A stretch of DNA of 64,000 bases from an uncultured Candidatus Saccharibacteria bacterium (GTDB lineage: Bacteria; Patescibacteriota; Saccharimonadia; Saccharimonadales; UBA7683). Shown in pieces: positions 1-64,000 of this stretch. The notes beneath the pieces were generated by a model. The model did not search any database. It was not told the origin of the DNA and saw only the letters and a list, made by a program, of their open reading frames with translations. Positions within the stretch are counted from its first letter, which is position 1. Each line of letters opens with the position of its first letter. The translations under genes were made by a program, and so were the position numbers. The stretch is taken from positions 431,863-495,862 of the forward strand of contig CAZWBG010000001.1 of the NCBI GenBank assembly GCA_964632215.1, in the 5' to 3' direction.

Positions 1-418
1 CAGCCAGCTCAAGGACAAATAGATCATCATGCAAAACGGAAGCTAGGTTTAATTTTTTCCGATTTATAATGTAACCATACGAAAAGATCTGCAGAGAAGG
101 ACTGTATGACCTAGCAGATAGCCCCAAGTGGAAAGTTAGGTGGCTATAAACATATCGGGAAACAATGGCATCACAGCCAGCATACTAATGCTGCCTTATT
201 TCTATTTCTATTTCGAAACACTGACCAAAGTTGCTAGTCATTCATCCGATAGACATGTGAGGTACAACACTTAATACTGTATTTATTATGTACGGTGTCA
301 CGAAAGTAAGTGTACGAGTAGGGTTGTTATTTTGCTTATTCTTGCACTACTTCTTATAAGCTGAGAAGATATGCATATCGGAAATTCCGGTACACCAAAG
401 AAGTGGGAGTACCTTTAC

Positions 419-1963
419 ATGACCCAGAAGAGAACATTGATTTCGGTCTACGATAAGACCGGCGTTGTCGAGCTCGCTCGTGAGCTGGCCGACCTTGATT
501 GGGAGATCATTTCTTCAGGCGGCACGGCCAAGGCTATCAGCGATGCTGGTATTGCCGTGACAACTGTCGAGGAACAAACTGGCCTTCGAGCCATTTTGAA
601 CCACCGCGTGGCCACCCTGGACTACCATATCCATGGCGGCATCTTGGCAGACACCAACAAGCCAGAACATCTGGCTGACATGGAGGAGTATGGAATCCAG
701 ACCATCGATCTGGTGGTTGGCGGGTTGTATCCTTTCAGCGACACGGTAGCCTCGGGTGCTTCGTTCGCTGAGTGCATCGAGAAGATCGATGTCGGCGGAC
801 CAACGTTGCTACGAGGCGCAGCCAAGAACCATGCCCGAGTGGGCGTGGTGACCTCGCCAGAGGATTACCCTTTGGTGCTGGAAGAGCTTCGTGCCAACGG
901 TGAGCTCTCCGACCAGACCCGCCAGTATCTGGCGAAGAAGGCGTTTGCTCACACAGCGGCATACGATGCAGCAATTGCCAGCTGGATGCAACAAGGTGAG
1001 CTCTTGCCTGAAACGCTACACATGAGCCTGACTAGGGCTCCTCTGGCGCTGCGTTACGGTGAGAACCCACATCAGCAGGCAGCGTTGTACACGCTGGATG
1101 GCACAGATCCCTGGTGGAACGACATCATCCAACACAGTGGTATCGCTTCGTCGTATCTCAACATGTACGACGCAGATGCCGCTTGGCGACTCGTGCACGA
1201 ACCAGCGCTTGATGATGGCACTCCAAAATGTGCCATCATCAAGCACGCCAACCCTTGCGGGTTCGCCACGGCACCGACACTTGCCGAGGCCTACCGACGA
1301 GCATTTGAGTGCGATCCGATGTCCGCCTTTGGCGGCATTGTGGCAGTCAATCAGATCATCGACAACAAAACAGTCGTCGAGATGGTGGCAGCGGCCCAGG
1401 CCGATGTCGTGATTGCTCCTGGCTATGCCCCTGGCGTAGTCGAGCAGTTGATTGCCAAGCGCAAGAACACTCGTCTGCTCGAAGCTTCGGCACCGTCTTT
1501 TGGTGGCGTTCACCTCAGGCAGATCACAGATGGGCTGCTTGTCCAAGAAGCTCATCACTTCGTGGCCACTAATCCTTCCGAGTGGCAAGTGGTAACACAG
1601 CGTCAACCAACGGCTGAAGAGCTTCGCGACGGCTACTTGGCATTCATCTTGGGTGGCTATGTCAAATCTAACTCTATCGTCCTCACTGCGGGCGGTGTTG
1701 CCTGGGGAATCGGTGCCGGACAGCAGAATCGTCTGGAATCAGCCGAGATCGCCACCAAGAAGGCGGCCGGCCGAGCCAGGGGCGGTGCACTGGGTAGTGA
1801 TGCCTTTTTCCCGTTCTCGGACGGAATCGAGTCTGCGGCTCGCGCCGAGGTCTCGCTTATCGTCCAGCCAGGTGGTTCAGTCAGAGATGATGAGTGCATC
1901 GCCAAAGCTGATGAGCTTGGTATTGCCATGGTCTTCACTGGTGAACGCCATTTCATCCACTAA
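419..1963 (+). CDS. purH: Bifunctional AICAR formyltransferase / IMP cyclohydrolase (PurH)
   Basis: ORF 371..1963 has family-typical blocks RTLISVYDKTG, GGPTLLRGAAKNH, IIKHANPCG and GSDAFFPF. The ATG at 419 (MTQKR) is preferred as the start, with GGGAG upstream. The region is visibly G+C-rich, with many overlapping spurious ORFs on both strands. Confidence 0.9.
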   Translation: MTQKRTLISVYDKTGVVELARELADLDWEIISSGGTAKAISDAGIAVTTVEEQTGLRAILNHRVATLDYHIHGGILADTNKPEHLADMEEYGIQTIDLVVGGLYPFSDTVASGASFAECIEKIDVGGPTLLRGAAKNHARVGVVTSPEDYPLVLEELRANGELSDQTRQYLAKKAFAHTAAYDAAIASWMQQGELLPETLHMSLTRAPLALRYGENPHQQAALYTLDGTDPWWNDIIQHSGIASSYLNMYDADAAWRLVHEPALDDGTPKCAIIKHANPCGFATAPTLAEAYRRAFECDPMSAFGGIVAVNQIIDNKTVVEMVAAAQADVVIAPGYAPGVVEQLIAKRKNTRLLEASAPSFGGVHLRQITDGLLVQEAHHFVATNPSEWQVVTQRQPTAEELRDGYLAFILGGYVKSNSIVLTAGGVAWGIGAGQQNRLESAEIATKKAAGRARGGALGSDAFFPFSDGIESAARAEVSLIVQPGGSVRDDECIAKADELGIAMVFTGERHFIH

Positions 1964-1967
1964 GCCG

Positions 1968-2204
1968 ATGGAGACGCAACCAGTTCAATCAGGTCAGCGG
2001 TATCGCTGTTTTCAGTGCGGTAATCTCACGTTGTTTAGTGTGAAGAAGACCACGCGGACCCGTGAGTTCCATCACTTCACCCTAGGAGGTGAGCTCAACA
2101 TCGATGAATCAGACACCCTCCTTGAAACCATTGAGGAGGTGACCTGCATTTGGTGTGGTGACGGCAAAAGCATTGAGGTCATTGAGATTCCAAACACCAG
2201 CTAA
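1968..2204 (+). CDS. Small zinc-ribbon-like protein (CxxC...CxxC), function unknown
   Basis: ATG at 1968 lies 5 nt after the purH stop, giving a 78-aa tail of ORF 1653..2204. It has CFQC and CIWC pairs and the same G+C-rich composition as purH. Confidence 0.45.
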   Translation: METQPVQSGQRYRCFQCGNLTLFSVKKTTRTREFHHFTLGGELNIDESDTLLETIEEVTCIWCGDGKSIEVIEIPNTS

Positions 2205-2215
2205 CACTGGTGTCA

Positions 2216-2267
2216 TCCGGAGAGGGAGGGGAACGAGCGCAACAGTGCGCTCTCCCCTCTCCTTCCG
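2216..2267 (+). terminator. Long imperfect GC-rich hairpin closing the purH islet
   Basis: The core stem is GAGCGCA-acag-TGCGCTC. It is extended by GGGGAGGG/CCCCTCTCC and outer CCGG/CCGG pairing. It sits directly after the stop at 2204. The T-run is weak. Confidence 0.5.
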
Positions 2268-2407
2268 GTAATTATTAAAGTTTATTACTAATCACGGTAG
2301 TAGGTTTTGATAATTGAAGATCGACGAGTACTCGAGATACTACCAATCTGTAGGCTCTCCTTTTAAGTTGGGTTTTCGTTGACTTTTATCTGTAAAACTA
2401 AAGTTTA

Positions 2408-2695
2408 TTACAGATTTATCTTTACACCACTCGAGAAAGCATCGTCGTGTAATTGAGCGGTGACTGGTATCTGATCTTTTGGTATATCGAACACGATAAT
2501 GCCTTCCACGGAATTACCGGGATTTACATCGCTATACCAACTGCTACTATTTGGAGAAGCATACATTGTGGCCATATCATCAGCGGAATACCTTTGACCT
2601 TGAGCATTCAATAGATACTGGTTGCTAGAAAATAGGCTCTGCGCCCCATCACCTATATTCGTAACCTTCACTAAAGAATATCGAAAAGCTCGCAA
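2408..2695 (-). pseudogene. N-terminally truncated DUF4352-like domain fragment
   Basis: This 95-aa ORF starts at TTG with an in-frame stop 4 codons upstream. It has the block VTNIGDGAQ...GNSVEGIIVFDIP typical of the C-terminal part of DUF4352. It lacks the signal/TM region that the full-length paralogs at 44406 and 63175 have. Confidence 0.4.
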
Positions 2696-2781
2696 AAGCC
2701 TTGTGTATTAAAACTCGTGAGTTAATTTAGCCCGCCAAACAAGTTATTCTTCTTAGCTGACTTTACGAGATTAGCTACTAG

Positions 2782-3447
2782 CTAGGTGACTGTCGTGTTA
2801 CGTAGTTCCCGCTGGCGAGCGAAGACCTGGAGTCGCGGGACTGCCAATTCGAGTGTTTGCTGAGCATTACCACTGGCATCTATGGATGCATGGGCTCTTC
2901 GCATACCCTGCCAAGCAACTAATTCGTAGCCAACACTCACCTCTGATCTTGCTTGTTCCCACGACTGAAGCCGTAAGGCTGCCGCATCTACAGACACGCT
3001 CGATTCCAATGCATCAGGGCCAACCACCTCATGATGTTTTTCGTCAAAGGTGTCAGCTATGTATCGTTCTTTACAGACAGCTTCATCAGCCTCCATATAA
3101 AGCACAGATCCGCCTAGCTGCTGAGTAAAGTATTCTACGTCTCGCAAATGTCGCAGTGCATCAACAATAATAATGCCGCCATTCAGGCGGCGTAGCTGAT
3201 CTAGAACCTGCTGATCTTCACCTACTTCACGTAAACCAGCATGGTATTCTTGCATTCCAGTTAACGATGGCGGACCGTTGTAACCGTACCAAGACAGTAG
3301 TTGACGCATCGGTACAGCGTGTATTTCGGAATCTGTTATATCAATGTCATCAAGGAGTAAGCTGTCGAGACCTCGTGCCAGAGAAGTTTTTCCGACTCCA
3401 GGTAAGCCCATAAGTGCTACCAGAGTGGATTCAGTATATTCTGCCAC
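2782..3447 (-). CDS. P-loop NTPase / kinase-like protein
   Basis: Walker A motif GLPGVGKTS lies near the N-terminus. The GTG start has TATACT exactly 6 nt upstream, the leaderless-type arrangement. Confidence 0.55.
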   Translation of the reverse strand: MAEYTESTLVALMGLPGVGKTSLARGLDSLLLDDIDITDSEIHAVPMRQLLSWYGYNGPPSLTGMQEYHAGLREVGEDQQVLDQLRRLNGGIIIVDALRHLRDVEYFTQQLGGSVLYMEADEAVCKERYIADTFDEKHHEVVGPDALESSVSVDAAALRLQSWEQARSEVSVGYELVAWQGMRRAHASIDASGNAQQTLELAVPRLQVFARQRELRNTTVT

Positions 3448-3485
3448 TCTTCTAGTATACCTTATAACCCAGGCTTGGGCTCATC

Positions 3486-3514
3486 TTGACATGCAAGACT
3501 GATTGTGCTAGTAT
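3486..3514 (+). promoter_or_regulatory. Sigma70-like promoter for the DEAD-box helicase gene
   Basis: TTGACA (3486-3491), a 17-nt spacer, then TAGTAT (3509-3514). This would give a leader of about 125 nt before the ATG at 3644. Confidence 0.45.
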
Positions 3515-3643
3515 TATTACATTGTTTTGATGAATCCAGGTCTGTTTAGTAAAAAATACTTTGGTTTCATTCTAGAATCTACATTCGTAGGAATCTCTGA
3601 ACAATCAAGGTAATACTAAATAAACAGAAAAGGATTCTTTTTT

Positions 3644-4849
3644 ATGCCTTATAATTCACGCGTCAAACGACGTACTTCATACGGTGGTCAAAACCGCCGT
3701 CCAAATAATAACAACCGCACCCGTAACCGTTCTGGTATGCGTGGTCAATATATTGATCCTGCACGCTTCGTACAAGCTGCTAAGGTTACCGAAGTTGAAG
3801 CATATGTGCCAAAGCACAACTTTGCTGACTTTGAAGTAGCCGAGCTTCTAAAGCAAAACATGATCGACAAAGGTTATGTAACACCTTCACCTATTCAAGA
3901 TCAGACGATCCCACTGGGTATTGAAGGTCGTGATGTGATTGGTATAGCCAACACCGGTACTGGTAAAACTGCCGCTTTTTGTGTACCTGTACTTGATAAG
4001 CTCATCAATAACCCTCACAGCAAAGTGCTCATTATTGCCCCAACTCGTGAGCTTGCTCAACAGATTGAGGAAGAATGCCGTTCTATTGCCAAAGGTAGTG
4101 GTCTCTTCGGTGTATTACTGATTGGTGGAACGCCAATGGGTCCTCAACTTCGTGACCTCCGCTCTAAGCCACGTGTCGTAATTGGTACACCAGGACGTGT
4201 AAAAGATCACCTTGAGCGCGGTACTTTACACCTACAAACCTTTAACCTCGTTGTTTTAGACGAAGTTGACCGAATGCTCGACATGGGCTTCTTGCCAGAT
4301 ATGCGCTTTATTCTTGATAGTCTTAATGAAAAACGTCAGTCGTTCTTCTTCTCGGCTACTATGGATGCCCGCGTTAGCCAGTTGATTGAATCATTTGCGA
4401 ATGATCCTGTCACGGTTTCTGTAAAGACGAGTGCTGCGAGTGAAAACGTACATCAAGATGTCGTTCACTACATCTCAAGAGAAGATAAGATTGAAAAACT
4501 ACACGAAGTCTTACTACAAGATGCTGTTGAAAAAGTTATCATCTTCGACGAAACACAGCGCAGCGTAGAACGCCTGAGTAAAGAACTGCTCGACCGTGGT
4601 TTTGCAACAGATGCCATTCATGGTGGTAAATCTCAAGGCCAACGTCAGCGTGCCCTTAAGCGCTTTAAGCAAACTGATATCGATATTCTGGTTGCTACTG
4701 ATGTAGCCGCTCGTGGTATTGACGTAGTTGATATCACCCACGTGATTAACTACGCCCTACCTCAGTCTTACGAAGACTACACCCACCGTGTTGGTCGCGC
4801 AGGACGAGCCGGACGTACTGGTCACGCCCTAACCTTCGTTACGAAATAG
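3644..4849 (+). CDS. DEAD-box ATP-dependent RNA helicase
   Basis: Q motif/PTPIQ-like SPIQ, ANTGTGKTAAF (motif I), PTRELA, VLDEVD (motif II variant), SAT, and HRVGRAGRAGR (motif VI). There is a basic N-terminal tail. Confidence 0.9.
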   Translation: MPYNSRVKRRTSYGGQNRRPNNNNRTRNRSGMRGQYIDPARFVQAAKVTEVEAYVPKHNFADFEVAELLKQNMIDKGYVTPSPIQDQTIPLGIEGRDVIGIANTGTGKTAAFCVPVLDKLINNPHSKVLIIAPTRELAQQIEEECRSIAKGSGLFGVLLIGGTPMGPQLRDLRSKPRVVIGTPGRVKDHLERGTLHLQTFNLVVLDEVDRMLDMGFLPDMRFILDSLNEKRQSFFFSATMDARVSQLIESFANDPVTVSVKTSAASENVHQDVVHYISREDKIEKLHEVLLQDAVEKVIIFDETQRSVERLSKELLDRGFATDAIHGGKSQGQRQRALKRFKQTDIDILVATDVAARGIDVVDITHVINYALPQSYEDYTHRVGRAGRAGRTGHALTFVTK

Positions 4850-4858
4850 CTTTACGAG

Positions 4859-4886
4859 CACTTCATAAATAGACTACCCTTAAACA
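4859..4886 (+). terminator. Hairpin terminator after the helicase gene
   Basis: Stem ATAGACTACC and GGTAGTCTAT around an 8-nt loop, followed by TTTAATT. Confidence 0.55.
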
Positions 4887-4890
4887 GGTA

Positions 4891-4919
4891 GTCTATTTAA
4901 TTGACTTTTAGGTTTATTT
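4891..4919 (+). promoter_or_regulatory. Sigma70-like promoter for the 5017 gene
   Basis: TTGACT (4891-4896), a 17-nt spacer, then TAATAT (4914-4919). Confidence 0.4.
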
Positions 4920-5016
4920 GTTTTAATATAAATTTGTTCTACTACTGAACAACTGTCCACGGTTTTCGTGGATGTTCTTTTCTTTGTTGGTACAAGCAAA
5001 CCTAAAAAGGAGAATT

Positions 5017-5397
5017 GTGGATTATACCACTATGCTGCGTAGGCTTCCCAAAGGTACAGCTTTCAAGATCACGCTACACGGCACGGAAGGTAGGAGATGG
5101 GACATCTATGAGTGTGTCTGGATGAAGAACGACTGCTTCCGCATCATTTCCATCAACGGAATCAGGAATCATGACCCGCTCATGAAGCTCACTGGTATTG
5201 CACCGACCAAATCACTGGAAGATATCCGAAGGGATGTTCTGGTTGCACAAGGTCAGCACTTCGTCACATCGATACGTGGACGAGAAAAGCTTTCCACAGG
5301 TACCGTCTATGGAGTGATGGTGCATAAGCAGCCAGCCGAGGAATCAACCAAGGGGCTGAAGCCGATTCTCAGAAATCGGCTCGTCCGAAACCGTTAA
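5017..5397 (+). CDS. Hypothetical protein (G+C-richer orphan)
   Basis: This is part of ORF 4972..5397. The GTG at 5017 is preceded by AAGGAG at proper spacing. I recognise no motif. Confidence 0.45.
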   Translation: MDYTTMLRRLPKGTAFKITLHGTEGRRWDIYECVWMKNDCFRIISINGIRNHDPLMKLTGIAPTKSLEDIRRDVLVAQGQHFVTSIRGREKLSTGTVYGVMVHKQPAEESTKGLKPILRNRLVRNR

Positions 5398-5410
5398 CAC
5401 CACAAAGAGG

Positions 5411-5440
5411 TGGCCAGGGGTGTAGATACACCCCTGGCCA
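5411..5440. terminator. GC-rich hairpin between convergent genes
   Basis: TGGCCAGGGGTG-tagata-CACCCCTGGCCA, a perfect 12-bp stem. It lies between the stop at 5397 (+) and the stop at 5499 (-). Confidence 0.55.
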
Positions 5441-5498
5441 AGCGTCTAGGCGCGGAATTGAGCTCATGATATTTATCTGAAGCCCTTCCGCGCTTTTT

Positions 5499-6326
5499 TC
5501 ATGCCTGTATTTTAATAACTCGGTACAGTTGATACCACTGTTCAAGCGTTAATTCTTGAGCTCTAGCCTCAGGGCTAATCTCAGCCCTGATAAGTAAACT
5601 ATCTACTACTGATTTTTCTAGATGCAAAGCCCCACTCAGCGATGAACGGAGCTTTTTTCGTTTTTCAGAAAAACCAGCTTTGACCACTTTAAAGAATTGT
5701 TTAGTGTCTACATCTGGAAACAGTGGTTCCTGGCGCCGAGTCAGCTTAATAATCTGGGAGTCTACCTTGGGTGGTGGCGTAAATAATGCGGCTGGCACCA
5801 GATCTAACGCTTCAGCCTGAGCATAAAATTGCACACTGACGGCTAAAATGCTCATCTGGCCAGGCTTAGCTACAATTCGCTCAGCTACCTCTTTTTGTAC
5901 CAAAAGTGCCATAATACTCGGTGGATTTTTAGCCTCGAGCAGTGTACGAATAAGGTTAGAGGTTAAGTAGTACGGAATATTAGCGACTACCTTGTAATTT
6001 GGAGTGATTTGAGAAAAGTCGTATTCCAGTATATTCGCTCGTACAACCTCAAGTCTACTATCTACATCATTTTTTATGCTCTCTGGCAACCCCAGAGCCT
6101 CCACACGGCCTTTTAACCCATGAGCAAGCTCATCATCGAGTTCAATAGCAATCACCTTCTTAGCGGCTTCTAAAAGCTTAACTGTTAACGTGCCTAGCCC
6201 TGGCCCTACCTCTACTACGGTGTCATCAGGGGTGATCGCCCCGGCTTGCACCATGGCATCTAAAGAAGCTTCGTCATGCAGCCAGTGCTGTCCAAGTGAT
6301 TTTCGCGCATACGGAATATCAGACAT
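5499..6326 (-). CDS. rsmA: 16S rRNA (adenine1518/1519-N6)-dimethyltransferase RsmA/KsgA
   Basis: N-terminal KSLGQHWL, SAM-binding VVEVGPGLGTLT, and NIPYYLTS. The length is typical for the family. Confidence 0.9.
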   Translation of the reverse strand: MSDIPYARKSLGQHWLHDEASLDAMVQAGAITPDDTVVEVGPGLGTLTVKLLEAAKKVIAIELDDELAHGLKGRVEALGLPESIKNDVDSRLEVVRANILEYDFSQITPNYKVVANIPYYLTSNLIRTLLEAKNPPSIMALLVQKEVAERIVAKPGQMSILAVSVQFYAQAEALDLVPAALFTPPPKVDSQIIKLTRRQEPLFPDVDTKQFFKVVKAGFSEKRKKLRSSLSGALHLEKSVVDSLLIRAEISPEARAQELTLEQWYQLYRVIKIQA

Positions 6327-6505
6327 AGACCGCTCGGCACGTAGTAGTAAGATGAATCATTGTCTGTATTGTAACAAAGCTTTATCTTATGTGTCAGAGT
6401 TTTCTTACTTCTGGCAGATGAGATACGGCTTTGTGCGAAACTTTGTATGAAATATTTGCGAAGTAGCGGAGTTATCTTGAAGAGAAAGAGGAAAAATGGG
6501 GGGGA

Positions 6506-6539
6506 GGCGGAAATGGCACTGTTACGCACCATTCCCGCC
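6506..6539 (-). terminator. Hairpin downstream of the 6556 gene
   Basis: GGCGGAAATGGCAC / GCACCATTCCCGCC arms around a 6-nt loop. Mismatches become G-U pairs on the minus strand. Confidence 0.4.
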
Positions 6540-6555
6540 CGACACTGCAAGAGCA

Positions 6556-6984
6556 TTAGAGCTCCTGAAATGAAAGAATCATAACCACACGGCCATCTCC
6601 CAGGTAATCAAACTGACCATAGAGCTGCACTTCGTGGAACTCTTCATTCGGAAAAAACGATCTGACAAGGTTGAAGTTGTTGGCATGAATCTCATCATTA
6701 CCACTACTGCAAGACACGACTACGCGAATCTTGCCTTCTTCGTAGCTCGTCTCCATGGCCATTTCTAGCCATTTACCCTCATGACACGCCATGAACTCCG
6801 CATGTATAGCCGGCAGCTCATCCTCAATCGGAAGTATGCCGTCCGCTCCTACAAACCTGAAGCTCTCGTGTGGCGCCACAAGCTGCGCAAGAAGCGCTAT
6901 GCCTTCCTTCAACTCTTGATAAGCATCACGTGACATATTGGTGGGCATTGAGCAGGCAAGCTTCTCCGCTGGTGCTGTTTCCAT
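6556..6984 (-). CDS. Hypothetical protein (G+C-richer orphan)
   Basis: 142-aa ORF with no recognisable motif. Its composition differs visibly from its neighbours. Confidence 0.45.
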   Translation of the reverse strand: METAPAEKLACSMPTNMSRDAYQELKEGIALLAQLVAPHESFRFVGADGILPIEDELPAIHAEFMACHEGKWLEMAMETSYEEGKIRVVVSCSSGNDEIHANNFNLVRSFFPNEEFHEVQLYGQFDYLGDGRVVMILSFQEL

Positions 6985-7167
6985 TATTCTTACTCCAATG
7001 TGACTCGGCCATCTTCTGGTCGAGCAGCTATATACACCACTGATATATACAGAAGCTCAACCGGAAGTGGCATCAAACGCCACTTCGCAAAGGTACGCGA
7101 CCAAGATTATCTCCCTATCGCTACTACTTTTATATCATAAAACTGATCTTAATACAAGTATCTTTAG

Positions 7168-7674
7168 CTAAGCAGCCAGTTTTAGAAAGGTTTTCAGCCG
7201 GCGAATAATCTCATCCTCTTCTTTAGGATTAGGCTTACCAAGCAGCTTCTCGGCCTCGTCAATAGATACCCACACCTTACCGTCGTGCTCATCATCCATA
7301 GAAATAAGGTCAGCTTGCCATAATCCTGCAAAGTAATGAACTGTCTTTTCCACAGATATACCGTTTTTTGGGCTTGTTATGGCCGCCCAGTAACGAGTAC
7401 CGAGATAGCCCTGGAGACGAACCTCACAGCCAGCTTCCTCTCGGGTCTCTCTAAGAGCGGCTTGCTCCAAGGATTCGCCCAGCTCCACATGACCTTTTGG
7501 CAGATGATAACTCTCTGCATTAGTACCAGCAGATCCAGGGTCAGTTGCCTGAAGTCGCCTTAGTAGTAGCACCTCCGTCGCCTCACCCACCTGGCGATAT
7601 ACCACCGTACCAGCACTAATAGCATAAGGCCAATCTTCGGTGGCTCTAAATTCCCCAGAATCATATAATTTCAT
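7168..7674 (-). CDS. Nudix hydrolase
   Basis: Nudix box GHVELGESLEQAALRETREEAGCEV. TACACT lies 6 nt upstream of the ATG. Confidence 0.8.
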   Translation of the reverse strand: MKLYDSGEFRATEDWPYAISAGTVVYRQVGEATEVLLLRRLQATDPGSAGTNAESYHLPKGHVELGESLEQAALRETREEAGCEVRLQGYLGTRYWAAITSPKNGISVEKTVHYFAGLWQADLISMDDEHDGKVWVSIDEAEKLLGKPNPKEEDEIIRRLKTFLKLAA

Positions 7675-7707
7675 CTTACTAGTGTAGCAGACTAGATATA
7701 TCCACCA

Positions 7708-8856
7708 TCACTTACAGGACCAATGCGACCAACCGCCACCAGCCATCATGCCCGTTGCCACTATAATCTGTGCTTCAACATCAAAGATTGACGCACCAGC
7801 CACCCCAAACGTTGCAGCACGCTTTGGCCAATAATCTGGGTCTTGTTGGAAAAGTCCCTTATGATGCCCATTGTCTGCGTTCGGATTAAAGGTACTCTCA
7901 CATTTTGCAATACGAGCTACTCGGTTCCCGTCAATACCTCGGACATCAGACCAATAATTGATACGTTCGATGATCTCAGCAGGCCCAACAACTAGCGGAG
8001 CCTTAGTACCGACTACAACTACTTGTTTTACTGGTTCCTGAGTAATGACCTCTTTTACGGAGTTCTTTACAGCCTCAATACCGTTATGGGTTACGATTTC
8101 ATAGGTTACGAGCTTCTTGCCGTTTTGACCGACTTCTTTTACCTGACGATAACTAGTCGGCTGGTTGACATCTTGAATCTTCTCTTCAGAGAAAGCAATC
8201 TCTTCTTCAACCGTCTTCACCTCTTTACCAACCTTAATAATCTTAACGAGCATACCTTCGGTAATCCGTGCTTCTTTTGGTACATTTAACTCATCACCTG
8301 CATCAAGCGCGATATCACGTTCAGTTAACAGATCACCTACGGTAATTTCGTGGGTTCGTAGTGGTGAAGCTGTGCCGTACAGATCGAAAGTGATGGCTTT
8401 AGCGCGCTTGATCACCATTTGAGTACCAGGAGCACCCTCAAAAGGGTCGTCAGAGCGCTCAAAAGCAAATTGATCTTCTTGTTGGGTCGTAAAACCAGCA
8501 TCTTCGGCAATCTTCTTAGGAGATCGCTCGGCAGTCATAGCAGTATAGCTATTAGGGCCGTCTACTACTGTAATAGGGCGTGCTCGATAAAGGTTAACGG
8601 TGAAATCAGAGCCCGCGACTGGAGTATTAAGAGATGGCTCGGTTTTATCATGCTCCGCAAGATTTACTTTCAAGCGGGCCAATACCTCACCTACCGTAAC
8701 GGCGTTGGTCGCGACGGTCTTGGTTTCACCATCTACATGAACGGTCACCATACGAGTATCTTCGGCATGAACATTACTGCTCATCTGGGGACGAGCAAAA
8801 ATGCCAAGACCCACAATGGCGACGATCGCAAAGATAAAAATAAATCGTTTTTTCAT
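7708..8856 (-). CDS. RpfB-like secreted wall hydrolase (DUF348 repeats + G5 + C-terminal transglycosylase-like domain)
   Basis: N-terminal signal/TM followed by repeated VTV..DG..........TVGE/DLL blocks. A G5-like stretch (EEIAFSEEKIQD..) follows. The C-terminus reads IAKCESTFNPNADNG..GLFQ...W. Confidence 0.7.
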   Translation of the reverse strand: MKKRFIFIFAIVAIVGLGIFARPQMSSNVHAEDTRMVTVHVDGETKTVATNAVTVGEVLARLKVNLAEHDKTEPSLNTPVAGSDFTVNLYRARPITVVDGPNSYTAMTAERSPKKIAEDAGFTTQQEDQFAFERSDDPFEGAPGTQMVIKRAKAITFDLYGTASPLRTHEITVGDLLTERDIALDAGDELNVPKEARITEGMLVKIIKVGKEVKTVEEEIAFSEEKIQDVNQPTSYRQVKEVGQNGKKLVTYEIVTHNGIEAVKNSVKEVITQEPVKQVVVVGTKAPLVVGPAEIIERINYWSDVRGIDGNRVARIAKCESTFNPNADNGHHKGLFQQDPDYWPKRAATFGVAGASIFDVEAQIIVATGMMAGGGWSHWSCK

Positions 8857-9018
8857 AAATAAATCGGGTAAGTACAGGATCTAACTGAGGCAACCACCTC
8901 TGTTGCATCTACAAGTATATCATAGCCCATTAGGAGTTAGTGATTGTTGTGGTGAGTTTTTGCTTTTGACTTATGATTATAGCATAAGCACTACAATAAA
9001 TCAAGTATTGTGTCAACT

Positions 9019-9504
9019 CTACTTACTACCGGCTTCATCTTGGGCGTTACTGAATGCAAGGGCGGTATCAATAGTATCGCTGTGGTCTTCAGGGAGTTCG
9101 CTAAGTGGAAACCACTGAACGTCTAGTATCTCTAGTGGTCGAGTAACACGAGGTTTCACAGTCTTGCCAAGAGTGGTTTTGAAAAACACCATATTCACCT
9201 GTGGCCATTTTACTTCTTTGGGCAAACGAGCCTCACCAAGGCGTATTAAATGCTTGTCATTAAGAACAATACTGGTTTCCTCGTGAGTCTCACGCACGGC
9301 AGCCTCAATATCCGATTCTTTGGTCTCAATACCACCGCCCGGGAGACTCCACCGCTGTTTACCGAACGAACTGCGTTGCAACAAGATCTTTTCCTCCGCA
9401 AGTATGAGCACACGGACCCGTCGGGAATTATGCAAAACAAGCCCAGAAAATGGCTGGGTCATAAAATGGAGGGCTCTGAGGCTTGTGCTGTATAGACGAT
9501 TCAT
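9019..9504 (-). CDS. Nudix hydrolase
   Basis: Nudix box LPGGGIETKESDIEAAVRETHEETSI. Confidence 0.8.
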   Translation of the reverse strand: MNRLYSTSLRALHFMTQPFSGLVLHNSRRVRVLILAEEKILLQRSSFGKQRWSLPGGGIETKESDIEAAVRETHEETSIVLNDKHLIRLGEARLPKEVKWPQVNMVFFKTTLGKTVKPRVTRPLEILDVQWFPLSELPEDHSDTIDTALAFSNAQDEAGSK

Positions 9505-9525
9505 ACCCTAACTACTTTACCTTAT

Positions 9526-11679
9526 TTATGTATTAGCTAGCAGTGTTAAGGGTGCAAAAGAAGCGTTAAGCTTCTTAACACCGCGGCCACTAAAGGCGAT
9601 GGAAAGCATGTCGCCGTCTATTTCCACCACTGTACCGATGCCGAAGAGTTGGTGCTGTACTCGGCTGCCAATTTCTACATCAATATCTGGCTCAGGCACA
9701 ACTTGCGGCTCACTCGACATAACCCGTGGCTGAAAATATGGCTCCATGGTTGTTTGGGTATCAAGTAAGGTACTGTCAATATCGCTCAAGAAACGTGAGG
9801 GTGGATTATGCAGCGTATTACCGTAAAGCATACGAGCGTTAGCATGGTATAAAAAGAGTTCTTCGCGGGCTCGTGTCATACCAACATAACAAAGTCGCCG
9901 TTCTTCTTCCATTTCGGTAGCATCAAACAAAGCACGAGAATGCGGGAAGATTGATTCTTCCATGCCAGCCAGGAAAACCACTGGGAATTCAAGCCCTTTA
10001 GCAGCATGTAGTGTCATCAGCGTTACGGCATCTGAGTTGGCATCAAGACCATCTAAATCTGATATCAGTGCTACTTCTTCTAAGAATCCATCCAGACCAA
10101 CACCGTCATATTCACGAGCGACACTGATGAGCTCTTTAGTGTTTTCTATCTTCTCACCAGCCTGCACAGTGCCGTCGTCTAGCCATTCTTGGTAGCCACT
10201 GCGGCGAATCACGGCTTCTACAAACTGTGAAACTGGCAAGGTGTCTTTTTGGGCACGCAGATCAATTAACAAGTTACTGAGGTCGGTTAAGCCCTTGAAA
10301 GCCTTACCACTGACTTCGGTACAAGCCTGCACCTGGTTTAGGGCATGTTCCAGAGTTAAGTCTTGCTGAGCTTGCCAAGTAAAAAACTTCTCGAGACTGC
10401 GGGCACCAACACCGCGAGTTGGTGTATTAACAATGCGCAGAAAACTGGTGCGATCATTTGGCTGGTAGATCAATCGTATGTAGCCAAGTAGGTCTTTAAT
10501 TTCTTTACGATCGTAAAAACGTACACCGCCAACTACCCGATACGGTACCCCATAACGAAGGAAGGCTTCTTCCAGACTTCGGCTTTGGGCATTCGTACGA
10601 TACAAAATTGCGAAATCATTATACGAACGAACACGTAGATCTACCTGAGATTTAATCTTGGTAATAATACTCTCACCCTCGTGATGCTCGCTCTGCACAC
10701 TCACAATTTGCACAGGAGCACCAGCACCGCTTTCGGTCCAGAGGGCTTTGTCGGAGCGCTGTTCATTTTTGGTAATAACCATATGCGAGGCATCAAGAAT
10801 ATTCTTTGTGCTACGGTAATTTTGCTCTAACTTAATAATTTTGGCGCCCGGGAAATCTCGTTCAAAGTTTAAAATATTACGAAAATCAGCTCCACGCCAT
10901 GAATAAATCGACTGCCAATCGTCTCCCACGACACATAAGTTCTGTGATTCATTCAAAAGTAATTTAATAAGTTTATACTGCGCCGCATTGGTGTCTTGGT
11001 ATTCGTCTACCATGATGTGGCTAAACTGCTGCTGCCACTTTTCACGAATCTCAGTATGGTTAACAAGCATCGCCACTGTTCGACCAATTAGATCATCAAA
11101 ATCCAGCGCTCCAGCCTCACGCAGACTGCGTTCGTAGAGTGGAAATATTTGGGCCGCAACCTTTTGGGCTGGTAGAGTTGCCGTACCCGCATAGGATTCG
11201 GGTGAAATAAGCTCATTTTTAGCACCGCTAATCATATTGCCGATACTACTAGGCTTAAATTGCTTTTCGTCTATAAAAAGGGTCTTGCAGGCTTGTTTTA
11301 TAGCACTTTGGCGATCAGATTCGTCAAAAATCACGAAGTTTTTAGGTATACCAATACTCTCGCCGTCTTGGCGTAAAATCCGCACACAAATACCGTGAAA
11401 GGTACCCATGTAGGGCATGAAGCTACGGTGGATATCTCCACTCGAGCCTTCCTGAGTGAGTTCCCACACCCGCTGACGCATTTCTTTAGCCGCCTTATTG
11501 GTAAACGTCACCGCCAAAACACTGTATGGGCTCACGCCCTGAGCTAAGAGATGCGCAATACGATGCGTAAGCGTCTTGGTTTTACCACTACCAGCTCCAG
11601 CCAGAATAAGTACCGGTCCGGTGGTTTGTTCAACTGCTGCTTGTTGGTTTTTGTTTAAGCCTTCTAATAAGTTCTTCAC
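9526..11679 (-). CDS. pcrA: UvrD/PcrA-type ATP-dependent DNA helicase
   Basis: LILAGAGSGKTKTLTHR (motif I), VDEYQDTN (motif II), TLHAAKGLEF, and CYVGMTRARE. The GTG start has TATACT 6 nt upstream. Confidence 0.9.
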   Translation of the reverse strand: MKNLLEGLNKNQQAAVEQTTGPVLILAGAGSGKTKTLTHRIAHLLAQGVSPYSVLAVTFTNKAAKEMRQRVWELTQEGSSGDIHRSFMPYMGTFHGICVRILRQDGESIGIPKNFVIFDESDRQSAIKQACKTLFIDEKQFKPSSIGNMISGAKNELISPESYAGTATLPAQKVAAQIFPLYERSLREAGALDFDDLIGRTVAMLVNHTEIREKWQQQFSHIMVDEYQDTNAAQYKLIKLLLNESQNLCVVGDDWQSIYSWRGADFRNILNFERDFPGAKIIKLEQNYRSTKNILDASHMVITKNEQRSDKALWTESGAGAPVQIVSVQSEHHEGESIITKIKSQVDLRVRSYNDFAILYRTNAQSRSLEEAFLRYGVPYRVVGGVRFYDRKEIKDLLGYIRLIYQPNDRTSFLRIVNTPTRGVGARSLEKFFTWQAQQDLTLEHALNQVQACTEVSGKAFKGLTDLSNLLIDLRAQKDTLPVSQFVEAVIRRSGYQEWLDDGTVQAGEKIENTKELISVAREYDGVGLDGFLEEVALISDLDGLDANSDAVTLMTLHAAKGLEFPVVFLAGMEESIFPHSRALFDATEMEEERRLCYVGMTRAREELFLYHANARMLYGNTLHNPPSRFLSDIDSTLLDTQTTMEPYFQPRVMSSEPQVVPEPDIDVEIGSRVQHQLFGIGTVVEIDGDMLSIAFSGRGVKKLNASFAPLTLLANT

Positions 11680-11712
11680 TTGTCTAGTATAGCAAAAACC
11701 TTGTGCTCCAGC

Positions 11713-12645
11713 CTAGAAAGAAAGTGCAACTGAGTCGTGTGTTAGCACGAAGTAAATTCCACCAGCCGCAATACCCACGAGCAGCAATAAGACGATCCAT
11801 GTCCAGCGCTTCTTGCGGCCAAGAGTTGACCAGTCATGCAAAGCCGGATGATACTCGTTTGTATCAAAAACTGTTGGCTTTTGTGGAGTGGCCGATACTT
11901 TACGGTCTTCTGGTACTGTATCTTTTGCTAAACTGTTAGCCCACGAGTCAGGAGACTGCTCAGCTTCTTGAGTAGCAGGCGCATCAACCGCAACACTATG
12001 CGCCTGTATCGACTGTTGTTCTTTTTTATCAGGTACTACTGACTCTACGGCATCTTCATCTGACGGTGCAGCAGGCAAAGGCTCTTGTTGGTAATCTTTA
12101 AAACTTAAAGCTGCGTGCGAAGCAGGTATCACCTCTTGAGAATCTTTAGCAGTAGGCTCTTTGCTCGGTACAGCATTAGTTTCTTTTTCTGCAACAGATG
12201 AAACCTCGGTTTCTGGTACATCTACCTCTTCCTCAAGTGCCTTAGCTCGTAGCGTACCTGCGCTATGAGCAGTAATAATAGCTGGTGCACTGGCAGCACG
12301 TGAAGGCTCATCCTTGGTATCAGCAGGGAGGCGTTTATCCGCAGGGGCAGAAAGTAGCTGGATCGGCTCCTGACTCTTATGGGTGGCTGTTGGCGCAGCC
12401 GTTTCTCTCATGAGAGGCTTTAAGCTGCCTGCTTTGTGCCCGGGGTGGATAATATCGAAACTTCTACCCTTAGTAATGTGAGTGGTGGATTTTTTAGCGT
12501 TTTTCTTGGGAAGTACTGGTTTCTTTTTTTGAGAATTTGCACTACCAAGCAAGGCTTCAGTTTGCTGGGCTAACTCACTAACAGCCTGGTCGAGTGTCGT
12601 AAAATCTGTGGGCTTTGGTTTCTTACTTTTTCTCGTCAATTTCAT
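11713..12645 (-). CDS. Low-complexity protein with C-terminal membrane anchor
   Basis: 310-aa ORF, basic and Pro/Ala/Glu-rich, with a single C-terminal hydrophobic helix (WIVLLLLVGIAAGGIYFVL). It lies 10 nt downstream of tpiA. Confidence 0.5.
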   Translation of the reverse strand: MKLTRKSKKPKPTDFTTLDQAVSELAQQTEALLGSANSQKKKPVLPKKNAKKSTTHITKGRSFDIIHPGHKAGSLKPLMRETAAPTATHKSQEPIQLLSAPADKRLPADTKDEPSRAASAPAIITAHSAGTLRAKALEEEVDVPETEVSSVAEKETNAVPSKEPTAKDSQEVIPASHAALSFKDYQQEPLPAAPSDEDAVESVVPDKKEQQSIQAHSVAVDAPATQEAEQSPDSWANSLAKDTVPEDRKVSATPQKPTVFDTNEYHPALHDWSTLGRKKRWTWIVLLLLVGIAAGGIYFVLTHDSVALSF

Positions 12646-12655
12646 GCTGTTCTTT

Positions 12656-13444
12656 CTATGCCTTTACCTTGATCTTTTTTGGCACAATCTGCCCCGCCTT
12701 CTGGGCTATATCCCAAAAAGCAGTTGCGTTCAATGATGCCCCGCCAATAAGTAGGCCGTCAACATCAGCAACGCTCAAGTAGGCCATGGCATTTTCTTTT
12801 GAAACACTGCCACCATACAAAATACGTACCGCTTGGGCGGTCTTTAGTCCGTATAGGCTGGCAATATTGCTACGAATATTCTTAACGGCTGGTTCAACTT
12901 GTTCGGGTTTAGCAAACTCACCAGTACCAATAGCCCACACGGGTTCGTAGGCTATTACCGTCTTCGCAACTTCTTCCGAGGTTAAATTTGTTAGACCCAA
13001 AGTTAACTGGTCATTTAATATTTGGTTTGTGTAGCCACTACGATGCTCGAGGAGAGTTTCGCCTATACAAAGAATTGGGGTGATACCACTACGAGTTGCT
13101 GAGGACACCTTTTGGGCAATGTCTTTGTTATTTTCATGAAAAATTGTCCGCCGTTCGCTGTGGCCGATAATGACATATTTGGCGACGCCTCGAAGCATTG
13201 GCATACTAATCTCACCCGTAAAAGCGCCCTCATCTTGAAAATAGGCATTCTGGGCAGCCACCTTAATACCAGTTCTATCTAACTTTTGAGCGACCTCACT
13301 CAGGGCTAATGTTGGAGGTGCCACAACAATCGTTATTCCCTCGGGTATCGTCTTCTGGGCAAGCTTACTTGCAAAGCTCACCGCTTGCCGTATGGTGAAA
13401 TTCATCTTCCAATTGCCGATAATTACTTTAGTTCGCCCACTCAT
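12656..13444 (-). CDS. tpiA: Triosephosphate isomerase
   Basis: IIGNWKMN, IIGHSERR, YEPVWAIGTG, and GGASL. Confidence 0.92.
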   Translation of the reverse strand: MSGRTKVIIGNWKMNFTIRQAVSFASKLAQKTIPEGITIVVAPPTLALSEVAQKLDRTGIKVAAQNAYFQDEGAFTGEISMPMLRGVAKYVIIGHSERRTIFHENNKDIAQKVSSATRSGITPILCIGETLLEHRSGYTNQILNDQLTLGLTNLTSEEVAKTVIAYEPVWAIGTGEFAKPEQVEPAVKNIRSNIASLYGLKTAQAVRILYGGSVSKENAMAYLSVADVDGLLIGGASLNATAFWDIAQKAGQIVPKKIKVKA

Positions 13445-13520
13445 AATTGTATCTATAGATTATATACTACTTGTGCTTATTCTAGCATATCGGTATGTTG
13501 AACAGGTTTATTTTGCAGAA

Positions 13521-13540
13521 ATAAAAAAGGCCCGAAGGCC
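13521..13540 (-). terminator. Rho-independent terminator of the G+C-rich inserted gene
   Basis: The minus strand reads GGCCTTCGGGCC followed by TTTTTTATTT. Confidence 0.6.
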
Positions 13541-13649
13541 ATGGAGCACCAAAGTGTGCATCAACATGTACTTCGGGCCCGAGTGTCTCGGAGATCCAAG
13601 GACAAAAGTCCAAGAAACCCCGAGACACAAGGAACCAAACTCCGAAGAA

Positions 13650-14465
13650 CTACAACTCCCGGACAGACGGAGCCGCCCAGTCGACATTCAGGAAGTCCGC
13701 CCAATGGGCGTGCAGCTCCACCTGACGGCCACCGGCCCACCGGTGGAGGCAAGGGCAGTGCGTCCACGCTTCGTCGGCGCCGTCCCAGTTGAACTGGTAA
13801 CCAGCAAGGTCGAAGTGTGGAATCTTCTGCCCATCCATGTCGGCAACCAGGTCTGGGAACATGACTGCAGCCCACAGGGCTTCAGATGCGGCCAAGGTGG
13901 CAGCGATGTCCTCATGCTGCCACAGATCCTTGACCCGCCGACCGTTCTGGGGTTCCCAGTTGGCAAATGGGTCGAACCCGACCCAGCGCAGCCCTGGCTT
14001 GGGCTGCTTGCCCGGTACCAACCGCAGATGCTTGGCGTCCGACCTAAGGTCGGGCCAGCGCCAGTTCGGCTGGTGATCAGCTGGAGTCTGAATTAGGCTC
14101 CACGCTTCGTCAAAGGTGCGCTGGACGCTCCCGAGCTTGCCCTTCTTGGGCAGCTCGGCAACCAGTAGCAACACCTCAGTCGACGTCGCCGGAGCGAAGT
14201 CGTCCGGGACGACCGGAATGTCCGCTGTGGTGAAGCCCCATCCGGGGTGGGAATGGATCAGGTCGGCCATTCTGGCTACCTGATCGGTTGGGGTGATGTA
14301 CCACCCAGTAGGATGGCTAGACACCACAGGTGGAGCGAACTTCCCCGTGATGATGTCCTGAAGTGCCCGTCGGACACTCTCAGGCTCAAGCGTGCCACCA
14401 TTGACCCGCTTGAGAATCTCGTTGTGCTGACCTGACAAACGGACCAACTCATCTGCAAGAGTCAT
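13650..14465 (-). CDS. Hypothetical protein, strongly G+C-rich, inserted between pgk and tpiA
   Basis: The ATG at 14465 (MTLADEL) is preceded by AAGGA. It belongs to ORF 13650..14579. About ten overlapping spurious ORFs on both strands mark the composition shift. No motif recognised. Confidence 0.55.
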   Translation of the reverse strand: MTLADELVRLSGQHNEILKRVNGGTLEPESVRRALQDIITGKFAPPVVSSHPTGWYITPTDQVARMADLIHSHPGWGFTTADIPVVPDDFAPATSTEVLLLVAELPKKGKLGSVQRTFDEAWSLIQTPADHQPNWRWPDLRSDAKHLRLVPGKQPKPGLRWVGFDPFANWEPQNGRRVKDLWQHEDIAATLAASEALWAAVMFPDLVADMDGQKIPHFDLAGYQFNWDGADEAWTHCPCLHRWAGGRQVELHAHWADFLNVDWAAPSVREL

Positions 14466-14687
14466 TGTTTTTTCCTTTTGCCGTGAAACGCACTGACCCG
14501 CATTGTTACGGAGCAATGATCTCAACTTACATTGAGAACGGCACACTATACCAAAATTGGTACAGAATGCCATTCTCAACAGAGGAGAATTGTAGTTTTC
14601 GAAAGTTATTAAGGTACCTTTTAATCTATACTATAGCTCATACGAAATTAGCATGAGTCTATCTTCTGATTATATCATAATATGTAG

Positions 14688-15905
14688 CTATTTGTCAAGT
14701 AGCGCTTCTATTCCCGGGAGGTTTTTACCACTCATAAGTTCTAGGCTGGCGCCACCACCGGTAGATATGTGACTAAAATGGGTATCTGGATGCTTAATTT
14801 GCCAATTGAGTACAAAATCAGCGGTATCACCACCACCAATAATACTCACGAGGCTGCCGTGTTGGTCACTCAGACTCTGGGCCAAGACTGCTGAGCACTG
14901 AGCAAACTGGGGTAACTCAGCATAACCAAGGGTACCGTTCCAGATGACAGTTGCGGCATCTTTGAGGTATCCGTTAAATAACCGCATGGTCTCAAAACCA
15001 AGATCAAGAATATAATCGTCTTTTTGTACCTCTCCGAGGCTACAATCACGTCGCTTGGCTTCTGGCTCTATTTCGGTTGCTACAGCCACATCTACAGGTA
15101 ACACAATTTGACCCTTCGCAGCTTTTTGGAAAATCTTTTTAATATGCGGTTCTTGACCCTCTTCGTAAATGCTTCTACCGATGTCGTGACCCTGATACTT
15201 CAAGAAAGTGTTTGCCATAGCGCCACCAATTAGAATAGTGTCAGCAACACTCAAGAATTTCTCAATCAGTTCAATTTTGTCTGATATTTTAGCGCCACCG
15301 ATAATTGCTACCAAGGGGTGGTGCGGATGCGTAATGGCTGTTTCTAGCGAGATAACTTCATTTTCAAGCAATAGACCAGCTACGGCGGGTACTAAATGGT
15401 CAATGGCTTCGGTACTGGCATGTGCTCGGTGAACAACCCCAAAGCCATCTTGTACAATGTAGTCTGGCCTGATCGCTTGCTGTAGTGCTTGAGCAAATTC
15501 GAGATCATTCGCCTCTTCACCGGCATGAAAACGAAGGTTTTCAAGCAACGTTACTCGGCCAGGGATAAAACGCTTAAGAGCCTGGTGAACACCGTCACCA
15601 ATACAATCTTCAAGAAAAGTTACTTTCCTGCCTAAGAGATCTTCGAGCACCGATGCAATCGGAGCTAGGCTATCACTGGCTACTTGCTTACCACCTGGCC
15701 GCCCAAGGTGAGTCATAATTACAACCTCGCAGCCACGCTCGAGAAGATATGTAATTGTCGGGATTGTCTGAACAATACGGTAATCACTGGTAATATTGCC
15801 TTTTTCATCCATCGGTACGTTAAAATCAGCGCGCAGTAAAATACGTTTACCGTGCACGTCGATATCCCGAATGGTCTTCTTCGGAAACTGATAACGTACT
15901 GCCAT
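14688..15905 (-). CDS. pgk: Phosphoglycerate kinase
   Basis: RADFNVP, THLGRPGG, GGAKISDKI, and STGGGASLE. Confidence 0.92.
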   Translation of the reverse strand: MAVRYQFPKKTIRDIDVHGKRILLRADFNVPMDEKGNITSDYRIVQTIPTITYLLERGCEVVIMTHLGRPGGKQVASDSLAPIASVLEDLLGRKVTFLEDCIGDGVHQALKRFIPGRVTLLENLRFHAGEEANDLEFAQALQQAIRPDYIVQDGFGVVHRAHASTEAIDHLVPAVAGLLLENEVISLETAITHPHHPLVAIIGGAKISDKIELIEKFLSVADTILIGGAMANTFLKYQGHDIGRSIYEEGQEPHIKKIFQKAAKGQIVLPVDVAVATEIEPEAKRRDCSLGEVQKDDYILDLGFETMRLFNGYLKDAATVIWNGTLGYAELPQFAQCSAVLAQSLSDQHGSLVSIIGGGDTADFVLNWQIKHPDTHFSHISTGGGASLELMSGKNLPGIEALLDK

Positions 15906-15911
15906 AGACGA

Positions 15912-17345
15912 TTACTCCAGTATGCGAACTTTAATAGTATCGGTGCCGCCGCCAAGACCTGGATACTTACCAGAGGCGGTAACAATTTTATCGCCTGTCT
16001 GAAAGATATGTTGCAAGCGTAACCAATCGGTTAGTTTAGTAGCTGCAAATTTATCAACTGGGCGGATGAAAGTCTGGGCACCATAGAGCAAGGCAAGTTG
16101 CTGAGCTATGCGCGTCTCGGAAGTTACTACAATTAGGGGTAAATTCGGGCGCCACGAACTCATAGAAATAGCCGTTGAACCAGTTTGCGTCTCAGCGACT
16201 AAAGCCGTAGCGTTCACCTTGCCAGCTAAATCAATAATAGTTGCTGCGATAGCCTCAGTCACGCTATATTCATGATGGGTTGTAAACTGAGCGCGAACCG
16301 TGCTGTTCTCCTGTGTGTAGAGAATGATACGCTTCATAATATCGATGGCTTCAATTGGATACCGTCCATTAGCTGTTTCATCTGAGAGCATCACAGCGTC
16401 GGCACCAACAATAACAGCCGTTGCCACGTCTGAAACCTCAGCTCGAGTTGGTTCTGGCTGCTCCATCATACTAACCAACATTTGGGTGGCAACAATGCTG
16501 AGCTTTTCATACTGTAAACAGAGGCCAATAATTTTACGCTGTAAAACTGGCACACTCTCTGGTAAGGTCTCAACTGCAAGATCACCACGAGCCACCATAA
16601 CGGCATCACTCTCACGCACAATTTCTTCAATGTTGTCTATGGCTGATTTAGTCTCAACTTTGGTAATAACGCGGGCGTCCGACTTAAGATTTTTTAGAAG
16701 TTTGCGTAGTGCCCGAATATCATCAGCAGTCTGCACAAAACTAAGTGCTACGAAATCGATATCTTGGTCAGAACCAAAAACAATATCTTCACGATCTTTC
16801 TTGGTAATAATATCACCGCCGAAGTCAGTATCTGGCAAATTGATACCTTTGCGCTTGGTCATGATACCTTCGTTTTCTATACGCACATGTACTATACCCT
16901 CACGCACACTGGTTACGGTGCTACGGATTTTACCATCATAAATAAAGAGTCTGTCCCCACGTTTTACCTTTTTAGAAAGATCATATTGCACCGGCACCGG
17001 ACCACCAGGTTCGTACTGAATCCTGTAGCCAAGACGTAGTTCATCACCCGCCTGGACACTAATGACACCGTCGAAATCCCCGAGCCGAATTTTTGGCCCT
17101 TGCAGATCTTGCACGATCGCAACGTGTTCGTCTAGCTCTTTACTTGCTTTTCGAATCCACTTAATTTGCTCGAGGCGTTCTTCGTGAGAGCCATGGCTGA
17201 AATTTAGGCGAAAACCGTTTACCCCAGCTTTAACCATAGCGAAAATAGACTCGTAGCTATTAGTAGCAGGGCCAACAGTAGCGAGGATCTTTGTCCGTTT
17301 AATTACGTCCAAAGAAGTGATAGGAGCACGTTCTTTTTTGTTCAT
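15912..17345 (-). CDS. pyk: Pyruvate kinase
   Basis: TKILATVGPA, FRLNFSHG, MVARGDL, and ATQML.SM. It ends 6 nt upstream of pgk. Confidence 0.92.
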   Translation of the reverse strand: MNKKERAPITSLDVIKRTKILATVGPATNSYESIFAMVKAGVNGFRLNFSHGSHEERLEQIKWIRKASKELDEHVAIVQDLQGPKIRLGDFDGVISVQAGDELRLGYRIQYEPGGPVPVQYDLSKKVKRGDRLFIYDGKIRSTVTSVREGIVHVRIENEGIMTKRKGINLPDTDFGGDIITKKDREDIVFGSDQDIDFVALSFVQTADDIRALRKLLKNLKSDARVITKVETKSAIDNIEEIVRESDAVMVARGDLAVETLPESVPVLQRKIIGLCLQYEKLSIVATQMLVSMMEQPEPTRAEVSDVATAVIVGADAVMLSDETANGRYPIEAIDIMKRIILYTQENSTVRAQFTTHHEYSVTEAIAATIIDLAGKVNATALVAETQTGSTAISMSSWRPNLPLIVVTSETRIAQQLALLYGAQTFIRPVDKFAATKLTDWLRLQHIFQTGDKIVTASGKYPGLGGGTDTIKVRILE

Positions 17346-17427
17346 CTTACCTACTAGTGTAGCAAAGCATAAGGAATATATGAAAGGTAAATTTTATAAT
17401 AAGTTCAAATAATACATTGGTGAGGGT

Positions 17428-17468
17428 GCTGGGAGAATGCGCGCATAGTATCTGCGCATTCTCCCAGC
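17428..17468 (-). terminator. 15-bp perfect hairpin after purC
   Basis: GCTGGGAGAATGCGC-gcatagtatct-GCGCATTCTCCCAGC, located 50 nt past the purC stop. Confidence 0.6.
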
Positions 17469-17517
17469 AGGAACCCTAGAGTTTCACCTCCTCTATTTTT
17501 TGGGGTTCTTGAACCGT

Positions 17518-18327
17518 TCAGACGAAACCGTCGGTGAGTGCAGCCACCTCGTCAAACCGCTTCTTGATTTCTGGCAACCCAGCAGTGCCGTCGCGGTAAG
17601 CCTGCTTGGACATATCCACTTCGCCAAAACGCAGTCGGCCAGAGTCGCTGTCGATGACATCAGCCACCAACAGCTCACCAGTCTCCCGATCGATACCGCA
17701 CTCGATCTTGAAATCGATGTAGACACCACCGACTTTGGCCCAAGCCTTCTCGATGATCTTGAAGGTCCGAAGCGTGAGGGTATGCAGCTGCTCGTACAGA
17801 TCAGCGGTGATATCGGCATACCTCAAATCCAGCGGCTCTTCCCTGAAGAGGTCACCCGCTTTCGCGATGCCACTATATTCCTTAGCTGCCTTGCTGTTGG
17901 GTACATACTCCCGCAGCCTGTTGTTCTCGAAGTCAAATTCCAGTAGCGGATCGTGCATGATGTCGTCCTTCTCGAAGACCTCAAACACGAGATCTTCGAA
18001 CAACATACCATCGGGCAAGTCCGGGAATCGATCCCGATAGCTGCCTGTGGCGTAGCGCCGAGCGATAAGCTCGAGTGGAATCATCTGCACGTTGCGTGCT
18101 CGGAAGGTGGTGTCGTCGACACGCTCCACGAAGTGTGTGCGTACCCCATGCTGCTCGAGCAACTCGAAGATATTGCAGGTAGTCCGCGTAGACGCGGCCG
18201 CCTTACCTTCGAGTACGTCATGCTTGGCCCCATCACCAGCGGTGATGTCGTCTTTGCTGACCACCAACACGGTACCGTCACCGGCATCACGGATGATCTT
18301 TGTCTTACCTTCGATGATAACTGACAT
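17518..18327 (-). CDS. purC: SAICAR synthetase (PurC)
   Basis: N-terminal EGKTK.I, LIARRYATGS, and IDFK.E.G with VADVI..DS.R. It is G+C-rich. Confidence 0.8.
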   Translation of the reverse strand: MSVIIEGKTKIIRDAGDGTVLVVSKDDITAGDGAKHDVLEGKAAASTRTTCNIFELLEQHGVRTHFVERVDDTTFRARNVQMIPLELIARRYATGSYRDRFPDLPDGMLFEDLVFEVFEKDDIMHDPLLEFDFENNRLREYVPNSKAAKEYSGIAKAGDLFREEPLDLRYADITADLYEQLHTLTLRTFKIIEKAWAKVGGVYIDFKIECGIDRETGELLVADVIDSDSGRLRFGEVDMSKQAYRDGTAGLPEIKKRFDEVAALTDGFV

Positions 18328-18328
18328 G

Positions 18329-18811
18329 TCAGTCCTCCACTGGTGGAAGTTGGGGTTGTTTGTTGTTCTCTCTTAGGTATTGCTGGAGACTCTGCGAGAG
18401 CTGCCTGTTGTTGACACTCAAGGCAGTAGCCAGAGCGAGTGCTGCTTGCTTCAGGCCACGTTCGCCATTAGCAAAACACGGAACCGGAACCCCGGGTGCA
18501 GTCTGCATGATGGAATCCGCACCAAAATTGTCCAAGGGAACCCCGAAAACAGGCTTGGGGATGGAATTTCCAGTATTCAGGTGACCAGCGATGGCCCCGG
18601 GAAGTGCAGCGGCCAAACCGGCAGTACCGATAAAACCGTCAAAGTCATCGGCGTGGTCATCCAGCCACTGGCTGAGTTCACGGCCGTTACGATGAGCTGA
18701 CACGAAGCCAACATACACCGTGATACCGACTGCCTCAAGTAGGGCTTGTACCCCACTTCCGTCGATGAACTTTTGATCACTCGGGCTACCAGCAAGAATT
18801 GCAACACGCAT
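18329..18811 (-). CDS. purE: PurE-family (N5-)carboxyaminoimidazole ribonucleotide mutase
   Basis: The start at MRVAILAGSPSD is internal to ORF 18329..18877. Motifs include SAHRNGRE and GTAGLAAALPG..AG followed by PV.GVP. Its stop is 1 nt from the purC start. It is G+C-rich. Confidence 0.75.
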   Translation of the reverse strand: MRVAILAGSPSDQKFIDGSGVQALLEAVGITVYVGFVSAHRNGRELSQWLDDHADDFDGFIGTAGLAAALPGAIAGHLNTGNSIPKPVFGVPLDNFGADSIMQTAPGVPVPCFANGERGLKQAALALATALSVNNRQLSQSLQQYLRENNKQPQLPPVED

Positions 18812-18971
18812 GTGTCCACTCTCTCTCAGTTTCGTCGAATAATAGGTGAAAAGGTTCGGCAGCAAATCAACCACCAAGCCTAAGCCCTGGATTGATAACT
18901 ACTGGCTAAATCTTGACATAACGAGTTATTTATTACAAGCACAAGCAATAAGAACTTGCCCAAAAAGTACT

Positions 18972-19403
18972 TTAAGACACTGCATTTGAAGAATCACGAA
19001 TGTCATGTTCGGATGTAAAGCGTAAATAGTAGCCAGCAGGGTCAACAATCCTGAAATCCCATAGTCCCCAAGGTTGCTCAATGAGTGGCTCAACAATCTC
19101 TGCCACTCCCTTTACGCTGTCATAGTAGCCACCTATATCTTCAACCACAACAACAATCTCTACACCATAACCACGTGGTGTATCTGATGGGAAACGACTA
19201 AAATATGTCTGGTCATACACATACTGGTTCCCACCCCAAAAACATAAAGTATTTCCTTCAAGTTCTATAACTAAATAACCTTTGGTCTTTTCTGGCTTAC
19301 GTTCCCAGAGTACTTTAAATCCAAGATTAAGATAGTACTCTTTAATAGGTTCAAAGTTATCTACGTGCAGTTCAAGTTGGAGCTTATTCGAAGATTTATC
19401 CAT
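18972..19403 (-). CDS. VOC / glyoxalase-bleomycin-resistance fold protein
   Basis: Size and paired beta-alpha-beta-beta-beta style blocks (HVDNFEPIKEYY..LGF; VVVEDIGGYY; FRIVDPAGYYLRF). TATTAT lies 6 nt upstream of the ATG. Confidence 0.6.
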   Translation of the reverse strand: MDKSSNKLQLELHVDNFEPIKEYYLNLGFKVLWERKPEKTKGYLVIELEGNTLCFWGGNQYVYDQTYFSRFPSDTPRGYGVEIVVVVEDIGGYYDSVKGVAEIVEPLIEQPWGLWDFRIVDPAGYYLRFTSEHDIRDSSNAVS

Positions 19404-19607
19404 ACTATCATAATAGCAAAAAGCCTCTATGTAGAGACTTTTATGTATAACGAAAATGTGACCCCCTCCCCACCCGATTTTTAACTCTATAGTGGCGGAG
19501 ATAGTTCGTTGGAACGATACAATTCGTAATGTAGGTGTTCAGCTATCCCCTATGGAGACAATATGATGTGTACTCGTCATATTCCTTAATAGAGTAGAAC
19601 CTTCATA

Positions 19608-20156
19608 CTATTTGCCAAGAATCCTTTTTCGGTATTCATCAGCCATCATAAACGAAGTTGTGTCGCTAACATGGTCGACAAATAACACGCCGTTAATATG
19701 GTCGGTTTCATGTTGAACAACTTGTGCAACAAAACCACCGATTACCTCTTCCCTACTTTTTGCATGTTCATCGAGCCAGGTAACTTTTACTTGTTCATAA
19801 CGAGGGAGTTGAGCGAAAAGAATGTCATCTTCCGTCCCACAACTCACACAACCTTCCCACATATCTATGAGTTCACCGAACGTTTCAACAATCTCAGGAT
19901 TAATAAGAACCGTGTAGAATGGTTCAAGCTCAGGGCGATTAGGTGTTGGCTTAATGCCTATAACGCTCAGGGCTATGCTTTCACCGACTTGAGGCGCAGC
20001 AATGCCAACGCCATACTTCTTCTCGATAAGCGTGTAGCGCATATTTTTAATGAGTGATTGAGTATCACTTGATAGGATTTCATCTTCGCTTAAGCGTCGA
20101 GCTGTTTCACGAAGTACGGGATTACCGAACCGAATAATGGGAAGGATTTCAGTCAT
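19608..20156 (-). CDS. def: Peptide deformylase
   Basis: GVGIAAPQVG, EGCVSC, and QHETDHINGVLF. TGCTATGAT lies 6 nt upstream of the ATG. Confidence 0.9.
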   Translation of the reverse strand: MTEILPIIRFGNPVLRETARRLSEDEILSSDTQSLIKNMRYTLIEKKYGVGIAAPQVGESIALSVIGIKPTPNRPELEPFYTVLINPEIVETFGELIDMWEGCVSCGTEDDILFAQLPRYEQVKVTWLDEHAKSREEVIGGFVAQVVQHETDHINGVLFVDHVSDTTSFMMADEYRKRILGK

Positions 20157-20171
20157 ATCCCTATCATAGCA

Positions 20172-20206
20172 AAAAAAGAATCGAACTTATTATCAGATGA
20201 GAAAAA
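20172..20206 (-). repeat. Decayed copy of the tRNA-Glu 3' half (candidate distal att scar of the island)
   Basis: aaaaagaatcgaact--tattatcag-atgagaaaa aligns by eye with aaggagaatcgaactcctattgccaggatgaaaac of tRNA-Glu (26031-26066). AGAATCGAACT is an exact 11-mer. The rest is degenerate with two small gaps. Confidence 0.35.
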
Positions 20207-20403
20207 GCGCCTAACTTTCAAAGGTGAAAATAAGACGCTCGTTCTAATCTGTAATTCTCCTCTGGTGAACTATGTGAAGTCGAAATTGAACGCAATCTGT
20301 ACTGAACTACTAGAGGTATACAGCTACATGAGAGCTATAACAGCGACAGAATACATTCTCTCTTAGAGTAGAACTATATGTAAAATACCTTATACAATAA
20401 GGT

Positions 20404-21621
20404 ATGCCTGATTTCAAATACAATCACTACGTGCCAGAATGGTATCAAAAGAATTTTGTTCTACCTGACTCTCCTCAAGGCAAGTATCACTATTTGAGAT
20501 TAAAGCCCGAAGAGTTTCGTGATTCTAAAGGCAGAATCCATTATGCAAACCCCTTAAAGAAACGCCACCCTAGCAGATGTTTTGCTGAGGATGATTTGTA
20601 TACAACTCGATTTAGCGGGTTAGAATCACGTGATATTGAGCGGATATTCTTCGGTGCCATAGATACCAAAGGCAAAGAAGCGGTAGAGCACTTCGCAAAT
20701 TATGAGTGGCCTAACTGGGAGGGAGACCCACTTTACGCCTTGATGAAGTATATGACTACACAGCGTATCAGAACTAAAAAGGGCTTAGACTGGCTTGCTG
20801 ACCAGATTCAAGCAAATAGCACTAATGAGCTACTGATGAAAATGGTTCAGCTCCAAGATGTTTTCAGTGCGATATGGACAGAATGTATTTGGCAGATAGT
20901 AGATGCTTCAGAGTCAAATACAAAATTTATCGTTTCAGACCACCCAATAACAATCTATAATCGTGAACTTGGTCCTAACCAACCGACTTGGTGCAAGGGC
21001 TTCAGAGACCCAGATATTCGCATGGCTGGATCGCATACTATATTTCCGTTAAACCTTGATAAAGCCCTCATCTTTACCAATCTTAACTGGGTAAGAAATC
21101 CTTACCAGTCAGCTAAGAATTTTCGTCCAAATCCTGGTTTTTATCGTGATACCGTGTTTGACTTCCATAGACTTCAACTGGACAGAAAGCTATCTGAGCT
21201 AGAAGTGAAGCAACTAAACTTCATCATAAAAAGCAGAGCTTATCAGTTCATTGCGGCAGGTAAAGAAGAGTGGCTTTACCCTGAGCGTGAAATATCTAAA
21301 TCAGACTGGAATAGATTTGGTGCGGGACTACTATGTATGCCTGATCCTAGGTCTCTACACTACGGTGGAGAAGTTTTTGCTGGCAGTAAGAGCGGTCCAA
21401 GTTGGGCATTCGATGCTTATGGCAGAAAGCCAGGCGACCCCATGTTTGGAAAAGACGATGCACCCACGGACTTGAGCAAAAGTCCGCTCTATCGTTTTCA
21501 GGGTGACTTTGCACGTAAGTTCGGTAAGCAAAGACGTGGTGTATCTATGGAAATGGGCGACTTACATTCTGGCGAAGATTCAGACTCTATGCACGAGTAT
21601 CATCTTACTCTCGGACTATAA
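20404..21621 (+). CDS. DUF4238-family protein (candidate single-gene anti-phage factor)
   Basis: N-terminal HYVPEWYQKNF matches the DUF4238 signature (HyvPqfyLrnF). The protein is 405 aa. TACAAT lies just upstream of the ATG. Confidence 0.6.
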   Translation: MPDFKYNHYVPEWYQKNFVLPDSPQGKYHYLRLKPEEFRDSKGRIHYANPLKKRHPSRCFAEDDLYTTRFSGLESRDIERIFFGAIDTKGKEAVEHFANYEWPNWEGDPLYALMKYMTTQRIRTKKGLDWLADQIQANSTNELLMKMVQLQDVFSAIWTECIWQIVDASESNTKFIVSDHPITIYNRELGPNQPTWCKGFRDPDIRMAGSHTIFPLNLDKALIFTNLNWVRNPYQSAKNFRPNPGFYRDTVFDFHRLQLDRKLSELEVKQLNFIIKSRAYQFIAAGKEEWLYPEREISKSDWNRFGAGLLCMPDPRSLHYGGEVFAGSKSGPSWAFDAYGRKPGDPMFGKDDAPTDLSKSPLYRFQGDFARKFGKQRRGVSMEMGDLHSGEDSDSMHEYHLTLGL

Positions 21622-22113
21622 TTACTTAGCCAACAAATCTCGAATAGTGTCGAGTGAAATCTCCACCCGAAAGTCCTTGATAAAAACGCCATCTGTAACT
21701 TCTGCGTCATTCATCCAGACTTTTTCAGGCACAGCCTTGTACATGTAGCGGATAGACTCACCCAGAAAAGTATCAGGCGACTGTTCAAAGTGAGAACCTT
21801 TTTTGATTCGCCTAACTTTTAGAATTTCTTCAGGGTCGCTTACTTGTTCTACGTTTGCCTGAATATAGACTCCTTCGCCATCACCCTCTGGAACTGTTGA
21901 GTCGTATATAACGATAAATACCCTTTTTTTCGCCGTAACATTTTTAGAGTGTTGTCCTTCTTTATCTGAAACCCAATAGATATTCAGGTCATTATCGTAC
22001 TCGTGAGCAACTGGGCTATTCCAAGGTAAGCCTTCGGGAGTAACGGTTGCTAAAGTTGCATATCTAATTTGCTTAATCATCTCTGATGCTCGTTTGTCGT
22101 GATATTCGCTCAT
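21622..22113 (-). CDS. Pyridoxamine 5'-phosphate oxidase-like FMN-binding protein
   Basis: ATLATV..G.PW.SPV...D..L.IYW.S....HSKN pattern of the PNPOx/general-stress-26 fold. Confidence 0.6.
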   Translation of the reverse strand: MSEYHDKRASEMIKQIRYATLATVTPEGLPWNSPVAHEYDNDLNIYWVSDKEGQHSKNVTAKKRVFIVIYDSTVPEGDGEGVYIQANVEQVSDPEEILKVRRIKKGSHFEQSPDTFLGESIRYMYKAVPEKVWMNDAEVTDGVFIKDFRVEISLDTIRDLLAK

Positions 22114-22547
22114 GCCTCGTAGACCTGTTTTGGTGCGTCTGGGAAATTAACTTCATCCCAAAGTGAGATTTTGGTTGGCTTGAATATCCAATAAGCACGA
22201 CCTGTTGGCTTGTGTTCTTTTATCTCATCTAGGTTGTAATCTTTGGCTCCAAACTTACCCTGGTATAGCTCATGTGCACGCTCTAGCTCTTCGTCTGAAA
22301 CTTCATAGGCATTGCCAATTACCTGTAGTGCTTGTTTGCGTTCAGTATCACGTACTACCGTTACAGCTACTTTTGAGTCGCTTGCAATTTCTACCGAGTG
22401 TTGGCGTTCACGAGCCGACATCCAGTACAGGTTAAAATCATCATCGGCTACAAAATATACTGTACAAATCCAAGGTTGCCCGTTATGAACAGTAGCGAGT
22501 TGCATGTGCTTGTTTTCGGTTAGGTATTGTTGGATTAAATCTTTCAT
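22110..22547 (-). CDS. Pyridoxamine 5'-phosphate oxidase-like FMN-binding protein (paralog)
   Basis: MQLATVHNGQPWICTVYFV.D.DFNLYWMS....HS. The start at MKDL forms an ATGA overlap with the RidA stop. Confidence 0.6.
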   Translation of the reverse strand: MKDLIQQYLTENKHMQLATVHNGQPWICTVYFVADDDFNLYWMSARERQHSVEIASDSKVAVTVVRDTERKQALQVIGNAYEVSDEELERAHELYQGKFGAKDYNLDEIKEHKPTGRAYWIFKPTKISLWDEVNFPDAPKQVYEA

Positions 22548-22915
22548 TTTTCGGCGACCACACTTATTTCTATTGTTGCTCCAAGTGGTAAGGCTTGAAC
22601 ACAAACAGCTTCACGTACTGGGAATGGTTCATTGAAGTATGTAGGGTAAACTTCATTGAGTTCTGGCATTTGTGCCATATCGGTAACGTATATAACAACC
22701 TTAACAATATCGTCTAAAGTAGCGTCAGCAGACTTCAAGATTTCAGAGATGTTTTGCATTATTTGTTCTACTTTTTCTTTTACAGTACCGTCAACAACCG
22801 TGCCATCTGGCTTACCATGTATTTGTCCTGAAACATAGATTGTACCGTTACTAATAATTGCTTGTGAGAGAAACGGAGCGTCTGGTGCATTAGGTGTAGT
22901 AGCTTGGGTTTTCAT
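22544..22915 (-). CDS. RidA/YjgF/TdcF-family reactive-intermediate deaminase
   Basis: SQAIISNGTIYVSGQI, LDDIVKVVIYVTDM, PVREAVCVQALPLGA.IEI. The start at MKTQ is internal to ORF 22544..22969. Confidence 0.75.
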   Translation of the reverse strand: MKTQATTPNAPDAPFLSQAIISNGTIYVSGQIHGKPDGTVVDGTVKEKVEQIMQNISEILKSADATLDDIVKVVIYVTDMAQMPELNEVYPTYFNEPFPVREAVCVQALPLGATIEISVVAEK

Positions 22916-23170
22916 AACAATATAATAACAGGGATAAAAAGCAAAATCCACAGGGATAGGTATTTGCACATTAAAGTTCCGAAAACCCGTCCTAGACGCT
23001 CTCTGAACGTTACAGAGGGTATCCTAAACGGTTCACTATTTCTATGAGGCGTTACCCTAGTTACCGTTCACAAGATTTTTCCTGAACTATTTACCCTCAA
23101 CGCCATTTTTCCGCCTACAATGTTCCTGCTTTATCTGACACTAAAACTCTTAAAAACAAAGCGAAAGCGA

Positions 23171-23416
23171 CTAGTTAATTTGAAAGGGTGTCAGAAAACT
23201 AAACACCACTTTATTCTGGTTGTTATGAGCTTCTTCCATCTTTTCTGCGAATACTTCGTTCCCTAAATAGCGATAGTAAGTATCCCTTGAAATTCCTGCA
23301 TATCTACAGGCTTCGGTAATAGTAGCGTTGTGCTGGATCGAGTCAGCTAACTTAATCATGGTTGAATAGCTTATTTTAGTTGGTCTTCCAATGGCTTTAG
23401 TGATTACCATATTCAC
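23171..23416 (-). CDS. Small helix-turn-helix DNA-binding protein
   Basis: GRPTKISY...ATITEACRYAGISRDTYYRYL is a resolvase/terminase-small-type HTH. It is divergent from the 23451 gene. Confidence 0.55.
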   Translation of the reverse strand: MNMVITKAIGRPTKISYSTMIKLADSIQHNATITEACRYAGISRDTYYRYLGNEVFAEKMEEAHNNQNKVVFSFLTPFQIN

Positions 23417-23450
23417 TCCTTTTTATTTTGGCATTACCTCTATTACTAGT

Positions 23451-24176
23451 ATGACAGACGCACTCCTTACCAACATTGGTGGATGCCTATGGGATAATGT
23501 TGAAATGGACTTCGTATATCAACAAATTGGTCTTAGTGATGACCCCCTACAAGAGACTGTCAGCAACCTTACCCTTGAAGTTCTGAATGAACTGCACGGC
23601 TACGCAGATAATCGCCCAATTAACATCAGTAGCGAATCGTATGATATGAACGAACTATCACGAGCATTGAAGTTACTTAAGCAAAACAAAATAATTTTGT
23701 ATAAGCAGCATGATAGTGAGTCATTTTATGGTTACAGAGTCGTTGTTATTAACAGATACAAATTTGAACTACTTTCAGCAGAATTAACATGGCTTGAAAG
23801 CCCGCAAGAAGAAAAAGACATCGACAATACCGCACCTTTTGCAGACTATGTTGTGTACTACGATGTAAACACTGGGGATATGCTCTTCAACGGTGTCCAC
23901 AAACGCCTCAAAAAAACCAACAAAGCATTATTTGATGCACTATTTTTAGCCTCTCCAAATTATGTAGACCGAAAGAAACTACTATCTATTCTTGGTACTA
24001 CTAAGAAAGATAAATCATCGAAGATTATTCTTAATGAAGCGGTCACAAATCTTCGTAAATTGTGTGGTGTCAAGAAGCATGTCATTCAATTGAGAAGCGA
24101 GGGTGGAAGACTTCGTAATGTGGAAACGCACCCATTATCTGCCCAAACGCCACCCCCTTCTTTTTTAACAGATTAA
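23451..24176 (+). CDS. Hypothetical protein with a possible C-terminal winged-helix (OmpR-like) DNA-binding region
   Basis: The C-terminal K.NKALFDALFLASPNYVDRKKLL..........EAVTNLRKL resembles the trans_reg_C pattern. The start is ambiguous (23391, 23451 or 23505). Confidence 0.35.
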   Translation: MTDALLTNIGGCLWDNVEMDFVYQQIGLSDDPLQETVSNLTLEVLNELHGYADNRPINISSESYDMNELSRALKLLKQNKIILYKQHDSESFYGYRVVVINRYKFELLSAELTWLESPQEEKDIDNTAPFADYVVYYDVNTGDMLFNGVHKRLKKTNKALFDALFLASPNYVDRKKLLSILGTTKKDKSSKIILNEAVTNLRKLCGVKKHVIQLRSEGGRLRNVETHPLSAQTPPPSFLTD

Positions 24177-24335
24177 ATTCCCGAAAAATACAGCCTTCAC
24201 CTCTGTTATATACTGCTTTTCTCCCGTGAGTAAAAACCTATTATTTAAGATAATTAGACTCAGGACAAGCACATAATTTTGAGGGTAACTGACATTTAGC
24301 TTGACCCGTCAGATACTCTCTGTCCGAGGTAAATA

Positions 24336-24530
24336 ATGGTAAAAGATACCATAACAGTCAAAGAAGCTAAAAAGCTCTTAGGGCAAAAAGCTAAAAACCT
24401 AACCAACGAAGAACTAATAGCGTTAGTTCAAGCTACTGAAACAGTAGTGAGAGTTTCCATTCGCTCTTACATTCGTTCGAAAAACGTCAATAATAATGCT
24501 AACATAACAAGTACAAGGACAATACTATGA
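24336..24530 (+). CDS. Small protein upstream of the recombinase (possible directionality/accessory factor)
   Basis: 64-aa ORF with GAGG SD. Its stop overlaps the recombinase start (ATGA). Confidence 0.4.
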   Translation: MVKDTITVKEAKKLLGQKAKNLTNEELIALVQATETVVRVSIRSYIRSKNVNNNANITSTRTIL

Positions 24531-26062
24531 AAAAAGCGGTCATTTATCTTCGTGTATCTACTACTAAACAAACAGAAGGAGCAAGCCTCGACACACAACA
24601 AAAGCTGTGTCAGGACTGGGCATCACGTAACGATGTGCTGGTTAAAGAAATCTACCACGATGACGGTGTATCAGCTAAAACCCTAGACCGTCCTGCTATG
24701 AAAGAAATGCTTGCATATTTAGAAGCAAACAAAGGGAGCATACAATATCTCATTACTTACCAAACTGACCGCTTGTCTCGCAATGCTACTGACTTTTTCG
24801 CACTACGAACTCTCTTGTCACAATTAGGTGTTGAGTATAAGAATGTCAACTCAAGCCTAGAAGATAGTGTTAATGAAGAGCTTATACAGAACATTGAAGC
24901 CGTTCTTGCTCAACACGACAACAAGATTAAATCTACTCGTGTAAGAGACAACATGAAAGCCCACGCAAAAGAGGGCTGGCGTATGAGTAAAGCACCTCAT
25001 GGTCTAAAAAACGTTAGAGACGTTCTAGAGAAGTCTACACTAGCACCAATAGAGGGGGTTGCTGATAAAGTAGCCACTATACTTGAAGCATACGCAACAG
25101 GTACGCACACCATAGCTGGCTTAATTAAAATGTGTGAGAGCATTGGTCTGAAATCTGCGAAAGGTAAACCTATACAGATACAAGCTATCAGTAAGATGTT
25201 GCGTAACCCAATTTATGCAGGGCTTGAACAGAGTAGTCATACGGAGGGTCAACTTGTACCCTCCAAATTTAAGGGGATCATTACCCCTGCGGTTTTCCAT
25301 CGTAATCAAGAACTACTGAAAAGCAATAAGAACACGGCTGCTACATATATGAAAAACAACCCTGAATTTCCTCTGAGACGCTTTATGTTGTGTGCGAATT
25401 GCAATAAACCCCTTACAGGCAGTAGCCCAGTTGGTGGCTCAGGCAAACGCTCTCCACGCTACCACTGTTCGAGGTGCCATATCCCATCCGTGCAATCAGG
25501 AGAGCTTCATGAACAATTCCTACATCTGCTTGCTTCGCTTGCTCCTGATCCAGATATGGAGAAGTTCCTTAAGGAGATAATAGTACGTGTCTGGCGTGAT
25601 GAAACACAAGCACTAGGCAATAAGCAGAAGAAGCTCCATAAGGTCCTAGAACAGCTCACAAAGAAAAGGAATAAAGTGGTCGAGATGCTTGTTGCTGGCG
25701 ATATAACAGTAGACGATAAGAAAGAGCTTGTTGCGAAGATAAAGAAAGAGGCTGACGCAATACGGGAAGACCTTGCGAGTATCGGGTCATTATCTGAACT
25801 AAAAACTGATGCAATCGACTATGCAATGCGTTTTATGTCGAACGCACCAAGAATATGGAGCAACGCCTCGATTGAACATCAAATAATCTACCAACGTCTA
25901 GTGTTTCCAGAAGGCATAGAATACGACCTGACTACAAATAAATTTCGAACGCCCAGATTAAGTGCACTTTACACCTTAGCAAGCATGAAAAAAGACCCAT
26001 CCATGACGAATGAGTCTCTTTTGGTGACCCCAAGGAGAATCGAACTCCTATTGCCAGGATGA
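24527..26062 (+). CDS. Large serine recombinase (resolvase N-domain + recombinase domain + zinc ribbon + coiled coil)
   Basis: VIYLRVSTTKQ carries the catalytic Ser. Other marks are QTDRLSRN, CANCNKPLTG...RYHCSRC and a C-terminal K/E-rich helix. The last 41 nt are tRNA-Glu sequence (..VTPRRIELLLPG*). Confidence 0.88.
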   Translation: MKKAVIYLRVSTTKQTEGASLDTQQKLCQDWASRNDVLVKEIYHDDGVSAKTLDRPAMKEMLAYLEANKGSIQYLITYQTDRLSRNATDFFALRTLLSQLGVEYKNVNSSLEDSVNEELIQNIEAVLAQHDNKIKSTRVRDNMKAHAKEGWRMSKAPHGLKNVRDVLEKSTLAPIEGVADKVATILEAYATGTHTIAGLIKMCESIGLKSAKGKPIQIQAISKMLRNPIYAGLEQSSHTEGQLVPSKFKGIITPAVFHRNQELLKSNKNTAATYMKNNPEFPLRRFMLCANCNKPLTGSSPVGGSGKRSPRYHCSRCHIPSVQSGELHEQFLHLLASLAPDPDMEKFLKEIIVRVWRDETQALGNKQKKLHKVLEQLTKKRNKVVEMLVAGDITVDDKKELVAKIKKEADAIREDLASIGSLSELKTDAIDYAMRFMSNAPRIWSNASIEHQIIYQRLVFPEGIEYDLTTNKFRTPRLSALYTLASMKKDPSMTNESLLVTPRRIELLLPG

Positions 26063-26096
26063 AAACCTGGTGTCCTAACCGTTAGACGATGGGGCC
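26022..26096 (-). tRNA. tRNA-Glu (anticodon UUC), CCA encoded
   Basis: Cloverleaf by eye: GGCCCCA tc GTCT aacggtta GGAC a CCAGG ttTTCat CCTGG caat AGGAG ttcgatt CTCCT TGGGGTC a CCA. Confidence 0.9.
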
Positions 26097-26186
26097 TTGT
26101 CACTTCGCTCCATTTTTCAGTTTACAAATGGATACTTAGACTAGAAAACTATAGCACAACAGAGGCGAAATGCCAAATGCTTACCG

Positions 26187-27461
26187 CTACTTTGCAGGAT
26201 AGACTAGCGGAATATCTGACCAGCTGGTCGTGTAGTCTGGGCTTTTATATTGGCGCAGTGCATGCCACTGCCGAGCCTGGACATCAATAGTAGCCACGTG
26301 GACCGTTTCACTACCAAAACGCTTATTAATACTGTCCAGAGCACGCATGAGATCTTTTCTTTTATCTTTTTGAGCCGGTGTCTTTTCATCAAAAAATGAA
26401 AGTTGGGAAAGCGCATCACTTTGCAGGCGGTAAGCAAATACACCAGCTTTTTTGTACCCACATGTTGCATCATACATATCGTGCAAACACGTAAGCGCAG
26501 CTGAGACAAGCTCACTCGTGTCATTTGTAGGGTTAGATAATGCGCTAACCCGTGATTGACTCTTAGTTTCACCACTTGGTGTACGAAACCGTAGATACAC
26601 GCCAAACAGCGAGGTTGTTTGGTGATGTGCCCGAAGCCGAAAGGCAGCTTGTGAGGCAAAACTAGCTACCGCGGTCTCCAGTTCGTGTGGTGTATAGATG
26701 GTGGCACCAAAAGATCGAGAAGCTACAAGACTTTTTTGTGGAACCTTTATTTCTTCAAAGGCATACGCCACCTTGCCATTCAACTCTTGGTGCATCCGCA
26801 GGCCAGTAACGCCAAGTTGACCACGCAGCCACTGCTGTTTGACTTGTGAGAGTTGCCAGGCGTTATGGATACCAACTTGCGTGAATCTGACTTTCAAGCG
26901 TCGGCCCACACCCCAAACCTCTCCAACTGGAGTAGCCTCAAGTACTTTTTTGAAGAAAGCAGGATCCTTTTGAGGCTCAAGAACACAGCTTGTCTGCTGC
27001 TTTTTTGCATAGTGGCTCGCCAGCTTTGCGAGTGTCTTACTCGGTGCAATACCAATTGAAACTGGGATACCAATTACTTGTTTTACACGCTGCTCAAGAT
27101 TCCTACCCCACTCCTGAAAATCAGCAACAGCCAACGATTCAAGATTTAAAAAAGCCTCATCAATAGAATAGACTTCAACCTGTGGCGCTGATTCACAAAG
27201 GAGTGTTAGAATCCGCTGAGATATGTTGCTATATAGAGAAAAATTTGCGGAAAAGAGTGCGGCATTATGCTGAGTCAGCATATCTTTGACTTGAAAATAT
27301 GGCGCGCCCATAGTCACGCCAAGCGCCTTTACCTCGTTACTGCGAGCGATGATACAGCCGTCATTATTAGATAAAACAGCCACTGGCTTTTCTCTCAGAT
27401 CAGGGCGAAAGAGCCGTTCACAACTTGCGAAGAAATTATCGCAGTCTACCAGAGCAATCAT
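26187..27461 (-). CDS. umuC: Y-family translesion DNA polymerase (UmuC/ImpB-like)
   Basis: MIALVDCDNFFASCE, SNNDGC.IARS and SIDEAFL. The length is 424 aa. Its start overlaps the upstream umuD-like stop. Confidence 0.85.
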   Translation of the reverse strand: MIALVDCDNFFASCERLFRPDLREKPVAVLSNNDGCIIARSNEVKALGVTMGAPYFQVKDMLTQHNAALFSANFSLYSNISQRILTLLCESAPQVEVYSIDEAFLNLESLAVADFQEWGRNLEQRVKQVIGIPVSIGIAPSKTLAKLASHYAKKQQTSCVLEPQKDPAFFKKVLEATPVGEVWGVGRRLKVRFTQVGIHNAWQLSQVKQQWLRGQLGVTGLRMHQELNGKVAYAFEEIKVPQKSLVASRSFGATIYTPHELETAVASFASQAAFRLRAHHQTTSLFGVYLRFRTPSGETKSQSRVSALSNPTNDTSELVSAALTCLHDMYDATCGYKKAGVFAYRLQSDALSQLSFFDEKTPAQKDKRKDLMRALDSINKRFGSETVHVATIDVQARQWHALRQYKSPDYTTSWSDIPLVYPAK

Positions 27462-27760
27462 GTTCGTACCCTACGAATAAGGTGCACTACCACGCCCCAT
27501 ATCTCAAATGGAGAGCCTTTTTTATGGCGAATAATCTTAAGTTGTGGATCATCTTCATCTATAGCAACTAGCAGGTCCTGCGCTTTTGGTGATGCAGCTC
27601 GGTCGATAATTAATATATCCTCTGCGAGTAAACCAAACTCTGGCATATCAGTTGCCACTCGCATAAAGTAGTTACTAGCAGGGTGTGCCAGTAGAAGTTT
27701 ATTCAAATCAGCCCCCTGAACAGAAGCTGAAATCCCAAATCGAAAATCCTCTTGTACCAT
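27458..27760 (-). CDS. umuD: UmuD'-like S24-fold accessory protein lacking the nucleophile Ser
   Basis: By-eye alignment to E. coli UmuD: DLN.LL..HP...YF, ..GDLLIVD -> EDILIID, FGVV.HV -> WGVVVHL. GDSM is replaced by TDMP. The ATG at 27760 has TATACT exactly 6 nt upstream, so it is preferred over the GTG at 27790. Confidence 0.6.
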   Translation of the reverse strand: MVQEDFRFGISASVQGADLNKLLLAHPASNYFMRVATDMPEFGLLAEDILIIDRAASPKAQDLLVAIDEDDPQLKIIRHKKGSPFEIWGVVVHLIRRVRT

Positions 27761-27972
27761 ACTACTAGTATAGGCTACTCGGCGGGCCACTAATATAGTC
27801 TGGCCTTAACTGCTATTATTCAGTGGTAGAGCACGTCCATTGTATGAGCCACCCTCTAGTAACTCGGTGCAAAACCTAAACATCCAAAGATAGTTTCGAT
27901 ACTTAGGTTGAGGGCAGACGCTTCTGGGGCGTCTGCCAAAATAGTTATGGTACCCAGAATACCGTTGTGCCA

Positions 27973-28782
27973 TCAGCCGAGGCTGATCTTTTCGTCCGGA
28001 GCAACCATCATCCAAGCCTTCTCAAGTTCAGTCGGCCAATGATTGATAACATCATCGATCATGTCCAAGGCTGTAGTGAGTTCGGCTCGAACTGACTGAA
28101 TACCAATTCCGAGTGCAAGCGGATCACCATCTTCACAGATGAAAGTAAGACTGTGCTCCTCTTCATCATTTGAGCTGGGTCGTGCAAGCGTGAAGAGCTG
28201 TCGGCCCGCTATGTAGTAGGTCCGCATAGTAGTCTGACCAAACTCGCCACTCATACCACGCTCCGGCGTATCTTCGATGAATTTGCCCAAGCCTTTAGTG
28301 AAGACCCTGACAACAAACAAATAGAGACGCTGTTGAAGCAAGTACCTCGCGGCGCTAAAGACCTGATCAATCTGACTAGTAATCTGGGGAAGCCCAGTTA
28401 CTGGCGCAAAGATACTGCCCAATTGATGTGCAGTCAAGGATTGAATGACTCCGTCACCCGATATATCTGTGAGATCTGGCATCTCACGCTCCGTGCTCCG
28501 CTCGTAAGCCTCACGCAGTGCGCTGACCTCAGGGTCACTCGAAGTACGGAACTCTTCAATAGCTCCCACAAGTAGTTGCGGGATACTATTATCAATCTGC
28601 CAGTGGTCCCACTTGGTATCTGCTGGTATATCCAGCCCCTGAAAGTAGAGAACAAAGAAGAGAATCAGCTCGTGTTGACCCCTCCATCGCCTACATTCCG
28701 ACGTCTGAGAGTAGCCAACGAGTGCGGTAATCAGCTCTGCCTTTTTCACAGTTACCCCTATCAAGGTGGTTGATGGACACAT
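27973..28782 (-). CDS. Hypothetical protein
   Basis: 269-aa ORF, somewhat G+C-richer, with no motif recognised. It is followed by the hairpin GGCAGACGC..GCGTCTGCC at 27911-27938. Confidence 0.45.
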   Translation of the reverse strand: MCPSTTLIGVTVKKAELITALVGYSQTSECRRWRGQHELILFFVLYFQGLDIPADTKWDHWQIDNSIPQLLVGAIEEFRTSSDPEVSALREAYERSTEREMPDLTDISGDGVIQSLTAHQLGSIFAPVTGLPQITSQIDQVFSAARYLLQQRLYLFVVRVFTKGLGKFIEDTPERGMSGEFGQTTMRTYYIAGRQLFTLARPSSNDEEEHSLTFICEDGDPLALGIGIQSVRAELTTALDMIDDVINHWPTELEKAWMMVAPDEKISLG

Positions 28783-28893
28783 TAAGATTCGGCACCAAAG
28801 ACTAATCCTTGGTACATATCTATCATTATATCATTTATCTATATTTTAGTCAATTCATCTTCTCTTACTAGATCTGTTGGGTATTGCGCTGAG

Positions 28894-31029
28894 TCACGAG
28901 GCTTTGATTCTTGCGAGTGGGAAACGGAAGCCAAAAGTACTACCCCTGCCTTCAACGCTCTCAAAAATTACCGCTCCACCCTGAGCCACCACAATCTTTT
29001 GAGCCATAAACAAGCCTAAGCCCGTACCATCAGGTCGAGCTTTGCGAGCATTACCAGCTCGAAAGAACTTACTGAAGAGTTTGCGCTGTTCAGCCTTAGG
29101 TACGCCAATACCGGTATCAACAACTTTAAAGAATATATCTTTATTCACGGTGTAGAGTTGTACGGTAACCGTTCCACCAGAGAGCGTGTAGTAGATGGCG
29201 TTATCTATCATATTCATCATAACCTGGCGAGTTTTGTTGTCATCAAGCATAACTTTCGGAAAGTTATGCGGTGCATCGTATTGTAGTGTAATAGATTTTG
29301 CCTCAGCCATCTCTTTGAGTTGAATCAACTCTTCACTCACCATAAGCGACAAGTCTATCTCTTTTGGCTCAATCACGAACCTACCCGTCTTAATACGAGA
29401 GACATTGAGAAAATCTGAGATCAAAAAGACCATACGCTGTGAGCTGGTGAATGCCTCTTTAAGTGCCTGCTTTTGTTGGGGTGATGTCTTCCCAAGGTCA
29501 CCCTCAAGCATCATTGAGATATAACCCTTAATAGAAGTGAGCGGCGTGCGAAGTTGATGTGATGCCATGCTAATAAACTCGTCCTTGGCATCATCTAGGG
29601 CAATCAGTTTCTTATTGGTCTGCTTGAGCTCTCGTGTCGCCTCTTCAACCTTATGTTGTAAAGTAATATTGAAAGCCTGAATTTCTTCAAAACGCTGTGC
29701 ATTCTGCAAAGCCACCGCCAACTCATTCGCAATAATTTTTAGAAGCTTTTTGTCTTGGTCGTTATATATACTACCGCTTTTCTTGGGTCCCGCAACAAAA
29801 TAGCCTATTATTTCATTTTTTGTGATTAAAGGCATAATTAGGCTTATATTTTCAGCCCGCATTGTTTGTGCAAGTTGTGTGGCTGTATGCTCTATTTCAT
29901 CATACAATACCTCTTGCTTTTTAGATTTTTCAATAATCTTAGTTAGTAAGACTTCATTAAAGGATGGGGTCTCACCAATAAAATCTTTTACCCTTATTTC
30001 GCTACCTTCCTTCAAGATAAAACCACAATATGTAGATCTGAAAGTACGAGACAAAACCTTAAGAGAACTCTCTTGGATTTTATGTAGATCAATACTCCCC
30101 ACTATAATCTTACCGACTTGATCCAACACTTCTTGAGTATCATAAGCATCTTGGTAAAAAAGTTTGTTTGTATACTTGTTGAAGAAACGTATGATTGGTG
30201 CATAGGTTGTCGCCACCACAAGTGCAAATATAATGAAAAAGCTCGCTTGTAGATAAGAGATATTCGACATATCTATAAACAACGCACCCAGACCAAAAAC
30301 TACTGCACCATATAGCAAGCCTATAGTTGCAATCGACAACAAGTATATTAAAGCTCTTGCTACCACAAGCCTGATATCGAATAACTTGTGTTTGATTATG
30401 GCGTAGCCAACCATACATACAAAAAAGGCACCGTATACAGGGCTCAGAAAGATAAGGTTCGGATTTTTGAACAAAATAGGCATGACAAAGCCCGTAATAG
30501 GGCTGATCGCAAATATTGGGATCATCCCGACAATAAGCATCTGTAGTTGTGATCGCTTCTGTGGTGAAGACTTCTGTAAACTCTTTACGAGCTTCAGGAA
30601 CGTAAGTGCCACCAAGCAAATGAAGAAAATGATAAATACCGGTGCCAAGATATTTGGAACTGGTACCGGACTTACGTCGTCACTCAAACCACTAAATACA
30701 AGTGGGGTCAGACTAAGTAACGATAAGATGAAGGCCCCTGAAAAAAGTATGAGCTGTCGTTTCTTATTGAAACTATCTACTAAGATACATATAAGTAAGT
30801 ACTGAAAATATACGGCCAAGAGGGCGAACATAACAACCATACGTATGAGCAGTAATCTATCTGCTGTCTGAAGTGAGAAGTAATTGAAGACTGAGTAGAG
30901 AACAATGAACGTAGTGAGAGCGGAGTAGGCCTGGCTCACTGCACTGCGTGGGTTTTTGGCAAACACGAACAAACCAACTACAATACTGATCAGTGTGCTA
31001 ATCACCAAAATAAAGAGCTCTACGTGCAT
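28894..31029 (-). CDS. Multi-pass membrane sensor histidine kinase
   Basis: About 8 N-terminal TM helices, then the H-box SHQLRTPLTSIKGY, N-box DNAIYYT, and G-boxes DTGIGV and GTGLGL. Confidence 0.88.
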   Translation of the reverse strand: MHVELFILVISTLISIVVGLFVFAKNPRSAVSQAYSALTTFIVLYSVFNYFSLQTADRLLLIRMVVMFALLAVYFQYLLICILVDSFNKKRQLILFSGAFILSLLSLTPLVFSGLSDDVSPVPVPNILAPVFIIFFICLVALTFLKLVKSLQKSSPQKRSQLQMLIVGMIPIFAISPITGFVMPILFKNPNLIFLSPVYGAFFVCMVGYAIIKHKLFDIRLVVARALIYLLSIATIGLLYGAVVFGLGALFIDMSNISYLQASFFIIFALVVATTYAPIIRFFNKYTNKLFYQDAYDTQEVLDQVGKIIVGSIDLHKIQESSLKVLSRTFRSTYCGFILKEGSEIRVKDFIGETPSFNEVLLTKIIEKSKKQEVLYDEIEHTATQLAQTMRAENISLIMPLITKNEIIGYFVAGPKKSGSIYNDQDKKLLKIIANELAVALQNAQRFEEIQAFNITLQHKVEEATRELKQTNKKLIALDDAKDEFISMASHQLRTPLTSIKGYISMMLEGDLGKTSPQQKQALKEAFTSSQRMVFLISDFLNVSRIKTGRFVIEPKEIDLSLMVSEELIQLKEMAEAKSITLQYDAPHNFPKVMLDDNKTRQVMMNMIDNAIYYTLSGGTVTVQLYTVNKDIFFKVVDTGIGVPKAEQRKLFSKFFRAGNARKARPDGTGLGLFMAQKIVVAQGGAVIFESVEGRGSTFGFRFPLARIKAS

Positions 31030-31069
31030 ACACCACAGTATAAAGCAAAAGCGCTATGGTGTGAAAATA

Positions 31070-32209
31070 CTAATCTCTCTTTAGTAGATCATCTGTGTCG
31101 ATATAAGATCTACCAGAAGTAACTTCATTACCTAAAAGTATCTCTCTTGCTATGCGCTCAATAGCAACACCACCAATGGTGGCAGTAGCGCCAAGTTGCG
31201 GTAAACCAGGTAGTTCTCCGCTGAAAACAGCCATCACAGAGTTTAGCATTCTCTCGGAGGCATTTTCCACTCCCACTAAATCAAACATGAATCCTTTGGT
31301 CTCATCTTCTGTTGCAGTACCAGATAATAGTTTCTGATAGTTTTCTTCGGACAGCCTACCGTTGAAGGGTGTTACCTCTTCTTTACCATACATTTCAATA
31401 TCCAACAGTGATCTATCTCCAATATCTGTAGCCATAAGCACTGGCACCCCATACTCTTTGCCTGTAGCGCGAATTAGAGCCTTAATTGGTAAGGCATCTA
31501 CTGCATCAACCATAAAATCAGGGCGAGCGTCCGACATCACTTCTTTGATATTTTTTGAGTCTACTCCGTCTCGAAGTAGTATTTGCACTATGTAGGGATC
31601 GAGAACAGATATATATTTAGCGAGTACATCTATCTTCTTTTGTCCAAGATCTAATTGTGTTGCCTCGAGTCGGTTTGTGTTTGCTGGGCTGATGACATCC
31701 ATATCTGCCGTAATGAGTGTTCCAGCGACACCCCCTAGGGCAAGCTGCCGAACCACGCTACCACCTACGCTAAGGCCAAAGACTGCCGCCACGCCCTCGT
31801 AAAGCTTACTTTGCTCTTCTTGAGTAATGAGATCTCTGTTTCTGGAGGTTCTCAACGCCCGATGAACATCTTGATGGGCGTAGCGGACAAGAGATTGTGA
31901 CCAAGAAAAATAGAACCACTCTCCATAGCCAACACCTTTCCCAACAATGTCGTCAACAAACTCTTCACGTAATGTCAGATCATCCTTTTCTTGCGGATAA
32001 GTATACTCGAATAAATCTTCCGCGATCTCACGCACAGGATCAATTACATCGATAACTTGATTAGAATCAAACAATCTTTCAACCACTGCAATATCACCTC
32101 TATCAGTAAGATCAAAACTTGTGGGCTTGGTCCACTCAGTAGCCGAATGTGTAGAGTCGGAGATTAACTGCGTTACATTCTCTAGTGATATATTGTGCGC
32201 CTCTGCCAT
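31070..32209 (-). CDS. ThiF/MoeB/TcdA-family E1-like adenylyltransferase with ~130-aa N-terminal extension
   Basis: Rossmann block VFGLSVGGSVVRQLALGGVG.L...D.D......N.NR, then DAVD....K, then a TDIGD region. There are no Zn-binding Cys pairs. Confidence 0.6.
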   Translation of the reverse strand: MAEAHNISLENVTQLISDSTHSATEWTKPTSFDLTDRGDIAVVERLFDSNQVIDVIDPVREIAEDLFEYTYPQEKDDLTLREEFVDDIVGKGVGYGEWFYFSWSQSLVRYAHQDVHRALRTSRNRDLITQEEQSKLYEGVAAVFGLSVGGSVVRQLALGGVAGTLITADMDVISPANTNRLEATQLDLGQKKIDVLAKYISVLDPYIVQILLRDGVDSKNIKEVMSDARPDFMVDAVDALPIKALIRATGKEYGVPVLMATDIGDRSLLDIEMYGKEEVTPFNGRLSEENYQKLLSGTATEDETKGFMFDLVGVENASERMLNSVMAVFSGELPGLPQLGATATIGGVAIERIAREILLGNEVTSGRSYIDTDDLLKRD

Positions 32210-32226
32210 ATGCTATACCTCTCTAT

Positions 32227-33075
32227 TTACCTTACTGCGCTGGACCCAAGGGGCCTGAGTATGTCTTCTCGCCACTGCATCACCTCTCCACTCATCTTAG
32301 CTTCAGCAATTCCGTCAGTAAAGAAGAGTAGGCTACCTGCTACATGCCGTCTCGTGCGCTCATTAGCTTCCTCGGGCGTAGGGTTTGTTACAATATTATG
32401 CATTGTGTCAAAAAATTCGTCAGGACGAAATGCAATCGGACGAAGTTTTACTTGAGACTCATCAACACGATCATCTATAATCGCTACATCCTCCCCGAGG
32501 ATTGTAAATACACGATGTCCTAACCTTCGGGCAAGTGATTCATAAGTATTCGATACGATTGCAAAAAACCAAGTCTCATCTTTACCAATAGACTCTTGTG
32601 TTGTTTTACGAAGAATCTCGAATAACCCTACAGATGCACGCTTATTGCTCTTGGCCAATGCTGCAATCTCTTTTAATTTAAGTCCTTCTACTGCTTTCAG
32701 TAGCACCCTGCCATGCTCGGTAAGCGTAGGTCCAGTAAGGCCATAGGCTGGAAGGTCTTCAACTGATTGACCCTCGGCAAGACTAATCACTCTCATCGTT
32801 GCCCTATTCAACGGACCAATAGGATCGGTTGCAAGATGGTATTCAACATTCGAACCTCGAGCCTTATCTATCTCCGGTAGTATATATCCATCACTCCCGA
32901 TTGCACCACGGTTAACGAATCCCATATCTTGATTATAGCCAACAGCATGGGTCTGTAGCGCTAGGTCAACTATCTCTGGATCGGTGGACTCAAATCCGCT
33001 CTGATGCAAATAGCTGTCATTCCTACTGGGCGGAGAGCTGTCGACGGGGGTTTCGTGTGATAATACTAATGACAT
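32227..33075 (-). CDS. Possible GNAT-fold N-acyl amino acid synthase / autoinducer-synthase-like protein
   Basis: The pattern ..GY...MGFV......DGY..PE.D.....EYHLA.D....NRATMRVI plus later ..FFAIV resembles Acetyltransf_5 (FeeM-like). This is a by-eye call only. Confidence 0.35.
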   Translation of the reverse strand: MSLVLSHETPVDSSPPSRNDSYLHQSGFESTDPEIVDLALQTHAVGYNQDMGFVNRGAIGSDGYILPEIDKARGSNVEYHLATDPIGPLNRATMRVISLAEGQSVEDLPAYGLTGPTLTEHGRVLLKAVEGLKLKEIAALAKSNKRASVGLFEILRKTTQESIGKDETWFFAIVSNTYESLARRLGHRVFTILGEDVAIIDDRVDESQVKLRPIAFRPDEFFDTMHNIVTNPTPEEANERTRRHVAGSLLFFTDGIAEAKMSGEVMQWREDILRPLGSSAVR

Positions 33076-33097
33076 CTAATTTACCTTATCCGTACAA

Positions 33098-33150
33098 AAA
33101 TAGGCGTAAGCCCCTCACTAATTTTATTAGTAAAGTGCTTACGCCTATTT
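33098..33150. promoter_or_regulatory. Perfect 14-bp inverted repeat in the divergent control region
   Basis: AAATAGGCGTAAGC (33098-33111) and GCTTACGCCTATTT (33137-33150) are separated by 25 nt. They lie between the GNAT-like operon start (33075) and the receiver gene (33261). Confidence 0.45.
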
Positions 33151-33260
33151 GTAAATAATTTCTAAACTAAGTCAAACTATAGCATATGTCTTATAAAAGT
33201 GCAAGTATTTTTACTTAGATTACTGTTCTGGTATGCTAGGAGTAATAGGGGAAAATAGAC

Positions 33261-33635
33261 ATGACTAAGATAACTATTGTTGAGGATGATGCCACTATTT
33301 GCAATATGTATGCACTGAAGTTTCGGCATGCTGAATTTATTGTGAGTACAGCTAAAGATGGCTACGAGGGCTTGAAGGTCATCAAGAAAGAAGCGCCAGA
33401 CATGATTTTGCTTGATCTTCGTATGCCCCGTATGGGCGGTGATGAAATGCTCAGGGAGCTACGCGGTAGTGAATGGGGTCAAGAGATACCCGTTATAATC
33501 CTTACTAATATCAGTAAAGATGAGGCACCCCGTACTTTGTGGCACCTAGGTATTAGCGATTTCATTGTGAAGTCGCACAGTACTCCCCAGAAAGTACTAG
33601 ATTGTGTACAGAAAGTACTTGCGAGTAACGTATAA
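33261..33635 (+). CDS. Stand-alone response-regulator receiver domain protein
   Basis: IVEDD, phospho-acceptor context ILLDLRMP, ILTN and FIVKS. There is no output domain. Confidence 0.85.
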   Translation: MTKITIVEDDATICNMYALKFRHAEFIVSTAKDGYEGLKVIKKEAPDMILLDLRMPRMGGDEMLRELRGSEWGQEIPVIILTNISKDEAPRTLWHLGISDFIVKSHSTPQKVLDCVQKVLASNV

Positions 33636-33694
33636 ATACGGTCTTATTTTGTTTTGTGGTTGCGCTTAAGGGGTTTTTTGCTTAAAGTTAGTAT

Positions 33695-34069
33695 ATGTCG
33701 GCCATAAAAATTGCAATTGTTGAAGACGATCTAGCTATTTCCCAAATGTACCGCCTCAAATTTGAGTCTGAGGGGTATGAAGTTCAGACTGCTGAAAACG
33801 GCAAGCTTGGGCTTGAGCTCGCTGAAGTATTCAAGCCAGATATTATTTTACTTGATCTTATGATGCCAGAAATGACTGGTGACGAAATGCTCATAGAGCT
33901 CCGGAAGAAAACCTGGGGCAAGAAAACTACGGTCATTATTTTGACAAACCTTGGTGAAGAAGAATCACCAAAAGTTTTACGAGGCCTGGGTGTTCACTCC
34001 TTTATCGTCAAAGCCGAGATGACACCACGACAAGTTGCCGAACGTGTTAAACAAGCTCTAGCAGCCTAG
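33695..34069 (+). CDS. Stand-alone response-regulator receiver domain protein (paralog)
   Basis: IVEDD, ILLDLMMP, ILTN and FIVKA. Length and layout match the upstream paralog. Confidence 0.85.
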   Translation: MSAIKIAIVEDDLAISQMYRLKFESEGYEVQTAENGKLGLELAEVFKPDIILLDLMMPEMTGDEMLIELRKKTWGKKTTVIILTNLGEEESPKVLRGLGVHSFIVKAEMTPRQVAERVKQALAA

Positions 34070-34884
34070 CCAGCGATGCCAGCGGCACGCTTGGCGGAAC
34101 GAATAACATTTTCAAATAGTGCGCAGACCGTAAGTGGGCCAACGCCACCTTTCTTTGGTGTAATCTTCAGATCATCTCGTTCATAGACATCATCAGCTAA
34201 GTCGCCCACTGCTCTGCCAGATTCCATGGCTACACCAGCATCTACCACCACACAACCCTTAGGAATCATCGCGCTCGTTAGTAGGCCTGGTACGCCCGTG
34301 GCAGTGATAATAACATCTGCCGTGGCAGTTTCCTTTGCAATATCGTCAGAAGAATCACAAACCACTACATTTACTCCTGAATTTTTAAGGAGAATCTCCA
34401 GTGGCTGCCCAACCAATTTGCCATGTCCAATAATTACAACTTTGCGGCCGTTTTTTATATCTATATTATAGCCCGCCAGAAGCCAGAGAATTGCCGTAGC
34501 TGTGGCTGGGTCGAGTATTGCATGAGCACCAAGGGCATCAATGTCTTTTTCTGGCGCAACTAAATCGCAAATCTTTTGTGTTTCGGAAACATCAGCCAAT
34601 GGCAACTGCACAATAATTCCATGTACAGAATCATCTTGGTTCAGTACAGTAATTAACTCGGCTGCTTCACTTTGTGCAATACGATGAATTTCTACCTCAA
34701 TAAGAATATCGCTACCGTAGCGCTCTTTCAGGCGCATGTATATTTCAATAATTGGCTGTTCAACGGTCACGATAATAGCTAATTTTGGCACTACACCATA
34801 AGCTTGTCGTAAACCACGGACAGCTTTAATTTGGCGTTCTTTTACGAAGTCGGCAAGGTCAGCGCCGTTTAAGAGTCTCATCAC
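34066..34884 (-). CDS. folD: Bifunctional methylene-THF dehydrogenase / methenyl-THF cyclohydrolase FolD
   Basis: HGIIVQLPL, KDIDAL, VVIIGHGKLVGQPL, and GGVGPLTV. Confidence 0.88.
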   Translation of the reverse strand: MMRLLNGADLADFVKERQIKAVRGLRQAYGVVPKLAIIVTVEQPIIEIYMRLKERYGSDILIEVEIHRIAQSEAAELITVLNQDDSVHGIIVQLPLADVSETQKICDLVAPEKDIDALGAHAILDPATATAILWLLAGYNIDIKNGRKVVIIGHGKLVGQPLEILLKNSGVNVVVCDSSDDIAKETATADVIITATGVPGLLTSAMIPKGCVVVDAGVAMESGRAVGDLADDVYERDDLKITPKKGGVGPLTVCALFENVIRSAKRAAGIAG

Positions 34885-34990
34885 TCTATGCTAACAGAGG
34901 TAACGTAAAAACAAAAGGTTCAAAGATGTATTTCGTTGCCTATACAACTCATCAGCGGAACTCTTACTTTCCGGATACATCCGCGCAGGA

Positions 34991-35036
34991 GGGCAGAGCG
35001 AGCTTGCTACGGAAAACCGCGCTACTCGCTCCGCCC
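34991..35036 (-). terminator. 12-bp GC-rich stem-loop after the LemA-like gene
   Basis: On the minus strand, GGGCGGAGCGAG pairs with CTCGCTCTGCCC. One pair is G-U on the minus strand and an A-C mismatch on the plus strand. The loop is 22 nt. Confidence 0.45.
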
Positions 35037-35061
35037 CAACTACGCGCTAAAACGCGTTCAT

Positions 35062-35736
35062 TCAGCCTGGCTTAGACCCAAACGGATCCTCCGCCTCCAA
35101 CGTGCCCGTCTCGTAAGCTGTATTAGCCTCTTCAACAACCACAATGGTCTTCATCTGGATTAGGGCTTGCTTGCCCTCGAGAATCTGATCGCCCTTCTTG
35201 GCATTGAGATTCGCAGAAGGAAACTCACTGCCAAATGTACGCACGGTCCAACTGCCAGTACGCCAAGTGTCGTACTCACGAATCATGTCGAGCAGCTTGT
35301 TCTGCATACCACGATAGTCCGTGCGACACCCGTTCACCACCGAGAGAACCTTGTCATACCCTCCAGTCACACCGGAGAGATCAGGATAAGCCTCGGTGAT
35401 AGCACTAAAGAGGGTTCCTCCGCCAACCTGAGCCGATGAACCTTCGTCATATCGACCCTTGACCGCATCTGTCATGATGCGATCAAAAGCTTCAGTTTGA
35501 CCCTGCACGACACCAGCACTCTCACGAATCCGAATGATGCAATCACTCAGCGTATTGATATTGACGCTGTACTGCGCATTGAGCCCCGCTTCCTTGGTGT
35601 TGCCATTATTCTTGACGCCGTTGTTGACGAAGAACAGAATGCCACCGATTACAACCACCAGAGCCACAACAGCCCCAATAATAATCGTTGACCTATACTG
35701 CTTGAGCAGACTTCCGAAGTCGTTTGATTCTTGCAT
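35062..35736 (-). CDS. LemA-like membrane protein
   Basis: N-terminal TM, with EAYPDLSG.....K.L......R.DY......L...I.EY.. resembling LemA blocks (EaYPdLka...YN). It is G+C-richer than the backbone. Confidence 0.5.
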   Translation of the reverse strand: MQESNDFGSLLKQYRSTIIIGAVVALVVVIGGILFFVNNGVKNNGNTKEAGLNAQYSVNINTLSDCIIRIRESAGVVQGQTEAFDRIMTDAVKGRYDEGSSAQVGGGTLFSAITEAYPDLSGVTGGYDKVLSVVNGCRTDYRGMQNKLLDMIREYDTWRTGSWTVRTFGSEFPSANLNAKKGDQILEGKQALIQMKTIVVVEEANTAYETGTLEAEDPFGSKPG

Positions 35737-35742
35737 GGTTTT

Positions 35743-37233
35743 CTACCACCTCATCTTGTTGGAAGTTGGTGTCTTGTGAGTAGACTCTGCCGAGTGGAAT
35801 CCTCGGAAGGGGTCGAGGTATAGCACCCCACCCCACCCTACGAGCGAAATCAACAAGACAATGAAGAACATCAGTATATTCGCACCTGTAGAAACTGGAA
35901 TAGAATCTCTCAGGTACACGTAACCTGTTCCGCTATCTCCTTCGTCCTGACATGACATGCACGCACGCAAAAAAGGAAAATCTTGGAACATCACTCGCGC
36001 AAGTATGCCATCACCGAAGTGATAACGAACACTGGGCTCGCCGTTTTCGTCGACGTAGGGCTCGGCTCGTACAGAACCAAACACTGCATCAGGATCAAAC
36101 GGTTTATCCTGCAATTCGAATTGCATAGCTGCAAGCATCTCGCCGTTGCCCTCTGGCATGCCCGTTTTGGCACGAGACCATTCGATAGTAGTAGCATCAT
36201 CGCTAATGCCAAACACCAGAACAATCCCGTTTTTGGGGAGACCCCATTTACCAAGCTTGCTTTGCCAATAGGCAGTGAGTGCCCCAATGTACTCATCGGG
36301 ATTATCAATAGCTGCTGCCGGTACTACCACGACATGTAGATCGCCTTGATGCTCGCTGCCCAGGGCAGCGTTAAAACGCATTAGGTGATCATGCCACGTA
36401 GAGAGGTCCGGCTCATTACCACCAACAGCTTGGATCTTTGTCGCCTGCATGCCCGAATCAAACAGCACTCCATTTTTCAGGTTGGCTGTGTGTTCAGGAA
36501 GCAATTCTGCAGATTCATAAGAGTCGATGCTCTCGCTGTACTGCTTGAGCAGCGTCCTCTCTGAGGGCAGAATGAAGTTGATGTACTCATTGACCTTTGT
36601 CACAGGCTCAGCATCACCGGCTTCAAGCCGAGCTTTGCTTACTAGCCACCGCTCAGGAACTCCACGACTCACATCACCCGGAAAACCCTTGCCACCTCTC
36701 CATTCTTGAGGACTCTCGGCAAAGATATTCTGAGCAATCGTAATTGTTCGCCCCAGGTTATCGGCCAGGAAGTAGCTATGTTCTGCTGTCGCGTAGGGAC
36801 ACCTGTGATAGCGTGTCTCATACTCAACATACGTCTCGCTACGCGTACCTCCTTTGCCATCTGATACGGAACGGCTCTTCGTAACTGCGACCTGGTATGG
36901 ATCACAGTTGTAAACACGAATGCAAGAGCCATCGCGAGTACAGGGTGTTTCGCTTGAAGTAGCCGATACAATCGAACCATTCCAAAACTCCTGATATCCA
37001 GCAGTAGCTTGGGCTCGAGCAGCGTTTGGCCCAAAGACCACTGTCACCACTACCGCCATAAATACCACCAAGATACTTACCACACCGTATTCAATCCAAG
37101 TAACACGAAGTGGGTTGTCGTAACGATCACCCACCTTGAATCGCCAGGCAAGAGCCATGACAATAAGTCCCACTAGTAGCGGGACCACCACACTCATTAC
37201 AAGAAGCACTGCGCCTCCTTGGTTAGGGGTCAC
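35743..37233 (-). CDS. Membrane protein with TPM-like domain
   Basis: Two N-terminal TMs and one C-terminal TM. HVVVVPAAAIDNPDEYIGALTAYWQSKLGKWGLPKNGIVLVFG resembles the TPM (DUF477) core. This matches the classical LemA-TPM pairing. Confidence 0.4.
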   Translation of the reverse strand: MTPNQGGAVLLVMSVVVPLLVGLIVMALAWRFKVGDRYDNPLRVTWIEYGVVSILVVFMAVVVTVVFGPNAARAQATAGYQEFWNGSIVSATSSETPCTRDGSCIRVYNCDPYQVAVTKSRSVSDGKGGTRSETYVEYETRYHRCPYATAEHSYFLADNLGRTITIAQNIFAESPQEWRGGKGFPGDVSRGVPERWLVSKARLEAGDAEPVTKVNEYINFILPSERTLLKQYSESIDSYESAELLPEHTANLKNGVLFDSGMQATKIQAVGGNEPDLSTWHDHLMRFNAALGSEHQGDLHVVVVPAAAIDNPDEYIGALTAYWQSKLGKWGLPKNGIVLVFGISDDATTIEWSRAKTGMPEGNGEMLAAMQFELQDKPFDPDAVFGSVRAEPYVDENGEPSVRYHFGDGILARVMFQDFPFLRACMSCQDEGDSGTGYVYLRDSIPVSTGANILMFFIVLLISLVGWGGVLYLDPFRGFHSAESTHKTPTSNKMRW

Positions 37234-37353
37234 ATTCGGCTGAATATAACACGTTAAGGTTCACTTCTTACCGTTGCCCACCTTCAGACAAGTAGTTTGT
37301 ATATTTTAACACTTTATTAAAAATAATTCAAATATAGTGAGCGGTTTTCGCAG

Positions 37354-37893
37354 CTATCCAACTACAGGTGGTTGAGGCGCTGTTGGTGATACAGGTGGAG
37401 TAGGTGTAGCAGGAGTTTGACCCTCGGGACCAGCAGGACCCTGATATTGTGCACCGCCAAATGCAAGCATTGGAAAGCCAATAATAGGAACTACTATTAG
37501 TAGTACTGCGTACCAAACATCTTTACCAAACGATTTGGCTACATCAATTAGAGCAATAATAGACACTATTAGGCCAATGAGTGAACCTAGCCCTGGAATA
37601 AGAACAAGTAACGCCCACCATCCAGGTCGGCCAGCAAGTTCGTATAGAACCCAGTTGTTATAAATTGGAATAAAAGCTGCCCAGGTATTTTGAACTTTAG
37701 CTTTTTTGAAAATCTTGTAATAACACAGTGCGAAGAACAAGTAAGCAAGTAGGCTCACAAAAAGTGCTACAAGAAAGATCACCAACACCACACCAGCTGA
37801 TATGCTATCTGATGTTGTACTAGCCGGCGTGTAGTCGTAGCTCGATGTGTAGTAGCGGCTACTTTGCGCAACCGCTGTTAATATTGAAAGCAT
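37354..37893 (-). CDS. DUF5684-like small multi-pass membrane protein with Pro-rich tail
   Basis: YYKIFKKAKVQNTWAAFIPIYNNWVLYELAGRPGWWALL...AKSFGK pattern. Confidence 0.6.
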   Translation of the reverse strand: MLSILTAVAQSSRYYTSSYDYTPASTTSDSISAGVVLVIFLVALFVSLLAYLFFALCYYKIFKKAKVQNTWAAFIPIYNNWVLYELAGRPGWWALLVLIPGLGSLIGLIVSIIALIDVAKSFGKDVWYAVLLIVVPIIGFPMLAFGGAQYQGPAGPEGQTPATPTPPVSPTAPQPPVVG

Positions 37894-37983
37894 ATATAAA
37901 ACCCTTCTATTTGTTGATTATGAATTGATTATAGCAGATCTTTACATCAAGGTTATGTTACTCAAAAATGCTACTATTAAACT

Positions 37984-38508
37984 ATGAACTACATCTATCA
38001 CGGCGTACCCGACCAAATGATTGGCACGGAACTGAAGCCGCTCACACAGATATACGAGACAAACTCTGAGCTGCACAAGAAGTACTCAGAAAAATATAAA
38101 GGACGTGAAGAGCTTTTGGAGCGTAGGATACCTCTGCTCAACTGCCTATGGAATGCTGTTGTTCATCTCTCGCCGCTCCACCCTCGCAAAGTATTTGAAC
38201 TTCAAAAAGAGCTGGGACTAATCTTAGATTTGCCCTCATGTGAGTATTTCGAGATTGATCTCACAACACTTGATCCTGGAAAAACGGTTGTTTATTTCAA
38301 AACCGGGCCTGGCGAAGAAAATACCGAAACCAAATGGTTGAAAGATATTGATTTTGCTACTCTTCGAGAGATCCCGCCAGCTACAATAGCTTATTACAAA
38401 TCACTCGTCGGAACTGGTGAACAACCATTTAACTATCAGTTCATTCCCCACATACTGTACAAAGGTAGCCTTGATATATCATCAGCACACAAAGTGCGTC
38501 TAGGGTAG
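37984..38508 (+). CDS. Hypothetical protein
   Basis: 174-aa ORF with TGCTACTAT -10 exactly 6 nt upstream of the ATG. No motif recognised. Confidence 0.5.
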   Translation: MNYIYHGVPDQMIGTELKPLTQIYETNSELHKKYSEKYKGREELLERRIPLLNCLWNAVVHLSPLHPRKVFELQKELGLILDLPSCEYFEIDLTTLDPGKTVVYFKTGPGEENTETKWLKDIDFATLREIPPATIAYYKSLVGTGEQPFNYQFIPHILYKGSLDISSAHKVRLG

Positions 38509-38553
38509 CGGGACAAAAGATTAACCGAACTACGGCATACCCCAGACCAAGGG

Positions 38554-39123
38554 CTAGTGTATTTTTTCGTTAGCTTCAAGCATTGCTAGTATTTTGTCTT
38601 GTCGTCTTTTGCGAGTTTCATCGGTTTTAGCTGTCTGCAAACGCCAAGCAATCGCATACCTATTAGTTTTATTAAGTGTTTCAAAGAATTCTTTTGCTTT
38701 AGGATTTTTATGCAACTCTGCTAAGAAGTAATCTGGAACTACCATGTCACTTGGCTTGTCGTATGCTGCACTCCATCGGCCATCATCCTTTGCACGCTCT
38801 ACTTCTGTAATACCTGTAGGCATCATTAAGTCCGCATCAGTAAGCCGTTGAATGTGTTCAATATTACGTTTTGACCACAAGCTATTCTTGCGCCTTGGTG
38901 TAAACTTTTGTAAATATGAGAGTTCATCACTTTTCTTCCTCTGGCCGTCAATCCATCCAAAGCATAATGCACTATCCAAAGCCTCGGCATGGGTAATCGA
39001 AGCAAGCCCAGACGATTTTTTGTACAGCCGTAACCATACTCCATCGGTTTTGGAGTGATGTTCGGCGAGCCACTGTCGCCACTCCTGAATATTCTTAAAA
39101 GCAATAGTCTCGTAATCTTTCAT
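38554..39123 (-). CDS. YdeI/OmpD-associated (OmdA) family protein
   Basis: F....EWR.WL..H......VWL..YKK.SG..S......AL..ALCFGWIDG, plus a C-terminal RLQTAKTDETRKRR. This is cassette 1. Confidence 0.65.
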   Translation of the reverse strand: MKDYETIAFKNIQEWRQWLAEHHSKTDGVWLRLYKKSSGLASITHAEALDSALCFGWIDGQRKKSDELSYLQKFTPRRKNSLWSKRNIEHIQRLTDADLMMPTGITEVERAKDDGRWSAAYDKPSDMVVPDYFLAELHKNPKAKEFFETLNKTNRYAIAWRLQTAKTDETRKRRQDKILAMLEANEKIH

Positions 39124-39200
39124 TATCCAATCATAACAAAAAAGACGCCCTAATAGGGAGTCTCTCCTAGTACTTATATCTGGAGGACTATAGTAGGCGC
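39124..39200 (-). repeat. Cassette junction unit R1
   Basis: Minus strand reads GCCTACTATAGTCCTCCA, then a spacer, then hairpin GAC.CCCT/AGGG.GTC with T6. TGTTATGAT follows, then 6 nt, then the ATG at 39123. Confidence 0.6.
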
Positions 39201-39210
39201 TATCGCAACT

Positions 39211-39531
39211 TTATTGAGAGCCCCAACTCATCAGGGCGCTAACAAACCACAAAACCAATAAACCCACGATTCCTGTTATTACACTAACCGTCAAAGCTGG
39301 GACGAAAATTACCTTCTTTCCCCTGTGTGCGAGAGCAAAGCCAAACAGCCCAGATGCTACTACGCACCCCAAGACAAACAGTAACGCTACCGTTTGAGGA
39401 GAGCCGTAAAAAGGCTTTGTTGAAGAGTAAATTTTACTCCAAATAACCGTCAAGCTAACGGTTGCTAAGTAAACTAACGTGCCGCAGTACGCAAGGACCT
39501 CTAGTTGTTTACTGGTGACTATTTTTTTCAT
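39211..39531 (-). CDS. Small membrane protein (3 predicted TM helices)
   Basis: 106-aa hydrophobic ORF. This is cassette 2. Confidence 0.5.
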   Translation of the reverse strand: MKKIVTSKQLEVLAYCGTLVYLATVSLTVIWSKIYSSTKPFYGSPQTVALLFVLGCVVASGLFGFALAHRGKKVIFVPALTVSVITGIVGLLVLWFVSALMSWGSQ

Positions 39532-39621
39532 TAGTATTAACTATAGCAAAAAAGACGCCTCAAATTAAGAAGTCTTTCATGGTGCCTATGCCTGGAAGGA
39601 CATAGTAGAGTTTATCAGGAT
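39532..39621 (-). repeat. Cassette junction unit R2
   Basis: Minus strand reads TCCTGATAAACTCTACTATGTCCTTCCA, then GGCATAGGCACCATG. AAAGAC..GTCTTTTTT follows, then TGCTATAGT, then 8 nt, then the ATG at 39531. Confidence 0.6.
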
Positions 39622-39637
39622 AAAATTGTGATGAGTG

Positions 39638-40087
39638 CTACAAATATCCGAGGTTTTGCAGAGTTGTCTTAATTGGAGGGGTTAGGGTCAGTTTTGTAAG
39701 TCTCGATATAGGATGCCAGGCTGCTTCGACAATATCGTCATCGCAACTTATGGCTATTTCGGTTGCTGGCTTGTTAGCATACACAGTAAAATCATAGAAC
39801 GTCATAGCCACCATTACTCTTTCATTTGTATCTCGTAAAACCTTTTCGCTTTCACCAGTTAGTACGGTATTTAGCAATTTTACTTTGTAGGGCGTGATAT
39901 CAATTCCAACTTCTTCGATCGTTTCTCGAATGGCAGCCTGAAGCTTTGTTTCACCTTCTTCAATACCACCACCTGGAATTATCCACGAATCTTTGTAGAC
40001 TCCACCTTTGCGGCTTTTTCCAAGCAGGAGTTGATTATCGTTAGAGAAAATAAAGGTACCAACTATATCTCGATGAATTGTTCGCAT
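39638..40087 (-). CDS. Nudix hydrolase
   Basis: Nudix box GGGIEEGETKLQAAIRETIEEVGIDI. This is cassette 3. Confidence 0.8.
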   Translation of the reverse strand: MRTIHRDIVGTFIFSNDNQLLLGKSRKGGVYKDSWIIPGGGIEEGETKLQAAIRETIEEVGIDITPYKVKLLNTVLTGESEKVLRDTNERVMVAMTFYDFTVYANKPATEIAISCDDDIVEAAWHPISRLTKLTLTPPIKTTLQNLGYL

Positions 40088-40177
40088 TAGCTTATTATAC
40101 CAAACAAAAAAGTCTCTCTGATGAGAAGTCTTTCATAGTGCTTATGTTTGGAGGGACACGGTGGAACTTATCAGGAC
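40088..40177 (-). repeat. Cassette junction unit R3
   Basis: Minus strand reads GTCCTGATAAGTTCCACCGTGTCCCTCCA, then AACATAAGCACTATG. A weak hairpin with T6 follows, then TGGTATAAT, then 6 nt, then the ATG at 40087. Confidence 0.65.
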
Positions 40178-40194
40178 AAAGCTAATCGCAATGC

Positions 40195-40842
40195 CTAGGC
40201 CCGCAGTTTTATATCAAGTTGTTCCAGAAGAAATACATGAAACTCAGTCATGAATGGATTCCAGAGCATATGGGGGCGTTTGTGTTTTACGATGGTTTCA
40301 ATTATTTTATCTGGCTCAATGCCTACATATTCTTTATATCGCCACTTAGTAATTTCAGGTGGCATTAAGTAGTCAATAATATCTGGGTTGATTTTATCAA
40401 TTGATTTTGCGAATTTTGCCGATTTACTAGACTTTGTTTCGGCATCATCGTAAATATCATGGTATATAGGATTAAGGAGCCCGAGAGCCGCTTCTCGCTC
40501 TGTTATATGAGAGTCGACTTTTTTAGTAAATACCATTTCATCACCTGTGATTAGCTCTCCGATGTCATGAATCGCCATCATTATTAACGACTGACCCAAG
40601 TCAACATCCGAATCCTTAACGTAAGGATATAATGCAGTACCAAGCATAGGTAATGAGCCGACATGCTCTATGAGTGTTTCCCGCACTATGTCATCGTCAG
40701 GATGGTAATTGTATCCTTTGAGCTGTTCTTGTGCGACTTTCAGTAGGTACGGCTGTGTAGTGGCTCGTCGTTCAAGCGAGTAGTGCTCGAACAAGAATTC
40801 AATCTGATCTAGTATCTCTTGCATGCTTGGTACTTTGGGCAT
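40195..40842 (-). CDS. HD-domain phosphohydrolase (YfbR-like 5'-nucleotidase type)
   Basis: E.LIEHV......G...... followed by AIHDIGELITGDE. This is cassette 4. Confidence 0.65.
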   Translation of the reverse strand: MPKVPSMQEILDQIEFLFEHYSLERRATTQPYLLKVAQEQLKGYNYHPDDDIVRETLIEHVGSLPMLGTALYPYVKDSDVDLGQSLIMMAIHDIGELITGDEMVFTKKVDSHITEREAALGLLNPIYHDIYDDAETKSSKSAKFAKSIDKINPDIIDYLMPPEITKWRYKEYVGIEPDKIIETIVKHKRPHMLWNPFMTEFHVFLLEQLDIKLRA

Positions 40843-40932
40843 GCATTAATCATACCAAACAAAAAGACCTCTCGGATGAGAAGTCTTTCATGGTGCTTAT
40901 GTTTGGAGGGACACAGTGGAACCTATCAGGAC
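40843..40932 (-). repeat. Cassette junction unit R4
   Basis: Minus strand reads GTCCTGATAGGTTCCACTGTGTCCCTCCA, then AACATAAGCACCATG. AAAGACTTCTC-atcc-GAGAGGTCTTT with a T-run follows, then TGGTATGAT, then 6 nt, then the ATG at 40842. Confidence 0.65.
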
Positions 40933-40950
40933 TAGTATTATGCGATCTTG

Positions 40951-41376
40951 TTACAATTCAGAACGTATTTTCATCCATAATTTGCCGAGTTGATTTTCGC
41001 CGCCTCCATCCTTACCTCGACCCCAAAATTCATCAACAGGCGAATCCTCGGCAATTTCTTCGTCACCGCTTTTAACCAATGCATCACGGACTTCCTGGTG
41101 TTGATCAAGCTTTGCCCGAAGGATGGATTCCATTACTGACAGCTTTTTTGCACTCCAGTCAGAATCTTTTGCTGACTCATACTTCTGGTTACTAACTTCT
41201 TTGGCAAGCAACGGACTCTTTGCTGCTATTATTTCTCGTTTTCCGTCAGGATCAGTGCATTTAGCAGCTTGAAACGCGTGCTCACTCGTTGGATACAGAA
41301 CTCCATTAATTTCTACCGCATTAGCCGAGAAATTATTCAGAACATCGTACCACTGGCCGTAGAAATAAATAGGCAT
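40951..41376 (-). CDS. NADAR (YbiA/DUF1768) domain protein
   Basis: IYFYGQ...LNNFSA..VEINGVLYPTSEHAFQAAK plus a C-terminal ENQLGKLWMKIR. This is cassette 5. Confidence 0.75.
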   Translation of the reverse strand: MPIYFYGQWYDVLNNFSANAVEINGVLYPTSEHAFQAAKCTDPDGKREIIAAKSPLLAKEVSNQKYESAKDSDWSAKKLSVMESILRAKLDQHQEVRDALVKSGDEEIAEDSPVDEFWGRGKDGGGENQLGKLWMKIRSEL

Positions 41377-41451
41377 AAATTTATTATAACAAAAAAGACG
41401 CCTCTGATGAGAAGTCTTTCATGGTGCTTATGCTTTGGAGGTCCATCGTGC
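41377..41451 (-). repeat. Cassette junction unit R5
   Basis: Minus strand reads GCACGATGGACCTCCA, then AAGCATAAGCACCATG. AAAGAC..GTCTTTTTT follows, then TGTTATAAT, then 6 nt, then the ATG at 41376. Confidence 0.6.
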
Positions 41452-42086
41452 TAGCTATCGCAACTTTGCGTTAAAAGAAGTTCTACTCGTTGCTGATGTG
41501 GAACTTCAACCTCCTCATGATGCGCATTCACCGCATCAGTTGACAGGCCTATTGCGGCCGAAACCACAGCAGGCATTCTCAAGTCGTAAGGCGAAAGATA
41601 TCTAATTATATTACCCATATAGTTTGGCGTAAGCATGACATCTAAGACGCTTCCGCAAGTGTCAGCAGTTTCAATATCTTGTTCGGCCAGAGCTGCCTGT
41701 CCGTGACTAGCAATATCCATCACGTATCGAGCCGTTTGTGGGTGCATGACAGCGATAGCATTAAAGTGTGTCACCTCATCATGACGACGCCAGTCATTAA
41801 ATATAAACTCTTCATATGGTGCTACCAACTGGTCTTTAATAGCATCATAATATTGTGAAACAAGGTATTCACCCTTAGTAAGACTTCCGAGATATGCAGC
41901 CGTTGGTGTCCGTCCATAGGTGTCTATAAAAACTTCTTCACTTTCTACGATACGAATTGCTGGCTCATCTCCCATACCGAGTTTTTGGCGAAGCATAGCA
42001 GCCTCGGCATTATAGGCATCAAGGTCTTCAAGTTGTTCATATACAGGGTATCGTTTTAATAGTTCAAATTGCTCTACTTTTCCCAT
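41451..42086 (-). CDS. Hypothetical protein
   Basis: 211-aa ORF with GGAG SD 9 nt upstream. No motif recognised. This is cassette 6. Confidence 0.5.
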   Translation of the reverse strand: MGKVEQFELLKRYPVYEQLEDLDAYNAEAAMLRQKLGMGDEPAIRIVESEEVFIDTYGRTPTAAYLGSLTKGEYLVSQYYDAIKDQLVAPYEEFIFNDWRRHDEVTHFNAIAVMHPQTARYVMDIASHGQAALAEQDIETADTCGSVLDVMLTPNYMGNIIRYLSPYDLRMPAVVSAAIGLSTDAVNAHHEEVEVPHQQRVELLLTQSCDS

Positions 42087-42143
42087 TGCCTAACTCCGTA
42101 CTTAGTAATTACAGCTAGTTATATCCTTATTGAGGTGAGTATG

Positions 42144-42219
42144 CAAGCACAAGCAAAAAGGCTCCTCTAGCCAAGAAGTCTTTCATAGTGCTTATGTTTG
42201 GAGGGTCAGGAGGGACTAC
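42144..42219 (-). repeat. Cassette junction unit R6 (best tRNA-Lys 3'-end copy)
   Basis: tggagggtcaggagggact (42199-42217) matches tggagggccaggagggact of the intact tRNA at 18 of 19 positions. It is followed in the gene direction by AACATAAGCACTATGAAAGACTTC... and a T-run. Confidence 0.7.
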
Positions 42220-42273
42220 TTTGTATAATCTGCAAGCTTTCTCGAAGCGAGCTTCTGCGAGAGCTCTTGATTA
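42220..42273 (-). repeat. Family-1 hairpin insert splitting a pseudo-tRNA-Lys 3' half in the T-loop
   Basis: It is flanked by the tRNA-Lys 3'-end copy (42199-42219) and tcgaaccctcgacac (42274-42288, 15/15 identical to the tRNA). It is homologous to the insert at 48934-48991 and contains TTCTGCGA at 42253-42260. Confidence 0.6.
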
Positions 42274-42333
42274 TCGAACCCTCGACACTAAATCTGCTTC
42301 GCATATTTGTCTAGGGTTCAAGCCCTAAACATT

Positions 42334-42387
42334 CCAAAACAAAAACTCCCGAGATGGGAGTTCTTATTTTGGAGGGCTATAGTGGAC
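42334..42387 (-). repeat. Cassette junction unit R7
   Basis: Minus strand reads GTCCACTATAGCCCTCCA, then AAATAAG. The hairpin AACTCCC-atctc-GGGAGTT follows, then TTTTGTTTTGG. Confidence 0.55.
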
Positions 42388-42464
42388 ATTATCGTAACTG
42401 AAATAACAATTTGTAATTCTTGAACGTCTCTGTAGTGTTCCAAGAAACTTGTCTAAATGTAATT

Positions 42465-42488
42465 GGGCCGCGCAGAAATGCGCGGCCC
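42465..42488 (-). terminator. Perfect 10-bp GC hairpin after the G+C-rich cassette gene
   Basis: GGGCCGCGCA-gaaa-TGCGCGGCCC, located 65 nt past the stop at 42553. Confidence 0.5.
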
Positions 42489-42552
42489 GAGATCGGTTGC
42501 CCGTACGTTAATCTGCGAAGATCTCATTTACGCAGCGTATATGGATGGGCGG

Positions 42553-42879
42553 CTACCCGATGACCACCTGGCCGTTCACGGTCACCCGCTCGATGTCCCC
42601 GGTGTGGGAACCTCTGCTGCCGAAGTAGATCGGCGCTCCCAGCCGGAGGTAGCGGTCCATGACCACATTCTCCGGGAGGGGCGGGTAGTGCTTCCGGTTG
42701 GTGGTGGTGATCGACACTCCCTGGATGGTCGTGCGCTGGGCACGGGTCCCTTGGATGGTGACGAAGCACCAGGTGGAGCTACGGGTCGAGACCCGCACCA
42801 CCTGGCCCGGCAAGGCCCGACTCATGTCGTACTCCCGAGTGGGAGTGCGACGGTCCTGGTTTGCAAGCTCGGTTGCCAT
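42553..42879 (-). CDS. Hypothetical protein, strongly G+C-rich (cassette 7)
   Basis: AGGAGG lies 8 nt upstream of the ATG at 42879. Three overlapping alternative ORFs in other frames are judged spurious. No motif recognised. Confidence 0.55.
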   Translation of the reverse strand: MATELANQDRRTPTREYDMSRALPGQVVRVSTRSSTWCFVTIQGTRAQRTTIQGVSITTTNRKHYPPLPENVVMDRYLRLGAPIYFGSRGSHTGDIERVTVNGQVVIG

Positions 42880-42956
42880 AATGTTGGGCCTCCTATTGGC
42901 TCAACTAACCCCTAGCCTGTGCTAGGGTAACCTTCATCCTGTATGTAGGTTATGTT

Positions 42957-42985
42957 AATAATAAACTATGTTTCGATATTTGTCA
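42957..42985 (-). promoter_or_regulatory. Sigma70-like promoter of the G+C-rich cassette gene
   Basis: Minus strand reads TTGACA (42980-42985), a 17-nt spacer, then TATTAT (42957-42962). Confidence 0.5.
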
Positions 42986-43085
42986 ATACCTGAATTAAAT
43001 TATACGGGGATTATTTCACTAAAGAACAAACTTTTTTTAATGTAAATTTCCCAACCGACGACTATATCAAAGTTCGAGAGTATAT

Positions 43086-43134
43086 AAAAAGACCTCTAGA
43101 GAAGTCTTTTAAGAACAGTTAATGGAGGGACTCG
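43086..43134 (-). repeat. Cassette junction unit R8 (shortened tRNA-Lys 3' end + hairpin)
   Basis: tggagggactcg equals the tRNA-Lys 3' end with an internal deletion between its two GAGGG repeats. In the gene direction, the 9-bp hairpin AAAGACTTC/GAGGTCTTT and TTTTTATATAC follow. Confidence 0.55.
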
Positions 43135-43223
43135 GTCACATTCTGCGACCCCGAAACTTTCATACTTATGGCATAGCCACAAATCTGAAAGGTTTCCTTG
43201 CGAAATACCACTGGCATTTCTCA
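43135..43223 (-). repeat. Family-2 hairpin insert next to tRNA-Lys
   Basis: It shares two hairpins with 60752-60838: GGTCrC-attct-GCGACC, and GAAATrCC-nnn-GGCATTTCTC. TTCTGCGA lies at 43141-43148. Confidence 0.6.
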
Positions 43224-43290
43224 CCCTATCGGGTTCGAGCACGCCGCTAAATTTCCAATTTAAAAATCCACATAAAGTGGATTCATAAAT

Positions 43291-43367
43291 TGGAGGGCCA
43301 GGAGGGACTCGAACCCTCGACACCCTGCTTAAGAGGCAGGTGCTCTAACCAGCTGAGCTACTGGCCC
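43291..43367 (-). tRNA. tRNA-Lys (anticodon CUU), CCA encoded
   Basis: GGGCCAG ta GCTC agctggtta GAGC a CCTGC ctCTTaa GCAGG gtgtc GAGGG ttcgagt CCCTC CTGGCCC t CCA. Confidence 0.9.
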
Positions 43368-43483
43368 GTATTTAGTTTTGGAATGTACAAACTCAGTTTA
43401 TTTATAGCCGATACATAGGTGAGATTTAGTTAGAACACTTGGTGCTACATAACGCTACTCGACAACAAGTGTCTCGGACAGGG

Positions 43484-43505
43484 CAGCTGAGCTACTGGCC
43501 GTATC
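43484..43505 (-). repeat. Duplicate of the tRNA-Lys 5' end plus upstream flank
   Basis: cagctgagctactggcc-gtat repeats 43350-43372 (cagctgagctactggcccgtat) with one deletion, 117 nt upstream of the gene. Confidence 0.5.
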
Positions 43506-43590
43506 TAAAACGAAGATGCGCTTCAGAACAACTGGCTACTATAACAGATTGAACGCTTGATGTAAATCATGCTTAGGTTAAGATAAAGAT

Positions 43591-44349
43591 ATGCAATTAC
43601 TACAAAGTCACAAAGTTTTAGTAATTATCTTATGCATCAGCGTTCCGTTGGTGGCCATCGTTGTCTTAAATATGGCTTTTATTTTCTACAATGGTACCGT
43701 GACATCGCCGCCAAATATACCACAAAATATACAAAAATTAGGTCAGGGCAAACCACTTACCTACGCTGTACTAGGTGACAGCACGGCCGTTGGACAAGGT
43801 GGTGAATATAGCAAAGGTATTGCGGTTGCTACGGCCGCTCATATAGCAAAAAATTACTCCGTTGAATTCAAGAATTTTGGCAGCTCTGGTGCTCGAATAT
43901 CGGATGTTGCCAATATACAAGTCTCGCAAGCTACAGGCCTCAAGCCTGATTTGGTATTGATTTCCGCTGGAGCGAACGATGTCACTCACTTCACTGCCCT
44001 GTCGAAGATTGAAGATGATGTTAACGTAATTATCGACCGCTTACGTGCGAATAACCCTAAGGTTAAAATTATCTTTATCGGCTCGCCCGAGATGAGCTCA
44101 ATTCCACGTTTCATACAACCTACAAAATACATCCTCGGGCTCCGATCGACTCAAGTGAATAGAGTTTTTCAGAAGGTGATATCTGCTCATGAGGAAGCCC
44201 TCTTCTCACCTATTGCCCAGCGGACAGGGAGTATGTTCGCACAAGATCCAGCTCTTTTTGCACAAGATAAGTTTCACCCCAATACCGCGGGCTATGATGT
44301 TTGGATACCAGTATTGATTGAATCTATCGACACCGCCCTAGCTAGATAA
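43591..44349 (+). CDS. SGNH/GDSL-family hydrolase with N-terminal membrane anchor
   Basis: VLGDSTAVGQG (block I), GSSGARI, ISAGANDV, and DKFHPNTAGY (block V DxxH). Confidence 0.8.
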   Translation: MQLLQSHKVLVIILCISVPLVAIVVLNMAFIFYNGTVTSPPNIPQNIQKLGQGKPLTYAVLGDSTAVGQGGEYSKGIAVATAAHIAKNYSVEFKNFGSSGARISDVANIQVSQATGLKPDLVLISAGANDVTHFTALSKIEDDVNVIIDRLRANNPKVKIIFIGSPEMSSIPRFIQPTKYILGLRSTQVNRVFQKVISAHEEALFSPIAQRTGSMFAQDPALFAQDKFHPNTAGYDVWIPVLIESIDTALAR

Positions 44350-44405
44350 ATATGTGGTGATATACTATAACCATAAGTAATTAGATAAAAGATAAGGAGT
44401 TACGC

Positions 44406-45179
44406 ATGGAGCAACCAACAACAGTACCAACATCGGAGTCAACTCCACCACAACAAGCGACAAACCCTAGTGCGAACCCCACCAACGGTCTAGCGGTGGC
44501 CTCATTAGTAACTGGTATTATATCTTTCTTAGGAGGCTTCTTCTTAGTAGGTGGGCTATTCGGAATAGCGGCTATTGTACTGGGTATTATTGGCCTTAAA
44601 CGAGGTGGTGGTAAAGGCCTTAGTATTGCCGGCATTATTCTTGGTGCTCTTGGTATTATTGGTTCAATTTTAGGAATTCTCTTCTGGGTTCTGGTATTCG
44701 GTAAAGCTGCTCACGATGTTTCTAATAATGTGAACGACTTTAACCAAGAACAGCGTGCGGCACTAACAAGCCAGAAAGAGTTTACTAAGGGTGAGGCAGC
44801 TCAATTTGGTAATATCCAAGTTACGGCTACTAGTGTCACTAGAGGTTATATACCTGCAGATAGCTTCTTCAAACCTGCCGAAGGCAAAGAGTTCGTTGTT
44901 GTTGGACTGACGCTCAAGAATACCGGAACTGAATCAGAAATGATCTCTCCGTACACCTTCAAACTTGAATCAGGTGGTGTTGCCTACGGACCCAGCTTTG
45001 TTACTGGCCCAGGCACTGGGCTCAGCTCAATAACACTGAATCCGGGCGCGAGTACAAGTGGTGAAGTAGTCTTTGAGGTAGACAAGACTGCAACCGACCT
45101 CAGACTCACCGCAGATGATTACGCTTACAACCCTGATACGTACAAATCTGAGACCGTAAAATATACGCTTGCGCTGTAG
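44406..45179 (+). CDS. DUF4190 (N-terminal membrane) + DUF4352 (C-terminal Ig-like) surface protein
   Basis: NGLAVASLVTGIISFLGG...GIAAIVLGIIGLKR, then VVVGLTLKNTG......F.L......Y......L.PG....G.VVFEV. AAGGAG SD. Confidence 0.7.
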   Translation: MEQPTTVPTSESTPPQQATNPSANPTNGLAVASLVTGIISFLGGFFLVGGLFGIAAIVLGIIGLKRGGGKGLSIAGIILGALGIIGSILGILFWVLVFGKAAHDVSNNVNDFNQEQRAALTSQKEFTKGEAAQFGNIQVTATSVTRGYIPADSFFKPAEGKEFVVVGLTLKNTGTESEMISPYTFKLESGGVAYGPSFVTGPGTGLSSITLNPGASTSGEVVFEVDKTATDLRLTADDYAYNPDTYKSETVKYTLAL

Positions 45180-45199
45180 GCAACTACTTAATACGTAAC

Positions 45200-45230
45200 A
45201 AAAAGAGCTGGCGTAGGCCAGCTCTTTTTG
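45200..45230. terminator. Bidirectional hairpin terminator between convergent genes
   Basis: AAAAGAGCTGGC-gtag-GCCAGCTCTTTT, flanked by A-run and T-run. Confidence 0.7.
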
Positions 45231-45245
45231 TGTAACTACCCACAC

Positions 45246-45962
45246 CTATCGATATTCAGGGTTCTGAAAATCAAAACGCGCGCCTGCATCCCATTCGGAA
45301 CGGACATTGCCATAAGGTGGAAGACCCCCAGCATTTTTTAGTAACTGTGCCATATGCATAAGGTTCCAGGTCATAAAGGTAGTATTACGATTAGTGAAAT
45401 CATTTTGCGGGCCACCAGAGCCCTTTTCAAGATAACTAGGTCCAGGGCCAGCTTCGCCCACCCAACCTGCATCAGCCTGCGGAGGAATAGTGCAACCAAT
45501 ATGCTGCAGACTATAGAGAATATTCATAGCACAATGTTTGATGCCATCTTCGTTACCCGTAATCAGACAACCGCCTACTTTACCATAAAACGCATACTGT
45601 CCTTGCTTGTTTAGCTCAGCTGAATTTCCATACAACCGCTCAATAATCTTTTTAGTAACAGAACTATTGTCACCCAACCAAATTGGGCCAGCGACCACCA
45701 AGATATCGGCTGCTTGTACTTTTTTGTAAAGTTCGGGCCATTCGTCGGTTGCCCAACCTTGCTTAGTCATATCTGGATAGACGCCCGTGGCAATATCGTG
45801 GTCGATCGGCCGAATAACCTCTGTCTTGACGCCATGTTTTTGCATAATTGCTATGCTCACGTCTATTAAGCCTTCGGTGTTACTCACTTCTGGGCTCTTT
45901 TTGAGCGTACAGTTAAAATACAGCGCTCGTAATTGGCTAAAATCCCACTGTTTTTCTACCAT
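45246..45962 (-). CDS. Flavodoxin-fold NAD(P)H-dependent FMN reductase-like oxidoreductase
   Basis: ALYFNCTLKKSP..SNT and ADILVVAGPIWLGDNSS..K..IERL. AAGGGGG SD. Confidence 0.6.
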   Translation of the reverse strand: MVEKQWDFSQLRALYFNCTLKKSPEVSNTEGLIDVSIAIMQKHGVKTEVIRPIDHDIATGVYPDMTKQGWATDEWPELYKKVQAADILVVAGPIWLGDNSSVTKKIIERLYGNSAELNKQGQYAFYGKVGGCLITGNEDGIKHCAMNILYSLQHIGCTIPPQADAGWVGEAGPGPSYLEKGSGGPQNDFTNRNTTFMTWNLMHMAQLLKNAGGLPPYGNVRSEWDAGARFDFQNPEYR

Positions 45963-46062
45963 AATGTACCCCCTTATATCTACCTTTTATTATACGCTCA
46001 GCGTCAACTGTATTTGCTCAAAAATAGCAGATAACGGTGGTAGTGATACCTTGAGGACAAGA

Positions 46063-46701
46063 TTAGATTAATGAGAGTAGTTCAGTAAAATCGCTGATGG
46101 TGGCCGTAGGCTTTAATTTTTGAAGTTCTTTCAAATCGTAGAATTTTTCATGTTCTGGTGGATAAAAAAGTACGGCGTCTATATTAGCGTTATGTGCAGA
46201 TTTTATATCTTTTTCAGAATCTCCAATCATTATAGATTCTTCTGGTAGTGCATCCAGTTGCTTCAAAGCTTTTAGAATTGGTTCCGCGTCTGGTTTTATA
46301 TTGCGCACATCATCTCCGCAGACCACCGTATCGAATAGTGTTTCAATATCGAAGCTTATTAAAAGTGGGTCGATTTGAGAGTGTACAGAGGTAGTAACTA
46401 GTGCGGTCTTCTTTCCAGCCTGTTTTAATTTTTTCAAAACAAACACACTGTTGGCATATGCCTGAACAAGTGGCAGATCATTTTCCGACAAGGCCGCTGC
46501 TTCGCTTATTATCACTTCAGGATTCTCGTGGCCTAGCTTTTTTAAACGATGTGATAACAGTTCAAAGTTTGCTCCTATTTCTTTGTCAGACAGAAAATAG
46601 TCGTGCCTCTCAAGAGCAGATTTTAGTGAACTATGCCATATGTCTAGCGTTCTTACGATGCTACCATCCCAATCAAAAAGCAGATATTTATATTTCTTCA
46701 T
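46063..46701 (-). CDS. HAD-superfamily hydrolase (phosphatase, PGP-like)
   Basis: Motif I LFDWDGSIV, motif II VTTS, and motif III/IV K....GDSEKD. Confidence 0.75.
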   Translation of the reverse strand: MKKYKYLLFDWDGSIVRTLDIWHSSLKSALERHDYFLSDKEIGANFELLSHRLKKLGHENPEVIISEAAALSENDLPLVQAYANSVFVLKKLKQAGKKTALVTTSVHSQIDPLLISFDIETLFDTVVCGDDVRNIKPDAEPILKALKQLDALPEESIMIGDSEKDIKSAHNANIDAVLFYPPEHEKFYDLKELQKLKPTATISDFTELLSLI

Positions 46702-46787
46702 TGCTATATAGCTTAGCAGATCCCAATACTACGCACACTACAGCCATAGACTACATACCTACCTGGAATACCGAGGTGGAGCTAGAT

Positions 46788-47099
46788 CTAACCGAGTGTC
46801 TGGTCAATCCACTCAGCTAGCTTTGAATTAACTACTACTGGAATAAGACGTATCATGGGAACTTCTTCTGAAGTAACAGTTTCAACATCGTGGACTAGTG
46901 CTTCTTTTTTCGCTGCTGTGGTAAGTGAAGTAATGGTCACGTAGTTCATTTCCTCAATTTTGCCCTTCCACAAAAAACGAGCTGGTGACTTCAAAAATTG
47001 CCCACCGGTAGTTAACTTCTTTTCAAGCAATGAATTAAGAATACTGTCTGCTTGTTCCTGGGTTTCTGCTGAAATAAATACTTCATAATAGTCTTGCAT
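46788..47099 (-). CDS. CutA1-like divalent-cation tolerance protein
   Basis: About 100 aa, with RFLWKGKIEE......T and EEVPMI......L.EWI resembling the CutA blocks. Confidence 0.5.
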   Translation of the reverse strand: MQDYYEVFISAETQEQADSILNSLLEKKLTTGGQFLKSPARFLWKGKIEEMNYVTITSLTTAAKKEALVHDVETVTSEEVPMIRLIPVVVNSKLAEWIDQTLG

Positions 47100-47241
47100 G
47101 GCTTATGGCATCAGTATAACAAAAAATTAAATATTAAGGCTGAGAAAGCATACAGCTCTTTTGATATCAGATCGTTTGGTCAGAAAAGATGCAACTTATT
47201 GACAATTATGATATAATATAGATATAAAGGTTGAGGTTGCT

Positions 47242-48207
47242 ATGGAATTATTTGGTGAAAAATCGGGCGAAACTGCTCAAACATATGCTGGTCAGATATA
47301 TACAATTATAGATCAGGTAGGCCTGTCGGCAGAAACCATCTCTCCTGAGGCAATTATTGGTGGCTCAGAGATCCTGCTGGATATACATGCTAGATGTGGT
47401 GACCCCAATAGTGAAACATACGAACCATACCATAATGACCAACACGCCCTACAAGTACTAAGTCGCAGCTGGCGTCTGCTGCAACTTTTACAAAAGATCA
47501 TGCCTGAAAAATTCAGTGGCTCCGATTACGAGGCATTACTCTGGGCTTCGCTTGGTCATGATGTAGTACGTGGCACAGGTGGAACGCTCGGTGAAGATGA
47601 ACGACAGAGCGCACAGCTTATCGCAGCACGGATGCAAGAAGCTGGGTGCGAAGATACTATGTGCGAGCAGGTAGCCGATATTATTCTTACTACTATTGTT
47701 GAGCACGATGAACAGGGCCGAATAAAACAGACTAACATCCGCTCGGGTAACAAAGATCCTCTGAGATTAATCTTAGCTACTGCCGATATTAACGGTGTCG
47801 CCATGGAGGGCATCCCCACCATGATTAATGATGTGTTTAATCTCTACATGGAGGTACGACACAGAACGGTTGCAGACATGGTTGCAAACCCTGAAGAGGT
47901 GATTGAATTCTTTTTTAGCCAAGCGCAGTTTTTAGAGAGCCGACTTGAAACACTTTCTGGAGATTTTGCGTACTACTTCACTCAAGAGGAAGTAGCGATT
48001 GTACAAGCTGCTTATGAGGAAGAATTCACGCAAGCGACTCGAGACGGCATTGGAGCGGCTAATGTATTGTTCCGTTTTCCGCACCTTGGAGAACTTGCAA
48101 TCACCGACGCCCTGCAAACTTCTCACCAATCTGTTCCTGATATCGAAACAATAAAGCAACGACTCGCCACCCTCCTAACTCGCCGCTCCAAGCATACGGA
48201 TGGGTAG
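47242..48207 (+). CDS. Hypothetical protein with possible HD-type metal-binding motif
   Basis: YHNDQHALQV...LWASLGHDVV gives an H...HD spacing. This is a weak by-eye call. Confidence 0.35.
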   Translation: MELFGEKSGETAQTYAGQIYTIIDQVGLSAETISPEAIIGGSEILLDIHARCGDPNSETYEPYHNDQHALQVLSRSWRLLQLLQKIMPEKFSGSDYEALLWASLGHDVVRGTGGTLGEDERQSAQLIAARMQEAGCEDTMCEQVADIILTTIVEHDEQGRIKQTNIRSGNKDPLRLILATADINGVAMEGIPTMINDVFNLYMEVRHRTVADMVANPEEVIEFFFSQAQFLESRLETLSGDFAYYFTQEEVAIVQAAYEEEFTQATRDGIGAANVLFRFPHLGELAITDALQTSHQSVPDIETIKQRLATLLTRRSKHTDG

Positions 48208-48257
48208 GATACCCGAGACTGTAGGGGTCGGCTTTAACAGTTATGAGCACCTTACTA

Positions 48258-48704
48258 CTATAGGTCAGTTTTCAGTGGCTGCTTGGTCCTCGATGAGAAC
48301 CTCGTTGCAATGAATCTAGCTAAACCAGGGTACACGATAAGCCACAGGGTCGTGAGTCCTACTTCATGATTAAGTGTATTAGCGAAGTAGAAGATAAAAG
48401 GAGTACAAATACTTAATCCAAAAATACTGATCACTGTTGAAATTCTAGCTGGATATTTTTTCAAAAATAAAAAAGCTAGTAAAGGTGCAGCTACTAGGAC
48501 GATAAGTACCCACAGAATACCCACAGCAAAGAAGGCAAAAAACAGAAAACCAAGATCTGACAGGTCGTTCTTCTCAGCGCCCATAAAGGATACGAGCGCC
48601 ATTACTCCTAACGCTGAGGTGGGGACTACCGCCATAGCATAACCAAGCAATACCGCTAGGTAGGTGTAGAGGTAGCCTTTGTTTGCTAGGGATATTGTTA
48701 TCAT
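48258..48704 (-). CDS. Multi-pass membrane protein
   Basis: 148-aa ORF with about 4 hydrophobic helices. Confidence 0.5.
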   Translation of the reverse strand: MITISLANKGYLYTYLAVLLGYAMAVVPTSALGVMALVSFMGAEKNDLSDLGFLFFAFFAVGILWVLIVLVAAPLLAFLFLKKYPARISTVISIFGLSICTPFIFYFANTLNHEVGLTTLWLIVYPGLARFIATRFSSRTKQPLKTDL

Positions 48705-48875
48705 TACTTAGTCTTAATCATACCTCATACGACACGCGACTGTCACCACTTTGGTATTGAGAACCATGCAATCATAAAGGTCGGACCTTTAACAGATGAG
48801 GAAAATACAAGCTACAGAATGCCTCATATATTTACTAAAGTAAATATGGTCGACAGGCCGAGTTCATCGAAACAG

Positions 48876-48918
48876 ACCATGAAAAAAGCCAGGTACAAGA
48901 TCTGGCTTTTTTCATGGT
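48876..48918. terminator. Perfect 17-bp palindrome (bidirectional hairpin) abutting the pseudo-tRNA-Arg end
   Basis: ACCATGAAAAAAGCCAG-gtacaagat-CTGGCTTTTTTCATGGT. The right arm overlaps the first 4 nt of the tRNA-Arg 3'-end copy. Confidence 0.6.
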
Positions 48919-48997
48919 ACACCCGGACGGATTACTAAGGTATAGCCTGCAAGCTTTCTCGAAGTAAACTTCTGCGAGAGCTTTTGGTTATCGAACC
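48915..48997 (-). repeat. Pseudo-tRNA-Arg 3' half split in the T-loop by a family-1 insert
   Basis: tggtacacccggacggatt is 19/19 identical to 49064-49082. A 58-nt insert follows (48934-48991, with TTCTGCGA at 48970-48977), then cgaacc. Confidence 0.65.
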
Positions 48998-49063
48998 TAC
49001 GGTTCGTATTCGCTTCGCGAATATAACCAAACAAAAAATCCACCGCAGGGTAGATTCTTTGTT

Positions 49064-49140
49064 TGGTACACCCGGACGGATTCGAACCGCCGACCCTCTG
49101 TTCCGAAGACAGATGCTCTATCCAGCTGAGCTACGGGTGC
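49064..49140 (-). tRNA. tRNA-Arg (anticodon UCG), CCA encoded
   Basis: GCACCCG ta GCTC agctggata GAGC a TCTGT ctTCGga ACAGA gggtc GGCGG ttcgaat CCGTC CGGGTGT a CCA. Confidence 0.9.
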
Positions 49141-49230
49141 ATATAAACGCTTAGTTAGTATATCATCTGTTATGAGTTTTGGGCACTTCTTAGGCGCCTC
49201 GAGCCTCACGTTTGCTATACTATGGAGTAA

Positions 49231-50277
49231 ATGAAAGTTCAAGACCAGGTTACCCTTGCACCTTATACTTCCCTGCACTGCGGTGGGATAGCTGAGAGAG
49301 TTATATTCTGTACCTCACTTGCAGATGTCAGAGAGGTGCTGTCTAGTGTAAATTCTACGCCACTCTGGATTCTCGGCTATGGTACAAATGTTCTTATCTC
49401 TGACAAAGGACTACCCGGCACTACACTACTACTGCATGGTGGTGAGATAAATCGCGAGAATGATATGCTCATAGCAGATGCTGGGGCTTGGTGGGATGAC
49501 GTAGTGCGTACGAGTATTGAGCACGAGCTTTGGGGCATAGAACTTATGAGCGGTATTCCCGGAAGCGTTGGCGCGGCCGTAAGTGGCAATATTGCTGCCT
49601 ACGGTCAACAAGCTGCCTCAACCCTTGCCTGGATAGAGATTTTGGATACTAGCCTCAAAACACTTCGCAAAATGTCTGTTGCTGAAATTATGTTTGATTA
49701 TCGCAGCAGTTCTTTACAAGACAACCCGGAGCTCATCATTACTCGAGCTGCTTTCAAGCTCTCGCGAGCAGAGACCACGCCGTTAACCTACGAATCAGCT
49801 CGCGTAGCAGCAGTAAAATTAAACCTAAATGTAGAGGATCTTACAGATAGACGGGAGATTATTCTTGAGGCTCGTCGTCGAGCAGGCTCCCTTTATCTTC
49901 CAACTGATCCAACCGCTCAGTACACAGCAGGTTCTTTCTTCAAGAACCCACTCGTTTCGGCCGAACAGGCTCTGCAACTTGCCTCTTTCGACGAAACCGG
50001 TAAATCACTGGAGCGAATTATGAAGCAAAACCAAGTACATGGTGGTACTAGCAAGCGCGTCTCGGCTGCTCACGTACTACTGGCTGCAGGCTTTAGCCGT
50101 GGCCAGACCTGGGGCAACGTTCGCTTACACCCTAAGCACGTGCTAAAACTTGAAAATACAGGGGGAGCAACCGCCCAAGAAATCTATACGGTTGCTCAGG
50201 AAATCATACAGACAGTCAAACAAAAACTTGAGATTACACTCGAGCCTGAAGTGAAGTTTCTCGGTGATTTTAAATGA
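49231..50277 (+). CDS. murB: UDP-N-acetylenolpyruvoylglucosamine reductase MurB
   Basis: LAPYTSLHCGGIAE, ILGYGTNVLISD, GIPGSVGAAVSGNIAAYG, and SFFKNP. Confidence 0.85.
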   Translation: MKVQDQVTLAPYTSLHCGGIAERVIFCTSLADVREVLSSVNSTPLWILGYGTNVLISDKGLPGTTLLLHGGEINRENDMLIADAGAWWDDVVRTSIEHELWGIELMSGIPGSVGAAVSGNIAAYGQQAASTLAWIEILDTSLKTLRKMSVAEIMFDYRSSSLQDNPELIITRAAFKLSRAETTPLTYESARVAAVKLNLNVEDLTDRREIILEARRRAGSLYLPTDPTAQYTAGSFFKNPLVSAEQALQLASFDETGKSLERIMKQNQVHGGTSKRVSAAHVLLAAGFSRGQTWGNVRLHPKHVLKLENTGGATAQEIYTVAQEIIQTVKQKLEITLEPEVKFLGDFK

Positions 50278-50289
50278 TACAATTGATAC

Positions 50290-50949
50290 ATGTCGTCTGA
50301 TATTATCATCTTATTAATCTATGCGATCCCCGCCCTCGTTATAAGCATCAGTCTGCACGAGATGATGCACAGCGTAGTTGGCTATTGGCTAGGAGATGAC
50401 ACCGCCAAAATGCTCGGACGCATTAGCCTGAATCCGCTCAAGCATATCGACCCAGTCACCACGATTGGCCTACCACTCATACTCGTCGTGATGGGTCTAC
50501 CACCTTTTGCGGCCGCTAAGCCTGTGCCAATTCAGATGCACCGACTAAAATTTGAAGAATTTGGTATGGCTCTAGTCGGGCTTGCTGGACCGCTAACCAA
50601 CCTCTTGCTGGCAATTATCTCAGGGTTGCTATTAAAGTTCGTCGAGCCGAGTGCACTTGATCTTCTTGCAAATGGACAGATCATTATTAACCAACCATTG
50701 GTTGGTTTCTTGAGCTACATGGTAATGATGAATGTGGGATTATTTGTCTTTAATATGATCCCCTTTCCGCCGCTTGACGGTTCCCGTGTCTTATACGCAC
50801 TCGCGCCTGAGGCTGTACAAAAAGTAATGATGCAGATCGAACAACTTGGCTTTACAGCTATCTTGATCTTCATGTTCGTAGGATTCCCACTCATTAGCCC
50901 ACTGATTCTTGGCGTACAGCGGCTCATACTGACATTTCTTGCGAGCTAA
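50290..50949 (+). CDS. M50-family (site-2 protease-like) membrane metalloprotease
   Basis: HEMMH zinc motif, LNPLKHIDP, and a late PFPPLDGS motif. TACAAT lies 6 nt upstream of the ATG. Confidence 0.8.
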   Translation: MSSDIIILLIYAIPALVISISLHEMMHSVVGYWLGDDTAKMLGRISLNPLKHIDPVTTIGLPLILVVMGLPPFAAAKPVPIQMHRLKFEEFGMALVGLAGPLTNLLLAIISGLLLKFVEPSALDLLANGQIIINQPLVGFLSYMVMMNVGLFVFNMIPFPPLDGSRVLYALAPEAVQKVMMQIEQLGFTAILIFMFVGFPLISPLILGVQRLILTFLAS

Positions 50950-50952
50950 TCT

Positions 50953-52236
50953 TTAGTTATCACTTGGCAAAGGGAACTGCTTGGAAAAAGCGATGACTTC
51001 TTGGTGTAAGTGTTGCAGTTTCTTCTCGTCAGTTCGTGAAATAATTGCTTGGTGCATCCAACTCGCTACTGTTTCCATATCTGCTTCTTTTAGTCCACGA
51101 GTGGTAATGGCTGGCGTACCAAGACGTAGGCCGCTTGGACGAAACGGTGGTAGTGTATCGTTCGGAATAGCGTTACAGTTGGCACTCAAACCAATTTTAT
51201 CGAGGATAATCTGCGCCTCACGGCCATCAATACCAAAGCTGGTCATCATGTCTATTTGTATAAGATGGTTGTCAGTGCCATTCGTTACTAACTTAAACCC
51301 TTTTTTTATAAGTTCATCGGCCAGACGCTTGGCATTTTTGAGGATCTGCTGAGCATATAGTTTAAAATCTGGCTGAGCTGCTTCACGAAAAGCCACAGCC
51401 TTGGCCGCAATCGTGTGCATATGTGGACCACCCTGGAAACCCGGGAAAACTTCTCGGTCAATTAAGGTAGGGAGGTTGTCAACAGTCTTCTCTGGTGCCT
51501 TTAGCGGGTTACCCGCCGTGCCCTTTGTTAAAATCAGGCCACCGCGTGGACCACGCAGAGTCTTGTGAGTTGTGGTGGTAATAATATGAAAGCCAAAATC
51601 AAAAGGATTTGGTAATACCTTCGCAGCTATGAGACCCGCGATGTGAGCCATATCTGCCATCAATACGGCATTCACCTCAGCCGCTATCTCTGCAAATTTT
51701 GCGTAATCGAGGCTTCGTGGATAGCCGCTAAAGCCTGCCAGAATAATCTTTGGCCTCTCAGCAAGTGCAACTGCGCGCATTTGTTCATAATCAATCTCAC
51801 CGGTTTCTATATCTTTCATACCATAACGGACAAAATTGTAGAGTTTAGCACTACTTGTAATAGGCTGCCCATGAGTGAGATGCCCACCTTGGTCAAGCTT
51901 CATAGCCATAACCGTATCTCCCGGTTCTAACCATGCCTGATAAACGGCAATATTAGCTGGAGCACCACTATGGGGTTGTACATTGGCGTGGTCAGCACTA
52001 AACAGCTCTTTAGCTCGGTCAATTGCCAGTTGTTCAATTTTATCGGTATTCTCTTGCCCACCGTAGTAACGTCGGCCTGGATAGCCTTCAGCATACTTAT
52101 TAGTTAGAACACTACCCATCGCCTCAAGTACATCTCGTGAGACATAGTTTTCTGAAGGAATTAACTCAAGCCCTTCTCGTTGACGTTTTTCTTCAGCTGC
52201 CAATAATTTCAGTATTACCTCGTCATGTTGTGCCAT
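50953..52236 (-). CDS. glyA: Serine hydroxymethyltransferase
   Basis: LELIPSENY, YAEGYPGRRYYGG, TTTTHKTLRGPRGG (PLP Lys), and a C-terminal RLGTPA.TTRG. Confidence 0.93.
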   Translation of the reverse strand: MAQHDEVILKLLAAEEKRQREGLELIPSENYVSRDVLEAMGSVLTNKYAEGYPGRRYYGGQENTDKIEQLAIDRAKELFSADHANVQPHSGAPANIAVYQAWLEPGDTVMAMKLDQGGHLTHGQPITSSAKLYNFVRYGMKDIETGEIDYEQMRAVALAERPKIILAGFSGYPRSLDYAKFAEIAAEVNAVLMADMAHIAGLIAAKVLPNPFDFGFHIITTTTHKTLRGPRGGLILTKGTAGNPLKAPEKTVDNLPTLIDREVFPGFQGGPHMHTIAAKAVAFREAAQPDFKLYAQQILKNAKRLADELIKKGFKLVTNGTDNHLIQIDMMTSFGIDGREAQIILDKIGLSANCNAIPNDTLPPFRPSGLRLGTPAITTRGLKEADMETVASWMHQAIISRTDEKKLQHLHQEVIAFSKQFPLPSDN

Positions 52237-52331
52237 ATCTGCCCCTTTCGCGTATATACTATCTTTTCATAATACTACAGCATGCTATACTTGTAATACT
52301 TATTTCTTCTCTTGATTCTTACAAATAGCAC

Positions 52332-52360
52332 TTGATATATCATATGTGATATGTTATAGT
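52332..52360 (+). promoter_or_regulatory. Promoter of the HTH::MurA gene with an embedded palindrome (candidate operator)
   Basis: TTGATA (52332-52337), a 17-nt spacer, then TGTTATAGT (-10 at 52355-52360). The spacer contains ATATCA-tatg-TGATAT (52337-52352). Confidence 0.5.
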
Positions 52361-52364
52361 GCTT

Positions 52365-53891
52365 ATGATGCAAGAATATCAACAGAAAATCGGGGAACTT
52401 ATTTCCCGAATTCGTAATCAACAGGGCTTAACGCAAAAAGAGTTAGCCCAGCGACTTAGTACAAGTCAGAGTGCTGTTAACCGTATTGAAGCCGGGCGAC
52501 AGAACGTCACACTTGAGATGCTCGCTCGTATCAGTGATGTACTTAATAAAGATCTTATCAGTCTTGGCACTGGTTCAGTGAATCTACGTGTAGAAGGCGG
52601 TCATAAACTAAGTGGTGCGGTAGAAGTAAAAGTAAGCAAGAATGCCACCGTGGGCTTACTCTGCGCTGCACTACTCAACAAGGGTACTACTACCCTCAAG
52701 AAAGCTCCTCATATTGAAGAGGTCTTTCGGTTAATCGAGGTATTAACAAGTATTGGCGTACGAGCCACCTGGTTAGATAATGGAGATTTAGAGATAAAGC
52801 CTCCAAAAAAGCTCCAGCTTGAGAAGATGGATGTCAGTGCTGCTCGCAGAACCCGAAGCATTATCATGTACCTTGGTGCACTCATGCATACATATAAGAC
52901 GTTTAAGCTCCCTTATGCTGGTGGCTGCAAGTTAGGCAAACGTACCGTAGCGCCCCATTTGCACGCGCTTGCCGAATTTGGCGTAAAGGTTGCAACTCGA
53001 GACAATTACTACGAAGTTAAAGTAAGTAAACGAGCCCCTGCTAAACAAGTTGTGCTGTATGAAATGGGTGATACGGTAAGTGAAAATGTCTTGATGGCAG
53101 CTGCCCTAACCGAGGGCATAACTGAAATCCGCAATATTAGCAGCAACTACATGGTGCAAGATATGTGCTTCTTCTTAGAGGCCGTAGGCGTCACTATAGA
53201 GGGTGTCGGTACAAACGCTCTACGAGTACACGGAGTGAAAGAGATTGATGCTAATGTTACTTTTGCTCCAACCGAAGACCCTATCGAAGCAATGAGTTTT
53301 TTGGCCGCTGCATTTACAACCAATTCTAAAATTACCGTTAAACGCTGCCCGATAGATTTTCTACAAGTTGAACTACTCCGATTAGAAAAGATGGGTTGTA
53401 AGTTTAAGGTTTCCAAAAGCTATAAAGCTGAAAATGGCCGAGGCAACTTGGTTGATATTACGACGCTCGATTCACCGAAACTTATTGCCCCAGAAGACAA
53501 ACTACTAGCCCTTCCCCATCCTGGTATTAATATGGACAACCTGCCCTTCTTCGCACCGATCGTAGCACGTGCCAAAGGTACCACATTAATACACGACTGG
53601 AGCTATGAGGATCGTGCTCTATATATGACAGACCTCCGCAAACTAGGTGTAGATGTCAAACTCGCTGATCCTCACCGCGCGTTCATCACAGGGCCAAGCA
53701 CTTTTGTTGCAGCAGATGTTAACTCGCCACCTGCGCTTCGTCCAGCTGTTATTATCCTTATTACCATGCTGGCCACTCCTGGCACAAGCATTCTTCGTAA
53801 CACGTATTCAATTGCTCGTGGTTACGAGGATTTCGCAGAACGCCTTAATAGTCTTGGTGCACATATCACCACTATGCGTGGTGATATTTAG
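52365..53891 (+). CDS. murA: XRE-family HTH domain fused to UDP-N-acetylglucosamine 1-carboxyvinyltransferase (MurA)
   Basis: The N-terminal ~70 aa read GLTQKELAQRLSTSQSAVNRIEAGRQNVTLEML (HTH_3). MurA blocks follow: VEGGHKLSGAVEVKVSKNA, and the active-site loop AGGCKLGKR. The start is ambiguous (GTG 52359, ATG 52365, ATG 52368). Confidence 0.8.
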   Translation: MMQEYQQKIGELISRIRNQQGLTQKELAQRLSTSQSAVNRIEAGRQNVTLEMLARISDVLNKDLISLGTGSVNLRVEGGHKLSGAVEVKVSKNATVGLLCAALLNKGTTTLKKAPHIEEVFRLIEVLTSIGVRATWLDNGDLEIKPPKKLQLEKMDVSAARRTRSIIMYLGALMHTYKTFKLPYAGGCKLGKRTVAPHLHALAEFGVKVATRDNYYEVKVSKRAPAKQVVLYEMGDTVSENVLMAAALTEGITEIRNISSNYMVQDMCFFLEAVGVTIEGVGTNALRVHGVKEIDANVTFAPTEDPIEAMSFLAAAFTTNSKITVKRCPIDFLQVELLRLEKMGCKFKVSKSYKAENGRGNLVDITTLDSPKLIAPEDKLLALPHPGINMDNLPFFAPIVARAKGTTLIHDWSYEDRALYMTDLRKLGVDVKLADPHRAFITGPSTFVAADVNSPPALRPAVIILITMLATPGTSILRNTYSIARGYEDFAERLNSLGAHITTMRGDI

Positions 53892-53897
53892 CTCAAG

Positions 53898-54530
53898 CTA
53901 AGGCCTAGCAACCAAGCCGTCTTCGGTAACTTCGCCCAGCGGCTTGGCCACAAAGACTTCTCGTCCGTCTGACTCACCCTTCAAGGTGCAGGTGTAGAGC
54001 GTTAACCTGGCAGTATCACTCTTCTGCTCAATCTCAACCTGATCGGGCTTTACTTCGTAAGATTTTTCAACCTCGTAACCGTAGCGCTTTCCCTGAAAAT
54101 CTACCAAGATTTGGTCACCAATGACTAATTTATCAATGTGGTAAAAAGGTGATTTCTGACGTGTTTGGCCAGGTGTTAAGCCCATACTAAAACGGTGGGC
54201 ACTCACAATAAAGTTACCACCAATAGTTGGGTCACCCCGTTCTGGAAAGCGGTGCCAGGCACCTTTTTCCAGAGCTTCAGCCCCACCGGTCACCAGTGGT
54301 ACGCTGACGCCAATTTTAGGTATATAGACCATATCACCGGCTGGCTGTGACAAGCTTTTGGCATCAATTTGCTGCACTGGGTAAAACACGGGAATATTTG
54401 GCGTCATAACAAGTAGCAGAATATACATACCTGCTGCCATTGTACTGAGCGAAACAAAGAGTAGTAGCGCAGAGAGGACTGGTCGTTTTTTTCCAGACTT
54501 TATAAGACCTTCTTTATGCTTAAAATACAT
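53898..54530 (-). CDS. Sortase-family transpeptidase
   Basis: N-terminal TM, VSAHR (His) and TLYTCT (TLxTC Cys motif). Confidence 0.8.
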   Translation of the reverse strand: MYFKHKEGLIKSGKKRPVLSALLLFVSLSTMAAGMYILLLVMTPNIPVFYPVQQIDAKSLSQPAGDMVYIPKIGVSVPLVTGGAEALEKGAWHRFPERGDPTIGGNFIVSAHRFSMGLTPGQTRQKSPFYHIDKLVIGDQILVDFQGKRYGYEVEKSYEVKPDQVEIEQKSDTARLTLYTCTLKGESDGREVFVAKPLGEVTEDGLVARP

Positions 54531-54562
54531 ACCTTTGCTACTATCCTACTCTTAGTTAATTA

Positions 54563-54988
54563 TTATTGTGCGTGATGCTCAGCCTCAGCGGCTTCAGCTT
54601 CCTCAAATGTTTCGTGAATTGTACCCTTAGGATGCTCGGCTGGAGCGTAGATTGAATAAAGCTTCAGTGGCACATCACCAGTATTGATAATGTTGTGCCA
54701 AGTACCTGCTGGTACGAAGATAGCAAAATCATCCTCAGCTTCTTTTTCAAAGCTCAAATCATCTTTAGCTGGACCCATAACCACCTTGGCTGTCCCTTCT
54801 TCGATACGCAGAAACTGGTCGTGGTCGTCATGTACCTCAAGACCGACTTCTCCAGCGACTGGAATTGCCATAACGGTCATTTGTAAGTTTCTGCCCGTCC
54901 ATTTTGCAACACGAAACTTATCATTACTAACTGTTAGCTCTTCAATATTAACCACGTAAGGTTGTTGACCATAGTCTGTTGTATCCAT
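54563..54988 (-). CDS. Cupin-domain protein
   Basis: G.EVH.DHDQF..I.EG and FVPAGTWHNI.N.G are the two cupin motifs. The start at MDTT is internal to ORF 54563..55003. Confidence 0.7.
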   Translation of the reverse strand: MDTTDYGQQPYVVNIEELTVSNDKFRVAKWTGRNLQMTVMAIPVAGEVGLEVHDDHDQFLRIEEGTAKVVMGPAKDDLSFEKEAEDDFAIFVPAGTWHNIINTGDVPLKLYSIYAPAEHPKGTIHETFEEAEAAEAEHHAQ

Positions 54989-55072
54989 ACACCCTCTTTT
55001 CATAGTTTATTAATCGGTACCTTCTATTATAACACTAGCGTCACCCCTTCGTCGTGCTAGATGTGCAATCCA

Positions 55073-55351
55073 CTACGTCTTTATAAGGTCACCGTTGCAA
55101 GTTTCAAGTAAGAACGGTCTCTCGCCCCAACCAATCGCATAAGGATAATCTGGATGTACGCGGTACTCGAGATCACACAGTGAACATATCATTTGCCCAC
55201 TAGCTCGATGAAGCTCATCGATTCTTGCAAGCTCCTCTTTTGGCACATCTTCCTCTTCGAGGTTTTGGCCCAATTCACGCGCTAAGTAAAGTGAATGACG
55301 AACAAGTTTTGTCCGATACCGTACAAGTTCTGGGTTTCCCTGCCATCTCAT
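55073..55351 (-). CDS. Hypothetical small protein
   Basis: 92-aa ORF. No motif recognised. Confidence 0.4.
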   Translation of the reverse strand: MRWQGNPELVRYRTKLVRHSLYLARELGQNLEEEDVPKEELARIDELHRASGQMICSLCDLEYRVHPDYPYAIGWGERPFLLETCNGDLIKT

Positions 55352-55385
55352 AATGTATTTAGTATACTCAATTAGCTCCTACATT

Positions 55386-55394
55386 TGCTATAAT
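55386..55394 (+). promoter_or_regulatory. Extended -10 promoter for the tRNA-Gly/tRNA-Arg pair
   Basis: TGCTATAAT ends 10 nt before the first tRNA nucleotide (55405). The -35 is weak. Confidence 0.5.
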
Positions 55395-55404
55395 CATCAG
55401 GTAT

Positions 55405-55479
55405 GCGGGTGTCGTACAACGGCTAGTATATGAGTTTTCCAAACTCAGGACCAGGGTTCGATTCCCTGCACCCGCACCA
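55405..55479 (+). tRNA. tRNA-Gly (anticodon UCC), CCA encoded
   Basis: GCGGGTG tc GTAC aacggcta GTAT a TGAGT ttTCCaa ACTCA ggac CAGGG ttcgatt CCCTG CACCCGC a CCA. Confidence 0.9.
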
Positions 55480-55482
55480 CAT

Positions 55483-55559
55483 GCCCCGGTAGCTCAGAGG
55501 ATTAGAGCAATGGGCTTCTATCCCACAGGCCGTAGGTTCGATTCCTACCCGGGGTACCA
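55483..55559 (+). tRNA. tRNA-Arg (anticodon UCU), CCA encoded
   Basis: GCCCCGG ta GCTC agaggatta GAGC a ATGGG ctTCTat CCCAC aggcc GTAGG ttcgatt CCTAC CCGGGGT a CCA. It lies 3 nt after tRNA-Gly. Confidence 0.88.
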
Positions 55560-55622
55560 TTTCTAAGCGACTGGTATAGTTCAGTTCTAATTTTTATATA
55601 TCACGCCCACTAAACCAAAGAT

Positions 55623-58034
55623 TTAGCTACGCTTATCGAGGGCAGCTTGGAGTTCGGGAGCATCTAGCAGTAGTGTTGAGCCAGCGGCAGCACTATTAGT
55701 AAGTAGTTTCTGAGCTACTACATTTTCTACACTGCGCTGCGTAACGCGTCTTAGCGGCCGAGCACCGAGCCGTGGATCGTAGCCAACATCTACTAAAATT
55801 TGCTTGGCAGAATCTGTTAGCTGCACCGAGACTTTTTGGGAAGCAAGTGTTTTATTGATACCAATCAGAATTAGATCAACAACCTGCATCAACTCTTGCT
55901 TAGAAAGAGGCCTGAAGAGCACGATCTCATCAAAACGGTTAAGGAACTCTGGGCGGAAGATGTTGGCATCTATCAGCTCATTGACAAAAGATTCCTCAAA
56001 CTGCTCAAGCGCCTCACCGCTATCAATATGCGCGCGTATTTTATCTGCCCCCGCGTTACTGGTAGCAATAATAATCGCATCACGAAAGCTAACGGGTTTA
56101 TTGTCACTATCGCGCAGCATTCCTTCGTCTAGCATTTGCAGCAACACATTCAGTACATTGGGGTGAGCTTTTTCAATCTCGTCTAGCAGCACGACACTAA
56201 AAGGCTGCTTGGCAATTTGAGCAGTTAGACTATTAGTATTTTGTGAACCAATTTCGAGTAGCCGTGTTACATCGGTAGCCTGCGAATACTCATTGAGATC
56301 TACTCGTATAAGATGGTCTTCTCCTCCGAAGTAAACTGCAGCCAGAGCCTTAGAAAGCTCAGTCTTACCAACACCCGTAGGACCAAGAAATAGAAAAGTA
56401 CCAATTGGCTTAGATTGGTTACGCACCCCAGCTCGTGCACGACGCAGTGCATCACTAACTACCTGCACGGCATGAGTTTGGTTAATCATCCGTTCGTGAA
56501 TTTTGCCCTCTAGGTTCATGAGCATGTCTCGCTCTTCGGTTGTTGAGGCTGTCTGCACTTTTACATCAAAAGATTTCTCCACCGCTTCCTGTACAGATTT
56601 TTCGGTAATAAATACCTTTTGCTCAGGAAAACCTGCCGCAGCCTCAAGCAACCGTATGGCCTTACCTGGAAATGCTTGGTCACGAATAAAGCGTTCTGCT
56701 AGTTTGTAGGCTTCTTGCAGACTCTGATACATATAGGTTACTTTGTGCTGCGCTTCCAGCAGGAGAATCTGGTCTTCTACAACGCTCATAGTATCGGCTT
56801 GGTCAAGTGGATTCACTACGACCCTGTTCATTAATTGGCTGAGACCTGGGTTCGTCTGCGAGAGCGCCAGCCACTGTTGATCACTCATGGCTAGAATTAA
56901 GCGAATACCACCGCCTTCTAGTACTGGTAATAAGATGTTAGAAAGATCGACTGATCCAGTCTTATCTTGCAAAAAGAGTTGTGCCTCATCTAAAAATAGA
57001 ATGACATTCTTAGACGAAGCTGCTTCATTCAGGAGACGGATCAAAAGCTCCTCAAGATCTCCTCGCCCCTTAGCTTGAGCGATCAAACTTGAGGCATCGA
57101 GTGAGATAATTTGCTGATATTTTATACCTCGCGGCACAGCCTTATCGCCAAGCATCTTTTGTGCTAAGGCGTAGACGAGGGTAGTCTTACCAACTCCAAC
57201 TTCACCAACCAAGACCGCGTTTCTACGCCCAGGTTGTGTCAGTAGGTGAATAATCTGACTTATGATTTCTTCATGTCCTCCAATCGCTCGGTGCAACAAC
57301 CCCCCCGATTCAATACTCTCAGTAATGTTTTGACCAATCCGATTCAAGAGCGGTGCCCAACCAAAGCTTAGGTCTCGCCCCAAGCCGCCGTGGGATCCTT
57401 TCTGCTGGAAGTTCCGAACAACTACTTGAATGTGTGCGTACCACTTTACTCCAGCCGTAATATCATCACCATCAAGATTTAACTGCGCTAAATATAAATT
57501 ATAGTCTGGTAAGGTAAAGATGATAGCAGCAACTACAGTCGCACTATTGATAAGTGTTTGGTCAGTCTGCCCAGTCAGCTCCATAGCGTATTGCCACACC
57601 TTTTGAGCATCTTCTGGTACGGCGCTGGTCAGCTGTGTGAGCAACTCAGAAGATATTGCAAAACGGGCCGCAAAAAACCTACCGCCCGTATCTTTTGTAG
57701 AAATTCGTGCAATATCTTGAATTGTCGGGCTTGCTGGTAGCCTACCTAATATTTTTCTATCTAGTGCGTCGTCTATGGAAGTTATTGATTTTGCAGCTGG
57801 TAGGTTTTTTAGCTCACCTTCGTACCATGCAATCGGTACTAGAAAGACAGCTACGAATATCAGCAGCAGATGCGCAATGGCCAACTGTTCAAATAATGCT
57901 AAGAATCCCCAGCCAATGAGGCTTACAAGGGCTAGAAAAATACCTATACGTCGCAACCAGATGCTATCAAACACTATACTAAGCCGTGCCTTACGAGCTC
58001 GGCTACTTGTATAGTTGAATGTTATCGGGTTCAT
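55623..58034 (-). CDS. Membrane-anchored ClpA/ClpB/ClpC-like double AAA+ ATPase
   Basis: Two N-terminal TM helices come first. D1 has GHEEIISQIIHLL.....NAVLVGEVGVGKT and ILFLDEAQ. D2 has FLFLGPTGVGKTELSKALA, VVLLDEIEKAHP and PEFLNRFDEIV.F. Confidence 0.8.
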   Translation of the reverse strand: MNPITFNYTSSRARKARLSIVFDSIWLRRIGIFLALVSLIGWGFLALFEQLAIAHLLLIFVAVFLVPIAWYEGELKNLPAAKSITSIDDALDRKILGRLPASPTIQDIARISTKDTGGRFFAARFAISSELLTQLTSAVPEDAQKVWQYAMELTGQTDQTLINSATVVAAIIFTLPDYNLYLAQLNLDGDDITAGVKWYAHIQVVVRNFQQKGSHGGLGRDLSFGWAPLLNRIGQNITESIESGGLLHRAIGGHEEIISQIIHLLTQPGRRNAVLVGEVGVGKTTLVYALAQKMLGDKAVPRGIKYQQIISLDASSLIAQAKGRGDLEELLIRLLNEAASSKNVILFLDEAQLFLQDKTGSVDLSNILLPVLEGGGIRLILAMSDQQWLALSQTNPGLSQLMNRVVVNPLDQADTMSVVEDQILLLEAQHKVTYMYQSLQEAYKLAERFIRDQAFPGKAIRLLEAAAGFPEQKVFITEKSVQEAVEKSFDVKVQTASTTEERDMLMNLEGKIHERMINQTHAVQVVSDALRRARAGVRNQSKPIGTFLFLGPTGVGKTELSKALAAVYFGGEDHLIRVDLNEYSQATDVTRLLEIGSQNTNSLTAQIAKQPFSVVLLDEIEKAHPNVLNVLLQMLDEGMLRDSDNKPVSFRDAIIIATSNAGADKIRAHIDSGEALEQFEESFVNELIDANIFRPEFLNRFDEIVLFRPLSKQELMQVVDLILIGINKTLASQKVSVQLTDSAKQILVDVGYDPRLGARPLRRVTQRSVENVVAQKLLTNSAAAGSTLLLDAPELQAALDKRS

Positions 58035-58408
58035 AAGCTAAATCCCGTGCTCATTAGTACAATAGCAATAATTGGTAGTAGCGGTAGTAGCGGCCAGATT
58101 ACAAGACTTAGTAGACCAAAAACAGTAGCCAACATCGCCGCTACCACTCCGGCAATAATTAGCATGCTACGAATCAATAAGCCAAAGAATCGAGAGATAA
58201 GATTATTACCTAAAATGACAAGTTTAGCCTCAAGTGTTCTACCTTTACCAGATACAACATCTTGTCGAAATGGTGCGAAAAGAGTTTTAAGTAATTCTGT
58301 AACAGAAAAGAATTCCATGACACGAATGACCCGAGAGAGAAGAAATTCATGGGCGGCCCACAACCAACCTGCCGTATACCACCACCGTATACCAAGTAGA
58401 AAAATCAT
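58031..58408 (-). CDS. Small membrane protein translationally coupled to the Clp-like ATPase
   Basis: 125-aa ORF with hydrophobic N- and C-terminal segments. Its stop overlaps the ATPase start (ATGA at 58031-58034). Confidence 0.5.
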   Translation of the reverse strand: MIFLLGIRWWYTAGWLWAAHEFLLSRVIRVMEFFSVTELLKTLFAPFRQDVVSGKGRTLEAKLVILGNNLISRFFGLLIRSMLIIAGVVAAMLATVFGLLSLVIWPLLPLLPIIAIVLMSTGFSL

Positions 58409-58463
58409 AAGCTTATTGTACCATTTCTACACCTGGGGTACACCCCCAGATACTCGACCCACG

Positions 58464-58979
58464 CTAGGTAAGTAGCTTCTCCAAAAAGAAGCCGAGGTAG
58501 TATGCGAGTACTGCGGCAATAGCACCCAGCGTTACCGTCTCGGCAACAGTGCGAAGCGGATGAGACTTAGCTACGGTAGCCTTGAGTACACCAATACCCA
58601 CAAAACCACAAGCAGTAAGAATTGATGCGTAAAGAAACAGATGGGTGAACTGTACATTTGTCACAAGCTCTACTATGTAAACCAAGAGTGGTATCAGCCC
58701 CACAAGTATGAATGAGATGAAGGTAACTAAACCTTTAGTAAGAGCGCTTCCTGTCTGCTTTGTAGGGGTAATGTCATCTTTTGATTTATTAGAAAGGTAG
58801 GCACTAACCCCCATAGAAAAGCCATCTGCCACTAAATTGGCAGCACCCAATATAAGGGTGACTCTCGTACCGAGGTTTGCTCCGGCGGAACTTGCTACTA
58901 CCGCAAAAGTAGTCACAATACCATCGATTCCACCGTACACAAATTCACCAAAGTATTTTTTAAAAAGCTTCATGCTCAT
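58464..58979 (-). CDS. VIT1/CCC1-family membrane protein (Fe/Mn transporter-like)
   Basis: [20 protein letters not shown]...GANL, then [11 protein letters not shown]...Y. Confidence 0.65.
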
Positions 58980-59012
58980 TATTGTAGCTGATTTATTCTT
59001 TTAATTCTGGGT

Positions 59013-59357
59013 TTATTCTTCACCCAGGATGATATTCTCAGGAATGTGCGGGATCTTTTCTGGTTGCGGCAAACGGCTTGCCTCAAGACTCCGGTTACCC
59101 AAGATACTACTCACGCGGCCAATCACAACAGCTCCAATGAAGCGAGCTTCCGGCGCAGTCCCAATCAGCGATCCATCTGTCGCGATGTCCACAAATGCCT
59201 CTGCGGCCAAAACATAACTCACACTCGTAACATAAGCTGCTACCACTGCCCACTTAAATGATCTACTGTGTCGATTAAAGCGCCAGCCTGGCGGCACGCC
59301 GTAGTATTCTTTAATGTTCATAGCGTCTAATGTGTCATGAGACGCCCTAAACTGCAA
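59013..59357 (-). CDS. Hypothetical protein (G+C-richer)
   Basis: 114-aa ORF with an alternative start at MNIKEYYG (59321). No motif recognised. Confidence 0.35.
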   Translation of the reverse strand: MQFRASHDTLDAMNIKEYYGVPPGWRFNRHSRSFKWAVVAAYVTSVSYVLAAEAFVDIATDGSLIGTAPEARFIGAVVIGRVSSILGNRSLEASRLPQPEKIPHIPENIILGEE

Positions 59358-59495
59358 GCATAAACAGTATCTTATTACCCCTATTTGGTTGACTAGTCTA
59401 GGTTAGGTGATTGGATATATTGGTATTTAATGCTATAACAATATTATGACAGCGTGAAATCCACGCTGTTTGACCCATCATGGGAGATTAACATT

Positions 59496-60620
59496 ATGAC
59501 ATTGCAGCGAGTGATCTGGCGAGCTCAAGATGCCTGCAAATTTAGTGTCGTCGACGAAGGAGAGCCCTTTGCTATCAAAGCGACTCCTACCATCACCAGT
59601 TACTCATTCGGTATAACAGTTGGTCTGTTTTTCCGAAATCAGGATACCTTCGGCTACTGGTACTCATCGAACACGTGTGATCTAATCACAGCCTGGCGGG
59701 TTGCCCAGATCCTCTCAAGGATCAAGACAATGCGTAATCGTGGTGGCTACGACTCAACCATGTGTGGCCTTGTTATCGCTATGAACGGTGATCACAATAA
59801 GGACCGAATGCGCGAGCGAGCCAAAGATCTCGGCATGAGTATCCAGGAACTAGACGTCGAGCTCAAGCGACTGAACCAACTGTGGCCCACGCAGAGCGAT
59901 CTCTGTCCTATGTGGGATAAGTTATCTACAAATGAACAAGACAAATTGGCAGGGGTGCTTCGTGACGCGATAGCATCTAACAAGATCGAGGCAAATCAGG
60001 AACTAATTAACCGGATTGAGGTTGCCGAGCTTCGGCTTCGAGACTACGCCCAACAAAAAGAGTATGAGGAGCTACTTATCGCAACGGGTCTCGAACCCGA
60101 AGCGAGCTTGCGACAGCTCTTGTTGGACATCGGGGTTACGAACCTTATCTACACTGTTGGTTTCGGTGGGATAGGGGATCAAACCCACTTTGAGTTCGAT
60201 GATCTCGATCGAGTAATCATGCGATGGTTGATCGGTAGTTTTGGATCCCGTGAGAGAGTTATGCTCGTCACGACAGCGAAGCAACCCGACGACCCATCGA
60301 CTCACTTTAGTGAAGGTGGTGGTGGAATAACGGTACACTGGAATGACTTCGGTGATTTCGGCCATCCTCGCATTATGCTCGGTAGCGAATCTAAGGAGTT
60401 GGTCTCTGTACGCTGGGATCGTGTCACTGAACGATTCCTCTTGACGTTACGTCCCACCGACTTGAGTGAGCGGGACAATAGTCAGGACGTGGAAATGTCA
60501 ATTATCCAACTGCGTACCGATATTGGTAGTACGGACGGGATGCTCAATCCTGGTCAACCCGCTCCGTGGTGTAAGCAACCTAGATCAAGTAGGTCGGGAT
60601 TGCTCCGCAGAAGAACATAA
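59496..60620 (+). CDS. Hypothetical protein (G+C-richer orphan)
   Basis: ATG at 59496 with GGGAG 9 nt upstream, part of ORF 59454..60620. No motif recognised. Confidence 0.5.
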   Translation: MTLQRVIWRAQDACKFSVVDEGEPFAIKATPTITSYSFGITVGLFFRNQDTFGYWYSSNTCDLITAWRVAQILSRIKTMRNRGGYDSTMCGLVIAMNGDHNKDRMRERAKDLGMSIQELDVELKRLNQLWPTQSDLCPMWDKLSTNEQDKLAGVLRDAIASNKIEANQELINRIEVAELRLRDYAQQKEYEELLIATGLEPEASLRQLLLDIGVTNLIYTVGFGGIGDQTHFEFDDLDRVIMRWLIGSFGSRERVMLVTTAKQPDDPSTHFSEGGGGITVHWNDFGDFGHPRIMLGSESKELVSVRWDRVTERFLLTLRPTDLSERDNSQDVEMSIIQLRTDIGSTDGMLNPGQPAPWCKQPRSSRSGLLRRRT

Positions 60621-60633
60621 ACCATGGTGGGTA

Positions 60634-60662
60634 CTGGACTCCGGATTATATCCGGAGTCCAG
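60634..60662 (+). terminator. Perfect 13-bp hairpin after the 59496 gene
   Basis: CTGGACTCCGGAT-tat-ATCCGGAGTCCAG. Confidence 0.6.
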
Positions 60663-60732
60663 TCTCAACCAAAGCTTTAAATACAAATTTAGACTTTTGG
60701 TTGAGAAAAGGTATAGCGAGCTTCTGAAGTAA

Positions 60733-60849
60733 AGTCGGGGTAAAAGGACTCGGTCGCATTCTGCGACCCCGAAGCTACATCTTTCAAAACAAGTTTTGAA
60801 GAGTAGATTTCCTTGAGAAATGCCACAGGCATTTCTCCCCCTTCGACCT
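60733..60849 (-). repeat. Pseudo-tRNA-Pro 3' half split in the T-loop by a family-2 insert
   Basis: gtcggggtaaaaggactcg is 18/19 identical to 60926-60944. An 87-nt insert follows (60752-60838, with TTCTGCGA at 60758-60765). Then comes ccttcgacctc, 11/11 identical to the tRNA T-stem/variable region. Confidence 0.65.
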
Positions 60850-60923
60850 CGTCGTGAATTCGAAGTTTCAGAATCATGACTCAAAACCAAGTAAAAAGCC
60901 TATCCGAAGATAGACTCTTTACT

Positions 60924-61000
60924 TGGTCGGGGTGAAAGGACTCGAACCTTCGACCTCACGGTCCCAAACCGCGCGCGCTAGCCAACTGCGCCACACCCCG
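60924..61000 (-). tRNA. tRNA-Pro (anticodon UGG), CCA encoded
   Basis: CGGGGTG tg GCGC agttggcta GCGC g CGCGG ttTGGga CCGTG aggtc GAAGG ttcgagt CCTTT CACCCCG a CCA. Confidence 0.9.
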
Positions 61001-61088
61001 ATGCTGAAAGCTTAAGCATATAGTTCTCTATTAGGTACTTAAGGACCTGGTTATTGTAGCGCACCAACAGAGAAAAATCTAGTGACGA

Positions 61089-61117
61089 TTGACTTATTGT
61101 AAAATATTTGCTATAAT
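61089..61117 (+). promoter_or_regulatory. Near-consensus sigma70 promoter
   Basis: TTGACT (61089-61094), a 17-nt spacer, then TGCTATAAT (-10 at 61112-61117). Confidence 0.6.
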
Positions 61118-61151
61118 AGTGCAAAGTAATGTTAGGTGCACATACAGTTTT

Positions 61152-61313
61152 ATGAAATACGCTTCAATCTTTATTACCATCTTATTTGTCTGGATCGCCG
61201 TCATACTCATGGCCTTTGTCGTGAAAGACCCAGCGGACATGTTTAAACTGTATATAGCCCTAACCGTCTTCACCCTAACGCTCTTCATTATCGGTTTTGG
61301 CAAAGGTAAGTAA
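61152..61313 (+). CDS. Small two-helix membrane protein
   Basis: The 53-aa hydrophobic ORF starts at MKYASIF, internal to ORF 61089..61313. It lies 6 nt upstream of the UbiB-like gene. Confidence 0.4.
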   Translation: MKYASIFITILFVWIAVILMAFVVKDPADMFKLYIALTVFTLTLFIIGFGKGK

Positions 61314-61319
61314 GACCCT

Positions 61320-62909
61320 ATGGCTCAAGATCCTGTAGCCCACCGCGTTAAACAAATCAAACGCTACCGGACAAAGACACTCATGAGTCTCGTGACTCGT
61401 TCTTACGTATTACACCGTAAAGGCCTCGATGCGGAAATGCACAATATTATTTGTGATGAGTTTACGAAGCTTGGCGGTGTCTACATTAAGTTCTTACAAG
61501 GCGTACTCTTAAAGAGTTCACTGATGAAAAATTGGCGCAGTCCAAATCGGCTTAACATTTTTGAGAACTTAGAATCTGAGCCTATTAATATTCATCAGCT
61601 CGTACAAAAAGAATTATCCAGCACTAAGGTAGCGCAGATTTCTGGTATCAGCCCAGAACCATTTGCTGCCGGTAGTTTTGGTCAGGTCTATTTTGGGCAA
61701 CACATAGATGGTACGCCCATAGTTCTCAAGGTACTGCGCCCTATGGTGCGAGAGACGCTAGTCTTCGACCTTAAGTTGCTTGGCATATTTATGAAGAGCT
61801 TTAAGAGCAAACTTTACAACAATATGCAACTCAACATCAATCAGGCCATTGATGACTTCAAGCGAGCAACGTTACGCGAAACTGACTACATTGAAGAGGC
61901 TAGATTCGCAGACGAACTGTATCGTGCTTACAAAGACCATCCAAACTTTATTATTCCTAAAACATATTTAGAACTTTGTACACCAAATATTATCGTACAA
62001 GAATACTTAGGTGGTATATCAGTTGCCCAGCTGATTAAATTTCAGGAGCAAGGTGTAGATATTCGGGCTTACGTACAAGAACAGTTTCAGTCCGATCTTA
62101 ATACGCAGCTTAAAACGATTGGAAGTGAGCTAATTTATGGTATATTTGCTCTGCCGCGAGTCCAAGGTGATCCGCACCCAGGCAACATCAAGATTCTAGA
62201 AAACAACAGGGTTGGAATGATCGATTTTGGTATCTCAGCAAAATCACCACAAGAGAAGGCGGCTTTTTATGCCCTACTCCAACAATACGAAAAGCTCTTA
62301 CGCGGTGATGTTGACGTCCCGGCTTTATTTGGTCAATTCTTGCGCTTTTTTGTGAGTGATCTCTACCGAGCACTTAAAAAAATAACCACCCTCCTACCCG
62401 GAGATGATCGGACAAATGATCTAACCAGGCAAATGGGACTTGTGGCAGAGCGTAACTTTCATAAAGAAATGGGTAGCAGTGATGTGCAGAATATTATTGA
62501 AAACGGCAATATCTTAAGCATGGTTAACCAAGTAGTGAACAAAGGTAATCGCTTTGGGCTCGTTATGAAGATTGAAGATAGTGAAATGCTCCGTGCTGCT
62601 CAGAGCTATATCACCTTAGTAGAAAGCGTTGGTGGCCGCACGAGTGTACTGCCAGAAGTTTTTAACGAAGCTCTCTCTCGAGTTGCCCATGATTTTCCAG
62701 AATACACCCAAGATAGCCCGACCCTACCGAGCGTTAACCGAGCTATGGAGACCGTGAGTAAATGGCTTGAGCGAGTAGCCGACCGCGACCCAGCACTTTT
62801 TAAAAGTTTTATGGAGAAGATTAATGCGAGTAGTGCAGCTAAAAAGACTAAGCCTATCGTACCCAAAAAGCCTGTAGCCAGAGCTGCGGTACCAGATAGA
62901 AAAGCCTAA
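61320..62909 (+). CDS. ABC1/UbiB (AarF) family atypical protein kinase
   Basis: AAGSFGQVY.G......VLKVLRP, DY..EA, GDPHPGNI, and GMIDFG. Confidence 0.8.
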   Translation: MAQDPVAHRVKQIKRYRTKTLMSLVTRSYVLHRKGLDAEMHNIICDEFTKLGGVYIKFLQGVLLKSSLMKNWRSPNRLNIFENLESEPINIHQLVQKELSSTKVAQISGISPEPFAAGSFGQVYFGQHIDGTPIVLKVLRPMVRETLVFDLKLLGIFMKSFKSKLYNNMQLNINQAIDDFKRATLRETDYIEEARFADELYRAYKDHPNFIIPKTYLELCTPNIIVQEYLGGISVAQLIKFQEQGVDIRAYVQEQFQSDLNTQLKTIGSELIYGIFALPRVQGDPHPGNIKILENNRVGMIDFGISAKSPQEKAAFYALLQQYEKLLRGDVDVPALFGQFLRFFVSDLYRALKKITTLLPGDDRTNDLTRQMGLVAERNFHKEMGSSDVQNIIENGNILSMVNQVVNKGNRFGLVMKIEDSEMLRAAQSYITLVESVGGRTSVLPEVFNEALSRVAHDFPEYTQDSPTLPSVNRAMETVSKWLERVADRDPALFKSFMEKINASSAAKKTKPIVPKKPVARAAVPDRKA

Positions 62910-62949
62910 AACTCGTAAATTTTGTTAAAATATGATATACTAGCTAATT

Positions 62950-63138
62950 ATGTTCAAAGATATCATACTTTTTGTAAAATACCCTTACACCGCCGGAGTA
63001 ATTGCCACCATGTGGCTCGGTACGGCTATTCTGCTAGCTATCAATAGTGAGCTAGATGTTATCAACGTTGTACTCATTAACCTTGCGGCAAGCTGCGTAG
63101 TGGCCCTGCTTGGCTTTCGTGGTGGACAAGAAGCCTGA
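62950..63138 (+). CDS. Small two-helix membrane protein
   Basis: 62-aa hydrophobic ORF. Coding status is uncertain. Confidence 0.3.
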   Translation: MFKDIILFVKYPYTAGVIATMWLGTAILLAINSELDVINVVLINLAASCVVALLGFRGGQEA

Positions 63139-63174
63139 GTCTTGGTAGGTATCTAAGCTGATTTTCGAATCTCG

Positions 63175-63975
63175 TTACGGCTTTGCAACAAGTACTATGA
63201 TTTTTTGAGTCACTTCACGATTCTGACTTGTAATTCTATACCGTTGTTCTCGAATAAATTTAAGTGGCTTTTCATCCTTCTTCACAGAGTAGACAATTGA
63301 GCCCTTGGCTTGTGAACCTGGATCTAATTTAACAGTATCAAACTTCCCTTCATAGTCTGCTAGATTCTCAGGAACAAGCTGCCCTCCAGCAGCGTTTTCA
63401 AGACGGAAACTAAAAGCACCTACATCACTTGGCTTATCTTTTGCAGTATTACCCATTAAGAAATTGATCTTGACGAGTTCTTTTGTAGGATCTGCTTTAA
63501 AGTTTGGGTCATTTGGCTGGAAGTTACGTTCAACATTTGTCACCTTCAATACAAACCCGTCGGCATTCGCAAGCTGCTGACCAACTTCGCCTTCAGTTGT
63601 TTGATCTATATACTCAGGTGCTTTGAGTGTTGCTACGTCGAGGGTTTGAGTCTCAGGCTGTGGAGTCTCATCCTCAACAACTGGAGCTTCTTCTGCCTGA
63701 AGCTGAGCCTGCTGGGCTTGAAATGCAGCTGCTGCGGCATTTTTACCAGCACTTTGACCACTGGTATAACCCATAAACCATGCTCCACCTGCAAGTGCTA
63801 TAGCCACTACAATACCCAGGCCGACAACCAGTACAGCCTTACCCTTACCGCCAGAAGCAGGAGGTAGCGGTGCCTGTGTCTGCATAGGATCTATCGGTTG
63901 CTGCCAACTACTCTCGACTGGGGTAGGCATACCTGGAGCGGCTGGCATTTGATATGGGTCAATCATGGGCTGCAT
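63175..63975 (-). CDS. Pro-rich, membrane-anchored DUF4352-domain surface protein
   Basis: Pro/Gln-rich N-terminus, one TM, then FVLKVTNVERN...INFLMGNT......F.L......L.PG....G.IVY. The true start may lie beyond 63975 or the window end. Confidence 0.65.
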   Translation of the reverse strand: MQPMIDPYQMPAAPGMPTPVESSWQQPIDPMQTQAPLPPASGGKGKAVLVVGLGIVVAIALAGGAWFMGYTSGQSAGKNAAAAAFQAQQAQLQAEEAPVVEDETPQPETQTLDVATLKAPEYIDQTTEGEVGQQLANADGFVLKVTNVERNFQPNDPNFKADPTKELVKINFLMGNTAKDKPSDVGAFSFRLENAAGGQLVPENLADYEGKFDTVKLDPGSQAKGSIVYSVKKDEKPLKFIREQRYRITSQNREVTQKIIVLVAKP

Positions 63976-64000
63976 ACCGGGTGCCTGCGTTGGAATTGTT

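Follow-up and report, generated by a model that had tools for sequence, protein, structure and literature searches.

A Three-Hairpin Module in the T Loops of Partial tRNA Duplicates of Candidatus Saccharibacteria: A Possible Non-autonomous Mobile Element

Introduction

Two kinds of element that are already known, structured repeats between genes and att scars at tRNA genes, provide the closest comparisons for a module of about 90 nt, here called F2, which occurs twice beside tRNA genes in the window, the whole 64-kb stretch of Candidatus Saccharibacteria DNA analyzed here. The MITE-like repeats (REPINs, Correia, RUP and ERIC elements, and the palindrome-associated elements derived from IS200/IS605) are, like F2, small, non-coding, and multi-copy; they have hairpins with paired stem changes, conserved ends and a variable middle, a patchy lineage-specific distribution, and no transposase of their own. 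With IS200/IS605, F2 also shares insertion without target duplication and one preferred strand. However, F2 has no clear terminal inverted repeats, its end hairpins are unlike each other, and no autonomous parent or partner enzyme was found for it; moreover, it targets partial tRNA duplicates, in which it occupies the T loop or a D-stem junction, and its insertion is accompanied by direct and inverted duplication of the target.

The att scars at tRNA 3′ ends resemble F2 units in other respects, namely an intact tRNA with a direct repeat of its 3′ part behind it, a repeat that begins in the T loop (some of the pseudo-halves begin in the anticodon loop), tandem arrays, and cargo genes between the repeats. 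F2 units differ from such scars in that they measure only 175–260 nt and have no integrase, in that the covarying F2 sits where the core site should be continuous, and in that the T-stem 5′ strand is kept beyond F2 and upstream (5′-fragment) versions exist. A further comparison is offered by integron attC sites and the attP hairpin of the CTX phage, which share with F2 a length of ~60–140 nt, a conserved core with variable covarying stems, one preferred strand, arrays, and occasional single-gene cargo. In contrast to the one long imperfect hairpin of attC and attP, F2 forms three separate hairpins; compared with attC, its consensus lacks the RYYYAAC/GTTRRRY cores, there is no IntI or dif context, and most units are without cargo. 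The three hairpins, the missing core motifs, and the lack of an integrase led us to reject an integron attC site proper. Finally, tandem inversion duplication, or template switching at quasipalindromes, gives the same sense-antisense-sense order of tRNA 3′ halves that is seen at F2 loci, but it accounts for the duplicated flanks only, not for the conserved F2 or the recurrence of the T loop.

Patescibacteria carry group I introns in tRNA genes (PMC13011429). These anticodon-region introns are the nearest match in the literature, in which we found no description of T-loop inserts or F2-type repeats in Patescibacteria, and the terms T-loop and T-arm are absent from that report; Rfam 15 likewise holds nothing like F2. 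What is new here is that the inserts lie in the T loop, come in several sister families, are coupled to target duplication both direct and inverted, and are restricted to Saccharibacteria.

Results

Anatomy of the Two Window Copies

Six tRNA genes were detected in the window with ARAGORN and Rfam, and an initial annotation of the sequence had described T-loop inserts of 87–89 nt within partial copies of two of them, tRNA-Lys and tRNA-Pro. Both modules were found as described, with the intact tRNAs adjoining (table 1); the coordinates first given were right within one base, the Pro tail occupying 60734–60752 and not 60733–60751. Read on the tRNA strand, each tRNA was followed by the same series, composed of a terminator-like hairpin, a short spacer, variable-region and T-stem 5′-strand bases identical to those of the neighboring tRNA, the ~90-nt module, and the sequence from the T loop toward the CCA end.

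On the Lys side, nt 57–67 of the tRNA (CGAGTCCCTCC) were matched at 11 of 11 positions (43134..43124), and the shortened tail lacked the 9 nt between two CCCTCC repeats. The 89-nt insert (43135–43223) takes the place of T55 only, and the accc on its other side corresponds to G51–T54 of tRNA-Lys. The inverted degenerate copy of the tRNA-Lys 3′ half, which is followed by a 4-nt turn (GATA), contains GGGTTCGAG, matched at 9 of 9 positions on the + strand, and the reverse complement of the spacer resembled the tRNA-Lys 3′ half with p = 0.003 (300 shuffles). The hairpin and T run past the Lys unit are homologous to the trailer past a unit of a different insert family, family 1 (~42150–42198). On the Pro side, the insert comprises 87 nt (60753–60839), and the reverse complement of the inverted copy matched nt 41–57 of tRNA-Pro at 14 of 17 positions (p = 0.003). 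The Pro copy (W_Pro) carries private substitutions at positions that are otherwise invariant, as expected of a decaying copy. Once the conserved GGGTGAG start is counted, the module length is ~91–94 nt.

Each of two hairpin patterns had 2 exact + strand matches in the window against 0.13–0.20 expected, and the two copies scored 93.6 and 96.4 bits with a covariance model trained on 21 copies that included them both, the next-best match in the window reaching 13.9 bits. Pattern counts and model scores thus exclude chance for the window copies. Separately, a 17-nt copy of the tRNA-Lys 5′ end (nt 2–18) was observed at 43484–43500 (−), 117 nt upstream of the intact gene; it is followed by partly inverted tRNA-like sequence and resembles a module-less remnant of the upstream type described below.

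Table 1. Coordinates of F2 copies, tRNA genes and copies, and neighboring features in the window
Feature	Position	Strand	Remarks
Large serine recombinase, 511 aa	24527–26062	+	Resolvase and Recombinase domains; gene ends inside the tRNA-Glu 3′ part
tRNA-Glu end of the serine-recombinase segment	26022–26096		
Family-1 unit, Lys array	42199–42288	−	tRNA-Lys nt 45–57, 57-nt insert (~42218–42274), nt 58/59–77
Inverted T-arm-like hairpin	42310–42321		GGGCTTGAACCC on the tRNA strand; past the 8-nt tRNA-Lys end
8-nt tRNA-Lys end GCCCTCCA	42362–42369		isolated; terminator next; further unit boundary in the Lys array
ORF108, GC-rich, 108 aa	42553–42879	−	within the tRNA-Lys array; promoter 42986–42958 (11/12), strong terminator 42488–42465
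Hairpin and T run (aaagac..gtcttt) past the Lys unit	43088–43110	−	read from sequence
Shortened tRNA-Lys 3′-end copy tggagggactcg	43123–43134	−	3′ of Lys F2; tail CGAGTCCCTCCA
F2 module, Lys copy	43134–43227	−	covariance model 93.6 bits, E 3.6e-22
Lys F2 hairpin H1	43134–43150		fold, + coordinates
Lys F2 hairpin H2	43153–43196		fold, + coordinates
Lys F2 hairpin H3	43202–43220		fold, + coordinates
Inverted degenerate tRNA-Lys 3′-half copy	43231–43257	−	TGG..CTCGAACCC on the tRNA strand; directly 5′ of Lys F2
Terminator-like hairpin atccac/gtggat past tRNA-Lys	43266–43282	−	center of CCA...TGG palindrome; read from sequence
Intact tRNA-Lys(CTT)	43291–43367	−	ARAGORN; Rfam tRNA 72.2 bits; its 3′ part is the duplicated part
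Family-1 unit beside tRNA-Arg(TCG)	48915–49002	−	
tRNA-Pro nt 57–75 copy	60734–60752	−	sequence match, 18/19; CCA lost
F2 module, Pro copy	60752–60842	−	covariance model 96.4 bits, E 7e-23
tRNA-Pro nt 44–54 copy (ccttcgacctc)	60840–60850	−	variable region and T-stem 5′ strand, 11/11
Inverted degenerate tRNA-Pro 3′-half copy	60854–60889	−	TGGTTTTGAG..GAAACTTCGAATTCACG on the tRNA strand
Intact tRNA-Pro(TGG)	60924–61000	−	ARAGORN, Rfam

Structure, Strand, and Coding Capacity

On the tRNA strand, the F2 consensus reads (A/G)GGGTGAG, hairpin H3, CGCAAGGAAAC, hairpin H2, GTTTCGG, and hairpin H1 (GGTCGCAGAATGTGACC), and the Lys copy follows the same order from a start of AGGGTGAG. The two conserved hairpins first noticed are both real, but there are three in total, as the supposedly divergent middle folds into a third; its sequence is wholly different between subfamilies, with the pairing always kept. 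Among the 21 distinct copies, 95.1% of the cells were paired, and 19 of the 31 pairs showed changes on both sides. None of 500 shuffles reached the observed pairing and covariation, and pairing fell to 26–46% when the partners were slid. The fold proposed from the two window copies was borne out by structure-preserving changes in additional homologs. In the same 21 copies, G-U pairs numbered 39, at 13 pair positions, in the tRNA sense versus 8, at 6 positions, in the antisense; this indicates that the folded strand is the tRNA-sense strand, the strand that the initial annotation had favored. H1 is near-invariant, its single wobble pair being G-U in 18 copies and G-C in 3, and neither the linkers nor the H1 loop vary. 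In palindromic DNA, compensatory-looking changes can also result from template switching without selection (PMC8794818), and the covariation of F2 is subject to this caveat.

Two mechanically called ORFs (43096..43323 and 60585..60890) overlap the window copies, which raised the question of a short peptide encoded by the conserved blocks. No reading frame is stop-free in all 21 copies, the best being open in 15; the lengths of these copies (89–94 nt) change in steps that are not multiples of 3; and the variation is paired in the stems. F2 is thus not coding, and we gave the peptide a negligible chance and rejected it. Rfam at the gathering threshold matched only the six tRNAs in the window, and searches at E values up to 10 over 42100–43520 and 60600–61050 returned no credible match over F2. 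Taken together, the lack of an Rfam match, the lack of an open frame, and the non-triplet length steps exclude known RNA families and a peptide. Further candidates, namely IS110 bridge or seek RNAs, TnpB/IscB guide RNAs, CRISPR-transposon homing spacers, retron RNA, tmRNA, small self-cleaving ribozymes, and DNA uptake sequences, were rejected because the defining anatomy or partner gene was absent or Rfam returned nothing.

Distribution and Genomic Context

A scan of the conserved 22-mer GGTCRCATTCTGCGACCCCGAA against one genome per species (185,579 species genomes) yielded 16 loci, 15 of which belong to Candidatus Saccharibacteria, Saccharimonadales, or Saccharimonas and one to an unclassified "bacterium" MAG; a looser two-block pattern added 4 loci from JGI metagenomes. 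With fuzzy matching and the model, the 20 loci and the window together gave 26 F2 copies of 89–108 nt, all in Saccharibacteria or unclassified MAGs. F2 had no megablast or blastn match in phage and plasmid collections, and viral contigs contained no pattern match for F2, F1, or the F3/F6 family; a phage, plasmid, or viral origin was rejected on these results.

All 18 copies with a tRNA within reach are co-oriented with it, and the neighboring tRNAs are diverse (Lys, Pro, His, Leu-CAA, Leu-CAG, Trp, Gly-GCC, Gly-CCC, Arg-TCT, and Arg-GCG), with F2 lying upstream or downstream. The downstream type was observed at Lys in three species, Pro, His, Leu-CAA (twice), Leu-CAG, Arg-TCT, Arg-GCG, and Gly-CCC. 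There, a palindromic trailer extends from CCA to TGG behind the intact tRNA, and the tRNA 3′ half often follows as an inverted degenerate copy, significant in 5 of the 9 loci tested (p ≤ 0.003); after a short turn come a sense copy from the variable region or anticodon loop to T54, F2, the stretch from R57 to CCA, and a trailer. The turning points of the sense-antisense-sense copies lie in the terminator loop and a few bases before F2. In the upstream type, observed at Pro in L004, Gly-GCC in L005, L022, and L013, and Trp in L008, a tRNA 5′ fragment (nt 1–27 or 1–54) precedes F2, a short inverted piece, a spacer, and the intact tRNA; L008 keeps nt 1–54 of tRNA-Trp in front of F2, with a degenerate anticodon loop. 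Four copies occupy non-tRNA sites (L015, L019, L021, and L023). In L015 and L019, the flanks of F2 pair as a 13-bp stem, and in L021 F2 lies in the loop of a terminator-like hairpin within the first copy of a directly duplicated target of ~50 nt. The original description of an insert in a pseudo-tRNA therefore holds for the T loop of partial copies but has to be widened to tandem and inverted repeat units, D-arm junctions, and non-tRNA hairpins. As a separate observation, L015 has a short tandem repeat, (GGCGTTA)n, ~300 nt from F2 on the tRNA-sense 5′ side, in a chromosomal contig.

In L005 and L012, F2 lies inside tRNA operons with no terminator between, a position from which co-transcription with the tRNAs is plausible. 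Some tRNAs are without a module, for example, tRNA-Glu and Gly/Arg-TCT in the window. Subfamilies of the middle hairpin are common to several species and coexist in one genome: the Pro copy of the window matches L010a, L018, and L015, and the Lys copy (W_Lys) resembles L008, L014, and L017. The upstream arrangement at Gly(GCC) is common to three species, in which the spacers can no longer be aligned, yet the F2 core retains ~95% identity, and H2 and H3 carry paired changes. Among three decayed units, differences fell at 12 of 61 positions of the pseudo-tRNA tail versus 8 of 168 conserved module positions, roughly a fourfold higher divergence in the tail; this comparison is biased, as the module positions were selected for their conservation. 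No empty-site polymorphism was seen among same-species contigs, which were identical to the window where they overlapped it or were broken inside tRNA genes.

We also compared F2 with the hallmarks of transposable elements, including the subterminal hairpins and the fixed 4–5-nt target of IS200/IS605-type elements. One hairpin is placed 3 nt inside the left end and another occupies the right end, and the two do not resemble each other; most copies have G(G/A)G(T/C/G) as the left flank, and the right junction is irregular. Terminal inverted repeats were not clear (GGTCAC and GGTGAG match at 4 of 6 positions), and there was no target-site duplication, as the flanks hold no short direct repeat and T55, instead of being duplicated, is lost. 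In the 185,579 species genomes and the JGI metagenomes, we found no autonomous, longer relative sharing these ends. A classical MITE was rejected for want of terminal inverted repeats, target-site duplication, and an autonomous relative.

Arrays and Sister Insert Families

F2 units form arrays. In L020 (a 668-kb contig), two identical 175-nt units lie past tRNA-Leu(CAG), and the final trailer is a slightly altered version of the trailer of the unit. L010 has three diverged units past tRNA-Lys, between which lie a 162-aa cargo ORF and a remnant of a different tRNA that bears another insert family. The tRNA-Lys array of the window runs from the F2 unit through ORF108, the 8-nt tRNA-Lys end, and a terminator with the inverted T-arm-like hairpin to the family-1 unit; its trailers vary between units, and the outermost is similar to an inner one. 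Chimeric flanks were found as well: in L018, F2 has local sequence on its 5′ side and foreign sequence on its 3′ side. Two different tRNA-Leu(CAA) gene bodies alternate between L007 and L014, each genome having one whole and the other only as a 3′ remnant, and the remnant in L014 and one of the two in L007 carry an insert; this suggests replacement of the whole gene at the locus.

The cargo gave no sign of moving with the units. ORF108 had no Pfam match and no homolog except itself among 5.8 billion proteins, and homologs of the L010 cargo ORF lie in ordinary gene clusters with no modules nearby; the notion of cargo genes traveling with the units was rejected on these grounds.

F2 inserts between T54 and C56, and family 1 and its relatives insert between nt 57 and 58, as do most of the other insert families. 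The family-1 unit beside tRNA-Arg(TCG) is chimeric, with nt 59–77 of Arg-TCG on its 3′ side and a match to tRNA-Arg(TCT) (CCGTAGGTTCGAT) on its 5′ side. When second copies of tRNA 3′ tails were sought within 1.5 kb of each intact tRNA in the window and the F2 loci, 14 of 14 duplicated tails bore a structured T-loop insert of some family; one uninterrupted pseudo-half is present in L007. The families include longer inserts with a GTTTAC-loop hairpin (L012 Asp, L007, and L010), to which the Arg family-1 copy is related through its GTTTAC loop; an insert sharing GCAAGGAA...GAAAC...GTTTCG with F2 (L012 Arg-CCT); and a 35-nt insert in L013. The octamer TTCTGCGA, shared by both window families, had been taken as a hint of one recognition system. 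This suggestion proved weak, with two independent occurrences and 4 more elsewhere in the window; the octamer occurs 8 times against 2.1 expected, 4 of the 8 outside any insert. A looser GCAGAA motif recurs among the insert families.

Neighboring Genes and the tRNA-Glu Recombinase

An all-against-all ORF comparison over the loci revealed no gene conserved beside F2, the most widely shared being a sortase-like protein at 4 loci. At F2 units, a direct repeat of the tRNA 3′ end bounds inserted DNA and the tRNA remains intact, as at sites of tRNA-targeting integrative elements; no transposase or recombinase linked to F2 was found in the 8-kb flanks of 20 loci. Pfam scans of the neighbors and of most larger window ORFs showed housekeeping and small accessory enzymes, and the sole recombinase detected in the 64-kb window by these scans is the large serine recombinase at tRNA-Glu, 17 kb from the nearest F2. 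Its homologs among the F2 loci amount to a C-terminal fragment in L011. No convincing promoter precedes the F2 units of the window.

Two side observations concern this part of the window. The segment at 20.2–26.0 kb has a GC content of 0.40–0.41, below its surroundings, and at its far edge 11 nt of the tRNA-Glu T arm are repeated (AGTTCGATTCT, 20177–20187), with a T run and not the tRNA 3′ end coming next; the 11-nt match alone could be chance (E 0.79). The segment is probably an integrated island, and its excision would truncate tRNA-Glu. At 52359–53891 (+), a protein of the EPSP-synthase/MurA family has an N-terminal helix-turn-helix (HTH_3) domain, an unusual fusion.

Discussion

Our best reading of F2, with a probability of roughly 40%, is a small mobile or recombination module, non-coding and non-autonomous, that is specific to Candidatus Saccharibacteria and persists only in redundant tRNA fragments. 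The anatomy, structure, strand bias, distribution, and arrays of F2 and its absent coding capacity were read directly from the loci, and from them we infer its mobility and the steps that follow. The module would act as a folded single strand of tRNA-sense polarity, with its three hairpins and invariant linkers, and would be placed in one fixed orientation into hairpin loops, chiefly the T loops of tRNA genes, with a left junction at G(G/A)G(T)|GAG. If, as assumed, each tRNA gene of these small genomes is essential and present only once, a copy of F2 would persist only in a redundant partial tRNA duplicate adjoining the intact gene. Such duplicates may arise locally, through template switching at the terminator palindrome (sense-antisense-sense) and recombination between repeated tRNA 3′ ends, the latter possibly growing units into tandem arrays able to trap cargo genes. 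The enzyme would act in trans, and a hairpin-recognizing single-strand transposase or a recombinase are the candidates. F2 is probably also transcribed, given its sense position inside tRNA transcription units. The patchy placement, the occurrence of subfamilies in more than one species, the tandem and nested arrays, the chimeric flanks, the sites outside tRNAs, and the private mutations argue for a selfish element; template switching at the terminator palindrome is in keeping with the sense-antisense-sense flanks, and recombination between repeated tRNA 3′ ends with the arrays. Against mobility, neither a linked transposase or recombinase nor an autonomous relative was found, clear terminal inverted repeats and a target-site duplication are lacking, the right junction is irregular, and no empty-site polymorphism was seen. 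In addition, the conservation at Gly(GCC) and the slower divergence of the module suggest continuing renewal or selection in place, the latter favoring a function.

Function lies at the center of a somewhat doubtful reading, in which F2 is a functional, or RNA-level selfish, structured RNA of tRNA transcription units that is freed by the tRNA processing enzymes, the tRNA fragments being incidental. The tRNA sense of F2 wherever a tRNA is within reach, its place inside operons without an intervening terminator (L005 and L012), the sense-strand G-U excess and strong helix covariation, the invariant linkers and H1 loop, and a core that is conserved while adjacent spacers and pseudo-tRNA tails decay are all consistent with such an RNA. 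However, the window copies have no promoter before them and a terminator-like hairpin between them and the tRNA; copy number and location differ among genomes, with tandem duplicates; and tRNAs such as tRNA-Glu and Gly/Arg-TCT in the window do without the module. In addition, the closing stem formed by the flanks is absent from the D-arm-type copies, the adjoining CCA end decays in W_Pro, W_Lys, and L016, Rfam gave no match, and palindrome template switching can mimic compensatory change (PMC8794818). Removal of F2 as an intron of a real tRNA gene, or as part of a split tRNA gene one half of which it would be, to give a functional tRNA is highly improbable. Its position within a tRNA-like T arm, the group I introns in tRNA genes of Patescibacteria (PMC13011429), and the tRNA-Trp nt 1–54 kept ahead of F2 in L008 speak for it, but every interrupted copy is incomplete, lacking either the 5′ half or the 3′ strands of both the T and the acceptor stem, and the anticodon loop in L008 is degenerate; a group I core would not fit into 91 nt, and the Rfam intron models gave no match. 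Because the tRNA copies are only partial and an intact gene for the same tRNA lies 40–270 nt away, we rejected this explanation.

Alternatively, the whole repeat unit (the tRNA 3′ end from T loop to CCA, terminator, spacer, T-stem 5′ strand, and F2) might be a small circular integrating cassette, with F2 as its folded single-strand attachment site in the manner of integron attC or CTX-phage attP. A recombinase acting in trans would cross F2 with the T arm of a tRNA, and insertion would restore the tRNA and shift the earlier 3′ end outward. We consider this unlikely, even though several observations agree with it: the sequence shared by intact and pseudo tRNAs always begins at one T-loop position (GACC|RANNCC...CCA); perfect tandem units of 175 nt and arrays with single cargo genes exist; the trailers of the Lys array in the window vary, with the outermost similar to an inner one, as successive insertions would leave them; covarying hairpins surround a conserved core as in attC, with one strand favored; and tRNA-linked recombination is present in this genome, where the serine recombinase gene abuts tRNA-Glu. 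On the other hand, the trailer of the unit is homologous to the original local trailer in L020 and L007, so that the units look locally duplicated rather than imported. A move to another tRNA would require a unit that already carries the 3′ end of that tRNA, no integrase is associated with the units, the homologs of the L010 cargo gene elsewhere are not beside tRNAs or modules, attC core motifs are absent, and a single attachment site is hard to reconcile with the upstream (D-arm) type or the non-tRNA sites.

Whichever reading is preferred, F2 units have practical consequences for genome analysis, as they break short-read assemblies at tRNA genes and can be mistaken for pseudo-tRNAs or short ORFs; conversely, the conserved 22-mer is a specific marker for Saccharibacteria. 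A partner enzyme, if found, might prove of practical use as a DNA recombinase specific for hairpins or T arms. At the broadest level, and with rather low odds in our estimation, F2 and its sister modules might be the folded-strand sites of a new T-arm-recognizing recombination system, a tRNA-anchored analogue of the integron, or new structured RNAs borne by tRNA operons. Saccharibacteria and their relatives have tiny genomes and few recognized mobile elements, and their gene exchange is little understood. Hairpin modules at duplicated tRNA ends, together with arrays and orphan cargo, point to an unrecognized recombination route at the tRNA genes of these bacteria, and the system, if real, would build cassette arrays at Saccharibacteria tRNA genes.

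What the first reader, a model, noticed from the sequence alone, without database searches (positions are those of the whole stretch)
52332..53891. XRE-type HTH domain fused to MurA, with a palindrome inside its own promoter spacer
The ORF encodes a canonical XRE helix-turn-helix (..GLTQKELAQRLSTSQSAVNRIEAGRQNVTLEML..). It is fused without interruption to a full MurA enolpyruvyl transferase that retains the catalytic-loop Cys (AGGCKLGKR).

The promoter is TTGATA-17 nt-TGTTATAGT. Its spacer holds the perfect palindrome ATATCA-tatg-TGATAT (52337-52352), a plausible operator for the fused HTH.

A peptidoglycan-committing enzyme that could bind its own promoter would be an unusual direct enzyme-regulator coupling. 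The -10 lies 4 or 7 nt from the two candidate ATGs, so the mRNA is probably leaderless.
Basis: partly seen in the sequence, partly recalled or inferred. Interest (0 to 1): 0.55.

Follow-up and report, generated by a model that had tools for sequence, protein, structure and literature searches.

The report
Self-regulating MurA enzyme with DNA-binding head
The only MurA (first enzyme of cell-wall synthesis) of this tiny Saccharibacteria genome carries a DNA-binding domain, and a matching 18-bp palindrome sits in its own promoter in nearly every relative, so the enzyme very probably switches off its own gene.

Summary
Window 52368-53891 (+) is one open frame: an XRE/HTH_3 domain, a ~10-residue linker, then a complete MurA with all catalytic residues. 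It is the only MurA in a 98%-complete genome.

The fusion is not an assembly artefact. It occurs throughout the order and patchily in other classes of the phylum.

The palindrome (52336-53) fits the consensus TATAYC-N6-GRTATA. It lies in the promoter spacer or over the -10, 8-18 nt before the start codon, in 51 of 55 orthologous loci. It is the best match in its locus in 46 of 55. The two arms change symmetrically. It was absent from 10 unfused murA promoters and 30 ftsA promoters.

Distant relatives have lost the catalytic Cys loop but keep the HTH and the same palindrome. Three of them sit divergently beside a canonical murA.

Best reading: a bifunctional enzyme and autorepressor, expressed from a leaderless mRNA. 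Binding, repression and ligand control are inferred, not shown.

No description of this fusion was found in the held literature. First-stage readers of this scan flagged the same fusion on other genomes.

The parts
52332..52337 (+). -35 hexamer TTGATA of the murA promoter; it overlaps the left edge of the palindrome
   Evidence: TTGATA-17-TATAGT, 10/12 matches, TG present. In many orthologues TTGACA abuts the left arm.
52336..52353 (.). Palindromic operator TATATCA-tatg-TGATATg. The core ATATCA-N4-TGATAT is at 52337-52352.
   Evidence: Unique in the genome. Conserved in 53 of 55 orthologous promoters, with symmetric arm variants. Also present before distant fused homologues.
52352..52360 (+). 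Extended -10 element TGtTATAGT
   Evidence: In most orthologues the right arm itself forms TGATATAAT or TGATATACT.
52368..53891 (+). HTH-MurA fusion gene (507 aa from ATG 52368; alternative ATG at 52365). The mRNA is probably leaderless.
   Evidence: Orthologues start at the residue-2 position. There is no SD sequence, and the -10 ends 7 nt before the ATG.
52404..52556 (+). XRE/Cro-C1 HTH_3 domain (aa 14-64 of P0001). The recognition helix TSQSAVNRIE is at 52461-52490.
   Evidence: 55.1 bits against a cut-off of 23. Predicted helices at 2-19, 24-30, 35-42 and 50-60. The recognition helix is invariant in 56 orthologues.
52545..52577 (+). Flexible linker (aa 61-71)
   Evidence: pLDDT about 52 for residues 61-70, with residues 66-69 below 50.
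52578..53888 (+). MurA enolpyruvyl transferase domain (aa 72-508). The catalytic Cys188 codon is at 52926-52928.
   Evidence: Foldseek TM 0.88-0.92 to solved MurA structures. The equivalents of K22, N23, R91, C115, R120, D305, R331 and R397 are all kept.
50953..52236 (-). glyA (serine hydroxymethyltransferase), the divergent neighbour that shares the 131-bp intergenic region
   Evidence: Divergent and adjacent in 54 of 56 orthologous loci. Its own promoter-like site is at 52297-52269.
49231..50277 (+). murB, the next enzyme of the pathway, 2 kb upstream

Best explanation
The gene encodes a bifunctional protein. Its C-terminal 437 residues are an active MurA, the only one in the genome. Its N-terminal XRE-type helix-turn-helix most likely binds, as two copies, the 18-bp palindrome TATATCA-N4-TGATAT(A).

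The palindrome fills the spacer of the gene's own sigma-70-type promoter and touches or overlaps the extended -10. A bound protein would exclude RNA polymerase, so MurA would limit its own synthesis by negative autoregulation. Transcription probably starts at or within a few bases of ATG 52368, giving a leaderless mRNA.

Shown here:
- the fusion and its intact catalytic and HTH motifs;
- order-wide conservation of the fusion;
- conservation, position and symmetric variation of the palindrome;
- co-occurrence of the palindrome with the HTH across very different gene contexts.

Inferred:
- DNA binding by this HTH and its dimeric mode;
- repression rather than activation;
- the leaderless start.

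Speculative: the ligand state of the MurA domain (UDP-GlcNAc, PEP adduct, UDP-MurNAc) tunes DNA binding.
For: (1) The fusion is real and under selection.
- It was found in 37 of 41 relatives as one frame without stops.
- Every same-order genome with a full-length hit in a 151-genome class sample has the fused form, at 53-63% identity. Most other orders have an unfused MurA of only 25-32% identity.
- It is the sole PF00275 gene of a 97.75%-complete genome that also has murB and several Mur ligases.

(2) Both halves look functional.
- All catalytic residues are invariant and the MurA fold is confirmed.
- The recognition helix TSQSA[VI]NR[IM]E is invariant in 56 orthologues.

(3) The operator is conserved.
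- The best match to the palindrome in each ~4.5-kb locus lies within 45 nt upstream of the start in 46 of 55 loci.
- 53 of 55 loci score at least 10/12 and 25 score 12/12. Background gave 0, 4 and 48 positions at 12, 11 and 10 of 12 among 234,762.
- The palindrome ends 8-18 nt before the ATG in 51 of 53 loci.
- The arms change together: ATATCA/TGATAT, TATACC/GGTATA, ATATCG/CGATAT.

(4) The link to the HTH is specific.
- 10 unfused murA promoters lack the palindrome and have SD-like leaders.
- 30 leaderless ftsA promoters of the same order lack it.
- Outside the order, the strict 18-mer occurs in 8 of 16 genomes with a fusion against 4 of 269 without. In 6 of those 8 it lies directly before the fusion gene.

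(5) The functions have separated in evolution.
- Seven distant fused homologues lost C115, R120 and R91 but keep the HTH.
- Of the five with DNA on hand, four keep the palindrome (one degenerate) before their own gene or operon. Three of them lie divergently from an operon that holds a canonical murA, with murB or a Mur ligase gene.
- Other relatives kept the enzyme and lost the HTH or let it degenerate.

(6) Only two HTH_3 proteins exist in this genome.

(7) Autoregulation through palindromes is the common habit of XRE regulators (PMC12565409).
Against: No binding, footprint or expression data exist.

The right arm doubles as an extended -10 (TGATATAAT). Only the left arm and the symmetry are independent evidence.

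The exact or strict palindrome also occurs away from murA in relatives. 18 of 30 strict sites that were fetched are elsewhere, and about half of those lie inside ORFs. One genome has 12 copies. The motif is therefore not exclusive to this promoter.

Orthologous loci are related by descent, so the counts overstate independence.

MurA enzymes are not known to dimerise obligatorily, so how two HTH domains are brought together is open.
Confidence: 0.75

Rival explanations
1. The palindrome is a real operator but is bound by a different regulator, for example the 78-aa stand-alone XRE protein on contig 2. The HTH on MurA would then serve another purpose, such as nucleoid tethering or protein contacts.
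For: A second HTH_3 protein exists in the genome. Strict palindromes also occur at loci unrelated to murA in relatives, which would suit a general regulator.
Against: The palindrome follows the HTH-MurA(-like) gene through unrelated contexts: beside glyA, beside murA-murB, behind relA/spoT, ahead of a NUDIX-nucleotidyltransferase operon, and directly after terminators. It is missing from unfused murA promoters. Outside the order it is strongly enriched in genomes that carry the fusion. The recognition helix is invariant where the operator is invariant.
Confidence: 0.1
2. The palindrome is promoter architecture and not a protein operator. It would be two back-to-back extended -10 boxes that drive divergent transcription of murA and glyA.
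For: TGATATA(AT) is an extended -10, and its mirror image could act on the other strand. glyA is divergent in 54 of 56 loci, sometimes only 62-68 bp away. Half-site hits occur at other leaderless promoters in the genome.
Against: In most loci the bases flanking the left arm do not complete a usable -10 on the opposite strand (read). The palindrome persists where no divergent gene exists: directly after terminators in L108, L110 and L114, and between co-directional genes in L104 and L106. Symmetric arm changes away from -10 consensus, such as TATACC/GGTATA and ATATCG/CGATAT, are not expected for -10 boxes. The window's glyA has its own promoter-like site 40 bp away.
Confidence: 0.07
3. The HTH is a vestigial or purely structural appendage, the protein is only an enzyme, and the motif conservation is unrelated.
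For: Databases call the protein plain MurA. The HTH has lower model confidence than the enzyme. One relative (P0129) has a degenerate HTH.
Against: Ten recognition-helix residues are invariant across proteins that are 57-80% identical overall. They are nearly unchanged at 32-40% identity, even where the enzyme part has decayed. A vestige would not outlive the catalytic site.
Confidence: 0.05

Closest known systems
BirA (biotin protein ligase and bio-operon repressor)
   Same: One polypeptide has an N-terminal HTH-type DNA-binding domain and an active enzyme. It represses genes of its own pathway at a palindromic operator that overlaps the promoter.
   Different: BirA has a winged HTH, not an XRE HTH. 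Its enzyme is unrelated, and its DNA binding is driven by the reaction intermediate biotinyl-AMP. Here the effector is unknown, and the gene repressed is the enzyme's own. (The BirA facts are from general knowledge, not tested here.)
PutA and NadR (other enzyme-repressor fusions, 'trigger enzymes')
   Same: A metabolic enzyme fused to a DNA-binding domain regulates its own pathway or its own gene.
   Different: The DNA-binding folds differ (ribbon-helix-helix in PutA) and so do the pathways (proline catabolism, NAD salvage). I know of no peptidoglycan enzyme in this class, and searches of the held literature found none.
XRE-HTH fused to shikimate kinase (NCBIfam NF006015 / PRK08154)
   Same: The same kind of N-terminal XRE HTH is joined to a small-molecule enzyme fold. 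The window's HTH hits this model weakly.
   Different: The enzyme domain differs. That family is annotated as a regulator of anaerobic benzoate catabolism. No operator comparison was made here.
Ordinary stand-alone XRE autoregulators (434 Cro/cI type, HipB, DdrO, ImmR)
   Same: The HTH_3 fold, palindromic operators in their own promoters, and autoregulation as dimers (PMC12565409).
   Different: Those proteins are small, or carry sensor or peptidase domains. Here the partner domain is an essential biosynthetic enzyme.
Post-translational MurA control in Firmicutes (ClpCP degradation with ReoM/ReoY)
   Same: It controls the amount of MurA as the gate of peptidoglycan synthesis.
   Different: That control is proteolysis of a canonical MurA, not transcription, and involves no DNA-binding domain. 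A ClpC-like gene lies 1.7 kb downstream here, but no link was tested. (The Firmicutes facts are from general knowledge.)

Membership tests
MurA (UDP-N-acetylglucosamine 1-carboxyvinyltransferase) | Profile match above the curated threshold | tested here: met
   PF00275 scores 158 bits against a cut-off of 22.8. NF006873 scores 312.8 against 297. The stricter equivalog TIGR01072 scores 294.7, below its cut-off of 392.7, so this is a divergent MurA lineage.
MurA (UDP-N-acetylglucosamine 1-carboxyvinyltransferase) | Catalytic and substrate residues (E. coli K22, N23, R91, C115, R120, D305, R331, R397) | tested here: met
   K92, N93, R164, C188, R193, D391, R417 and R459 are present and invariant in 53 homologues.
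MurA (UDP-N-acetylglucosamine 1-carboxyvinyltransferase) | Two-lobed enolpyruvyl transferase fold | tested here: met
   AF2 model with pLDDT 88.3. Foldseek TM (target) 0.88-0.92 to more than 40 solved MurA chains, ranked ahead of AroA.
MurA (UDP-N-acetylglucosamine 1-carboxyvinyltransferase) | Fills the MurA role in the genome's pathway | tested here: met
   It is the only PF00275 gene in a 97.75%-complete genome. murB and at least 6 Mur-ligase genes are present.
MurA (UDP-N-acetylglucosamine 1-carboxyvinyltransferase) | Enolpyruvyl transfer activity | not testable with these tools
   Needs an enzyme assay or complementation.
XRE / Cro-C1 helix-turn-helix regulators (HTH_3) | Profile match above the curated threshold and a helical bundle | tested here: met
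   PF01381 scores 55.1 bits against a cut-off of 23. Four helices are predicted at 2-19, 24-30, 35-42 and 50-60.
XRE / Cro-C1 helix-turn-helix regulators (HTH_3) | Sequence-specific binding to a palindromic operator, usually in its own promoter | tested here: inconclusive
   Comparative evidence is strong, but physical binding has not been tested.
XRE / Cro-C1 helix-turn-helix regulators (HTH_3) | Dimerisation | not testable with these tools
   No usable computational answer was obtained. It needs SEC-MALS or a crystal structure with DNA.
Bifunctional enzyme-repressors ('trigger enzymes': BirA, PutA, NadR) | A DNA-binding domain and a catalytically competent enzyme in one chain | tested here: met
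Bifunctional enzyme-repressors ('trigger enzymes': BirA, PutA, NadR) | DNA binding coupled to substrate or catalytic state | not testable with these tools
   There are only indirect hints. Cys-less paralogues keep a MurA-like domain. Solved MurA structures hold UDP-MurNAc and a PEP adduct tightly (entry titles).

The most novel reading that the evidence does not exclude
The MurA domain is also the sensor. Its open, closed or 'dormant' (UDP-MurNAc plus PEP-adduct) state would set the affinity of the fused HTH for the operator. One protein would then measure peptidoglycan-precursor flux and set transcription of murA, and in some lineages of glyA, murA-murB and further promoters.

On this reading the Cys-less HTH-pseudoMurA proteins beside canonical murA genes are dedicated UDP-sugar-sensing repressors derived from it. 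This would be one of the few transcription circuits shared across Patescibacteria.
Probability: 0.3. Interest if true: 0.8.

Novelty: new variant of a known kind. Interest (0 to 1): 0.66.

Why it matters
MurA is the committed step of cell-wall synthesis and the target of fosfomycin. Its known controls are feedback inhibition and proteolysis. A MurA that carries its own repressor domain and operator would be a new, very compact way to regulate that step.

It is fixed in a whole order of ultrasmall episymbiotic bacteria (Saccharibacteria, which include human oral strains) that have very few transcription factors. It therefore offers one of the first directly testable regulatory circuits in the Candidate Phyla Radiation: a defined protein, a defined 18-bp site and defined candidate ligands.

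The Cys-less paralogues give a natural separation-of-function series. They suggest the enolpyruvyl transferase fold has been recruited as a sensor domain.

Tried and rejected
- Complex prediction of two copies of residues 1-72, using alignment A1, gave no verdict (score 0.30, mark 0.42). It counts neither for nor against dimerisation.
- A stand-alone HTH in G027 and G078 proved to be a truncation at contig ends.
- An 11/12 site 9 nt before ftsA in the window's own genome looked like a second target. It is not conserved in 29 relatives, which score 7-9/12, so I read it as chance plus a shared -10.
- A TATCAGATATGATA site at contig 1:373227 precedes a tRNA cluster. The relaxed sites at 45523 and 216437 lie inside ORFs. 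None of these was counted as a target.
- Most non-murA exact 12-base sites in relatives lie inside coding regions.
- The idea of two divergent -10 boxes was rejected on the flanking bases and on loci that have no divergent gene.
- Literature searches for any description of an HTH-MurA fusion found none. The library lacks many subscription journals, so this does not prove absence.

Full report
WHAT IS THERE

The window holds one open frame from 52365/52368 to 53891 on the + strand. Pfam finds HTH_3 at residues 14-64 (E 8e-15) and EPSP_synthase at 76-494 (E 4e-46). NCBIfam's MurA subfamily model NF006873 is passed (312.8 bits against a cut-off of 297). The strict equivalog TIGR01072 is not passed (294.7 against 392.7), which marks a divergent MurA lineage.

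- TTGATA at 52332-37.
- ATATCA-tatg-TGATAT at 52337-52.
- TGtTATAGT at 52352-60.
- ATG codons 4 and 7 nt further on.

Orthologues align from residue 2, so ATG 52368 is the likely start.

The neighbours are:
- murB at 49231-50277 (+).
- An M50 peptidase at 50290-50949 (+).
- glyA, divergent, at 50953-52236 (-).
- A sortase, convergent, at 53898-54530 (-).
- A cupin protein and a ClpC-like ATPase further downstream.

THE GENOME

The assembly is 929 kb and 97.75% complete. Homologues are named Candidatus Saccharibacteria. The fusion is its only PF00275 gene. murB and several Mur ligases are present. Only two HTH_3 proteins are encoded in the whole genome.

THE FUSION IS REAL AND OLD

- More than 120 database clusters at 61-81% identity carry both domains.
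- 37 of 41 relatives have it in one frame without stops.
- In a class-wide sample, every same-order genome with a full-length hit carries the fused form at 53-63% identity. Most other orders have an unfused MurA that is only 25-32% identical.
- In a phylum-wide sample, 16 genomes from at least eight other families also have a fused form.
- Apparent HTH-only hits were contig-end truncations.
- One genome of the order (G038) has a canonical unfused MurA instead.

A tree of the enzyme domain puts all fused forms, plus three unfused ones, in one clade (SH-aLRT 97). That clade lies inside a well-supported MurA sublineage (SH-aLRT 100).

BOTH HALVES LOOK FUNCTIONAL

The equivalents of E. coli K22, N23, R91, C115, R120, D305, R331 and R397 are present and invariant. 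The AlphaFold model (pLDDT 88.3) shows a four-helix HTH, a low-confidence linker at residues 61-71, and a confident MurA body. The body superposes on solved MurA structures with TM 0.88-0.92. The recognition helix TSQSA[VI]NR[IM]E is invariant in all 56 orthologues examined.

THE PALINDROME IS A CONSERVED, POSITION-FIXED ELEMENT

Upstream regions of orthologues share nothing except this motif. The consensus is TATATCA-N4-TGATATA, or more generally TATAYC-N6-GRTATA.

- In 46 of 55 loci the best match in the whole ~4.5-kb locus lies within 45 nt of the start codon.
- 53 of 55 loci reach 10/12 or better within 120 nt, and 25 are perfect. Among 234,762 background positions there were no perfect matches, four at 11/12 and 48 at 10/12.
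- The palindrome ends 8-18 nt before the ATG in 51 of 53 loci.
- A TTGAC-type -35 often abuts the left arm. The right arm usually forms the extended -10 (TGATATAAT or TGATATACT), followed by 6-9 nt and the ATG. Only 2 of 56 loci have an SD-like leader.
- The arms vary symmetrically: ATATCA/TGATAT, TATACC/GGTATA, ATATCG/CGATAT.

Because the right arm is also promoter sequence, the independent evidence is the left arm, the symmetry and the fixed spacing.

CONTROLS

- Ten unfused murA genes from other orders have no such motif (7-9/12) and carry SD-like leaders.
- ftsA is also leaderless in this order, behind a conserved TAAGCGnTATACT box. Its relatives lack the palindrome (7-9/12 in 29 of 30 loci).
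- The exact 12-base pattern is unique in the window's genome.
- Outside the order, the strict 18-mer occurs in 8 of 16 genomes with a fusion and in 4 of 269 without one. In six of the eight it lies directly before the fusion gene. These genomes are related to one another, so the figures describe a pattern and are not a statistical test.

SEPARATION OF FUNCTION IN DISTANT RELATIVES

A whole-library HMMER search found fused proteins at 32-42% identity. Seven of them have lost C115, R120 and R91, and some have also lost K22, D305 or R397. All seven keep a near-identical recognition helix.

DNA was on hand for five of the seven. Their loci are telling:
- P0132 lies divergently from a canonical murA-murB operon and ahead of ddl and a Mur ligase gene. 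The 60-bp intergenic region reads TTGACA-at-ATATCATATATGATAT-12 nt-ATG.
- P0134 lies beside a Mur ligase-murA operon, and its palindrome abuts the ATG.
- P0146 lies beside murA-murB and has a degenerate palindrome.
- P0145 is the last gene of a NUDIX-nucleotidyltransferase operon. Palindromes precede both upstream genes.
- P0190 lies downstream of murB and relA/spoT and has its palindrome 16 nt before the ATG.

Catalytically intact fused forms from other classes also have the palindrome 10-33 nt before the start. Three of them carry it, or a partial copy of it, directly after a terminator, where no divergent gene exists.

The opposite loss also occurs. P0129 has a decayed HTH, and P0124, P0126 and P0128 have none. 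That each half can survive alone argues that each half has its own selected function.

MECHANISM

An operator in the spacer that overlaps the -10 of a promoter with an optimal 17-nt spacer is the geometry of a steric repressor. I therefore read this as negative autoregulation of the sole MurA. XRE regulators commonly autoregulate as dimers on palindromes (PMC12565409). The half-site centres are about 12 bp apart, which suits two HTH domains on one face of the DNA (inference).

How the two copies are held together is unknown. So is any ligand control. The MurA fold is known to trap UDP-MurNAc with a PEP-Cys adduct (entry titles), which makes product sensing plausible but untested.

glyA is divergent in 54 of 56 loci. 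In eight of them the intergenic region is only 62-68 bp, so the same site must overlap the glyA promoter there. In the window itself the glyA promoter-like site is 40 bp away, so co-regulation here is uncertain.

OPEN POINT: OTHER SITES

In relatives, 18 of 30 strict 18-mers that were fetched are not at the fusion gene. Ten of those lie inside ORFs and eight are intergenic. The intergenic ones include sites about 230 nt upstream of thrS in two families and sites near a putative secreted protein in two others. One genome (G404) has 12 strict sites, mostly intergenic.

The reversed-pattern control gave 1 site in 201 genomes, so these extra sites are not simply a matter of base composition. A wider regulon is possible. 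It was not resolved here, and the window's own genome shows no further convincing site.

NOVELTY

Databases label the protein plain MurA. Six literature searches found no description of the fusion or its operator. First-stage readers of this scan flagged the same fusion on at least eight other genomes, once with a dyad in the promoter. Those notes were unchecked.

The thing belongs to the known kind 'enzyme fused to its own repressor domain' (BirA, PutA, NadR), but with a new enzyme, a new pathway and a new clade.

LIMITS

All functional statements rest on comparative genomics.

Noticed in passing
L099:2624-5503; also L103 and L105: Distant homologues (P0132, P0134, P0146) are HTH plus MurA-like proteins that have lost the catalytic Cys loop. 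They lie divergently beside an operon that holds a canonical murA (murA-murB in L099 and L103, Mur ligase-murA in L105). The same palindrome (degenerate in L103) sits in the short shared intergenic region. They look like pseudoenzyme regulators of peptidoglycan genes.
   Followed up: partly
L126-L155 (ftsA loci); own genome contig 2:83452-83500: Across the order, ftsA has a conserved upstream box TAAGCG-n-TATACT followed by 6-9 nt and the ATG, with no SD sequence. This looks like a leaderless promoter with an unexplained conserved AAGCG extension.
   Followed up: partly
whole genome G000: About 132-145 of 983 long ORFs have a -10-like hexamer 6-8 nt before an ATG and no SD-like sequence. A rough chance estimate is about 22. 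Leaderless mRNAs seem common in this genome. The count is crude because no gene caller was used.
   Followed up: partly
G404 (L197-L204): One genome of another family in the phylum has 12 strict TATATCA-N4-TGATATA sites in 1.2 Mb. Five of the seven examined are intergenic. One lies before its own HTH-MurA, and others lie near a glycosyltransferase-like gene, a TetR-like gene and an aminotransferase-like gene. This could be an expanded regulon.
   Followed up: partly
L173:515-532 and L185:1501-1518: In two different families of the order, a perfect 18-bp palindrome lies about 230-245 nt upstream of a gene whose product begins like threonyl-tRNA synthetase. L167 and L193 have one 146 and 250 nt upstream of similar putative secreted proteins.
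   Followed up: no
window 50953-52236 (-) with 52368-53891 (+): The divergent pair glyA and HTH-murA is conserved in 54 of 56 loci, with only 62-260 bp between the genes in 46 of them. The reason for this linkage is unknown (shared operator, or just conserved gene order).
   Followed up: partly
window 55623-58034 (-): A ClpC/ClpB-like AAA+ ATPase lies 1.7 kb downstream of murA, and a similar gene lies near the fused gene in L103. In Firmicutes ClpCP degrades MurA (general knowledge). No link was tested here.
   Followed up: no
G038 contig 11:51664-52824 (L098): One genome of the same order has a canonical, unfused MurA (PF00275 at 248 bits), and no fused form was found with the query. This could be replacement, contamination or horizontal transfer.
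   Followed up: no
own genome contig 1:373227-373240 (outside the window; L125): A partial palindrome TATCAGATATGATA sits inside a promoter-like TTGAAA-17-TATGAT, about 115 nt before a cluster of four tRNA genes.
   Followed up: partly
P0001 residues ~352-362 (window ~53418-53450): This MurA sublineage has an insertion of about 11 residues (YKAENGRGNLV) relative to solved MurA structures. It is conserved in fused relatives and in near unfused ones. Its role is unknown.
   Followed up: no
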